Shown here piece after piece: positions 1 through 64,000 of a DNA stretch of 64,000 bases. The stretch covers positions 1 through 64,000 of the forward strand of contig MQRK01253082.1 in assembly GCA_001938485.1 (NCBI GenBank). The letters run 5' to 3'. How positions within the stretch are numbered: position 1 is the stretch's first letter; each line of letters begins with the position of its first letter. The position numbers and the translations under genes were made by a program. The DNA comes from Girardia tigrina (Eukaryota). The notes under the pieces were generated by a model. The model was given only the letters and a program-made list of their open reading frames with translations, made no database searches and was not told where the DNA came from.

Positions 1-976
1 TTATAATAATTATTTATAAGGGTACCAGTTGTGGTAGATAATCAAAAACAAGTTCATCAAAAGTATCTTTTATAGCATTTATTGGAAGACAAGTTAATGC
101 AAGGAACATTGTGGGAACTGTGCACCAAATTAACCCATCTGGATTGTGTTAATTGAAGTCTCTCTGTTAGAGATAATTTGACGTTTGACCGTTGGTATAA
201 TAGGATGAAGGGATCATAGCTGAATACGCCTCGAGTGAGTCACTCTTGATCACTCTTCAGGTCTCTTAAACAACGACTGTCGTAATCGATAAACTCTGAA
301 TTCGTTTTGTTTTCAATAAATCGCGAGCGACAACGCGCGCGAGAAAATCGCGATTGATCTCTTAATACAACTCGATTGTCACATGATATTATGGAATTTC
401 CCCTGAGAAATTTTGCCTTTGATAAACAATGTCGAGTTAAGAGCGATTAATTCGCTTCGAGAAATCGTCGAGTTGTATAGAAAATACAAAGACAATCGTT
501 ACGGAAATGTGCGACGAAATCGGCGTGAAAATATGCCATTCCAAAACACTCGATCAGACATCTTTCCTCGAAGATTTTCGTTGCATTACATTTCGAATTT
601 TGGAGAATCTCGTACGATAAATTAAGAGATTCAAATGATTGGTAAAAGAAAATCAACTAGAAAATATAATGGATATTTGACGGAGATAATTTTGTTGTGT
701 TAAAACGATTGAAAGAGAAAACAACAAACAACGATAATTTGAAGGGTTTATTTAATCAAATATCCTTTTTTGCATAATCATAATTAATTAAATTTTAACA
801 TTGGTTTTTATATAATTGTTGTGGTACACAACAAACATCTTTACTAATGTGCAGTCACTTTCGTTCTGCACGCTTTACATTTTTGATCATGCATTCTGTA
901 CTTTTCTCCAAAGCGATTGCCATAAATGAAATTAACAGCAATAAATTTATGTTTCGGGAAATGTTTCTGTTATAGC

Positions 977-1486
977 TGCGAGGAATATTTTAAATTGTTT
1001 GAATGTGTAAATGTATGGATGCTGTATGTTGATTTAAGTATGTTGAATTTAGAATGGTGATTCTCCCACCCACATGGAAATTGGTATTTTTTTAAATTTA
1101 AAGTGATTGACTATTCGAACATAATTAAAGTAATAAGTTTTTATTTTTTAAATTAACAATTTAAATTAAGTTTAATATTTTTTTAAGAAAAGAAAAGCAT
1201 TTAATTAAATTTAAATAAATTTAATAAGATTTAAATTAAAGTCATTTTAATAATTTGATAACATTTTTTTATAATTTTGTGTTTTATTTAGAAATGATTA
1301 ATATTTTAAAAAATTATGTATTTTTAAAAGATTTAGAAATATTGTTCGACTAATTATGATTAAAAAGAGAAATAACGAAACCAATTAGAGCGATGTCAAA
1401 CGATGAAAGATCTTCTGAGAGTTGTAATGACTCTATATGTTGTAGTAATAAAAATTCAAATGAGAATTGTCTCAATGATCTTAACA
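977..1486 (+). mobile_element. Solo LTR of the gypsy family seen at 49.9-54.8 kb
   Basis: Starts TGCGAGGAATATT and ends TCTTAACA. Exact 5-bp TSD ATAGC at 972-976 and 1487-1491. About 990-1130 and 1380-1430 match the reverse complement of the LTRs at 49936-50421 and 54319-54770. Confidence 0.9.
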
Positions 1487-1499
1487 ATAGCATTTTTAG

Positions 1500-2200
1500 A
1501 GGCTAATTCAAAATCTATTTGAATACTTCTATGAAAGCCATTGGAATTTGATCTACCTCCATATTTCATCATAGGTTGATTAGTGTTTCTTTTGAAGTAG
1601 AATAAAATTTATTGTGAAAACTTGATAAAACTATTTTGGGACACTTTGAATGTGCCATCACACACCCAGTGCTCAGATTCATGTACCCGTTTAAGAAATG
1701 GATTAATACTGGAAATAAACATTCTGAATTATCACATTGATCACTATCAAATAATAAAAATGGTTGTTGATTTATGGAAAGTTTCGAATTTAAAAGAATC
1801 ATAAATTCTCTGAGGTTAGTAGGGGTAGAAGGATAATTGTGGTTGGCTTTCTTTTTCCTTAATGATCTGAAAAAGATTCGTTATAGAACATCAAGTTGAT
1901 GAGATTTTCATATAAATTCTGATCACTGCATCTTGTACTATTCTTCCAGGTAGATTCTTCACGCAGTAAGACAAATTTTAAAAAGATGTTCTATTTTTGT
2001 CGAATTTGAACTTCCACTGGATTTTGAGAATGTCTATAGGTACCAGTACTTACCGGTGGTTCTAGTTGTACTGAAGACTTGCAATTAGGCAAACCTTACA
2101 GCATGTTGATACATTTCCAATAAACTGTCGATGGTTAGATTTTGTCTCTTATATATAAGAATCCTTCAAGAAATAAAAAAAATGATCATTTATTCTCCAG
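1500..2200 (-). pseudogene. Heavily decayed LTR-retrotransposon pol fragment (RNase H end to integrase zinc finger)
   Basis: Frame-broken remnants resemble TDHxxL, PGKxNxxADxLSR and HxxH...KFY. Weak resemblance only. Confidence 0.3.
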
Positions 2201-2924
2201 TTCTTGATTTTACTAATAGTCAATTTAAACAAAAAACATCAATATTTAAAATTCGCAAAATACCTTTATAAAATATTTACAAGTGTTAATAAATCAAATA
2301 ATATTTATATTTACTTTATATAATATTTCCTTTATGTTTTTGGATATATTGAGTTTATAAATTTACCTATATTCGGTTATTGAGGTAATAAGAAGTTATT
2401 TGATGTAAAAAAACACAAACAAAATATGTTTAAAACGTACAATTTAATTTAAATCTTACAAAGTAATAATTACAGTTAACAGTTATAATTCAATAGAACT
2501 TTATTTTGTTATAGAACGTGGGAAAAATTATCCTCACAACCTTGATTTTAATAAATATATAAAAAGCTAAGAATTGAAAATCAATTAAACTTTGCACTGG
2601 GGCATTTTCAGCAATTATCAATGTTGTACTTTCAATTTTTTTTCGATTTACAAATTATTTCTCTTCTCTTCAAATGCGAGTTGAATCGTTTTGATAGTTA
2701 ATCGTAAACTTATGAAAATCCAAGAGTAATAAGTTATCAGCCTAAGTCGAATCACCAAATTTAGTCGGAATGGTCCAATATCCAAAATTAATCAAACTTT
2801 CTGTTGTACTTTCTAATTTTTTATTTCTTTTTATAAATCTAAACTGATTTAAAATATTTCTTATTATTATTTAAAATAAATTTAATAATCAAATCGGATA
2901 TTATTAATTTACAATATGGGCATT

Positions 2925-2982
2925 TTTCGGTGTGGGTTTTTTCCGAGTTGGTTTTTTTCGTGTGGGCTTTTTTCTGGTTACC
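2925..2982. repeat. Isolated Mutator-like terminal repeat array
   Basis: Degenerate TTTT(T)CxGTGTGGG repeats ending CTGGTTACC, typical of MULE TIRs with internal tandem repeats. Partner end not found. Confidence 0.35.
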
Positions 2983-3394
2983 ATTTTTAATATGTTGAAT
3001 GATTTTAGATTAAATCTTCTAAATAATTTGGGATTAAATATTGTGCATAGTTTAAAACTAAATAATATTTTTGAATAAATATAATGAAATTGAAATTAAG
3101 GATCCAAAATAAGAACTGATAATAAAAATGGGATTTAATATTATTTTTAATTTTCAGTTTGTAAATTTTTATAGGGGTTTTAAATAAAATATGACTTAAA
3201 TAATAAAGATCGGTGAATTGATTGTTAAATTAGTAAATGAAGTAGAAAATTTGTTTGAATTTAGTTTTTAAGACAAATTATTAATTGTGAAATTTATGAT
3301 TTCAAATATCGATAAGTAACAAATTATTATTTTGACTGTAACTATTTTGACAGTCTTTTGCGGAATCCATGTTCAAGGATTACTGTAATGTAAT

Positions 3395-3635
3395 GTAGGG
3401 GAGACTCGGCTTTCTCCGTGACACGGCTAAATTCATGATAGCTTAAGTAAAACTAATGCAAAATGTAACAAAATTGCAAAGTGTGTAATGGTAGATTAGA
3501 AGATGATCTATCTGGAGAGGAGTGGATACAATGTAAAAAGAATAAAAAAATAAAATAAAATTAATAAAATAAAATAAAAAATTAAAAAATCAAAATTATC
3601 TCTTAATATCACGAAATTAGCCGAGTCTCCCCTGC
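3395..3635. mobile_element. MITE (about 240 bp)
   Basis: TIRs GTAGGGGAGACTCGGCT and AGCCGAGTCTCCCCTGC, with an internal repeat of the TIR core. No ORF. Confidence 0.8.
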
Positions 3636-4199
3636 TAAATTTAGAGTATCAAATACGATATACTGCAAAAAAATAAACTCCTTGTATAATTTTTATCGAA
3701 ACCATCAGTTTGATAAATATGATAGTAGAAATAAAAAGCGTCATTTGAATGTTATTACTTATTTTGGCGGGACCGTAACGATCAGTATACATGAAAATGA
3801 TCCTAGCAAGAACGATACATCTATATTCCATTGTATATTATGTTTGAAAATATCGTGATTTATTTTTAATATATTTTTAGAATTTATACAATGTTGCAAT
3901 TATTTTTTGTCTGACCATGAAAATGAATTACAAGGAGCTTATGAGCGCCCAATATGCAGACTTTTATCCAGATAAACACGAATTTGACAATTTGTGGCAA
4001 TCGCTTCGAGGATTTAACAGTAAGAGACATTTCTATACCGGATTGTTGGGGAAACGATTACAAGCATCTGATAAATATAATATGATTTATTATAATAAGA
4101 TGAATGACAATTAAAGAATATATAAATAAAATATTTGAGTCTTTGATGAATTTTATGTATGGAACATTAAACATTATTTGATAAGAAATGAGATAATAA

Positions 4200-7100
4200 A
4201 TAATAATGCTTCAGAAAACATCTTGAAAAACAATCATTATTCGTGGCACCATCGCTTCTTTATTTAGATTAATAAAAATCTATATGTGATTTTTCATGCA
4301 TCTGTAATATATATAAGAAATTGAACAAATTTCGCAATTTCGTATTCTATCTTCAGCAATTATAATGAAACAACACTAAAATTTATTGAAGCTAACTATT
4401 CTCAAATCGCACGCTAATGTTTCAGTATTAAAAAAATATTTCAGTTCTTCATTTATCTTCTAAATCCTCGACTACACTTCTGCTAAATTCCTCCGAAGTA
4501 GAATCTAAATCCAACAAATAATCATCCTATTTCTCTTGGAGGCCGATTATTTGGCAGTTGATCCTCTTGGGTTTGACTATCGGATGGAGATGCGCCTCCT
4601 CCACCGGCATGTAGTCCGACTTAGAATTGCGGTCAGATCGGGTTGCCTCGGTTGAATGTTCGAAATATGTCTTGGATTGCAAACCCCTCGTCCTTTATCA
4701 TGTATTTTCATCGGTCAATGTTCCTCACCACGATACCCCTTACACATTACTGAGTATATGGTGTAATACCATCCGGCTTCAATCATACTAATTGATTCTT
4801 TACATAATCGGAGTTTTCGTAGAGCGTTTACTTTGCTTCTTCCAATTACATCCACCCTGTGGGTAAAAAATTGTACAATGCAAAACTTGATGTTTCCTTC
4901 AATTAGGATGGTGTATTGTTGTACCACCATAGGCTTTCAGAATACAGATATTCGAGCGGAATGCAATTTTCTTAACGGTCCATTGATTCCTCTCTATAAT
5001 TCCGTTACAATTTAGACGATAAATTTCGCAGTACATGACCCTAACGTTCCCTTTGTCCATTAGCTGATTGAAATCTGGCGAGTGGAATGCGATTTAATTA
5101 TTAATGATCAATTCCATAAGACCATCTCGTTCACAAAACAAACTTGAGATTTCTGTATCGATAGACCTTGCTTAATAAGCCTAAATTAATTTACATATCG
5201 CGAAACATGAGGGACCACAATCAATGATACTTAGGCACCTTTGTTGACTGAACTTTGTAGCATTCGCTGTGAGTCTGGTCCAAATTGCATAGACACTCAA
5301 TTTTTCATTTTTCCACTTCACAAGTTACGGATCAATTCTTGACAAACGAAAATTATGTTCCTGATATCAGCATTTGATACACTAGTTCTTTGCTAGTCGC
5401 ATATATATCGCATTTTCTTCGTACCTAAATAACCCCTGCGATTAAGTTGTTGAAGCTTGAATTTATCATCCGATACTGATCAAAAACAACTACATATTTT
5501 CAATTGCCTTGGGATCCTTGTCAGTACTGTTAACAAACTCTATCCTTAGCTACACCTTAAACTCGAGGCACAACTCCTTGATTATTGACAGCCTTCGTTT
5601 TATTAACATCTCGAAAGAAGTCTTAATGGTTACCTTGCCACAATCTGAAATCGTTCCAATTATCCATGAGACTACAGACTTATTATAAGATTTTACCTAC
5701 ACACTCCTTAAACACCATTTGATACATAAATTCAATCCTTTCATCACTGCTTCTAATTCTGAATTGTACCCGCATCTCTAAATAACAGAGAAAAGGATAT
5801 ACGGATAATTATTAACTTGATCTTTAACGGTGGCATGCCCCCGTGGGCTCGGTCTTTATCGAGATTGCCACTGCCTCTGTTGATTGAAGTGGACGACGCT
5901 CGACGAATCACCGATATAGTCAAAACGATGGTCGCCGATCGGTTGGATTGAATCGAATGATTGGTTAATCCCACGCGGCCGTTGAGTGCATATACGCGGC
6001 CTTCGTATTTGGTTCATCGGCGTGGTTGGAGCGCCACAATTCGGTAGGAATTACTCGAGTGAAAAGGACCTCGTTTTTTCGTGCTGAACCGTGCAGGTCT
6101 GTGTCAGTGCATCGTTGATATTTTTATTTTGGTTATCATTATTATAATGGTGAAACTCAATGGATAATTCCGTAGTTCAATTTCATTAAAAATAAAAGAA
6201 AATAGATCCTTGAGAAAGCATTTATTTGTATTTCAAATTTTTCACCAAACAAACAGTAATTCAAATAAACAAATTGTTTTTTACAACTCCGGTTCTTTTG
6301 TAATAGGTTTTTTATAAATAATGATATAGGATTTTATTACATAAAGATATTTATAAATATTAATATTTAATTTTTGGTCACTATAGCATCATTTCTCCAA
6401 TTTCATTTCACGGACCAATATCGGCTAAACTCAGTCTCCGAATTGTGCTTTTTTATGCTAACAAGAGAATTTTCCGATACAATGCCACTCAAACTCAAAT
6501 TTAATCCTCGGGACTCGAGCTCGAAAATATTGATGACATTTTTGTTGATTCTTAAGCCTCCCAATTTATCGATAATATCCATTCCTAAACCATATGATAA
6601 ATATTCCATAACCGAGTATTCTACCCAGAAACTCTGCAACTACACCTGTACCCTTAACTGGCGTTCTCGTCCTTTGCCAAAACTACCCGCTCCGCACCAG
6701 GACATAATGCATTATGATTAACTAACCTCTGTAATACAACCGTTTTCGGACAACCAGAATCTATAAATGAGAAGATCTGCTTCTTATTAACTGTAAGAAT
6801 CATCGTTCGCAGTGCCATGAACTGTGACGGCAGAGAACTGGTGCCTACAAACTCTATTGTTCATTTCCCGATCTACAATATCTTGCTATATGGCCCGATA
6901 TCTGACATTTATAGCAAATTACTTGCTTGTTTTACTACTAACAGTGCTCCTTGTGATTGGTGTAAGATCCCTTAGTAACACTAACTCCGTTCTTGCTAGA
7001 TTCTCCTCCATCGCATGAGTTTCAAGCTTCCTTGGCGTTTCCATTTTCTACTGCGGCCATAGAACCTTGCAATAAACATCCTTTAATCCCTAAGTGACTG

Positions 7101-8150
7101 CGGCTGTATTCAATCATTTCGGTGATCGGTTGATCACCGGCCCGTTCCAGCTCCATCTGCAGCTCGAATAGTAGTCCGGTCATAAAGGCCGCCTTATCCA
7201 AATAGTCGATTTTTGGCGCTAACATTTTTACCTGCGACACATATTCATCAATTATCTCCCCTATTGATACAGTAATTTAATCAATTGATTATATGTGGAG
7301 TATCTGGTTAATGCAAATTCATTTTCAAATATCTTAAAGACAGTGTCACAATTACTCTGCTGCTCCTCGTCTAATTCCATTTATATTTTCCGAGCAACTT
7401 CTCTCCGTAGGAATGGTAGATACGGAGCTGGATCGTTTATCTTCTGGATCTTTGGACTCTCTGTGTGAGTAAAATTTGTGAAGGGTCTGAAATTGAAATA
7501 ATTAAAACTATCAATTTGATATATACTTATTCGGAATTGTTCTGTGTTGTCTTGAATCCCTACAAGAGATTGCCGATTTACAGTGATAAATTGATAGATT
7601 GGTATAATAGTAAAGGGCGATGTGAAATGCAGTCGCGAGTTTGCCCAATCACCTACATGGCGCTGGACTGACTTAAGCAGTCTAGGGACCGGGTGCACAA
7701 TCGAGTCAATTTGGATTGTTCTCGGCCGGGACAGCCGATATTTTTCACATTGGAAGAAAAGAAAAAGATGGTCGTAGGAGCGACGAGCAAAATGACGATG
7801 ACTGTTGATCGAATAGGTCAGATTCTTTTTCATTCTCCCTCCCTTCGTCCCAGAGTCTCCACATTCCCATCACTAGAGCATTAAGACTGCGATCGCGCTG
7901 CGCCCGCTCTCGTACCAACAGTAACTCTTCGGACACGAGCAGTTCAATGTCAATTTTACATGTAACGAGTCTTCATTTCGTCTAAGTCTTACACCCATCT
8001 ACAATAGAGGCAACTTGGCTTCCTATCCAGGAGATTAAATTTATGTTTCACACAATCTCGGGAAAAATGATTAACAGTATCTTATCCCTAATCAATTTCT
8101 CAGCTGTACCAAACTTTCTTAAACTAGCTCTGTTTTAGTTTTAGAATGTT
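4200..8150 (-). pseudogene. Ancient Ty3/gypsy internal-region relic, interrupted by an insert at about 5.8-6.3 kb
   Basis: Integrase-like TPY...GIVxR remnant near 4700-4770. Protease-like LGMDII in ORF 6403..6639. Short gag-like ORFs at 7.0-7.8 kb. Order fits a minus-strand element. Boundaries are approximate. Confidence 0.4.
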
Positions 8151-9363
8151 TTACAGCTCTCAGTTTGTTGAAGAAACTTCAAGTAATGTCATACATTGTT
8201 GTTTTCCTTTAAAAACATAACTTATGACTTATAAAATTCTCTAAAATTGATAATAATTTGAGTATAATTGTATAAGAGTAGGAGAAGTTAAGGCTAAATT
8301 GGGATTATTTTAAAGTAGTAATTTGATTTGTTTAAAATATGCTTCACAATTTATAGAAATTAAATTATAGAAAAATAGTTGATTTAAAAATTCTATAAAA
8401 TAATTTTTTTAATTTTAAGTTTTATAATTTTTAAAACCAATAAATTTTACAGTAAAGTTTTATTATTTACCTATCATACTAAATGTTGTAATAAAAAGAT
8501 ATAATGTAATAAAAATAAATAAAAAATATAAAGTTATGAAAAATAAATAAATAAAATTTTGAACTATAATTTTATATTATTTAAAAATAATTTTCCTTTA
8601 ATTAAATATTGGAAATTGAACTATTATTTGGAAAAAAATGAAATAGTTATATAAGTTTTCTCATTTTTGTTTCTACATAATGATAGTTAGAAGAACCTCA
8701 TTATTTGTTCTATGAACTACATAAAGATAGGGTAATTATATTAAAATAGTTTTTGTTTGATTAATATTTATATATAAAAGTTTGACTTTTAAAATTGAAA
8801 TAAAGAATATTCTGAATTATAAAAAATATTTTATTCATTGTTATTATAACAAGTAAATATTGCTTACAAAACATTAGCCATTTAATGACACTGAATACAA
8901 GGATGCAACATAACTGACACTACCAATTATCCGAAAGCACCGGAGATTTGCCGAAGCCCTTTAATACTACACAAAAGATTTTTAATAATTCGGGATATTT
9001 GAGCAGAAAATAATCTATTTTTAAAACTAAGAAAAGAAAATGTTGCGCTCTGATTAGCGACAGATTTAGATTCTGTAATCTTTTAAAATTCAGTTGAATT
9101 TCATTAGGAAATATTGAGGATTCTTCTACAAGACTTTAAACGATATGCTTCAAAAGAATTGGAAAAACAAAAAATGAATATATGGGTAAATTAATAAAAA
9201 ATCCTACCGCAATAATGGAAAGTCAAATGTTTTCGATAATACTGTGTACATTCGATTGTTTTATTGTTTTGGATGAGTTCACAAAAAATACATATGAACG
9301 ATGCAGCGCTTCACAAATGGTGTACCATAAAGAAATAAAATTGTCCTCTACTTATTTACAATA

Positions 9364-9599
9364 CTAGTAAACCAATAAATAAAAAGATTTTATATCCATT
9401 ATTTATGCAGACAAAACTCTACTTTGTCAACAGTTTTTAAAATTTAAAAATTTAAGATTTAAAAAATTTTAATTAAAAAAACAATAAAAATCAATATAAA
9501 CTACTTATAATTTATAAATAGATATATTGGAATTAATATTGTTCGGGAACTCCGAATTTTCCGTTTTTTCCCATTTTGGGACCTTACAAAGTTTTTTTC
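9364..9599 (+). repeat. Dispersed repeat, copy 1 (copy 2 at about 35041-35283)
   Basis: Colinear similarity from CTAGTAAA...TATATCCATT...GCAGACA...GGACCTTA. Runs into the assembly gap. Confidence 0.75.
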
Positions 9600-9883
9600 N
9601 NNNNNNNNNNNNNNNNNNNNNNNNNNNNNNNNNNNNNNNNNNNNNNNNNNNNNNNNNNNNNNNNNNNNNNNNNNNNNNNNNNNNNNNNNNNNNNNNNNNN
9701 NNNNNNNNNNNNNNNNNNNNNNNNNNNNNNNNNNNNNNNNNNNNNNNNNNNNNNNNNNNNNNNNNNNNNNNNNNNNNNNNNNNNNNNNNNNNNNNNNNNN
9801 NNNNNNNNNNNNNNNNNNNNNNNNNNNNNNNNNNNNNNNNNNNNNNNNNNNNNNNNNNNNNNNNNNNNNNNNNNNNNNNNNNN
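9600..9883. other. Assembly gap (others at 11295-11432, 14518-14567, 23467-23515, 29711-29774)
   Basis: Runs of N, several next to (TA)n. ORFs spanning them are artefacts. Confidence 1.
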
Positions 9884-11180
9884 ATATATATATATATATA
9901 TATAGAAAGTGAGATAATAAAAAGAATGGAAAATGTAAAAACATAAAAAATTAATTACATTGATGAATAAATTACAGTAAGTCTATCAAAAATTAGTTTC
10001 AGATTTCAAAAAAATGCCAAGTTAATCTTAAATACTTAAAGTTTGAACAAAGAAATGATTATACATTCAAAATGTTTAACACATCAATTATCTATTTGGA
10101 CAGAAGGTCTTTTCGATGATCTTTCTTTCGATCCCCACTTTGCGATCGGTTCCGTTTCGGTTGATGATTGGTTGATCAGTCGATCGATTTGTGTTTCATC
10201 TGAATACCGATACCTCGAGTGAGGTGTCAGTCGGTCTGAACCGAGTGGTTGCATTTTGTGGATTGCTCAAGAGAATCAAAAAAATTATCAGCAAGAAATA
10301 AAAAGGATGACTTTTGTTGAGAAGTGTTTTATTTGTTCGACATTTCAAAATTTAAAAGTGTGACATAATAAACATATTTGTTTGATTTGATTAAACAAAA
10401 TCAATTTTTTAAGAGTTTTTTTTTAATATCGGTCGTTTGAACGAAACACCATAATTACCATTTTTAATTTAAAATATTGGATAATAAATTTCCATTTTTA
10501 ATTATAAAAATTTATGTCTATTTATTTTATTCTTATCGAAAAAATCTTATATTTTAATTTAAAATATATTTTTTAATATTTCTGAAATTTTTATGCTAGA
10601 TTTTTTTTTCATCACAAGACATAAGAAAACATTTTCAAAAAAATGTGATTTTTTTGAGGCTTCATTACATTTCTCTAAAAAATATTCTCCATGAAATATA
10701 AAACTAACAGATAAAGTTTTAATTTTTGTTCAAATCAGTTTTAAAACATTGAGAAAACCGATTCAGTGAATAATCCCCATTCACTTCTCTCATAAAACAA
10801 CATGGAAAACGAACATGTAACCCTTCCGTGATAGAAATTAAACTCTAAGAAGTCCATGAAAATATTGGGTGCATGGTGAGTTACATCAATGAAAGATATG
10901 AATAAAAATGATAAAAAAAATCAAGAATCAATCATAGGACGAATACTTTACTAGCAATATCTCTTATTTCCACTTTCAAATATACATAATAAAGCCTCGT
11001 ATATCATGTTCATTTAACTATTTATTAAAAATGTTTAGCTCAAAAACTGTCCAAAATTTATTAAACAAAATATATAATTTACGCGAAAAATATGTTCAAT
11101 ATTGCCTTCAATAGTATTCGAAATACTTGATTGATCAATACTCAAATCAATTTTTAAAAAATTATTTCAATTATGTTTAA

Positions 11181-11544
11181 TCTTATCTTATAAAAGCCCA
11201 AGTCACTCACTGCCTGCCTCACTGCCTCACTAACGCTGTAAGGTAAATTTTTGAAATGATTTTATAATCAATAAAGAAATGATTGTATATTAATNNNNNN
11301 NNNNNNNNNNNNNNNNNNNNNNNNNNNNNNNNNNNNNNNNNNNNNNNNNNNNNNNNNNNNNNNNNNNNNNNNNNNNNNNNNNNNNNNNNNNNNNNNNNNN
11401 NNNNNNNNNNNNNNNNNNNNNNNNNNNNNNNNATACTCGAAACACTGAAATTTTCAATAAAAATGCTTTCAGAAAAAAGTCGCGTGATCTAATAACATTG
11501 AACCCCCGGCAAGAGAGGGCCGCGAAGCGGGCCGAGCGCGCTAG
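11181..11544 (+). mobile_element. Non-autonomous Helitron
   Basis: 5' A|TC...ATAAAAG followed by (CTCACTGC)-type repeats. 3' GC hairpin GGCCGCGAAGCGGGCC followed by CTAG|T. Inserted between A and T with no TSD. Contains a gap. Confidence 0.8.
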
Positions 11545-12182
11545 TAATAAAAATAGTCAATATATTTTCAGATTATTCAACACATCAATTTACTATCCAT
11601 TCAATGACTCCATTCAACATACAAATCATATCATTTGAAAATATTCCTTACAACATTGTAATGGAAATTATCAAAAGTTGTTTATTTTATTTTACCAGTA
11701 TATTGTTAGGGATCTAAAAAATATATTCAAATTTTATTAAAAAAAAATATAATAAAGTTATAAATATTTTTTTACAAATTTTTTGTTCAGTATAATATTT
11801 ATATTAACACAATTTATACTATTATTTTTAAATATTTTATAATTTGTTTTATTAAATCAATTGAAGAGATAAATTAAAATAGCTATTTAAGCAAATAAAA
11901 AAATGAATTAGCTCACAACTTAATTCCAAAAAAATTGAATAATTAGAAGTCAGTGAAACTTGCAGATAATCCTTAAAGGATTTGAAGAAAAATTTTATTA
12001 TTTTTCTTTCCTCTTAGTAATCAAGTATCCTGTAAAGGAGAAAAAGATATTAAGAATAGTTATTATTCACTGATATCGCTCGTACAAACGTATTGACATT
12101 GAAGAGCTGTGTACTCAGCTTTTATTAATTATTGTTTGATTGTTATTTAGCTGTGTGACACAAGTGGTACAAGCTTTTCGTG

Positions 12183-12537
12183 TACAAGCTTTTATAATTT
12201 GTCATATCTTTGCGGTTCTGTATCTATTTCACCCAGTTCCCACATTTTTTGACTGAATTATCAAAGCCTACTAGGCGAAAACCCGCCTTCTATTTGCATT
12301 TAGATGTAGCAAATTTCAAAGCCTACTACTGAGGAAAACATGAGAATGACACTTTTTGCGGCCAAACTAAAGGCGGTAGATGAGCAGTGACAATGAAAAA
12401 GTGTATTGTCACCTAGAATACATCAGTCCTGAAAGTTTCATGACGCTAGGTGAACGGGAAGTGGGTGATTTTTCGATCGCAAGATTTGATGCATCCAGGC
12501 AGACAAAAAAACAAATGAAACGTAATAAAAGCTTGTA
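12183..12537 (+). mobile_element. Helentron-associated (HINE/DINE-1-like) or MITE element
   Basis: 13-bp inverted ends TACAAGCTTTTAT and ATAAAAGCTTGTA. Internal AAAGTTTCAT core and a CAGACA remnant near the 3' end. Confidence 0.5.
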
Positions 12538-12878
12538 AAAATGTAAAAAAACGTTAAGTTTTTTTTGTATAAAAGTTTTATATATAAAAATAAAATTGTT
12601 AAAATCTCCAAAGAAAAACGAAAACTAAAAAAATAAAAAAATCAATAAATTATTATTATCATTATCATCTTATCATTAATAACTATTTAAAATTATTTAT
12701 ATACGATAACATTATTTACATACGATAAAATGGTGTCAAAATATCACAAGTATAAATGGAAATGGATTAAGCATTTTGTTTAACACATTGACTGCTGTTG
12801 ACATCATGCACCGAACGTCTGCTACGCGCGCTACGCGTAAAAAATATGATCGAACATTGTTGCCTTTTTAGCATTTAA

Positions 12879-12970
12879 CACATTGAATGCTGAGTACGAG
12901 ATATCTCGTACTTAGCGTTTTAGTAATGTAAGCCAAAGTAGGAGATATCTCGTACTCAGCATTCAATGTG
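12879..12970. mobile_element. 92-bp piggyBac-type MITE, nearly fully palindromic
   Basis: TTAA|CACATTGAATGCTGAGTACGAGATATCTC ... GAGATATCTCGTACTCAGCATTCAATGTG|TTAA. A second related left end lies at 12780-12797. Confidence 0.8.
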
Positions 12971-13068
12971 TTAAATAAATCATTTAAATTTATTTATTAT
13001 GTAAAAATTCAAAATCGACATTTATTAAAACAGTTTGAATTTGATGTTTAATTTTCAAGTTTTTTAAT

Positions 13069-13070
<2 letters not shown>

Positions 13071-13101
<31 letters not shown>
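13071..13101. repeat. (TAA)n microsatellite
   Basis: About 10 TAA units. Confidence 0.95.
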
Positions 13102-13102
<1 letters not shown>

Positions 13103-13200
13103 TTAAGAACAGTAAGGTTTTTTATATTATTAAACGATTTACCCAGTTTAATTGTTATTATTTATAAATATACAGATATTTTCTTAAATTCTAGACAGAA

Positions 13201-14180
13201 ATGAGAAGTAATTTTGAAAGACATATGTCAAGGAAGTGGAAAACAGAAGGGTTGACTTATTCAGAGATTTCTAGAAGATTATCGATTTCTAGAAATTCGG
13301 CAATTAATCTTTGTCGATATAATAAGAAAAGATGTCTCAAGAAAACAGAACCGCGACAGAAATTAACAAAAAATATGAAGTTATCAATTAAGAGCACGAT
13401 AGAACATTTGCAGTCAAATTTTCAAAAAATTAATTCGTCCAAATTGATTGCAGAATGCGATTTAAATTATTCAACTCGGACAGTACAAAGACATCTGAAA
13501 GCTGTAGGTTACAAATATCAAAAAAAAGCATAAATTTCGTTATCAATGAAGCAGAAGAATGATATAATTGATTATATTTCTAGATGGATTAGAGAAAAGC
13601 ACAGTTGAGAAACGACAATATTTACGGATGTGTTAGACGATTGGAGAACATATGTACAAAAAATCGAAAATATACTCATCAAAAGCGCCAATGTAAAGGG
13701 GGTAGTGTTATGGTCTGGATGATTGTTCTGCCTAACGGTCTTCTTTCATACAAAATCATAGAAGGAAAATTCGGATCTAAAGTTTATAAGCAATTATTAA
13801 TACATAATGCTATTCCTATTATAAAACTTAACTGTGGTGATAATTTCCACTTCCAGGAAGACAATAGTCCGGTTCATAAAAGCAAACTTATAAAGGACTT
13901 TATGAAAGAAAGTGAAATTTCTGTACTTTATTGGCCTGCGAAAAGTTCAGATTAAAATATTACTGATGACATGTGGAAGAAAATATCCGACATTGTTTAC
14001 GAGGGCGCTCAGTATAAAAATAAGGCAGAATTATGCTTATCCATCAAAAATTCCATACACTTGATTAACTCATCTAGAAGACATATTGTTATCGAATTGT
14101 ATAGGTCAATAAGAAGTCAACTGTGCAAGAGTATTAAAAGTGAATGGAAATCTGAACAACAGTTTAATGTCCTAGAATAA
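13201..14180 (+). pseudogene. Tc1-family transposase pseudogene
   Basis: HTH N-terminus (LTYSEISRRLSISRNS), GGSVMVW, FQEDNSPVH and WPAKSSD motifs split over three ORFs by stops and frameshifts. Confidence 0.85.
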
Positions 14181-14431
14181 ATGTTACTGTTTTAAAAAAA
14201 TTGTCGTTTTTAACTATGCATGAAGTTTTATTTTTACAAAATTTTTTTTGCACAAATGCAATTTAATTAGTGACAAATTTTTATTTACTTTTTCTAAACC
14301 TTAAAATTTAAAATAACATATAAAAATTTTATTATTTGTACATATCATTACGATATAAACTAAAGTGTAAGTGTGTTATAAAATGTATCGATCAGTATGT
14401 ATATATATATATATATTAGGGATAAAAACAA

Positions 14432-14472
14432 GACGACGCGTTTCGAGATAATAATAATCCCATCATCAGGTC
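14432..14472 (-). ncRNA. Minimal type-I hammerhead ribozyme (Penelope-like)
   Basis: Minus strand reads GAC-CUGAUGA-U-GGGAU-UAUUAUU-AUCUC-GAAAC-GC-GUC-GUC: full catalytic core, helix II, very short helix III (GAAACGCGUC) and a GAC/GUC helix I. Confidence 0.75.
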
Positions 14473-14567
14473 ACAAAATACACTACGCAAGTACACTATA
14501 TGGTAGCTTGCCGAAAANNNNNNNNNNNNNNNNNNNNNNNNNNNNNNNNNNNNNNNNNNNNNNNNNN

Positions 14568-14613
<46 letters not shown>

Positions 14614-14897
14614 AATGTTTCATCTGCGTAACGCTCATATTATTTACTTACAATTGTAAGTAGATAATTAAATTAATTTAAATTTTTTGTTGCAAAAATC
14701 GTTTAACGTGTTAGGGTTAGGGATTAGGGTTAGGTTTTGTTAAGCAAATAAAAAAAATTAATATTGAAAAACTTGAAAATTAAACATCAAATTCGAAATA
14801 ATATATAATAAATAATGACTACCATTTTTTAATTAAAACAGAAACTTTCAAAGACGAAATTTAACTCCCCCGTAACACATGGTGGGTCTTTTCCTAG
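14568..14897 (+). mobile_element. Probable non-autonomous Helitron containing telomere-like repeats
   Basis: 5' (TA)n-AAACCCAATG. 3' imperfect hairpin CCCCGTAACACATGGTGGG then CTAG|T. The 5' TC would lie in the gap. Confidence 0.5.
14711..14734 (+). repeat. Interstitial (TTAGGG)-like array
   Basis: TTAGGG TTAGGG A TTAGGG TTAGG. Confidence 0.85.
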
Positions 14898-15329
14898 TAT
14901 TGAAATAAAGATAAAGAAGAATTAATGAATTTCAAATCAACTGAGTTAAACTCAGTTGATTATTCGAATTATTAGAGTCATGTGACTCTTTGTTACCACC
15001 GTTGTGCGGATGAGATTAGAGTGTGGGAAAGTCATTATTTGTGTGCCGGTATTTTGTATACTGAGATAAAATGGGAAAGTATGTGAGCGAGCCGAGTTAA
15101 TAATGCATTAATAATAACTGAAAGCGTATGGTGTACCAACAAAAAATGAAATAATCTTTTTTCATAAAATCATTGATTCCTTTCAGTAAAACTTCAGAGT
15201 ATTAAAAAATTATGGAGGCAAATATGTTTTTAAAACTCATTTAAAATAGATGAACTTTTACTAAAAAATCAACCTTGTTTTCTTAAAATAACAATTTTTC
15301 AAAATATAAAAACTGTATATGCTCATAAT

Positions 15330-16960
15330 GACCAAAATAAACACTGTTTGATGTCATACGTCTCTTAAGCAAGTCATAGACGGTCTTTTTAACGGTACAC
15401 GTAGTTATTTCTTTCCCACCCTTAACTTGATCCGTTTTGAGTTCCTCAATCGATGTATGGACCTTTGTTCAGGACTTCAATTTTAAAATGGACAATAAAG
15501 AAACGTCAATATGATTTAAATCAGGCGAGTTTAATAACCATTAGCCTTTACTGTGTGAGTTGCATCCACAACAATCCAGTTCGGAAGGTTTTTATCTATC
15601 CATTGTTTGTTTTCTTTCCCTCCTGAGAAGGCTGTTTGCGAATATTAAAAAAAATTAAATTAAATTAAAAAAGTTTTTATAGTTTAGAAATTTTATGTAT
15701 TAATTAATTGAGTTTTTTGTTTGTAAACAGATAAGTTAAAAATATGTAAGTTAAAAATTGCATGTATTATTTGTTTTGTTTAAATGTATTAGTTATTATA
15801 GAGTATTGTGGTATCTAATAAAAATTACGAAGCAATGTTGATTTTTTAATACGGTTAAATATGATCAAAGAAAATTCACCTTCGCTTACTTAAAATGTAG
15901 ATATTACTAAGATTGATGATTTGAGTAGCCTCTATAAACTCTTGAGTAAAGACTCAAATGAAAGTCAAACTGAATCATTGATAAAACACGAAAATTCTGA
16001 AGAAAAGGTTTTGGATCAATTATCAAAATTTGCAATCCATCCGGAAATAGAAAATATGAAGAACGAAATTAATGTTAATGTATCGAGCAGTGATGATCAC
16101 GGCTGGACAAATAAAATTATCGTGTTCTGTCTGGTCAGAGGCCACTGGAACAACTCGACTATTAAAGAACTAGCAATGATTAATTGTGAAAGTGATTCAG
16201 AGCTCGTTAGAACTTTACATGTTGATTGGGAACTGGACAAAATAGAATCGGCAGGTGATAAATATTTCGATAAACAGAAATCGAAAACAAGACACAAGTT
16301 GAAGAACTCTGGGTGTAGCAGCCGCGCTCAACCTGCCGCTCTGCGATCAAAGGCAAAATGTCATGCTGAAAAGTTCAGTCTTCTTGGGCAAATATCACTG
16401 GTTCCAGTGTTGTCTTTGTTTTAGAGTAACGATTGATACTCTGGCTCTTTAATCTTGACAACAGAAGAGAAATATAATTGCAGCCTTTCCGTTATATCAT
16501 TAGTAGCAATGAATTTTATTTACAGAACGCTATGACTTCCTTGACCGATAGAGGTTTCTTCGAATACATATGATCATTTTGATCGTTATATGCTTGTTAA
16601 TATCACAGAATATTCTTGCATCGAATCAATCGTTTCAATTTTCTTGCTTGTTACCTCATTAGCTTAAACAGTCTTTTTAGTCTTTATTCAGGTTTTTTTG
16701 AGAATTCCTTGCACTGGCCCAACTGAAATTCCTAGGAGCTTCCTTAATGTTCTTGTTGAGTTCGTGTGAATACTTTGGTTTCTCTAAACGCGTCTTGGGA
16801 TTTTTCCACGGATAACTGAAACATTGACAGTTTTTTGATGACTTCTCTTTCAAAATTTGTTAGTTCGGGTCTCTTGAAAGCGCTTAATCCTTTGGAAAAA
16901 GTTTCTTTTTCACTTATAACATGTGCAATATTTCCAAAACTCGAATGGACTGAAACAAGC
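15330..16960 (-). pseudogene. Decayed maT/rosa-like (DDxD) transposase, split by an insertion at about 15630-16320
   Basis: Minus-strand WLLNSPDLNHIDVSLLSIL near 15480-15540 resembles WPPxSPDLNPLDYxxW. TFQHD near 16360-16380. Confidence 0.5.
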
Positions 16961-17213
16961 GAATAAAACGTGACTATAATTTTTTATCCACTTCATATCT
17001 AAAATATAATAATGTTTCAATATAAAAATAAGGTTGAAAATGAATTCAAAAAAAGAAACAGTAGTAGACTCTACAATTATAAAATACTAAATAAATTTGT
17101 ATATTTCCATAATAAAAATATTCTTTGAAAAATATGTGCGCTTAGTGGTTAAATACCAAGAAAATTTTTAATTGTAATACAAATAACTGTTCTGATGTAA
17201 TCAATTCTAAGTA

Positions 17214-18437
17214 TACTTGTGGCCAAAAGTAAATGGTAACATGGAAAAACATCACTTTTATTTGAGAAATTCCAAACAAGCATCATAAATTTAATGATAA
17301 GTATGATGTATGTCCCCCGCGAGCTTTAATACATGCTTGTACACGGTTGCACATCGAGTCACACAAGGTATTGATGACAGATAGGTCTATGGCCTCCCAT
17401 TGATCCAGTAGGCGTTGGTGAAGTTCATGATGGTTTGCAATGGGAGTTGAGTATGCACTGGGAATTCGACGACCAATTTCATCCCACTGATGTTCTATTG
17501 GGCTGAGATCGCAAGACTTTGCAGGCCACGGTAGAATATCGAATACCATAGCTGCAAGGTAGGTCATCGTTGCCCTTGGTGTATGACATCGGGCATTGTC
17601 CTGCTGAAAGACATACCCAAATATCTCCATAACGAAGGGGACTGCCTCTGCTTCCAAGACCTCATGAATGTAACGCTTAGAATTAATATTTCCTTCCAAA
17701 ACAAGGAGACGCGATTTGCAGTTAAATCTAATGGCACCCCAGACCATTGTACCTCCTACGCTGAAGTGATTGTGCTCTCGGATGCAGTCATCATTGAATC
17801 GCTCCCCTGAACCCCTGTGTACCTTTATTCTATCATCATTGAATTCTAGTGTGAATCTTAACTCATCAGAAAATATTACACTCCTCCAAAAGGCTTGCAC
17901 CTTTATCTTGTATTAGTTACACCAGGCAAGTTGACAACGTCGGTGAATAGGTGTCAGCGGTATGCAAACCACAGGATTATGAGCCATACCCTAACTGCAA
18001 TGCTCGTCTGTTGAGAGTTCGACGAGAGATTTGCTTTGATAGTGAATATCGAAGCATTCGGTATGACCTGAATCTGTCCGGAATGATGGCCATCCGAATT
18101 TCACGATCCTCTCGAGAAGGGATAATGCGTGGACGACCATGGCGTTGAACAACAGCCCACTATCCAGAAAACTTCCATCTTTGCCACACGTTGGAAACTG
18201 TTTGCTGGGAACACCCAACAATTTCTGCAATACTTCATTGTGATAAACCTCCTTCAAGAAGGCCAACAATACACCCACGTGTGAAATCTGCAAGTTTCAA
18301 ATCTCCACCAGCTCTAAGCATGCTGCTGCAACAGATAAACGAATGAAAAATAATGTCAGGTGGCCTATTTCAGTCTCAAAAACATGCCATGATCTATTAA
18401 TAGTCATAATCTTATCATTTACTTTTGGCCACAAGTG
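17214..18437 (-). mobile_element. Tc1 element, full length with disrupted DD34E transposase
   Basis: TIRs (C/T)ACTTGTGGCCAAAAGTAAATG and CATTTACTTTTGGCCACAAGTG. ORF 17283..17900 has WRSVIFSDE, VWGAI, FQQDNAR and WPAKSCDLSPIEH. N-terminal half is broken. Confidence 0.95.
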
Positions 18438-18440
18438 TTT

Positions 18441-20670
18441 ATACTGGTGGACAAATATTTTAACAATCTTAAATTTTTGTAATTTAATCAGTTTCTTAAT
18501 TTATTTTCATTACCGGTCATAATTATATTTAAGCAATGATATTATTGATAGAATAGAATAAACTTATGAATTACTTATAGATTAAATATCTATGTTTGTT
18601 TTTATAAGGACTGCAAATATACATAATTTAAATGATATGAAATAGACAATATTTTTAACGATTTTGCAAATCTTATTCTGAATTTATTTATATTTTTATC
18701 TTTTTCATAAATGGTAATTTTATATTTAAAAAATTGCATTTTAGACATTGAAAGAAACCACAAAGTGATAGATTTATGCAAGAAGGCTTTGAGAGAGCGA
18801 GCAAGAGCATTCTCCGAAATAGGTAACATTATGAATATTTCTGTGCCCGTTGCACGTGAATAATTGTGAATAAAAGATGTAAAGCATTTAGGTAACGTTG
18901 ACGTAACCGTCCTTTAACCTTCCAGCGGGTGCGCTGAATAACATCACTGGAGTGGGCGCTTGTCGTAAATTTTACGTCATCAAGTTTTCTTCATGTAAAT
19001 GGTGTTTTCTTTATATAAATGTAAGGGAATTGCTGTAAGATTACGCAAAATGATAAATGACAGTAATGTACAAAAAATATTTTTGACTTTCTAAACAAAA
19101 AAAACGAAACAACACTTGTATCAACAACAAAAAACAAAAATTATGTACGTTTTAGTCAGAATCAATATTCTCATCCTTACAATTATTACAAACCACTTCA
19201 AATGCAGAATGGTTCTTGCATGTAAAGGATTGACCACGGCAACACTTCCTTGATGCTGAGGATCTTTTTTTCTCCAGTGCACATGACCGACAGACACCGC
19301 GTTTTGGAGGGATTCTTTCTTCTTCTGTTAACGGTTCAACTTCCCGACCGTAATTCACTTTGAGAAAAGCAGATATATCTTGCGGTAAATGTTTGACATT
19401 TGACCTGAAGATAAGATGCTCTTTCATCATGGTCAATGCCAATTTTTTTAGAAAAATTCTTCTATGCTTTGGATCTTTTTCTGGGCATGCAAATTTGATG
19501 GAACGTGTCTAAAATATATAAAAAAATACGTTTAGCAATAAAATTAACTATATAAACGAGAAATAAATAGAAAAAAGTTGTTTATTGAATGTACTTACAT
19601 GCTTTATGATATGGTAGGCGCGTGTTGTAAAATTTACTCTCAACGGAAATTTCCAAATATCAATAAATAACAAACTTCTAAGCACACCCGATACGTCTGT
19701 AGTTTAGAGAGACACTGACCTTCGAATAGTTTGGAGCTCGCCGCTTATAACTAAGTGGTATAAGAGGGGGAAGCTGTAATGCGCATTTATCGTAAATTTT
19801 ACGACTGCGCGCCCGCTAGAAGGTTAAGCAAAATAGACTGCTTAACAATAAAGTGGTATTTATAAAATGCAAATCAGAAGATAAATTCCTCTACAATCAA
19901 ATTTGCGTGCAATTTAACAATATCGATGAAAATAGGACAAAGACATATGAAACGTATAAAAAGGAAATAAAGAGAAAGTAAAGAAATATTTCATTTAAAG
20001 AAACATGAGGAAAAGAGATTAGAAATAATAACCAACTGAATTGAAAAAAAATCATGACTAGTAGTTAACTGCATTCACCACGAGAAATGATTTTCCTTAG
20101 ACGATCATGATGATTAGAGATCATATGTCAAAGAAAGTGAGAAAATTGTTCCAGAGAAAAGGCAATGCTGAGGTGGTGGTGTTAGGACTTGATTAATGAC
20201 ACTTCTGAATGGTCTTCTAGCATTCAGAATATAAGACGGTAAATTTAATGCAATGGATTATGCAAAGTTACTCGAAGATTACATTGTACTAATTCTGCAC
20301 TTAAATGTTGAAAATTAATTTTATTACCAGGAGGACAATTGCAGTGTTCACAAAGTAAAAATTATACAAAAATCCATGGAAGCAGGAAAAGTAAACGTGT
20401 TGTCGTGGACAGCGAAAAGTCCAAATTTGAACATTTTGGATGACGTTTGAAAAATGATATCAGATAAAATATATGAATCACCGACTTGTCGTACAAAGAA
20501 TGAAATGAAGCATAAAATTGCACAATACAAATAATAAATTAAAGGGAAGAAAATAAATTTTAAATTTATATGATTCTGTTAGAAAAAATATTTATTGTTT
20601 AAAAATGGTGGAAATTTATATAATAAATGATCTATTTTGACTTGGAATCGTTAAAAATATAGTCCATTTC
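18441..20670 (+). mobile_element. Decayed Tc1 element, same type as the 13.2 kb copy, interrupted by a piggyBac
   Basis: Tc1-like terminus TACTGGTGGACAAA. Remnants QEDNCSVH and WTAKSPNLNILDDV at 20330-20450. Confidence 0.6.
18918..19823 (-). mobile_element. Internally deleted piggyBac retaining the Cys-rich C-terminal domain
   Basis: TTAA|CCTTCCAGCGGGTGCGC ... GCGCGCCCGCTAGAAGG|TTAA. Subterminal CGTAAATTTTACG at both ends. ORF 19152..19442 reads RGVCRSC...CCRGQSFTCKNH...CNNC. Confidence 0.9.
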
Positions 20671-21205
20671 ATATTATTTAAATTATGCATATTTGCAATC
20701 TTTAATAAAACAAAGATATATTTAGTCTATAAGCAATTTATAACTTTACTTTAATTCATAACTTTAATGATTTAATGAAAAATAGGTATAGTTTTATTTT
20801 AAACCGTTCAAGACTATGACGTGTACTACACGCCAAGATCTAACCAGTATATTTAAACGTTGCATTCACATTTTCATTGGACTTAACTAACGGATGACGT
20901 GTACTACTCGTCATTTAGAGTAGGTGAAATGTAACTGTCAGAAACAAACGAAACACGCCCCACAGTCATCACATATTGTATTTACTATAACCACAACAAA
21001 CTACAATCTCATTACAAAATAAATAATGCTCAGATCAAGAAAATATAAAAAAACAAATAGAACAAACACAAAATTAAGCCCACATAAATCAAATAATCAA
21101 GAAACACCAAAACCACAAAACAAATTCAACATGTACAGTGACACAAATAACAATTCAACATACGAAAACACATTTACACAAAGAACCAATAAATATATAC
21201 ACAGC

Positions 21206-22879
21206 CCGACCAACGAACTCTGGTATTAATCCATAACTTATCAAATCTCGAACCTCAACTTCTTTTAATAAAGTATCTTTTTCTTTATTTTCTGTAATAG
21301 GATCATCAAACTGATTGTAACTACAAATAACCGAAGACGGATTTGACGTCTGCTTTGAATTTGAGTCAGACATTTCTGAAGAAATAGTATCAGATTCTGA
21401 ATTGTCATCTCCGAAACCCATATTCCTTTTATATTTGCGATATTTAATGATTTTTTCAAGACCCGTGAAAGCACCAGATGCAATGAATAAAATATTAGAT
21501 GTATCTATGGAAACGGTTTCCGACCTTATTCACTTTGCACCTTTCATATCAGGAATGTTAACAACTGATCCTTCCAGTAACTTCAGCATGCCTTGTTGGA
21601 CTCCTTCGCCTCCAACATCCCGAATAGCATGATAAAATCCTGATTTACTTGTGATTTTGTCGACTTCATCCAAAAAAATAATTCCTTTTTGAGTTTTATC
21701 AATGTTGTAATTTGAGACTTGAAACAATTTTCCGATTACTGATTCAATGTCTTCTCCAACATATCCGGCCTGTGTGAGAGCAGTACAATCGCAAATGGGT
21801 AGTGGTACATCTAAGCATTTGGCCAATGTTTGAGCAAGGAGAGTTTTACCTGATCCGGTTGGTCCAAGAATTATTATATTACTTTTCTCTAAACGCAAAG
21901 AATTGTCTTCATTTTTAGTTTTACTTTCAATGAGAGCCAGATTTTTGGAATTTTCATTTTCTATGGTTGAACTTTTTAGGTTTGATGACATTCCTTTTTG
22001 ATTCTCGGGAGTTTCAAAATAATTGGACTTCACATAAAAATTCTGTACAACATTTTCTGTCTTCTTGTCATGATTTTCAGTTTCAGCTACTTTTTGTTTA
22101 GAAAAAGACTTGATGTCCAAAAATTTGTTAAAAATGCCTTTGCTTGGAGGTTTCCATTCATCCAGATTTTTGTCCGTCGATTGTATTTTAGGATTACTAT
22201 TCTTGAACACGTCTTTTGACAAAAAACCATCGTCTTTTGACTGCTTTGGTATTGCAGTTATAAATTTCCCGTCATTTGACAACTGAATGTAACTGGTGGC
22301 TTTAGGTTGTTGATTTTTTGAATTGAATAATATTCTGTTATAATGGGAATAGACTTGTACAGATAAAATCTGTTTTGCTTTGTCTTGACCGATGACATAT
22401 TTGTCGAGGAACTAGTGAATCTCTTTTGGTGTAGGAATGGATTTTTTCGTTTCATCGGACCTGTGGTAAACAGAATTCTTCGAAGTTAAAGTCGTGTCAA
22501 GAATTTCTTTGTCAATCACAGTAAACAGAAATTTGCATTTATCACAGACCATATATCGAAATACAGCATGATTTGATTCGATGGTTCTCAGGGGTCCACC
22601 GCATTTGGAGCATGGAATAAATCCTCCTCCGTTCCCAGAATTCGCTTTATTATTTTTGAAATCCGAATCCGGTAATTTGGAAAAAGAATTTAACTCATCT
22701 TTATTAAGTTTCAAAAAGTTTGTAAGTGCTTTTGCTGGCACTATTATACCTTTATCATTGTTATATCGACTGTTTTGACAGTTAACTTCAACCAGTTGAG
22801 GTGATAGTTTAGCTAGATGAAAGACCAGAAAATTAAGTTGTCTCAAATAATTTCTAAGTATATCTGTTTCTACTAACAC
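21206..22879 (-). pseudogene. CLPX: Mitochondrial-type ATP-dependent Clp protease ATPase subunit CLPX pseudogene, 3'-truncated
   Basis: One continuous frame across ORFs 22412..22879, 21530..22282 and 21155..21421. Motifs in order: C4 finger CSKCG...[26 protein letters not shown], Walker [17 protein letters not shown], Walker [50 protein letters not shown]. Stops are TAG at 22412-22414 and TGA at 21530-21532. Homology ends at FVGR. Confidence 0.92.
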
Positions 22880-23120
22880 AAAAAAAAATTATAAAGCTAA
22901 ACTGGTCTGACAACCTATCCGTAATTTGTGTCAGTCCAATTTAGTTATCAAATCAATCAGATATAACAAACTTAAGTAACAATAATTATATTAACAACAA
23001 TTCAACGGAAAGTTTGGTAAAAAGAAGGCTTTGGTTTTTTTATCACACAAAAAAAAGAAAATGATGTCACTTAGAAGAGAATGTCACAAAAAATAATCAA
23101 AAGTACTGTCGATTACTTCA

Positions 23121-23216
23121 ATTTTGGGTAGAATTGTTTGAGAGATGTTCAAAGTCTGATTTTGGGTAGAATTGTTTGAGAGATGCTCAAAGTCCGATTT
23201 TGGGGAGAATTGTTTG
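23121..23216. repeat. 38-bp tandem repeat, about 2.5 copies
   Basis: Unit ATTTTGGGTAGAATTGTTTGAGAGATGTTCAAAGTCTG starting at 23121, 23159 and 23197. Confidence 0.95.
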
Positions 23217-26092
23217 ATTGCTAGGATTATTCTTAATCTTAATGATTCTATATTCAGATATTTTTCCTTTTTGTATCTTGGTTTTAACGCAGTAATAGCT
23301 CCTCGCTCAACGTATTAATATATTTTGTTTATTGTTTTGAATTTTTGCATTAATTGTTATTTGTCATTAATCAATATTCATTTTTATTGATTTTTTTATA
23401 ATTCGTCATTGACGACGATTATTTTAATATAATTATTTTGACCACACAGCCCGACCAAGCAAATGTNNNNNNNNNNNNNNNNNNNNNNNNNNNNNNNNNN
23501 NNNNNNNNNNNNNNNGCCGGAGTTATTTTCTCTTGTTTGAGGTTTGACGTGAATAAAAAAAATAAAATTTGTCGTAATAAAAATAAAAGCCGCGTTTGAC
23601 AAAAATAAGTTAAAAGTCAATCGAGCAATAAGAAAAACAACAAAAATAAAATTAAACAACAGAAATCAGACACACCCACTATTCCCTCATACATATACAC
23701 ACGTCACTAAAAGGAACAACAAAAATAAAGAATCAGTAGGGCACTACAGTAACGAACCTATCATATCGACTAATGAGATAGAAATTGTCAAGCTGTGTGT
23801 TTGAAAGGTACTGAAAAACGGCGAAATATTGCATCGATTGTGCCTTAACATTATAATACGGAAATTGCAAATATATATTTTCCTAAAATTTTCATTTTTT
23901 TCTCCAATGACAGAAGATGGTTCAGAAGAAGAATCAACACACAAGCCAAGCTGAGTTGGACATGACAATTACTGAAATGTTATCTCTTTTCTTGATCCGT
24001 TTGAAAAACAAACACGGCACCTTTTCGCTGGATTAAGCTGGTTCTGTTGCAAAGAAATCTTCGAGGGAAAATGGGCAGCATCGAGTTGACTCTATTGCAC
24101 AACAACTTTGAGTTTTCTGACATTGTCTGTTGACTCCAGCAGATGTTTGATGACCGCCTCCTGGTAGGAGAGAAAATCCTTGACTCCTTGATGTTCTTGA
24201 TACACAATCCAGGAGTTTCATATCAGCAGCTGTACGAAGTAGGTGCCGTATTTCGTAAACCAGCGATGGGTTTTCCTCGTACAATCATAATGGTGAATTG
24301 CAGAATCTGTTAAATCAACGCCACCCATGTGGGTGTTGTATTGAAGGATGGTTGATGATTTCTCCCGAATTACTTCAAGACCACCACGGTAAATAGTGCG
24401 TGTGGTCTCAAGAGAAGCAGTTCATTGAGAATCAATAAGATAGATGCATTTTTCAGCACCAACGGCTTTTTTCTCCACATATTTCACCAGCAGAATGTTC
24501 TAAAAAAAGTAAAAATTTCTTCTCTTGCATTGCAGGAGGAATACCAAGATTTTGTTTAATTGTTCCAGTATACAATGTGTTTCTCGTTTAGAGAAATTAA
24601 ACCAGGCGTAAACTGGAAAACCAATCGTCAATTACCAAACCAATTATCAAAGCAATTGTAACCGAGATCTCTTAATGGTTGAATTAAATGCACAACGATG
24701 CGTTCTGACATTGAGAGCAGATGCGCACTTTGAATATCGGCAGCGAAGTTGTCGTGATCTTCACGAGTAGTGTGAGTTGCGAAATTCCAAAAATATCCAC
24801 TGTCCGATTCACACAAAGTATAGGTTTTGATTCCATAACGAGCTCTTTTCGAAGGAATATATTGTCTGTTAAACACTCGTTTACGGAAAAGCATTAGATT
24901 TTCATCGATGCTCAAGTTTCGGTCTGGAAAGTAATTATTCATGCACAATTCACGAACTTGTCCACAGAAGTCTCGCATTTTGCGAAATGGATCATTCATG
25001 TTGGCTTCGGACTGAACATCATAGAAGCGAAGCAATATGAAGTATAATGAGTTAGCGATCACGGGATAGACAAAACACACTAGAGAAATAGAGCGTCGAA
25101 TAAAATGGAGATGTACTTTAATAATGGTGGACAGCAGGCTTACGGATAATGCCCATATAAAGTGTCATTTCCCAAAATTTCTTCATTTCCTGAAGTGTTA
25201 CATCCTAGAAATGGAGATCGAACTCCTGTTGATTCTCCTGATTTGAAGACTGTTCCATGCTGCTTGCACATTTATTTGTCCAAAGACACAAAGTTTCTAA
25301 TAGAGAGTCAGGAAAAAATAAGTTTACGTAGAATACCACGTTATTGTCAACGTCCTGAGGTGGATCTGTTCCAACATAGCCAGGAATTCCAAAAAATTCT
25401 AAACATGGTTGAGCTCTAATTTTCTTAGTAACATTATGAATAAATTTCCAACATCTTGAGCATCATTGTGTAGGAGTTCGTCACATGCAATAAGGGAGAT
25501 AGAGGAGGATGAAGTGGAAGAGATGGAAGGAGGTGAAGATTCCTGAGAGGCGTCAACATCCACAAAACCAAGTCTTTCATAAGCTATATTCAATACTCGG
25601 CATTTGTTGAATACTTGTTGAATTCAAAGAAAATGTTATACAGAATATCTTTGCTTGTGATTGGTCGATTCCAATAAAAGAAACTCCATTCTGTTCCTTG
25701 CGTGTCCCAGATTCTATTTTTAGCATCAACGGCTTTATTTGAGTGAAATATATAGAAACAACAGCCTTTAATAATAGAAATGCGTGAATAACACGTCACC
25801 GCCGAATGGTGCCATGAATTTCATAAAGTGTAATACACGTCAACGTCTTTTTCACCCATAAGGCACTGACGTGCAGTACACGTCATCCGTTCTATTAGAC
25901 CATATAATGTGATAAATGCAAGGTTCTTTACAGTATTATGTGCGTTACGTGTTATACACGGCATCCGTCCCAATAGCCTATGGACTCAGTACGACGAGCC
26001 GTCGTGAACGGGTAAAACAAATTCAATCACAAAGCATTTAGCAAAACAAGAAAATTTGGAATGAAGTTGGATAATTATTTATAAGTAGGTAC

Positions 26093-27631
26093 TGGAGCGG
26101 AAAATCGAATGATTGACCGAACATTTTGCTAGTTTGAGAAGAAAAATAATGTAAATAAATAATTTTAATAAACTAAAAATAATTAATCGAATAAATTTAA
26201 ATGAAGAAATTAAAGTAAAATAAAAATAGAGTAAATAAATTACTTAATTTAATGAAGGCTTGTGTCTCTTTCTTTCTGATAAAATATTCACGTTTTAAAG
26301 ATTGTTGAGGTAGTGAATATTAAATCCAAGTAAATTAAATTTATTTTGTTACTCAGAGTTTTTTATTTATTTTTTTAATTGTTGAAAGTTTATTCAATTT
26401 AAATCGATTCGGTGAATAGTAATCACCACATATTCGAATCGATTGAGTGTTTAAAAATGTAATGTACATAAATGTAAATGTTTTTTTATCGAATGTGAAT
26501 GTGTGTTTTGATTTGTGAATGTATTTGTATATAAATAATTGTGATTGGTGTGTGTGTGGCGAATGTGTGTATGATTAATGTTTGTAAAAAATTGTCACAA
26601 TAACAAAAAAATGTCAATAACAATTAAAACAATTTGTTGAAAAAATTGAATGTTTCAATTAAAGAAATAAAAAAATTGGAAAAATTTTGATCAAATAAAA
26701 TATATTGTTGGGATTTGAAAGTCTCGTTCGATTTGTAATTCGTTATGTTCATTGAAAAATTTTCAAATTCAAATGAATCGAGTGACTGTAATTCCTTATA
26801 ATAAATTTTGAATATTAGAATTGAAGTTTAATCAAAATCTGTTTTATCTGAAAATATGAGCAAAATCATTTGTGAGGAATATTTGGTGTGTGGATGTTTT
26901 GTGTAGTTTTTGCATGTTTAAATGTTGTGTGTTGATTTGGGATTGTGCCTCTCCTAACCAGATGGATTATCAATATTTAATTTCTAATAATCTAAAACTA
27001 ATTTATTTAAATTTAGATTTAATATTCAAATTTTTATTATTGCAACTTTTAAATAATTTTAATGATTTTATTTTTGTAAATTTTTAAATAATTAAAATCA
27101 ATTTAATGTTTAAAAATGACTATAGAAATATTTTATTTAAGCCAATACTACAAATTTAAATTAAATATTTTTAAATAAAATAATCTTCTCAAGTATAGTT
27201 CAGATTATAATGGGAGATATTGAAAATTGATTGATCTAAGTGAAAGCAATACTATTGATCATCATAAAGATGATAAGAAATGTGAATGTAATAAATGTTC
27301 TGTAAAATGTGTGAGTTCTCTTAACATCATTAATAACGATCGATTCTTTAAACAATACTTTGTCGAATGGTAAGCGTAAAACATTACATTTTGATTATAT
27401 TAATGAAGGAGTTAATTCACCAAATCCACTAAGTACATCTTCAAATAATGGCAAATATCCACCGTCTACACACCGCAATAAACCGTCTATATGCTTAGTG
27501 ACAATGCAATAGGCTCACTCATTAATTAATAGCTTCATAGAAATTAAACAGACGGAACGAATTGGTTTACTTGTTGTTGATGAACCTCATATTAATGGCG
27601 ATGAATTACGTGAGGCACGGTTTCTGCAACA
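26093..27631. mobile_element. TG...CA insertion (solo-LTR-like, about 1.1 kb without its nested LTR)
   Basis: Starts TGGAG and ends CAACA. Flanked by GGTAC and GGCAC where the uninterrupted copy has a single GGTAC. Confidence 0.65.
26871..27326 (+). mobile_element. Solo LTR (TGTGAGGAATATT family)
   Basis: TGTGAGGAATATT...TCTTAACA with exact TSD TCATT at 26866-26870 and 27327-27331. Confidence 0.9.
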
Positions 27632-27949
27632 GGCACTACCACTTTCAATTACTCTGCCGACATGGGCTACAAAGTCAATTAATGCGAGAATGACTCTGTA
27701 TCTACCATGTACAAAACACATGGATATTGACAGGAGAAAGGCTTATATATAAAGCAGTTTTATAGCGAGAGTGAACTGTATGCCTACATTGTTTATTCCA
27801 TACTACAACTTTCATTTGAAAATCCTCCTGATCCCGATGGGCATCCCAAAAGTTCGTGTAAAAAGTCAAAACCCTGTGGTTACATGCGCATGTGATATAA
27901 TTACTTGCTGAATTCTTTGTGTAGTCTTGTAGGTGTCAACCAATTAGAA

Positions 27950-28400
27950 AACAGGATAGACATGATTAATTGACTATAAGTAATAAAATAGTTCGCTGTT
28001 TTGTGAATCACTTATTTTCTTCTATTTCAGAATAAATGAAAGACGCGATGCAGGAACAGCGTGCAATAGTCTAACTTCTGCGGAAAGAAGTCGCATCACC
28101 AGCTAACATTACTTAACATTTAATCCGTGTATTTGGTGATGTAGACATGCGGAAATGTACATCGCCACAAGGGGGTTCAAAGATTCAAGAATGTTCTACA
28201 ATTGTTGGAGGCTGACACCAGGAGGAGGAAATCATCAATGTGTCACTAGTAAGGAGATTATTGTCCTAATCGACATGCTCCAATTTCTGTGCAACGCATC
28301 ATGACCACAGAGCTTAAAATGAAGAAAATTTCTTCGAAACGAGTGTCACGACTTCTTACTGATGTCATGAAGCACAATCACCTGAGAGCTTGCCAACAAC
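27950..28400 (+). pseudogene. 5' fragment of a mariner transposase
   Basis: ELKMKKISSKRVSRLLTD near 28310-28365 resembles the LxMRKvxARWVPRLLT motif. Confidence 0.5.
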
Positions 28401-28543
28401 TACTGCAAATAATAGACAACCTCGGTAAGAGTTGTTGAAAGATGACGAAACATGTTGCCGCTTTAATTTCCTGGAACACAGGTGCAGTCGCTGCAATAGT
28501 GCCACAGTGGGAAAAAGCTCACTGTCAGTGTGAAATTCATGTA

Positions 28544-29840
28544 TTGGGCTGACCAAAAAGTCATTGCGTTTTTTACTAAAATATTTATTATCAAAAAATG
28601 ACATGGATGCACAAATATTTTTACACGATATACTGTCCATTATTTTCAATCACTTTCTTCCACCTTTCCGGTAGCTTCATTATTCCTGATTCATAAAAAC
28701 CTTTGCCTTTGTCAGCAAAAATCCGTCTGCGAACGATTTGATATCATCATCACTGGCGAATGTTTTTCTGTTTAAGGAATTCTGCAGTGATCTAAATCGA
28801 AAAGTGGCAAATAAGTGAAAATCGGATGGGGCCAAGTCTGCAAAATACGGTGGGTGCGGCAAAATCTCCAAACCCAGTGATAATAGATTCTGGCGAGTGG
28901 TCAAACTTGTATGCGGTCTTGCGTTATCATGCTGAATTACGACTCCTTTTCGATTTGCCAATTCAGGACGTTCCTTTTGAATTGAATGAGCCAATTTCTC
29001 CAGCTGAACACAATATCTGTCTGAATTGATGGTTTCATTCCTCGGAAGGAGTTCAAAAAACACAATTCCTGTAAAATTCCACCAGACGGAAAGCATAAAC
29101 TTCTTTTGGTGAATTTCTGCTTTTGGGATCGTTTTGGCAGGCTCACTACGTTTTGTCCATGATCATCAGCGTTCAACATTGTTGTAAACAATCCATTTTT
29201 CCTCATCCGTAATCAAGCGCTTCAAAATGGGATCACTTTGTTCTCGCTTCAAAAAGAAATCGCAAATGTCTATACGTTTCAGCAAATGAATTTCTTTCAG
29301 TTCATGTGGTAACCACATATCGAGTTTACTGACGAATCCAAGTTTCTTTAAATGACTTCCAACACTTGATTTTGATATTTCCAGAGTCTCTGCAACTTCT
29401 CTTGTCGTCATATGTNGATTAGATTTGATCAGTGCTGTTATTTTGTCGCCATCGAATTTAACTGGTCGACAGGATCTTGGTGCATCTTTCAGATGAAATT
29501 TTTCAGAACGAAATTTAGAAAACCAGTATTGACACTGTCGAAGTTTCAAGGAGTCACTACCATATACAAAAAATATCTTCATATGAGCTTGCACAGCGGT
29601 TTTCCATTTACGAAAATAATGCAACAAAACATGACGAATATGCACATTTTGATTTTCCATTTCGAATTGACGGTAAAGTAATAAATTAAAACAAAATCAA
29701 TTAATATTTTNNNNNNNNNNNNNNNNNNNNNNNNNNNNNNNNNNNNNNNNNNNNNNNNNNNNNNNNNNNNNNNNGTTTTATATTTTCAAGTTTTTTATTA
29801 GGACGTACTCAAAAAAGCAATGACTTTTTGGCCAACCCAA
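28544..29840 (-). mobile_element. mariner (DD34D), full length, frameshifted transposase
   Basis: TA|TTGGGCTGACCAAAAAGTCATTGC and GCAATGACTTTTTGGCCAACCCAA|TA. ORFs carry WLPHEL, TDEEKWI, HDNARPH and PYFADLAPSDFHLF. Confidence 0.95.
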
Positions 29841-32150
29841 TACATACTGAGTTATTTAAATGCGTGCACTTCAAAAAAATTGTAAACTCGTAAACCTCAA
29901 ATTAACCATAGACTACTTTTTCTAAGTCGCACTTTAAAAATGATATTTTAAATTCTTGGATCATGGTGATTTTAACATAACTTTTAGGCAAGGTAAATAA
30001 TTTATTTACTCTACATTAGCAATTCCCAACCTTTTTTGAGCGCGGACCGGTAAAATTATATTAATTTCTTTGCAGACCGGTGAACATATATTTAATATAT
30101 TACTTGATGTATATTATATATATATATATATATATTATAGACATAAATTTTATAAATTTTATATAAATTTTAATTAAACATTACAGTGGGACACAAAATA
30201 CAACACAAAACTATCAGATCGATTCAATGTGAAATCTGCTGCTGCTTTTTATTTAAAATCTTCGCAAGTTGCGGCTGCAACGATGTTTCAGATAGGCGCA
30301 GAGCAGCATTTAATTGAAGTCGGTTTAAATATTTTGTTTTGTTGTGTACCACAACATTTAACAACAAATACATTAAAAAACACTTATTTTATTGTAAAAA
30401 ATACATATAGTATCGTGTAAAAAGACTTTTTCTTTCAAGGTAAAAAATTAATTTTTATGTCAAAATTATTTTATGCTTAAAAAAGACAATGCAAAAATGA
30501 TATTTTTTTAATTTTTTAATTAAATAAATTTTGCAAAATGCCGAGTTGGCTTATTTTTAAAAAAAATCAATTTTTAAATAAATCAATTTATAAAATGGTC
30601 ATCGCCAATAACAAATCCAAGGCGCAAAAAGCAATCGCTAATCTCGACAAATCGACCAGTTTCGTCGGGATTCCATCGATCCTTTTCAAAAGCAAAACTC
30701 CAAAAAATCCTCGTTCATCATCGCTACCCCTCACCGAGCATTTCTTCACAAAAGTATCAAGCGACAAGAGTGCCAAATAATCGACAGTCAAAAACGAAAA
30801 TTCCCCGACGAAGAAACCGCATCGAATTTGCACCAAGAAATCCGATTGACGAACGCGTACGCGTATTTATATAATTCTTTAATTTCTTCGTCCGCGTTCC
30901 CTTGCTCGAATAAATCGATCGTGACTCCCCATTGCGTGAGGAAATTGTGACTGCCACCGCCGAAAATTCGCGTGAAGTCATCGGACTTCGTCGATAAAAA
31001 ATCGATATTGGGTGATCATGAAATTTGCTCCGCACCGATAGTGAGTCCTACGAGTGCTCCGACCCGGTGACCATTCAAACCGACTATATTATCGGTTATT
31101 ATTTCCGCCGGGACGGTTCAGGTCGAAACTCCGCATTTTAACGATAACAGTTATAATAGGTTTTAATAGCCGTCTTGCAAGAAAACGTTTTTTCACAAAG
31201 GTATGTTGTTGCAAAAGTAATAAAAAGCTTCAAAGCCTTTTCATTGAGAATCGGATACTCTTAACTTACAGAAATCCATAACTGTGTCAAAGGCATTGAT
31301 TTAATATTTGTTTCTAGAGTGCAATCAGGGAACAATTCAATGAGATTTTCCTTCTCTTTTGGTGTAAGTTTCATGGAGTTAATGTCTGCTTTAAATGGAT
31401 CACAAATCAAAAAGTTCCCAGTGCGAAGATCTTCATCTTCAGGGTAATACTGGTCAAAGTTTTTAACCAATTCATGTAGATGTTGACTTACTACACTGCT
31501 AATAACTGTTCGTTTCAAGTCAGTAGACTGTCATAAGTATTTTCATTTAGAAGGGTAAACATTGGTAATTCTATTTCTGTTAAGAACTGCTTCCACAATA
31601 ACAGTTTATTTTTTAATTCCACATTATGCCAAAGTGTTAAAATATTCGTCATCCTTCCTAGGAGAGACACGTTGAAATTAATGAGAATTGAGAATATATC
31701 AGCCAAGTAAGCAACCTTCGCAATCCATTCCTTATTTTCTAGAAATTGCAAATGAAAGGACTTTGAAACATGTAGAAATTCTTTTATTTCTTTTCTTAAT
31801 TCAAAGAATCTTGAAAGAACCTTGCCCTTGACAATCGCCTCACTTTAGAATGTAATACGAGTTGCCGGTACTCAGAATCCATATTCTCACACAGCATCTG
31901 AAAGAGTCGAGAATTAAAGATCGACTTTGAATTTCATTCACAATCTTCACAATCTTTAAAGATTCTTTTGTACATTCTCCACCAGAAAACCTTTTATAAT
32001 TTTATTTAAATTAATAAATGCATCATGTAACTTGATCCTCAAGAACCAACCTTAACTGCTCTTGTAAATCACTAAATTTAATATATTTTCACTTCATAAC
32101 CCAATTTTTTTACCAAACTGATTTTATATATTAAACACAATAAGATGACC

Positions 32151-34613
32151 CGGTTGTCATTCAAAATGTCCAAATTCAAAATGTCCAATGTCAAAATGTC
32201 CGAACTCAAAATTTCCAAATTCAAAATGTTCAAATTTAAAATGTCCAAATTTAAAATGTCCAAATATCAAAATGTTCAAATTCAAAATGTCCATATTTTA
32301 AATTTAAATGAAAAATGTAAATTTAAAATATTTGAAATGGTTCATTCAATTTATTAAATACTAAAGTAATAAAATAAATAAAATACTACAATAAATAAAA
32401 TACTAAAATTAATAAAATACTTAAATGAATAAAAAACTAAAATACTAAAATAAATAAAATGCTACACTACATAAAATACTACAATAAGTAAAATAATAAA
32501 ATAAATTAAATACTAAAATTAATAAAATACTAAAATAAATAAAATACTAATATACTAAAACACTAAATTATAAAAAAAATAAAGTGAAAAGAATAAAATT
32601 TTATTAATATATTCTTTCAACTAAATCCCAAAAATAGTCCTCAGGCAGCATCCCATTTGTTTCTTTTTCAATAATAAATTCCTTTAATCTATCACTAATT
32701 ACAACGTATTTGCGCGCTCTACGTATTTTTTCTCCTGCACCAATTCTTAGAAACCTGTGATGAATAGCTTCTTCTTCGTCGACTAACTTTTTAACAAAGT
32801 TTCTTGATGTTTTATTAAGAGCTACAAATGTTGCTCTAAAAATATTATGCCATCCTTCAATGGCGTTGTTTGTGCGCAGTGTATTTTCTATAATACTAGA
32901 TCTATTATTCCATAGAGTGATTTCAAAGCGTGGTGGTTGATCGTTAGAGCCGATGTATGTTACAAAAAAATAGTCATACAAAGTGTGAGGAATATTTTTG
33001 AATGGTGTTTATTATGTGTTGTTTGGTATGTTGTTTTAGGATTGTGTTTCTCCCACCCAGATGGAAGATTGATATTCTAAATATTTTAAAATTTGTTTAA
33101 TCAATTATTAAAATTTAAATAATCACTTTAAAATTAAACTAATATTTCATAAATAATATTTTAATAATATTTTCTTAAAATAAATAAAAAATATTTCAAA
33201 ATTAAAGTATAAATTATTTTTGTAATAATTAAATTGTAATTTAAATTTGTTTGAATAATAAAACGTTAAAGAATATTATTAAAGATTATCAATCAAGAAG
33301 GATGACGAGCTACGCAAGTTTTACGGAGAATTGTTCTAGTGGCAATTCAGATTGTGATAATAATAAATGTAAAGAAAATCCAATTAATGTTCTTAATACA
33401 AAGAATTAAGAGAAATAGGAAAATCAATTAATGTTTGTAGCCATATGAAAATTTTTGAAACTTGATTTAGTGGAATAAATGCTACAGCTTTTAAAGCTTT
33501 AACAAATCATTTCATTTGTGGCATATTCGATTCCCAAAGAGTTTTGATCAATTTTTCTGTGAATATTCTTTGCCAAATGAAAAAGGCATTCAGTAAAACG
33601 AGACGCAGGAAATGCATTCTTAAAAGCATTTATACCAGCAAGCTCAAAATCCGTTATAATAATATCTGGGACAAGATCAATTTCCAGATATTTTAATATA
33701 TTGAGGAACTCAAAATAAATTTTATACGATTTTGACGGCAATAATCCGAAAACTATTGGAATTACATGATAGTCAACAATGATTGATATTGTATGCATCT
33801 GTTTCCATCCCTCAGGACAAGTATCAAACGTACCATCGATGCAACACAATCTATAAACCTGTAAATTTTGAATCATTGTATCTGAATAAAAATACATATA
33901 CAACTATTATATTCTAATTCACGTCGTCTATTAGGGCCGCATTGATAAAAATTTGCATCTCGACGAGTAAACATTAATTCTTCCTCGATGTTCAATACAG
34001 GTTCATATATAAGATCCGTATTTTCCTATTTATTAGCTGAACTAATGAAGCCAGTGTTCCTGTTGCGGCAATATTACAGATATTTTCATTTTCTAAGGCA
34101 TCATTAATAATCTCTCTGGGCGAATTTTCCGTATTTATGACAGATGATATAATTTGGGCTATTATTAGTCTACACTAAACCAGATCAGCTTTTGGAGCAT
34201 GATTATGTTCTTTTGATATTTAAACATTAGGTTGTTCTTAAGCACCACCCTTTTTTATCAACTATGTTTTTACTGACCCTTCACAGCTTCTAAACGTGCA
34301 CCTCCATGTTATCAATGACTTCCCTATATGCTTTATAGTGTATTCATGTGCAATATATTGTAGAATTTTTCATCCTTTTTGGTTCTCAGAAAATTCAACA
34401 AGCAAATTTTTAATTTTATTTACATTTTCAATTTTTGTAAAAAATTTTTGAATTTGGACATTTTGATTTTGGACATTTTGATTTTTGGAAATTTTGATTT
34501 TTGGACATTTTGAGTTTAGACATTTTAAATTTGGACATTTTGAAATTTGTCCATTTTGAATTTGGACATTTTGAATTCAAAAAATTTGATTTTGGGCATT
34601 TTGAATTACCACG
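32151..34613 (-). mobile_element. Mutator-like element (MULE) with disrupted transposase
   Basis: Long inverted termini built from 15-bp AAAATGTCCAAATTC repeats. 8-9-bp TSD AGATGACC(C) at 32143 and 34614. IDGTF, IITDFE, CLFH and RTNNAIEGWH motifs, plus an N-terminal WRC...C...HNH finger. Confidence 0.92.
32984..33398 (+). mobile_element. Solo LTR (TGTGAGGAATATT family) inside the MULE transposase
   Basis: TGTGAGGAATATT...TCTTAATA with exact TSD CAAAG at 32979-32983 and 33399-33403. Confidence 0.9.
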
Positions 34614-35040
34614 AGATGACCCTAACAATTGTAAAGCTGAGTTTTTCTAACATAGCTACTGGAGAGACATTACCCCCGATTCGAATGCAAATAGAATCTT
34701 GGAAAGGGGAATCAAAATGGAAATAACATGTTTTTAAAACTTGACTATACTACTCTTGAAATTAAACATTTGAACGAACTTACATTGCCTACTCATCATA
34801 TGTATCTTGTTTTTCGTTCGTATTTTCTCTTTGATATACCTGTGTTAAGTATGCTTCTACATGAAATGAATGTAATATTTATTGTTTCATCATCGATGAA
34901 ACTCATAAATAGAAGAAAGTTCTCCAAATGCGCAACTCATTTCTATGGATGGAACTATGGTAAACATTTTGTAATTTATACATAATTTGATATTTTATAA
35001 CGGTAGTAAGCATTTCTTATATATAAAATAAGTCGATAAA

Positions 35041-35283
35041 CTAGTAAATCAAAAAAATAAAATTTTTATATCCATTCTTAATGCAGACAGAACTCTACTG
35101 TGCATACAAAGTTTTTAAAATTTAAAAATTTTACATTTAAAAAATTTTAATTAAAAAAATCACAATAAAAAATTAATATAAACTACTTATAATTTGTAAG
35201 TAGATCTTTTTCAATTAATATTGTTCAGGAACTCTGAATTTTCCATTTTTTTCCAATTTTTGGACCTTAAAAAATTTTTTCGG
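35041..35283 (+). repeat. Dispersed repeat, copy 2
   Basis: Matches 9364-9599. Confidence 0.75.
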
Positions 35284-35669
35284 TCAAATTTCTACATTAC
35301 ATGATTCCACTTCTCAAAGTAAGCTAACAAAAAGAATGAAAAAAATAAAGTTCCATGATTTTTTTCAATAACAAGTAAGTAATTTTAGAATTACTATAAT
35401 TAACACTCTGTACAATTGCGTGGCTAGATCCTTAGTAATTTTGAGGTAATTCTGTTATTGCGGAATGTGTAGTCAAAGTAGTAAATATTTGGTTTATAGG
35501 TTTTTTTAGATAAATACACATAAAACCTGTGAGAAAAAATTTACCTTTGAATTATGAAGATGTACTTCATTATATCCTCAGAAAATATTCCAGGTAATAA
35601 TGAGACAACAACATAAATGATATCTTGCTCGGAACAATATAATAACAGACTTGTAATCAAACTCTATAA

Positions 35670-36700
35670 GTATAGGGTTATAAAAAAATTTCGTTTTTAT
35701 ATATTTGTATTCCAAAAGGTTAAAAATCGATGTCATATGCATGTCAAGTTTTTTTTAACAAATTCAATCATATAACCTTTAGCAAAACAAGAAAATGTGG
35801 AATGAAGTAGGATAATTATTTATAAATAGGTACCACCACTTTCAATTACTCTGCCAACATGGTGTACAAAGTCAGTAAACCGCTTGTTAAATTCTCCAGG
35901 AGTAAACATTGCAATAAAATCTCGGATCTTTTCACCTACCAAAACTTTCGTTGACAAAGTATACAAGCCTCGGAATGTCTCAAAGTTTCTAAAGTTGTAA
36001 CGATCCATTAAATTCAGATAAGGAGAATAAGGGGCTGTCGTAGTACGTTGATATTCATTTCTTCCAGCCAATTTTGCACTGTCCTGGCGACATGCAGACG
36101 AGCATTACCATGCACGAGTATGGTGCGCGTAATATGAAAATGTGTAAACCTTTCTGCCTTAACGGTTTCTCCATGATTCAAAACCTCTAAGTAGGCGTCA
36201 CCATGAAAATTTGCGGCCATTAGCCATAGAAACTTTTTGTCATGCATCATTCTTCTGGCAGTCGTTGGTCTGTCGCCCCCAAAATCCACTTCTCATCGGT
36301 AACGAACAATTTTTTTCTAATGTTGCGAGACATCGTAACACATCAAATTTCTTTACAACCGAGTTTGTTTGTGACTTTCGCTCAAGTCATATGGAACCCA
36401 TTTGGCTTGGACACTGATCTTTTGAAGTTCTTGAGTGAGAATACGTGAAAGATTTTGGGATATCATTGATCATAGAGAGACAGATGAGGCTCAAGGACTT
36501 GATAGTCTCATTAAGACCACGAATGTCTTCCACATTTTCTTCAGTTGCAGAAGTTCGCGGTCTTCTAGATCCTTCTCGTCACTTAAAGGAATAAAATTTA
36601 ATATCATGAAATTCTTTCACGGTTTACTGCACCCTTCTGATAGTAATTGTCTCACCACGCGTTCTAGTGTGATTTACAAAGAAATAACATGAGTTTTTAG
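35670..36700 (-). mobile_element. Divergent mariner-like (DDxD) transposase relic
   Basis: VTDEKWI, HGNARLH, PYSPYLNLMDRY and VIESGGTYL motifs across frameshifted ORFs. TIRs not resolved. Confidence 0.75.
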
Positions 36701-37967
36701 GACATTGAAGGAGGCATTTGGAGCTGCGTAACCAGATTATAAATATCAAGTCTCTAACTATTTTCTTAAACACGAATAATATTACAACGAAACTCTTGCA
36801 TCAATTTCATACTAATTGCAAGACAATTCCCAGCTCTTTATGAAGTTCGATTTGAGGGGTAGATAATCAACCTTATAGCGGCCATTCTTTATCATCCTTA
36901 CGATTGCAAGGAAGTTTTGAATTTTTATAAGTGGAAGGAAAATCGAAAAGAGATCAACTACATGGGGATATTTTAAGACATAAGCAATGAATTGCTTTCA
37001 GTTTGGTTTAACTGTCTCATGATTGATATATTTAAAATGTTTCATATTTGGAAATGTAGCTATGGTGTGACAAATCATTCGACCCAAAGAAATGAGCAAC
37101 AGGGAATCGGCTCTTCGTAAAAGCAATAGAGCTTAAAGCATTTGTTAAGACACATAAAAATAATCCGATGTTTGTTTCCAGAAGAAATCCAGCGCTTTGC
37201 AGATGATTGTACTTAGCATAGGCCAATAATAATGAATCTTGAAAATTATTTACTCGCTTGAAATTTAAAATTTTTCTTCTTTGCTACAGGGACATACCTT
37301 TAAAAGTAATATTTTCTTCGGTAAAACTCACTTCTCATATCATGCTTCCACAGAAGTTTGTTTCCTTATACAACATAATCGTATTACCTCATCGAAAGAG
37401 TACCTCAACTGAGACAGCCATCACTTATATGATGATCAGAATGAATGAAATGTTGTAAACTTCAATTATGTTCAATATGAAAAATCCATTTTAATTTAAA
37501 ATATTTCTTGACACAAAAAAATAAAGACGAATTGTTCAAAACTGTAAACTTTGTTGCTAGCAGAAAATTTTAAAGTCCAAATAATGCCTCGCATTGAATA
37601 ATATGATATGAAACAACAATTGTACACCTTACAAATAATACAACATAACTCGATAAACCTTATGCTCCAAAATTTATCGAGTTTGACGAATCGAGAGATC
37701 AGAGATAAAAAAATATTTCCATTTCCCCAGTATAATGGCGGACATATATTTATACCTGTCATAACAAATGCTTCAAGTTTCACTACTTGCAATGGAGCCT
37801 ACAGACCTTGGATTATTTTTTTCATTTTATACATCAAGTCACTCTCCAAGATAATTAAAATACTTGTAATAAATTTAATACTTTATAGAGCAAATAAATT
37901 AATAAATAGTAAAACCTTTATTTAATTGGCATTATTCGACACAACTAATTTTCGTACATGTATTTAA

Positions 37968-39788
37968 CGGTTGTCCTGCTATCATGGGTTAAATTTACCT
38001 GAGAGAGACTTTATACTAAAATAATTAGTAAAGTATTTACAATCGCCTAGTGAAATTTCATACATTTGTCAATTATACAAAAATGAGCATCTGATATATT
38101 AATAATGTTACGATTCCTATTATTTTTTTTAAATAGTGGCACTTATATTCCTAATTGGCATGATGGGTAATATTTACCCGACATTAACACTAGAACGACC
38201 AAAGCAGCTCTTTGAGCGGCTCGCATTTCTTAATACTTATATTTTCGTGACAGTCACAGTGCTTTTCAAATTAATTAATCATAAATTTTAAAATACTTTA
38301 TCGGCAAAATATTTCATAATTATGCATTATTTTCAATAATCAATCTTAGTACGAATAAATCAAAAATTCTTCGACCAACATCACAGATGCAAATCGTCTC
38401 TAAATTTTCTAAAAAAAGTTTTTCTGTAATAATCTTTCAAGCTTAATCTGTTTATGTATTTATAAATAAAGCGTATATCTATTCATTTTATGCGCATTTG
38501 ACATCATTTTACGACGTCGCCCCTTATCACACTCCAATACTATTGACAATGATGACGAAGACTATTTTCCACCAATACCACCATCGCTTCAAGAAAGACT
38601 ATCAATGAGAGGTCAGGCATTGGCTGACATAGATGTCGTCAATTTCTCTATATTAACAATAGCAACATCTGGATGAATATGGATTGTTGATGACAATGAG
38701 ATCGAGACAATATCCAGGCGCCAGACGACCAATAGCACGACCATTTTGCACCTTGATGTACTATCTCTGTTTTGACGACCCTCTCAGAAGAGATGCTTGT
38801 GATCCATTAGCTCTTGCATCACGACTTCTGTCTTATGGAACTACCTACCTTTGAACTATTCGCAAAAGTCAAAGAGGATTGACATTGTCATTAAAGATAA
38901 CTACTGGACGTCGTCGTGGAGATACCAGGTTTGTTCACAATTCATCTTTGTTGCTAATATCTAACTGGGACAAAGGAACATCTCCAGTTATGCTAATTGG
39001 TACACCTCATCGTGGTTATGAAGATGAAAAAGATAAACCGAGCTCGGTCATCTTTAACAATGAGACCAAATCAGGCGTCGATATTTTAGACAAGAAGGTC
39101 CGTTCATTCTCGTGTAAAAGAAAATGTCGACGATGGCCAGTCGCGGTAGTTTGCAATCTCCTGGATATTTCATGCAAAGCACAACAAAACTCTGGATCGC
39201 CTTTGAAGAAAACATTTCAATATGAATTTTAAAGAGCGTTGGCTACGAACTTGTGGATACACATATGCGTCGTAGACAGAGAAATAAGAAGATGCGCACA
39301 AGCGTAGTTCGCGCTATGAATTTGTTTGGTTATTTCCAAAATAAATGTGAAGAATGTATTATTGTACATTTAGTGAAACCAAAGCACTGAGAATTATGTT
39401 CTTCTTCTTTGAATAAAAAAACAAAACATTTTTGCAAGAAGTTTTCGAGAACTATGTGTGGAGAGTATCTATCATTTAATTGTTCTGATTGTTCTTTATT
39501 ATCATGAAATGTGTTTTCATTTCATTTCATTTTCCTGTTTCAGCTCCTATTCTCCAATATACAAATCTTCAGAATTTATTTTCTTATGGGTAGCCTAAAG
39601 TCATGCTTATGGGAAGCCTCTCACATAGGGACACCCATCGGTACTTGCTCCTGTTTCTTCATTTGCCGGTAAGCAACATATTACACTTGCAGCTCACTTT
39701 CGAGTATAATTGTCGACACATTTCATTCGGGTAAAATTTACCAGTGATAGTAGGAATAGGTATATGTAATATGAGGGCAAGACCACCG
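37968..39788 (+). mobile_element. Deleted piggyBac element
   Basis: TTAA|CGGTTGTCCTGC ... GCAAGACCACCG|TTAA. Subterminal GGGTAAAATTTACC. ORF 38879..39232 reads NETKSGVDILDK...RKCRRWP. Confidence 0.85.
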
Positions 39789-40664
39789 TTAAAAAGAAAA
39801 GGATTTTATTTCAAAAATAATCATGAAAATTTATCTTTATAAATCTTTCAAACAGTCACATCTTTAAATCATTTACCTAAAAAGACAACTTTAATAGTTA
39901 CAAAAAATTTCCATATCTTTCTAACACTGTACATAATCGGATTCGATTAACTGAGTTTTTTCTATCTCATTCTCATAAATGTCATTAATAACGTCCGTAA
40001 TTTTGACTTTTAAATTATCCTTTCTTCGATATTTTTTCCATCGAAGACTCTGTCTGATCTTATTTACCAACAGTTTTCGACTATATTCAAGCCTTGATTT
40101 TATATGGCCACTGAAGTATATTGATATTATTTGAAGACATAAATTCTTGACTATTCTACTTTTGTGAACACAAGTATTATCTTCCTGTGAACTTGAAATT
40201 ATGTACCGCACACTTCTCTAAAATTTAAATGTAACGAATAGAATTTGAATTTCCTTCAACGAATCCATAGGAGAGAAGACCATAGACATGGCCATCATTC
40301 AGGTCATAATAGTTCAACCTTTACTATGTCATTTATTTCGTTTTTGAAATCATTTTACAACATAAGAATTATGAGAATATCGAGTGAAAAGTGTTTTTTA
40401 GAGAATTTTATACTTTTCATTGATGATTTTCCGAAATCCATGTTTTTTTATTATTTTCATTCTTTTCTACTTATAATTCATTGACAAGTTAATTTGTTTT
40501 ACAGAATTTTTACACATAATCAGTATATTTCTAGTAACACCGTATTTTTCTTACAAATACTCTAACCACAAATTTTTTATACTTAGTTCATTCACATTTT
40601 CATGATCTCAATTTATATTGTTAATTTTTATTTTTAATTCAAAATGATGTTTTTGTCTGCATTT

Positions 40665-41421
40665 TGAAATCTCGTTATAAGCCTTAGGCTTAGTAGAGAA
40701 AAAAGTTTTTTTCAGCTTGGTAGAGGCTTAGTAAAAAATAGAGACTTAGTAAAGAAATTAGAAAAATTAATTAAAAATCGTTTTTATTTTAATATTAAAA
40801 CTTAAATCTGATCTTTATCATCATCTTCTTCATCACTTCCAAAGTTTCTCTCAGCCGTTAAAATGTCAATGCGTTGATCACAAATTTCTTCATCATTAGT
40901 TTCCATGTCATCATCGTTATCATGTGGGTCTTCTTCATCTTTAGATTCACACTTAATAACCGTTCCAGACACTGGATGACCTTCTTTAGGCTGTGCAGCA
41001 ATCCAGGTCTTCATATGTGCCTCTATTGCTGGGTATTTTGCTGATCTTTTTCGTTTGACAACATTTCCTTCCTTCTTTATCGCAGCTTCCATTTCTACTT
41101 CTTGTTTTTTCCATCGCCCAATTTGACTAATGTTTACTCTAAAGGGCTCAGCAGCTTTTACTAGAGAATTATCGACTGCAAACTTGACAGCTTCGAGCTT
41201 GTAATTCAACGTATAAAACTGTCGTTTTTGTGATGACATTTTAATTACCCTAAACTTTTTAAATTAATTATTCAATAACATGGATTTTATATTAAAAATT
41301 AATTGCGAAATAAAAATTCAGGTAGCGGCTTAGTAAAGAAATTAGAAAAATTATAATGACCGAAATTATTTACTAAGCCTCAGGCTTAGTAACTAGTAGA
41401 GACTTATAACGAGATTTCAGG
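40665..41421 (-). mobile_element. pogo-family deletion derivative
   Basis: TIRs TGAAATCTCGTTATAAG and CTTATAACGAGATTTCAGG|TA. Repeated GGCTTAGTAAAGAAATTAG subterminal motifs. Confidence 0.85.
40802..41239 (-). CDS. Truncated pogo transposase: Brinker-type DNA-binding domain, partial CENP-B HTH and acidic tail, no DDE domain
   Basis: Open ATG-to-TAA 145 aa: RQFYTLNYKLEAVKFA...AAEPFRV...RWKKQ and KYPAIEAHMKTWI, fused in frame to a D/E-rich tail. Expression unknown. Confidence 0.55.
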   Translation of the reverse strand: MSSQKRQFYTLNYKLEAVKFAVDNSLVKAAEPFRVNISQIGRWKKQEVEMEAAIKKEGNVVKRKRSAKYPAIEAHMKTWIAAQPKEGHPVSGTVIKCESKDEEDPHDNDDDMETNDEEICDQRIDILTAERNFGSDEEDDDKDQI

Positions 41422-43171
41422 TAACACTTTGTTTATTTCTATTTGATAGTAGCACAAATTTATTGCTGAGTTACCAAAAATATCAAATCTTCGAGGAATT
41501 AATTTAATACATGGAATGAATTTATTTTTAGTTACATTTCCAAAAATTAATTGTGTCGAAATATGTTATCAAATGTAGGTTTTAAAATAAATTAATTTAT
41601 ATCCATTATAAAATTTGAAATTTATAACAACTGTTTTAAAAAAATTATTTCCACCAATATATCATTTGTTTATGGAGTATTCTGGTTACAACAAAGTTTC
41701 TTTAAGCGATACATTAGGATCTATGCTAACATCATTGTTATAGTATCCATTATCACTACCTACCAGCCGTAAATTCTGAAAAATTTGGTATTGGACATTT
41801 AATAATTTATGGTGATATCCAAAATCAATTTTCAATGGAAGTTTTCAATACGCCGCACACTTTAGTGAAAATATTTTTATTGTTTTTCAAAGATTCAGTG
41901 TCAGTAAAACTGCCAAAGTAGAAAACCTCACGAAAATAGTCCGTAATGGTGCTGGATTTGACCGGGTCTACTATATCGTCATGAAATATTATTGCATCCA
42001 TAAGATTAACCCTAGATAGATAACCCACATCTCAGAGGCACCCGCGTCGTAAGCATATCGGTATCTCTTTTTCATCGGTGCGTGAATTTAGCTGTGACAT
42101 TCAGTCAACTCAGTCGTCAGTGTGCCGTGTTAAAGAATAGAATTTTAGAAATTATGACTATTTGATAAGCTCGCAAAGCGTATGGTGATCTTTACAGGAC
42201 GTAGTCATAGGGTTATCTTTCTAGGGTTAAAAAAGCAATCGATATTCTCAGTATGAGTCCTGATGAGCTCTAATACATGTTTTCTTCGGTAAATGTACAG
42301 CTTGTTGATTAAGCCAAAACCGCTGTGATCCCAATAACAATACATGAATCAATTTAAAAAATAACACCTGAATGATAATTTAATCATTTTTTGCAAAAAA
42401 CGAAATTTAAAAATTTCCGAATAAATATTCCGTATTTATATATATAAAATGAAAATAATTAAATTCAAATTTGTATTTCTTTATTTTTGACATAACCTAT
42501 GACATTTTTACATTGTTTTTAAATTGTAATTTATTTCCTTTTATCTTTGTAATGAGAAAATTTCTTAAAAATATTGATTTGCTGGACTCATGATGTCTCG
42601 GAATTAAAATAAATTCTATTTATATCTGTTAAATAATGTTTATTTATATTTCAAGACTCCCTCCGCCCATGTTCCAAGACAATCAAACTTTATCAAGTTT
42701 TATGATCCAGAAACTTTGAATTGTTCTTTTAATATTTTTAATATTAATATTTTTAATATAATTAATATTTTTTTAATTTTAAGAAGTTATCGCTGAATTG
42801 TTCATACTTTGTTTATATATATATATATATACATATGTATATATATATATATACATATTTTATATTAAAATAACTTTAAGAGAAAATTAAATATAAAATA
42901 TATAAAAAAATAATTTAATAAAACTAAGTTTTAAAAGTTTAAATTTATTTAGGTTATTATTATTTTGGTCAATGGCTCATTTTGGGTCTAGATTGTCAAG
43001 GGTGTACCAGAATTGGTGCTGATCAATGGTAAGAGTCGATTGGCTCGTTTTGATTGGTCAACTAATCAGAACGAGCTTCACTGGAACTTTAAAATCACTT
43101 TGAGAAAATCAATTTACAAATAAAGATTTTTGTTTCACTCCACCTCCAATAACGATCATTTTTACCAAATA

Positions 43172-45422
43172 CATTCGACTCCGGATAACTCGATATAATT
43201 AGGACTTACGAAACTTAAAGAGTTAAGCGAATATTGAGATAAGCGAACAACAATATATTTCCCTTTCCCGATATCCATGTGTGAGAAAAATCAGTAATTC
43301 TTCTGAAGAGGCATGATAAACTACAGAATGTATTATCTACAGAGGTTGATGTCTACAGTAATAAGTGTTAAAAAGCAATGATAAACAAATAATAATTTAT
43401 ACTAGGTTTCAACAACAAATTTTAAAAGTATAAATACAACAAAAGCGATAAATAAAATTAGTCCTATATTCAATTAATTCACTTCACATTTTTAATGAGC
43501 AGCTCAGACATTATAAGTACTGAGTAATTAATGTTTACTTCACTGTAGCATAGGTAGATTCCTCGACAAAGTTTAGAAGTCCACGAACCATGTTCACTTG
43601 ATCTGTCGTTGCATCAACCGACTGCAGAACGAATCTGTGATGTTTTCTGGATGCCAGCAGCGCTTCTTTTAATGACACATTGGGATAGATGTCATCATCA
43701 TTGTTACTGCTTCCATCATCACTAACTTATAGCAGTAACTTGTGATAGTTAGAAAACTGCTTCAGTATATCACCGTCAGTGATTTCTCATGTCACCTGGA
43801 CGTCATCATCAACAGTGAGGAACTACTCAGTACCAACGTTTCCATGAATACTTAATAGAGTATGAAGTCTAGTGAAAATGTTCTCGAAGCCATTATTATC
43901 TTCTTAAGGGTCAGGATCACGTTTCTCTCTATCAGTGAAGCCAGCCTCACGAAAATAGGAAATATTCTCATTGTGTGATCTGAGAGGCTTTAAAGCAAGT
44001 TTTCTACGGTAAATGTGCTTAACGTTCTTGATAATGCCGCAGTCCATCGACTGAGTGCGTGCTGTTTTATCTGCAGGGAGGAAGTGAAGCTCGGTGTGTT
44101 TCAAATCCCTGATGTGAGGGTTAGCAGGACAATTGTCAGTGATTAGAGCTACATGTCTTGACAAGATGTATTCCCCTCGTTGAAGCCATTCTCGGAAGAT
44201 TGTTCAAATTATCCAGGATTCCGAATTAGCCATGTACCTCACTGGTAAATGGTGAACGTTGCAAAAGCTGCTGAGATTGCTAAATTTACCTATGACAAGA
44301 AATGGGAGTTTCTCCCCTTTCATTGATGCACATACAAGTATGTTCACTTGCTCCTTGGATTTTTTTCCCGTGTGCATCTTTTCTGTACTTGCGTAGAATA
44401 TCTCACAGATGGTTCTCCTTCCAATCCGAGACCATTTCATTGTTTATATATCTTGCCTCACCTGACATGACCTTTAACAGAATGCAATGCCGACTTTTAC
44501 AACGGTTGATCAAGGACATCGTTATTCCATTCTCGTCCATTTTTTATAGGCTCAGCTTTGTCGCAAATTCAGTGACCTTAGTCTGCAGTATCTCCTCTTC
44601 CAAACACAGACCAGCGTCACCTTTTTACTTGAACAACATTAGCAAAGCGGCATCTACATTTTCGTTGATCGAAGGACGACTTCTCTTCCTCTTTAGTGTC
44701 GAGTCCATGTTCTGATACTCTTCAATGATTTACTTCTTTATTACTCAGGTAAGTTGACAATGTAGACTGCTTTGATCCGAATTTGAAACACACATCCTTT
44801 TGTTTCCAGTAGGATTGGAGATGACGAATGGAACAATCTCATACTTTTCTGCAATGGCTTTGCTGCTGCACGATCTATTAAAGCTACATGTTTTTGATGC
44901 GATACTTTCAGTGTTAGAGGCACGAATATTTTAAACTAAAAGTGAATTAATTATTGTATTGTATTACCATTTGTTCGAGATAAAATCGAAATCTTTTAGT
45001 TTTTCAACAAACTTGTAATAAAACAATGACATTTTTATATAAAATGTTGTTTTTATTTAACGAAGACAGATTTTCAAATTTCAAAAAGTTTGAATTATTC
45101 AAATATACAATGATCAACACTTAAACAAAATGTAATTTTTTAATTTCACAACATATTACATTAATTAAATATTACATGTATTTTTTTAAAACTTAATAAA
45201 TTCACATAAAAAATCGAAAATTATGTTTCTCAACTGGCCCTGCTTTTGCATTTTTATTGTGAATATCGAGTTATGCGAATATTTATACAGATTCAGATTG
45301 TATCGAGTAAAGCGGTTTATCGAGTTATCCGGTGTTACTGCAACGTAAATGCATGCACTCTCAGCCGGAACCACCACAACATATCTAGTAAACCGGATTA
45401 TCGAGTTATCCGGAGTCGACTG
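43172..45422 (-). mobile_element. Tigger/TIGD-type element, full length, decayed
   Basis: TA|CATTCGACTCCGGATAACTCGAT and TCGAGTTATCCGGAGTCGACTG|TA. Motifs GKKSKEQVNILVCASMKGEKL, LITDNCPANP and FLPADKTARTQSMDCGIIK. Confidence 0.93.
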
Positions 45423-45682
45423 TATTTTGACTACGAATATATTGCTTATATTTTTCATTATTTTTTAAAGTATTTTGATTACAAATTAGATTGTGGAAAC
45501 TTTGTTTTATAAACATGACTATAATATTCAAGTTCAACTATGACGATACTAATTTTAAATTAACAAATTAATATAAAATTATATCAGTCGATATAGACTA
45601 TAATAACTGAGTACGCATCATTCGGGCGTAGCTATTTTGGCACTACCATTTTAGCGCCGCCGTTCACAAGTCAGAATTTGAA

Positions 45683-48197
45683 CACACTCTACTCCGGCTA
45701 AACCGAACACGAAAATTTGCCCTACGTTTTCTAATAAAATTTTCGCTGGGTAAATCGAAAAGTTTTCAGATATCCAGGATCCCCGACAATATTTCAATCC
45801 CGAAATCCCAGGATTAAAATGCTAGAGATCCCCATATTTCGGGATTTAAGGAAAATTTGTTTCCATAGAGATATAAAATTATAAAAAAATTGATTACTTT
45901 TTAAATTTGAATTTTTACTTTATGGTAAAAAAATCCATTACCATATATAATTTAATACTATCATTTATAATTTATAACTGCTTTATAACTGATTAATATG
46001 GATATTTTTCCAAAAAGTCGGTAATAAAATTTAAAAAGTGATCAATTTTAAAAGGATAACTTTAAAATATCAGATGGATGCACCATGACACTCAAAGACG
46101 GGCGACTGGTAGGAGCAAATCAACAGGTATATCTTGAACATGGAATTCATTTGGCTGTTCTGGACACACTGAGCAATAATATAACATAGTTCCACTAAGC
46201 TGAAATTGAAAATGAGGTCGATCCAATGTGGAAAGAAGCAAGTGATGAAGATATTACACATAGAGGATGAATCATGTTGTTGCTTGCAAATAGGTAAGCA
46301 ATATGCTGGCTATTCTACTTCCTCTGAAAAAAAATTAGAGGAAGTAATTGGGAAAGCTAAAAGAATAGTGAAAATGTTCACACGATCTCCTATGAAAAAC
46401 GAAATTTCGCAATCATATATCATAGCTAACTCTTCGAAGGAGGTGAAGCTGATTTTAGATTCTAAAATCCGTTGAAGTACCATAGCAGACATGCTCTCCC
46501 GGCTCCAGCCTTGCAATAGACTTTAATTGATATGAAAATTACATATGCTTTCACCGATATGATGTCAAATATTTCTGTAAAGCTGAAACCTCTGCGCGTA
46601 GCCGTTGAGGCTCTCTGTCGCAATGATGCAAATACCTTGACTGCATAAGCAATTGTGACGTTTACACTTGAAGAGCTACTCCAGTAGTCAACAATCCTGA
46701 GTTAGCATTTTGAATCTTCTCTGAGATGAAGAATAAATGATGAAAAAATAACAGATGCAACCCACTAATTCACTATCTTTGTGATTCCATGGCTGGAGTT
46801 ATTAAAAGATTAATTGTGAAGACATTTTGTTAAAAAAAAGTCTATGCGTCTCAATGACTATCCAAAGGAAACTATCATCGAAACTGAAATAAATCAGATA
46901 ATTCCGCAGATTTCAATTGAAGAGAGATTGAAAGAAACTATCTTGATGTCAACGAAGCCAAAAACGACGATTTTATAAACTAATTTGATGTGTCTCATTG
47001 ATAAGAAGCTTATCCTTGCATAGCAAGTTGGGATAAGAGGATATTTTATGGACTTGGTCTATAATTATCTTCTCACTGTTCCGCCAGCTTCCGTTGAAGC
47101 CTCTGTGGGATATTTCTGTACAACGCTGCACCCTAATCTAAATGATAAGACATTTGACAAACTTTGTTTCTTGCATTATCATTATAAATCTTTGCAAATT
47201 ATGATACCACCAAGTGCGAAATATGTTTATATTGTGTTGCGATTTTGGCAAATGTTTGTAAATTAAATATTTTGTTAAATGTTATTCATTTAACATATGA
47301 TATTGAGTTTATAATAAATATTTTTAAATTAAATTTATTACTGAATAAGTATTATTCGTCTAAACAAAAAAGGGCAGTTTGATTAGTGAGTGTCTGATTG
47401 TCTAAACGACAATACGAAATGAAAACCAGGTATAAATATATCAATCGCGGGATTGTAACATTGACCTGGATTGCCAGCCCTACCGAAAACCGAACCACTT
47501 TATGTGAAAGGACACAATAAATAGATTGTACTTTTATTCGCCTAATCCGTACAGTAAAAACATTGACTTAAAGTACGATATATATATATATATATTATGC
47601 AATAAAGCAAAGTATTTTTTAAGTCAATTTATTCATATGCGTTATTATAAAAAAAATTTAGGTGCTAAACATGTTTTTTTTCGTATGGGGAATAACTTTT
47701 GTTAGGTCTATTATGTCGATTTTCTTTTTTAGGGACTTATTATAAATTTATACGTATTTAGTACTACCATTTATGATAAAAATGACTATTGCGACTACGG
47801 CACTATGGATAATGATGTCGACGTCCCAGTGGGTTTCACCAAATTATTGAAACCCATGGAAGGTATCAAACTGATTTAACAAATACAATATTTGGTGGCC
47901 ACAATCTCTCTTGACGAATCTTCGCATCGAAAGTGTGAAAGGATGACACATATTGTCTGAATAAGTTCACCAGAATCAACGACAGGCTTTAATTACTGAA
48001 TATTTTAAGTAAAAAATTACAATTCTATTCTTACTTTGTTAAATTTGTTTTGAATAGCACTGTCATTTGTTTGAATTTGACAGTCTCTTTTTTAATTCGA
48101 AGTTATTCGGATTACCCAATTTCCAGCTAAGCCGAATATCAGCTATTCTGAAAGTTTTTCTGTGAATTTTGAGTGTTTGGATTAGCCAGAGTAGATT
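45683..48197. mobile_element. Non-autonomous Tc1/pogo-type element hosting a hAT relic
   Basis: Degenerate inverted ends CTCTACTCCGGCTAAACCGAAC and GTTTGGATTAGCCAGAGTAGA. Confidence 0.5.
45770..47482 (+). mobile_element. Decayed hAT (hobo/Tip-like) element
   Basis: ATCCCG and CGGGAT subterminal repeats. Right end GGATTGCCAGCCCTA. Remnants IVKMFTRSPMKN...LILDSKIR(W) and LLTVPPASVEA. Confidence 0.75.
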
Positions 48198-48741
48198 ATA
48201 TATAATAGCTCAAGCGTTTTAATAGAATTAAAAAAACTTAATCTTATTACTAAAGCGTTACATTAATTAATTCAATGGGACATAAATTATTTTGTTTTGC
48301 TGAAATAGAAGTTAAACATTAAAGTAAAAACAAGTAACATAAAATATTTATATTACTTAAAATATGTCAAGGCTTTAACTCAATACTTTAAATGAAATGC
48401 AACTTTATGAAAGAAATAAACATGTTTTTACATCAAAAAAGTTTGAGATAAACCTCTCAATATTCTATAATTTTCATCAACTTCAAGATAATTAGATCTT
48501 TTGTGGCTGGGTTGATTTCCTCTCCTAAAACTCTCAAATACTTGGTTACGGTTTAAAACAATTTTTAACTCATCAATTAGTTTCTACATTGTTGGACGTG
48601 ATACTACTAATTCTGATTGTTGATATCTATGAGCAGGTTCAGGATAATTATTAGAACGGTTTTTTTAAGTACGCTGGTAATTTTATTACAATTGATAAAA
48701 TGACTGATTAAATCCAAATTTTATTAGTTTACAGATTTGAC

Positions 48742-49935
48742 GAAGTTTATACTGACATGTGTGCAAATTTATACTGACATTATTACTTTTGTTCAAATAA
48801 ATTTTACCATCCCTTCGTAGAATGCCAAGGCCAGAAAGAAAAACAATCACCACATATTTGAGAGATCTTGTTATTTCCATGTTCAGCTCAGAAAAATATA
48901 CTCAAGACCAAGTTTTACATGCCTGCTCCCTCCATCAAACAACGGTTAAAGAAATAATAGAAGATAATAAATCAGATATACCGTTTGTGAACAAAGATAT
49001 ACATGACACAAAGAAACCCTTTCAACTCAGAAGCTGAGAAACATCTTTTAATGCTGTTGCAGTAAATAATTTGTGATTCAAGAACTTAAAGAGTAAGGAA
49101 AAAGAGTATTGGAAAGTTCCAATATTTCCATTCTCGATCTACAAAATCTACAAAAAATTAAAGAAAATCGTAATTACTTAGAAACGTTTGGCTTTAGTTC
49201 CTATAAAAACAAACATCCTAAAGAATAGAAAGGAAAAAAATTTATTCCGATGAAAAACTAGGTTTTCTTGATGAAAGTGGGTTTAATTAGCATTAGCATA
49301 CCAGATAAAAAAATTTTATAGTTCACGAAATAAAAAAAAACATAAATGTCCCAGCCAAAGGAAATGTAAATAGAAGCTTCTTGTGAGTCATAAGTAAAGA
49401 CGAACCAGTTGCTTTCAATTTTAAAAAGTAGCATTTATTTCATCTTCATTTATTTCAATAGACTTTACCAAAGCTGATCTTGTTATCTATTTTCAAATCC
49501 ACCCCAAAGTATTTTGATAATAGATAAAGCTCGATTTTATAAGATAAAAGTCAAGTGTATTTTATATAGATATCATTTCATCTAAAAGTTTTGAACATCT
49601 CATTCTCCATCGAAGAATTTTTTTCAATGATCAAAGCGAGATTTCAGACAATGTAGGCAAAGAAGACTAAAGAAGCTTCTAACATCTTAAAATTATTATT
49701 CTAAACAATGTCACAATTTCTATAGAAATAGTAGTGTAGATGGAAAAAAGTAAGAAAAGAAAAACATTTAATTAAAAATATTCTTTTAATATTCTTTGTT
49801 AGATGTATTATTTTAAAATTTAAATTTTGAATTTTAACTTTTGAATTTCTAATGTCAACATAAACTTGCATATATTTATTCCGATTTAAGCATACATGTC
49901 AGTATAAATTTACACCAATCTCAGTATAAACTTGC
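48742..49935 (+). mobile_element. Decayed IS630/Tc1-like (DDE_3) element
   Basis: Inverted subterminal repeats TTTATACTGACAT and ATGTCAGTATAAA. Remnants VFLDESGFN, IDKARF and PIEEFFSMIK. Confidence 0.75.
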
Positions 49936-50724
49936 TATTAAGAACATTTAGACAGGTCGCGTTTGAACTTTTATGACAAGCACATTTACAGTCATTATGA
50001 CTCTCAGAAAGTCTTTCATCGTTTGTCATCATTCTAATTGGTTTTCTAATTTTCATTTTTAATCATGATTATTCGAACAATTTTTCTAGGTTATTTTTTT
50101 AAATATATTAATTAAAAATAATAAATTTTACCATATCCCAATAAATTTCAAAATAATTAAAATGTCATCAAATTATTAAAAATACATTTAATTTAAATTT
50201 TACTAAAAAATATTAAACTTAATTTTAATTGTGAAACTAAAAATATGAACTTATAAATTGATTATTTTAATTATGTTCGAATAGTCAATCACTTTAAATT
50301 TAAATAAAAAATACCAATTTCCATATGGGTGGGAGAATCACCATTCTAAATTCAACGTACTTAAATCAACATACAGCATTCATACATTTACACATTTAAA
50401 CAATTTAAAATATGCCTCACATCCCCCTCGGTTTAAATGGCTTTAGCCATTCTACATTCCTGATCAAAATCGTGCCGTCATGTAGTTTTATCTCATAACT
50501 TCTTTCGTGTATTTGCTTTATAATTTTAGCTGGTCCCATATAGTGGTCGTCATCTTTTGATGAGTTAACTTTCTTTATCAATACTTTATCTCCGACCTAA
50601 CATATTCGCTTTCTTTCAATAGGATTTTTATTTTCTTTTTCTCCACTTTTATTTTCTTTTGTGTTTTTCCACAAATTTCTGAGTTTTCTTCCGAATATTA
50701 TCTCAGCTGGAGATATTCTAGTTG

Positions 50725-50829
50725 TGGCTTGAGTTGTACCGTTTAACATGAATTCTATTTCTGCCAACATTTCAACATGGCTTGAGTTGTACCGTTTAAC
50801 ATGAATTCTATTTCTGCCAACATTTCAAC
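50725..50829. repeat. 53-bp tandem duplication inside the integrase
   Basis: TGGCTTGAGTTGTACC...CATTTCAAC at 50725 and 50778. Confidence 0.95.
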
Positions 50830-51377
50830 CCAATGCATTTCATCCTTTAATCTTATATCGATGGCGTCTCTTATTGTTCTGAATTGTCTTTCTATGATCC
50901 CGTTAGTGTTGTGGTGATAAGAGCTTGAGTAGACTATCGCCGTCCTAAATTTATTCGTCGTTTCTTTAAAGAGTACTGATTCGAAAGTTTTCCCTCTATC
51001 AACGTCTCTCTTTTGGTGATCCGAACTTCCAAATCCATTTCTCTAATAGCACCTTTTGTGTAGTCTTCTCGTCTTGGTGTGCCACTGCGGTCAAGCTGAT
51101 GTACCTACTAAATTGATCGATTATTGTTAAAATGTATTGACATCCATTCATAGTCCTTCTGAATGGTCCGCAAAATTCCATGTAAATTTGTTGAAATGGT
51201 TCGTCGGCAGATTGTCTGTGTGTCTCTTTCGTTTTGCTGTCAACGTCTTCCTTTTCTGGCAGTTTTCGTAACTTAGTACGATTTTCTTTATCTGTTGTCT
51301 TATTTCATACATATCAAAATCATCTTTTATGTAATTGAATACTTTCTAACTTCCTGCATGGCATAACATTTTATGTA

Positions 51378-53226
51378 CACTACCGTGCTAATTAGTTGGG
51401 ACACTTCGTTTTTCGGTGAAAACTCAGCAACCATCAATCTGATTTTAATGAAATCAACAACCAAGGTGTTAATTGAGTAGAATATTATACTCGCAACGTT
51501 TGGTTAAGATATCTTTAACACAACGAAAGATTCGACTTTTTTTAATGAAAACACCCCGTGCAAAATACTTGGGACACCATCCATTTTTTGACAATTCTAC
51601 ACTGTACTGTATATTTATCCATCAGAAATAAAACATTTACAAGAGTTTCTTCTTCCAAATTTAATAGTGTGTGTATCCACCATGATTTGTAATGCACTCT
51701 GCAATGCGTGCAGGCATTGACGTTGCTAGTTTTTAACAAATTGTTACAGTAGAAACATCTTGCCATTGCTTCAACATTTCAGCCACCACAGACTGACATC
51801 AAGAAGTGGAAAACGACGTACATTATTTTTTATGATACCCCACAGATTCTCTATGGGGTTGAGATCAGGTAAATAAGGTGGCCAATCTAAAATGTTGATG
51901 TTATTGGATTGAAAAAAAGCCATAGTGGCGCGAGACTTGTGGCAGGGAGCATTATCCTGTTGGAATATGCCACTGCCATCCTGGTACTGAGCTTGAATGT
52001 GGAGTAGCATGTTATCCTGTACAGTCTGAATGTAATTACCACTCTTCATATTTATAATCAATGTTGATCAAAGGGCCTGGACCAGCGGCGGAAAAGCATC
52101 CCCAGGAGAGGACTCTTTGGACAAACGCTCAATGAGTCATCGTATGTTCGTCGCGAATCCTTTCATCTGATATACGGCGGACAAATCGAGACTGAGCAAC
52201 ACCGACATGCACGTACGTTTCATCCGAGAACAAAACCTAATGAAAATAAACATAAAAATACAAAATAATGTTAATTTTGGAGTCTTTATTTACGATTATA
52301 CTGCTTTTTAGTTTACTTTTCGCCAATTTTCAGCTGTGCAGTGCTGATATTGACGATACCATTGCACGCGCACAGCCTTTTGATGGGGGGTGAGAAAAAG
52401 ACTCTTCATATGCCTATAGGCCAGTTTCCCATGCTTTCGTAGAGTTCTTTTAATTGCGTCAACGTATACACGGATATTTCCACACACACAAGCTTGTAGC
52501 TCTCGGGCAGTGGCTTGAGGATTCATTGTGCTGGCTCGGTAGACACTCCTCTCATACCTTATGGTCAATAAATTAGGACGACCACATCTTCCACGACGTC
52601 TGAACGAAATTTACCCAGTGTTTGAATATCATTTGATAATATTTCCAATGGTTGACTTTGGTAGATTGAGGTTTCTTGTAATTTTTCTGATGGATAAACC
52701 ACTCATATGATGCTCAACTGCAACTTTTCTAATGTTTTCAGCCACATCCATGGTATCCAACGGACGTATAAGTATAAACAGACTTGATTCAGAAGAAAAT
52801 AATCACATTACTTTATTATGTGCATTTATATAGAGCGGGTGACTGATGTCAATGCTGAAGAATGTGATTGGTTCATATACACACATCAGTCAAACATAGT
52901 CAACCTTCGCACAACGTAAAGCTTATTAAAACACGACAAAATACACGACCTGTGTACACTGACAAGAAAACTTTCAAAGGAGATGTCAATTTATGGATTT
53001 ACATCAATGTTTCGCACTTGAAAAGTGATGTCCCCAGTAATTTGCACGAGGTGTTTTCATTAAAAAGGTCGAATCTTTCGTTGTGTTAAAGATATCTTAA
53101 CCAAACGTTGTGAGTATAATATTCTACTCAATTAACACCTTGGTTGTTGATTTCATTAAAATCAGATTGATGGTTGCTGAGTTTTCACCGAAAAACGAAG
53201 TGTCCCAACTAATTTGCACGGTAGTG
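51378..53226 (-). mobile_element. IR/DR-type Tc1 element with about 200-bp TIRs and an intron-containing transposase, inserted in the gypsy
   Basis: TA|CACTACCGTGC...GGGACAC and its nearly identical inverse ending GTAGTG|TA. Inner direct repeat CCGTGCAAA...GGGACA. Motifs WRK|VLFSDE, FQQDNAPCH and WPPYLPDLNPIENLW. Confidence 0.97.
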
Positions 53227-55142
53227 TATATCTTCTATAAAGTCTGTTCTCTTCATCATAGGGATCCAATATTTGTTATCTCTTGTCGTCACGATATTGT
53301 TTTTCAGTATTCATTCTTTTGTATTTCACATGTTAATATTTTCTTTAATCTGTCTTTAATATCGTCCAGGTATACAACTGCTTCTTTCCAGCTAAATTCT
53401 CATAACACTTGTCATTAGTTCTTGAAATGTCGCTGGGGCAGCCGCAATTCCAAATGAAATTCTTTTAAAACAATATTAGCCGTTCTTTGTCGAAAATGTA
53501 GTTTTTATTTTTGAATCGTTCTCCAATTCAACTGGATGATATGCGCTCCCGAAATCGATCGTGCTAAAGTACTTCACTCCATTTAATGTATTCAGCATTT
53601 CTTCCACATTTGGCATTGGAAATGCTGGTCTGATTGTGACTTTATTTAATTGTCGAAAATCAACACACACTCGGGTATCCTGTTTGTCTTTTTTCCATAC
53701 GCATACTAGCGGGAAATTCTACGGCGAACTGCATTTTTCAATGATATCATTTTCCTCGTAATTCTTCCTAATATCATCCAGTTTTTCCTCAGTGTTTTGA
53801 CTGTCCGTCAGTTAAATTATCGCGTATTACCGGCACTCCTTCGTTGTATCCTGTTTCTTTCTTTAGTTTTATGCTGAATTTATTTAGAAAATCTATTCCT
53901 GCAATCATTTCTGACATTCTTTCCCACTCGTCATCGGAGACTTCTAATTCTGCTACATGGTCTCTTCTATTCGTATATCCCATCCGACCTCTGTACTGTC
54001 TGTGCATTCTTTTTGTTCATTTCTGCTATTCCTTGTATCTTCTCTTCCAGATTGTGCACGTTCTCTAAATCTGTATAGATTCTCATAACATTGTGTTCTT
54101 ACATGCCCTTTCTTGTTACAATGGTTGCATTAAAGATTTGGGGTCATCGCCTCTGGGGTCATGAATGCTGTTACTAATATTGCTTTTCATTCTTCCTTAA
54201 GACCCAAAATCTTTGAATATCTCTCAAAGCTTATTAGTAATTCTTCTAATTTTACATCTAACCCATATCAATGTTTCCGGTGCCTTGATCATTGGTGTCA
54301 CTTGATCGTGTGTAACCATATTAAGAACATTTAGACAAGTCGCGTCATTATGACTCTCAGAAAGTCTTTCATCGTTTGTCATCATTCTAATTGGTTTTCT
54401 CATTTTTATATTTAATCATGATTATTCGAACAATTTTTCTAGGTTATTTTTTTAAATATATTAATTAAAAATAATAAATTTTACCATTTTTCAATAAATC
54501 CCGAAATAATAAAAATGTCATCAAATTATCAAACCTACATTTAATTTAAAATTTTCCAAAAATAATAAACTTAATTTTAACTGTTCAAAAAATTAAAATA
54601 TGAACTTATAAAATGATTATTTTAATTATGTTCGAAGAGTCACTTTAAATTTAAATAAAAAAATACCAATTTCCATCTGGGTGGAAGAATCACCATTGTA
54701 AATTCAACATTCTTAAATCAACATACATCATCACTACATTTACACATTCAAACAATTTAAACAATTTAAATACAAACAATTTAGAACCGTGTAGCACACG
54801 TTTATATTATAATTGATTTTTACAAAATTTTATTGCTTTAATACATTTAATTATGACGACCAAATGAACGCCGTCGAGATGAACTGCTTCAAAAATAACT
54901 AGAATATTTTGACAGAATTTTTCGTACCAATCTGAAACCATTAAGTAAATTTAGAGTATAATAGTGATACGAATTTGAATATATTTGTTGAAATGAATTT
55001 TTGAATCTCATTGTTGAAAGGAAATGAAGTCTATTAATCAACGAAACATTTTGATTTTTTTTGTCGAATTTTGAATTTACAATACAAATAATACCAACCA
55101 TTTCTGAATTAACGATCAATTTGGTGCCAATAATTTACTAAA

Positions 55143-56271
55143 TAGTATTTGTCCGAAAAGGCGTATTATTTCATGAATTAATATCATTTTTTACAATAAC
55201 AAAATTTTTGTAGTAAAGTACTTGCCGTTTTCTTAGATAACCTTCACCTATCTTCAAAATTCCACCGGTATAGAAATGTATCGATTTTGACTCAAAAAAC
55301 GTGACCATATGATTTTTGATAGTCACACAGTTGACAAAGGACTTTCCATTCAAATAATTCACCAAGGGCCAGAATAAAAAGAAGTCTGATAGAACAAGGT
55401 CAGGTTAATATGGTTGGTGGCATAATAACTCCCAACCAAGCTCGTATAATTTTCTATGCATGATTATAGAAATATGTCGTTTTGCATTGTCATGTTGAAG
55501 CATAACAGCTTTCCTGTTTACCTGTTCCGGACACTTTCTGTATTTTTTGGTTCAAATTTTCTAGCAGACGACAGGACACATTAGAATTAACTGTATGATT
55601 TTGTAGAAGTTCGTAAAAAAATACCTTTAAATCGTACAAAACAGAGCAGGATTTTTTTTGTGTATGGGCACCTTTGGAATGACTCGTGGAGGCTTAGATG
55701 AGTGACTCCAATTGTTTTTCTAACAACATCCACTAACATTTCTAATATCCTGTTTAAACTTTTCTAAGAAATGGCATTTTTTCTTTGCATTTTATGAGCA
55801 TATCAAATTGATCCATACAAGCAATCCATCATATCGGGAAATATAACCAAGTTTTATCCAATGATCGTGCACCGTGCTTTTTGGAACACCCCAGCCTCTG
55901 TTATATCATGAATAGTTAATCTTGGATTTTACTCAATCTGATTATTAAATTGACATTCATCAACAGCGGAAAGTCATCCAGGGCGATTGAGATATTCAAA
56001 GTCTACATTTCCATTTTTTTGAATTTAACAAACCTTACAAAAGAATTAGTTAACGTATATGCATTTTTCACTTTTTATATACTAAAAAATCATAATGTGT
56101 CGTAAATATTCCGATTTTTCTCATTTTAAAATCGTCCTTGAATTTTAAATTGTCCATTGCTTAAATAATTTTTTCAATAAAACAATAGATTAATATATTG
56201 ATATTTACTTAATAAAGTGTAGCTTTTAATTAAATTACATAGCTAATAATGCACTTTTCGGACAATCTAAT
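55143..56271 (-). mobile_element. Heavily decayed mariner
   Basis: Degenerate TIRs TTGTCCGAAAAGGCGTATTATT and TAATAATGCACTTTTCGGACAA. Remnants LQHDNAK and LGWELL...PY.PDL.LSDFFLF. Confidence 0.8.
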
Positions 56272-59200
56272 AATTGTTGATTTGCTTATTTTCAATGTAT
56301 TTCTGTACATTGACTTTATTAATTTGTAAAAATATCTTGGTGCAAAAATCGAGCAAAACTAATGTCAATGAATTAATAAAAAATGGACCAGTAGGAAGAA
56401 CAGCAAAACATATGCTCTATGACTCTGCTACCATCGATCAATCTCTAGGGTAATCTAGAAACTGTACCGTTCACGTCGTATTTCACTTATTTTCTCGTAC
56501 TATAAAAACAAATTTATCTACTATTTAGATGCTCGTATGGTTCTCCGAAGATCAGATTATGTAAACCAGCTATTGGCACCAACTTATTCGATTAGACGTG
56601 ATCGAGTCAAACCAAAAATGTCGACATAAATGCAATGATATTTATGCACAGGTGGTGTACAAGGGCTAAAAGGAAACATAAACAAATAATAATTTACTTA
56701 GTTTCCACAACAATTTATATCTGCTAGCAGTGATTGCAGAAAAACTTCTAACATCTCCAAAATCTTTTTTTAACCTTTCCAAGGAAGATCAGTGTCAATC
56801 CAGGTCCTATGATTCACGGAGACGTATAATTGCCTCCAAAAGTTTTAAAAAGAAGTTTATAATTTTATTGTGTGATATAAAAGCACTCTGCACCATGTAT
56901 ATGATTTAGGTACTTGATAATACAACAGTCTGTCGGTTTACGGTGTGTCATTGAAGTGAAGCACGATGTGGTTTAAAAAGCTGATGAGAGGACACGACAA
57001 CTGTTACTAACAGTATTGTTACTAAATCAAAGACCTTGAACCACAGTGTTTCTCTACCCAACCACAGCCCGCAACGAGTTTCTGATTGAGCCACATGATC
57101 AGAGCAGCGTCTAAATACTTTTCATTCAACGGAACACATACTTTTGCTTTGATTAAGGTTAGACATGACTAAAAAACAATATGGAGTAAATCAGATAATT
57201 GAATAATCTGAAAAAGTCGACTTTATAAGCGCGTATATTAATGAAAGTCGATCCAATAATATTTTATGATTTCAGTAATAAATCGATTTCATCACCTTTT
57301 GAGGATCATCCATCAAAGTTATGAATCGATCGTCAATATCGATTGAAATCATATTATTTGGTCCTTCGTGATAATAAATTATGTTTTAATTCGTAGCAAA
57401 TAGCATTTTAGCTAATGATTTGATCAATGAAAAGGTAAAATTATTTTATGTGACCCGAAATATAATTTGCATTAATGTTTACTATAAAAGAAGTCCTCAC
57501 TTTAATAACTTTTTAATTTCTGAAGACATATTACTTTCTTATCACATTCGAAATATCATAAACATTATAAAATTTCGTTTTAGGAAATTAATTGTTAAAT
57601 TAAATAATCCAAATTCGTGTGACTGAATCTACTCTACAAAACTGTTTAGATTGAAAATTTCAATTTTAAAACACAGATCGAACGAAAAGTTCCAAGATAT
57701 TCAAGATATAATAAATATTTAAATATTCAATTGAAAATTATTTGAAATAAGTCAAAATTACGTTTTTCCACATCCATCTTTTTAATTAATATTTACCTAT
57801 ATGTTGGTAATTTATTTCAAAATTTTGATTAAAAATATTTCATTATATTATTATTAAAATAATGATAATAAATAAAAATAATGTACATTTAAACAATCGA
57901 ACAGATTTTAGATATTTCTATAAAATTAAACCAGTATTTTTTACCATTAAAGAATTTTTAATTATTGGTAAAGAATTAATTATAAAATTCTTTGTCAATT
58001 TAAAAATGATAATTATTTTGTAGAAATATAATATTTATCGAAGTTTTATTTATTATATTTCTCACCATTTTTGATAAATTAGAGGTAACTTAAGAAATTG
58101 ATAAATACAATTAAAATAAGTCCTTTGTGTACAAAGATTTGATTTGTACCCAACTATAATTTTTAATAATCTAGCTCATAAAATTTGATTTCATGTCAAT
58201 ATCAGAGTCTCCTAAAATATAATTTTAACCTTAAAGAATTTGTATAGTTTTTTATCAATAGTAATGAAACAATATTTATTTGTTTCTTATAATTGACTGT
58301 AAGTAGCAACGGTTCTATTATTCTTGCTTCTTGTCAAATCCACTGTTTCTTCTTCGAAATTATCAAATAAACATAACAAAACTCACATTGGAACCTGATT
58401 TGACTCATTTGAGTTTGATTTCATTGAACCAAGTTATTTGTCGTTTTTAATCGTTGAGCAGAAATTAGATCGAATCCATTTAAGAGCCCTTAGTTTAAGT
58501 AAGCATTTTTTACGATGCTGTGAGTAACAAAAACTATTTGAAATTGTTATAAAAGTCATATTGTCTTCATAAATTAAAACACTTCAACCCTATACATATT
58601 AAACATAAAACCCTTATTTCATAGTAAAACCCGTAATAATCCCATTCTTTTAATCCACCTAGAAATAACATTTATCGTATTAAAACAATAGTATAAATTA
58701 AAAAAATGTATTACTAACCAGATAAAGAGAACGAGATAAACAGAGATGTTAGAAACAAAGACTTGCGACAGTCGTTTTAAGAAAACATTTATTTCAAATA
58801 TCTCCATTTATATTATTTACATTCAACAAACGATTGTGTTGCGGAGGACGTGCTTGGCCGTATATGGTTTAAAATTGTGATTTTCCAAAAACATTTTCCC
58901 CTGTCTCTGAACTTGATCGACAAATAATAACGTTTCCATTAATTTTTTTTAATATTTATATATTTCAAATATAAAACTATTAACAAATACAAACTAAATG
59001 AAAGCCCGCTAGTGTTCATATAGTTTACTTCTCTTTCTACACATTTTCTGAATAAGCTTCAACATCTGAATCTAGAATAAAAAAAGAGAAAATCAATAAA
59101 GAAGTGAAAAAGTTAATAAAAGTCATATTTAGTTTTCCTTTAAAAAAAATCATGGAAAAAACAGTGATGATGAAATAAAACATTGTATTTCCTACTGTAA

Positions 59201-59544
59201 AAGAAATCTTTTCTTAAGTTAATAACAGATGTATAAAAAAATCTAAGAAAAGCGAAAAACAGAAAAAAATTACCACTAATAATAATAATAAAATAAAAAA
59301 TAACCGCGATTTTAGAAATTAGCAACAAAACTATATATTTATTTACAATAATTGAACCAACAAACAAACAAACAATCCTTCTTTCTCTCGTTCTGTCGCG
59401 CTCTAACAGGGAAAGATTGATTGATCGATCGATTCATAGATAGAAAAACTAGCTTTTTTCTCTTGTGTAAAATATATTTTTTAAATAATTATTATTATTA
59501 TTTGATGATGAAAGAAAGAAACGTTTATTTTTATTCAAATTGAT

Positions 59545-60790
59545 TTAATTCCCAAAGAAATAATAATCTGAATTAAGAATTTTCGATCTGGGTGCAAAGA
59601 TCTCTTTACTGTTGTTTTTATTAGTATTACTATTATTACTAGTATTATTACTCGATCGCCACGGACCACTGCTGCTGTTTCTGATAATCATTGATTGGTG
59701 TGATGGAAGAGGAGAAGAATTCGATGGCTGATGTCGAATGATTTTCTCATTGATCAAATTAAATTGATTCTTATTGTCTCGTGAAACTGAACTAGTCGCT
59801 GAAGACAGCATACAGGCGGGATTATCTTCGGTATGATCAGAAATTTTAATATTATTGTTACTATGGCGGTAATAATCGGATCCAACTCCGCTTGTGCGGT
59901 ATGGATTGAATTGACTGTGATTGTGATAGTTTTGTTGACGATATTGATTGTGACGAGAGTGAGATTGGTGCTGATTCTGTTGGTTACGGGTTGCTGTGAT
60001 TGAAGCCAGTTTCTCACCATGATTATAATCGAATGATATACAAGAGGATGTGTGAGACGAGTTGTTAGTGACGACAGACTTTATCGGATTTTCTTTAGTC
60101 CCTGTGTCAGTATTATCAGTAAAAGTAACGATATTATCGAGAGTAAAATCAATGCTATTATCGGATGTGTCATTGGTTTTAGAGACATTGGTTTTAGAGA
60201 CATTGGTTTTAATGACATTGGTTTTAGAGACATTGGTATTAGGGACAGTGTTGCCAACAGTATTTTTATCAACGGTATTGTCTTTGGTGTTATCGACGAG
60301 ATTTTCGGTAGTGCTATTATCAGCTACACTTTCGTTTGGCTCAATCAAGCTCGCCGCATGGTGCATATTTGTGAATTTCATTAGAGCCTCGTTCAACTTG
60401 ACTGGATCGACTTCGGCATCTTGTGGTATTGTCGCAAGAATCGATTTGATGAGTTCTTTTGCGTTTGGAATTAATTCCGATAGAGCTTCCGATATCTCAT
60501 TCGTGTCCAATTTCTTTAAATAACTACTACCAGACTGGTGTGTGCCTCCATCGGCTCCATTGATACTATTACTGAGGCTATTGCTATTGTTGTTATTTGA
60601 TTTACAGAACGTGTTATTTGATGATTCATGGTTTTTCAGAGATGAATCAGGTTTTGTATTACTCCGAGACGATTTTATTTCACCAGATAAATCGACGCCC
60701 ATTTTATGGGCTTTCAATTCTTTTTCTTGTCTCATTAATTTTCGGCGTTTCTTACTCGATAATTCGTGACAATCTCGATCCTTCGGAAAA
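59545..60790 (-). CDS. Probable large 3' exon (about 414 aa) of a host gene encoding an Asn/Ser/Thr/His-rich protein of unknown function
   Basis: Longest stop-free ORF in the window and not TE-like. Acceptor TTTTCAG at 60791-60797 separates it from intron-like AT-rich sequence. Basic NLS-like KKRRK. 15-bp TNVSK repeats at about 60165-60240. Upstream exons not identified. Confidence 0.6.
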
Positions 60791-62379
60791 CTGAAAATTG
60801 ATAATACAATTAATATATCACTTACAAAAATTAAGCATATAAATAAATTAATTGGAAATAAAATGAAACTATATTTCAAAATAGAAAAATACTCCATTGT
60901 GCAGAAGAAATGATAATAAAAGAAAATAAGAATGATTACATTTATTAATTATAACAGGACATCATTACATTTTAAATATTCTGTAGCAAATTTCTGTTAT
61001 TGGATGAATGAAATGGGTGTGGTAACACAAACTTAAGAACTTAGTCGACAAGAGGTTAATAATAAATAATGTAGAACCCATTAAAAGCATACCAATGTGA
61101 TATTAAAATTTATTGATTCTAAATAATCATTTTGATTGTAATGCATAGAAAGACCAACAGACATAAAATGCACTTCAAATGAAATATAAACTTGTACATG
61201 AAAACAAATTATTTTGATTTACTGCAACAACGTGACTATGTAATAATTGCATATTTGTTCTACGTATAATTTTAGTTTATTAAATACTTTGGTATAAAAT
61301 AATAAGCGAGCCTTTGAGACCCGTATGGTCCATAGTGCTACATTTTATAAGTCTTTCTCGGGTAAATTAGACTGTTTTATGAAGCAATATTACGATTAGA
61401 TCATATTACTATTAATTAATGTTCCGATAGCAGTCTTAACTAAGTAATTAAGTTTCTGATAATTAAAATGATTTCGTGCAAGCTGACCCAATGGGTTAGG
61501 CAAAACTGGAAAGTTTGAAATATAAGGAAACAAAAAAACCAAATAAAAATATTAAAATAAATTTTTTTTCTTATAAATATTACTCAAAAATTTTTAATTA
61601 TTAATTTAAAATTTATAGTCACATTTTGTATCATTTTTTCAGATTTTCTTGATTAGTAAAAAACTATTTAACTAATTAAAACCAATGAAGAACAATTTAT
61701 TCAATAAATTATGCAAATATGAAACTTTTTAACAAAAATTCATTGAAGATAAGATTAAAGATAATGAAATCGATTCTCGGATTCCGCCGGCCAATAAATG
61801 CCTTCCAATTCGATATCCATTCCATCGAACAACACCGATAACATTTCGTTTTTCTTTTGCTCCGTCAATAAAATCAATTCATAAAATAACGAATTCTTAA
61901 TATAGTATACACCAGCCATTATGTATGAACACATGACTTTCTCTCAGTATTTCTTTTTATAAAAGAATAAAGCGTTTAACATCACGAGTTTTAACATCCC
62001 AATAAACAAAATATTTTGCAAACGAAACACAGTGGAATTAAAAATTAAAAGTGAATTAAGAATTAAAAAACAAAAAAAATAAAAAACAAAATTTTTGACT
62101 TTTAAAATGTAGGTAAACGAATTTTTCAGATTTGTTTTAGTAATTTCCTACTTTAAAATAAAACATATTACAAGCTTTTTGAAGCAGGAATCGTCCTGGT
62201 TTATTTTAAGGTACAAAATATTCAGAAAATTCGTCCATCACAATCCACTTAGACAAGAAAGACGTCATAAAATCATCGGTTCAACAAATTATCATTATAT
62301 TTAATGTTATAATCCTACAGGGTACAGTTAAACCAATCAATTAATTAACAAGAATTAATTAACAATCAACACAATGATT

Positions 62380-63409
62380 TGATCCAAGTGTTACCATCTA
62401 AATAATTTTGTAGAGACCGGAACAAATGATAATCAGAAGGTGCGAGGTCNGGAGAATATGGTGGGTGAGGCATGATGTTCCATCCAAGCTGTAAAAGCTT
62501 TTGGCGAGTTACCAAACTTGTATGAGGTCTGGCATTAACTTGGTGAAACACTACACCTTTTCTATTGATCAATTCTGGCCTTTTGTGTTGAAGGGATTCA
62601 TTTAATTTGTCCAGCTGATGACAGTAGACGTCCGAATTGATCGTAGTTTTGTCCGGAAGAAGCTCATAAAATACGATTCCTTTGAAATCCCACCAAACAG
62701 ATAACATCACTTTTTTTATGAATGTCAACTTTCGAAGTGCTTTGAGCAGGTTGATCTTTTTTACTCCAAGATCTCTTGCGTTTTACATTATTGTAGACTA
62801 CCCATTTCTCTCATCTCCAGTGACAAAAATCTATCATTTTCTTGACGTTTTAGAAGAATATCGCAGATGTCTAAACGACAGCATAAATTTCGTTCCGTAA
62901 GATTATGAGGAATCCATGTGTCGAGTTTTGATGTAAACCATAGGCGCTTCAAATGATCATTGACGGTCGAATTAGATAAATGTACTGTCTGGCAATTTCG
63001 CGAGTTGTTATTCGCCGGTTTGAATCAATTAATGCCTTTATTATGTCTTCGTCGGCCTCAATGGGCCTTCCGGAACGTGAAGAATCTTCAACATCTAAAT
63101 TTCCGGATCTAAATTTTATAAACCAGTTTTGGCATTGGCGTTCTGTCAACACATCTTCTCCATACAATTCGCATAATTTTCTTCTTGCTTGTACAGCATC
63201 TTTACCTTTTCGGAAGTAAAAAAGTAATACATGCCGTTAATGCTGATTCTTGCTTTCCATCTTTGATAGGTCAAAAATCAAATATAAATGTTTTCAATTA
63301 TTCCAAAATTTTCCAAATCTAACCTTGATTACCAACTGCTAAAATAAATTAAAAAAAATACATTTAAAACAAGTATTAAAAAAACGAAATGACTTTCCGA
63401 ACAACCCAA
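62380..63409 (-). mobile_element. mariner (DD34D), 3'-truncated, related to 28544-29840
   Basis: TIR CGAAATGACTTTCCGAACAACCCAA|TA. Motifs MLSVWWD, NARPH and PPYSxDLAPSDYHLF. Confidence 0.9.
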
Positions 63410-63660
63410 TATTGTTTTATGTTCAGTGATTACATGCATATATTTAAGTCACCTTATAGTAATTAAATTTCTGAATTTTTGTTTTTATTGTGAATAAATA
63501 TTTACAATGGTGATTAAAGTTATTGAAATATGTGATTATCACAACATTGCCTCTGAAAAACATACGTGGATAATATTTTTTAAAGAATCAAATCATTGAT
63601 TGCAATGATGCAAAAATTATTTGTGGTAGTGGAAAGTACCGACGGTCAACTCACAAAAAC

Positions 63661-63920
63661 TGTGGTGTTGTGTTGCCTTTCTAAATAATTCAGTTTTATA
63701 GCCTCCATTCATCCTAGTGACAAGAATGTCAGATAATGAACTTCATTCTCTTGACATTCTTGTCACTAGGATGAATGGAGGCTATAAGACTGAATTATAC
63801 AGAAAGGCAACACAACACCACAACGCAACAGATACAGGTCTTTACATAACACCACAGAGTTTTTGTGAGGACAAATATAGAGGATATGATAAAAGGTTTA
63901 AATTTGTCGTCCAATTTTGA
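63661..63920 (+). mobile_element. Penelope-like retroelement fragment (RT thumb) with 5' inverted duplication
   Basis: LHSLDILVTR...YKTELYRKAT...DTGLY resembles the PLE LxFLDvxv...TxxYRKxTxTxxY motif. 71-bp inverted repeat. Confidence 0.75.
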
Positions 63921-64000
63921 AATTGCAAATCAAGGTTTAAATATTCTTAGAGGGCGCTTGAGGGACAATATGTATACAAACAAGCAAATAGAACACAACA

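Follow-up and report, generated by a model that had tools for sequence, protein, structure and literature searches.

The window, which is the whole analysed stretch of 64,000 nucleotides from a Girardia tigrina contig, contains a piece of an LTR retrotransposon of about 2.8 kb, inserted at 20936-23748 (2813 bp) into a decayed DNA transposon. The inserted unit consists, in order, of one LTR without its last ~30 bases, a stretch of CLPX coding sequence, and an inverted segment comprising the PBS, leader and gag start of the element (Table 1). The host transposon holds a DDE_Tnp_1_7 transposase fragment (24631-25164), which we take to belong to a piggyBac-like Pfam family.

Table 1. Features of the CLPX-bearing insertion and its flanks (positions in the window)
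Feature	Positions	Strand	Remarks
Host repeat, left part	20798-20930		End of decayed DNA transposon; resumes at 23754
Left TSD copy, GTAAC	20931-20935		5-mer single at paralogous empty sites
PBS remnant TGTCAGAA	20936-20943	+	Left terminus of insertion; initial three bases (TGG) missing
Leader and gag start of LTR element	20936-21203	+	Inverted relative to LTR
Left 15-mer	21199-21213	+	5 bases gag start, 3 bases GCC, 7 bases CLPX
Spliced CLPX retrocopy, 10 exons joined	21207-22859	-	CDS base 15 to Arg codon of V-G-R
CLPX/LTR junction	22856-22860		3-base match plus one mismatch (three-way comparison)
Single LTR	22860-23748	-	Complete at U3 end (TG at 23748); U5 lacks its last ~30 bases
Right 15-mer	23444-23458	+	Ordinary LTR-internal stretch; both flanks as in L031, L032, L033
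Assembly gap of 49 N, inside LTR	23467-23515		Homologous stretch of L032 is 49 letters
Right TSD copy, GTAAC	23749-23753		Matches left GTAAC

The CLPX stretch, whose best PDB matches are mitochondrial CLPX (E 7e-62), is a young retrocopy cut at both ends. The parental gene, distributed over three contigs, has nine introns in the corresponding span, and all nine are missing from the copy, which otherwise differs by 13 substitutions in 1653 nt (99.2% identical). The comparison with the parent thus bears out the RNA intermediate proposed in an earlier note on this DNA. That note was also right that the coding stretch is intronless, lacks a poly(A) and is truncated at its 3' side, where it stops mid-exon at V-G-R, but the length is 1653 nt (21207-22859) and not 1.67 kb. 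The copy has no start codon and contains stops at 22412-22414 and 21530-21532. It is a dead pseudogene that shows no indication of function, and the insertion has no PBS or PPT positioned to allow another round of copying.

The target-site duplication (TSD) is 5 bp long. A single 5-mer was found in all 14 unmasked empty paralogous sites among the 16 examined (GTAAC in 12, GTAAT in one and GCAAC in one). Solo LTRs of the donor family are flanked by 5-bp TSDs, the normal length for the family. The insertion itself is not a solo LTR, given that the U5 end is absent and CLPX and the inverted leader stand in its place. Both ends of the insertion terminate in ACA-3'.

The donor family has TG...CA LTRs, a PBS, a PPT and a short TSD, as expected of Ty3/Gypsy LTR retrotransposons. 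One copy (L128) encodes RT followed by RNase H, with no integrase match before the RT, and an rve match occurs in a separate copy (L131); RT, RNase H and integrase were found together in no single copy examined. A gag ORF is present in two copies (L127 and L040), with a weak match to DUF7041 that falls below the cut-off. The TGG-initial motif directly 3' of the LTR presumably represents a PBS for tRNA-Leu. No tRNA gene was identified at the longer PBS motif in the 12 loci examined of 310.

The leader and gag start in the window are 97-98% identical to their best copies, and their orientation relative to the LTR is the opposite of that at every locus with both. The inverted leader stops three bases into the PBS, at a CA, so that the terminus reads ...CTGACA-3' on the minus strand; in other leader copies the TGG plus the LTR end precede the PBS motif. 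This PBS end (TGTTTCTGACA) and the U5 end of the same LTR type (TGTTTCTACA) are one inserted base apart. Among 41 intact copies, the spacer from ACA to PBS measures 3 bases in 21, 2 bases in 9 and 4 bases in one (none was found in 10), and removal of three bases from a PBS end would thus be in register.

We looked for further ends of this kind. The 14-mer at the U3 end has 2248 exact genomic copies, and from the first 100 listed we selected those with room on the element side, giving 60 classed ends (one duplicate dropped) plus ten more. The 60 comprise 25 contig ends, 15 solo LTRs with a TSD (one doubtful), 13 unresolved, four 3' LTRs and three 5' LTRs. None of the 70, many of which are cut by contig ends, has a PBS-type or inverted end. 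A genome-wide search with one leader variant recovered no second PBS-ended insertion; two further matches of this variant are mutated PBSs behind an LTR-like end. Thus, across the 70 sampled U3 ends and the one leader variant, the PBS-type end is so far a single case. Two other insertions (L071 and L072) each terminate in two U3 ends in inverted orientation and are flanked by 5-bp TSDs, and the family therefore integrates products with non-standard ends. A third candidate with inverted ends (L133) was set aside, as no matching TSD was found.

The 15-mer ACACAGCCCGACCAA occurs exactly at 21199-21213 and 23444-23458, as the earlier note reported. Two matches compare with 0.03 expected, and none of 100 shuffles gave two. 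However, the repeat is not the 15-bp TSD that the note took it to be: the right copy is LTR-internal, probably in U3, and the real TSD is the 5-bp sequence around 20936-23748. In three other LTR copies the 15-mer is present once, between the flanks that the right copy has in the window. Because these copies read through identically, the LTR is uninterrupted at this point. Nor does the right copy bound the CLPX insert, since 584 LTR bases (22860-23443) lie between and the LTR continues to 23748. Among the five genomic matches, none is an empty allele in which leader and LTR meet at a single 15-mer. The assembly gap begins eight bases to the right of this second copy. The LTR is a mosaic, in which one subfamily type switches to another within ~23327-23347, an interval that contains AATAAA.

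The GCC within the left 15-mer is absent from gag and from CLPX, and none of 29 leader copies reads GCC. A leader variant natively carrying ACACAGCC was not found in these copies, and there is one genome-wide match at one mismatch or fewer. The left 15-mer is likely a relic of an LTR minus strand that primed on CLPX mRNA. The priming geometry described previously holds: the 15-mer is complementary to CLPX mRNA at its 3' end, beyond which CLPX cDNA follows. The parent reads GTT GGT CGA (V-G-R-F) rather than the supposed CGG in the last of the V-G-R codons, and the microhomology is accordingly seven bases, not eight. Matches of this length are common (225 of 1636 CLPX 7-mers are present in the LTR), and seven bases alone are not above chance. 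The other CLPX junction lies at the top of a predicted 15-bp U5 hairpin found in intact LTRs of the same type (-13.5 kcal/mol for the U5 end of L002, a single fold without shuffle control).

We consider it reasonably probable that the RT of the element switched templates onto CLPX mRNA and that integrase likely took the PBS as its second end. Template switching during LTR replication, listed as an alternative in the earlier note, is the reading that fits. In a first step, synthesis of minus-strand cDNA would have proceeded through U5, R and part of U3 and ended in ...CGACCAA, and this end would have paired with CLPX mRNA. Secondly, after 1.65 kb, the cDNA may have switched to a plus-sense LTR, at the loop of its U5 hairpin, and been extended as far as the U3 end. 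Thirdly, the opposite strand, once past the 15-mer, would have shifted to element RNA at the gag start, a stretch similar to the 15-mer, and then run to the RNA end at the PBS, giving ...CTGACA-CCA-3'. In a fourth step, integrase would have trimmed three bases to reach CA, and the normal U3 end and the PBS end would have been inserted 5 bp apart. A point against the model is that it requires integrase to have used an end that was probably an RNA/DNA hybrid or only partly double-stranded. We infer the order and number of template switches from one end product, which cannot reveal them.

A rival that we regard as rather unlikely involves two molecules, an LTR-CLPX cDNA bound by an intasome at its U3 end and a second, stalled cDNA bound by the same intasome at its PBS end; both would have been inserted 5 bp apart and their inner ends fused at ACACA by host end-joining. 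The same termini and TSD are predicted, and what lies at the inner junctions of two other insertions, four unassigned bases in L072 and a short inverted templated piece in L071, resembles end-joining scars. However, both inner ends would need to have been trimmed to the sole spot at which LTR and gag resemble each other, and the window's own inner junction has no scar bases. The two schemes differ at the third step only, CLPX capture and the PBS end being alike in both.

It is improbable that the U3 end alone was joined by integrase, with host repair making the other end by copying nearby element DNA in inverted orientation. The aberrant HIV and ASLV proviruses described in PMC5041404 do have one normal end and another joined to viral DNA, in either orientation. 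In the accounts given there, the second end is ascribed to host enzymes, and host duplications are usually far longer than 5 bp or are replaced by deletions, whereas in the window the duplication measures 5 bp exactly and the end coincides precisely with a CA terminus.

Very improbable is an assembly chimera of repeats and CLPX sequence. The assembly is fragmented (255,254 contigs), there is a gap within the LTR, and no contig listed from four public runs (X1, X2, X4, X7) bridges a junction (734 pieces and 104 loose ends lay outside the listing); the contigs listed contain parental CLPX, gag starts of the ordinary kind and host sites that are empty, and include no LTR-CLPX chimera that would indicate co-transcription from the LTR. 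However, an exact TSD relative to empty paralogues, CA termini, spliced exons with stops and a 3-base insert that matches the LTR would not be expected from an assembler, and the gap has the expected size.

We give very little credence to the model of the earlier note, in which a nicked genomic LTR primed RT inside CLPX mRNA and left a 15-bp TSD. The 15-mer is exact on both sides and the priming polarity is correct, but target-primed insertion into a genomic LTR is contradicted by an LTR unbroken at the right copy, a left flank that is an inverted gag leader, and a true 5-bp TSD outside both copies. A LINE-type (L1) target-primed retrocopy is likewise rejected, as there is no poly(A) tail and the 15-mer is LTR-internal, so no TSD directly flanks the mRNA copy. 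DNA-level capture of an intronless gene, for which we found no supporting point, is refuted by a parent with nine introns in the span, over three contigs.

Template switching with a PBS end, the reading we prefer, can be compared with known systems. As in the LTR-mediated retrocopies described in the main text of Tan et al. 2016 (PMC5131818), a spliced partial mRNA is cut at both ends, lacks poly(A) or L1 hallmarks, and has LTR-element sequence on both sides (here U5 and gag leader) that was not once a continuous element. Microsimilarity at the junctions is also shared (here seven bases at the 3' junction; at the 5' junction, three bases and one mismatch). In that account the mRNA takes the place of part of the internal ORFs, and both LTRs should coexist, as integrase requires both termini. 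Whereas those retrocopies have two LTRs in the same orientation, the copy in the window has a single LTR, an inverted flank on its other side and a PBS terminus adjoining the TSD; the word "inverted" is absent from the main text of that paper. By the hallmarks given there for L1/LINE processed pseudogenes, the loss of introns is shared, but the copy lacks poly(A) and a long TSD at the mRNA borders and is strongly truncated at the 3' side. As described in PMC2939329, overexpressed Ty1 integrase accepted foreign DNA with TG-CA ends and made 5-bp TSDs; there too a CA terminus suffices for insertion, although the substrates were engineered PCR fragments in yeast, whereas the present case is a natural germline insertion. 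A search of the main texts of open papers found no report of a PBS-ended or single-LTR retrocopy.

LTR-mediated retrocopies are known, and this locus is an unusual variant of that gene-copying route, its departure being one LTR and a PBS end against the published two-LTR rule. Two LTRs are expected in the published model of LTR-driven gene duplication, since integrase requires a pair of ends; here a retrocopy has the exact TSD of the family, yet a single LTR and a PBS end, and 15 bases are preserved as a trace of the strand that likely served as primer on the mRNA. Should more ends of this kind be found, end selection by integrase in vivo would be looser than assumed, and retrocopies made by LTR elements would be undercounted. 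More tentatively, the run-out 3' end of the minus strand at the PBS (...CA-CCA) may be a natural decoy attachment site for the family's integrase, through which stalled or mis-switched transcripts, including host mRNA cargo, could enter the germline with one LTR. If this is the case, one-LTR retrocopies would escape searches that require a pair of LTRs, and new LTR variants may arise from inverted-end products.

The CLPX stretch is a retrocopy. Ten exon blocks of the single CLPX parent in the genome (the host gene, split across contigs C245345, C254890 and C235932) tile 21207-22859, and all nine parental introns are missing, confirming the intron-free copy claimed in the earlier note. The coding sequence is represented from its base 15 onward, and the copy ends in mid-exon. 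The closest solved structures to its frame are mitochondrial CLPX, and two stop codons interrupt this minus-strand frame between the two copies of the 15-mer (an exact direct repeat). Window and parent differ at 13 positions in 1653 nt (14 were listed, one of them excluded as a block-edge artefact). Ten of the 13 sites were compared with contigs of X1, one of four public sequencing runs, which carry the window's letter alone at 7 sites, both letters at 22061 and only the parent's at 22414; 21532 is uncovered. Thus, allelic variation probably accounts for many of the differences, and the copy is probably young. Both stops (22412-22414 and 21530-21532) are due to C-to-T changes and are among the few differences without a demonstrated match to another run's allele.

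GTAAC occurs at 20931-20935 and at 23749-23753, this 5-mer is present once in paralogous host sites (14/14 unmasked; 16 were compared and 2 were masked), and solo LTRs of the donor family have 5-bp target-site duplications (TSDs). Thus, we conclude that 20936-23748 was inserted as a single unit with the family's signature. One host repeat supplies both flanks, and 12 paralogous sites continue directly into the right flank with at most 5 mismatches. The segment 20936-21203 is the leader and gag start of the same element as the window LTR, inverted (identity up to 97.5%) and starting at TGTCAGAA, without TGG. Every fetched locus with both parts has an LTR, a TGG-initial PBS and then the leader, in a leader-LTR orientation opposite to the window's. 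The window LTR stops about 30 bases short of the U5 end found in the solo LTRs L002 and L003. It is a mosaic in which the subfamily type switches within about 23327-23347, a stretch that contains AATAAA; R is probably located here, and the 15-mer in U3. A 49-N gap begins 8 bases past the second 15-mer copy, and a sister LTR has 49 letters at the homologous position.

The family, likely Ty3/Gypsy, has 2248 exact U3 ends. Reverse transcriptase, RNase H and integrase were identified, and a purine tract precedes its 3' LTRs; the whole domain order was not seen in any single copy among those examined. Family LTRs agree over their initial ~14 bases and in the leader, with U3 and U5 blocks exchanged freely. 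PBS conservation extends to 11 bases only, and the ACA directly before the PBS is missing in 10 of 41 copies. In locus L133 (G000:C225259:115800-125799), a tandem or deleted element, two near-identical LTRs lie 3.6 kb apart, each has a purine tract before it, and the internal part is shortened. In locus L128 (G000:C224864), at 4519-5217, the pol frame is broken after RNase H and continues into a fragment matching the Monjiviricetes_fusion glycoprotein (E 4e-19), possibly another RNA captured by the family.

Both copies of the 15-mer (21199-21213 and 23444-23458) are exact, as first reported, with 0.03 matches expected. The genome has five exact matches. The three outside the window lie one per LTR, and their flanks on both sides equal those of the window's right copy. 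The right 15-mer is therefore an ordinary LTR stretch, and the reading of the repeat as a TSD is rejected. Where the copy ends, the parent reads GTT GGT CGA TTT, so the microhomology is 7 bases, not the 8 claimed. The first observation is real, and was partly misread. Since 225 of 1636 CLPX 7-mers occur in the LTR, a 7-base match alone is weak evidence. The left junction is three-way: gag has ACACA-TA-CC(C/A)GA and CLPX contributes CGACCAA, and the window's ACACA-GCC-CGACCAA is exactly the LTR sequence. GCC is absent from all leader copies compared (0/29), and a 19-base pattern, searched with a tolerance of one mismatch, matches nothing in the genome but the window. For gag and CLPX to have joined directly, a deletion and a substitution would have had to restore the LTR sequence by chance; thus, the left 15-mer was probably copied from an LTR. 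At the right junction, which falls at the loop of a 15-bp hairpin in U5, 3 bases match and one does not.

We consider it fairly likely that the unit arose by template switches onto CLPX mRNA, U5 and gag start. Nascent LTR minus-strand DNA would move from the 15-mer onto CLPX mRNA; the plus strand reads, 5' to 3', 15-mer as LTR minus strand and then CLPX cDNA, the polarity expected of such a transfer. The cDNA would next join U5, copying through to the U3 end, and the opposite strand, on reaching the 15-mer, would switch to the gag start, which resembles it, and finish at the PBS. Minus strands end at the PBS before second-strand transfer. A version with two molecules, their inner ends joined by the host, fits almost equally well and is possible, if rather unlikely. 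In the favored single-molecule route, integrase would use the U3 and PBS ends for insertion. ACA stands at both 3' termini of the unit. One inserted base sets the PBS terminus apart from the U5 end that this LTR type has, and the number of bases missing at the PBS, three, is the commonest ACA-to-PBS spacer length (21/41). One-ended integration followed by host repair is improbable. An assembly error is more improbable still. The contigs of the four public runs show empty host sites and ordinary gag and CLPX continuations, and none of those listed bridges a junction, a point in favor of such an error.

In its proposed mechanism, the insertion resembles the LTR-mediated retrocopies described by Tan et al. 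(PMC5131818), but it does not have their two LTRs, and aberrant HIV proviruses (PMC5041404) share its inversion but differ in TSD size. Ty1 integrase is reported to accept foreign TG-CA ends (PMC2939329). No report of a PBS-ended retrocopy was found among the papers that the literature searches listed.

Elsewhere in the window, a 467-residue stop-to-stop frame without a Pfam match (59545-60948, minus strand) overlaps a 15-bp tandem repeat (60153-60250). Relics of DNA transposons include 170-bp inverted arms at 98%, inverted arrays of 15-bp units, and mariner and DDE_3 transposase fragments.

Coordinates of the window LTR, DNA-transposon relics and inverted-U3 insertions
Feature	Position	Strand	TSD
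LTR	23748 to 22860	minus	
DNA-transposon relic	51373-53231		
DNA-transposon relic	32144-34612		
DNA-transposon relic	28683-29696		
DNA-transposon relic	17286-17912		
DNA-transposon relic	62369-62782		
Inverted-U3 insertion	L071:1504-2645 (G000:C188536)		5-bp
Inverted-U3 insertion	L072:119-1126 (G000:C96329)		5-bp

Among 70 U3 ends sampled with less bias, many of them cut by contig ends, no inverted and no PBS-ended case was seen, and a genome-wide search with one leader variant found no further PBS end; the PBS end is thus a single case. Two inverted U3 ends each are present in loci L071 and L072, 2 of 7 distinct loci whose U3 start is similar to the window's at 95% or more; this sample favors loci with a double U3. 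L071 combines a whole LTR with 18 bases of PBS, a short inverted U5-end copy and 77 inverted bases from U3, and resembles extended, integrated plus-strand strong-stop DNA. In a further locus, L212 (G000:C16182:1-1142), whose contig terminates 99 bases into the LTR, an inverted U3 end takes the place of the U5 end, and after it come 3 bases, the PBS in intact form and a gag leader; this may be an inverted-end LTR that has retained a usable layout.
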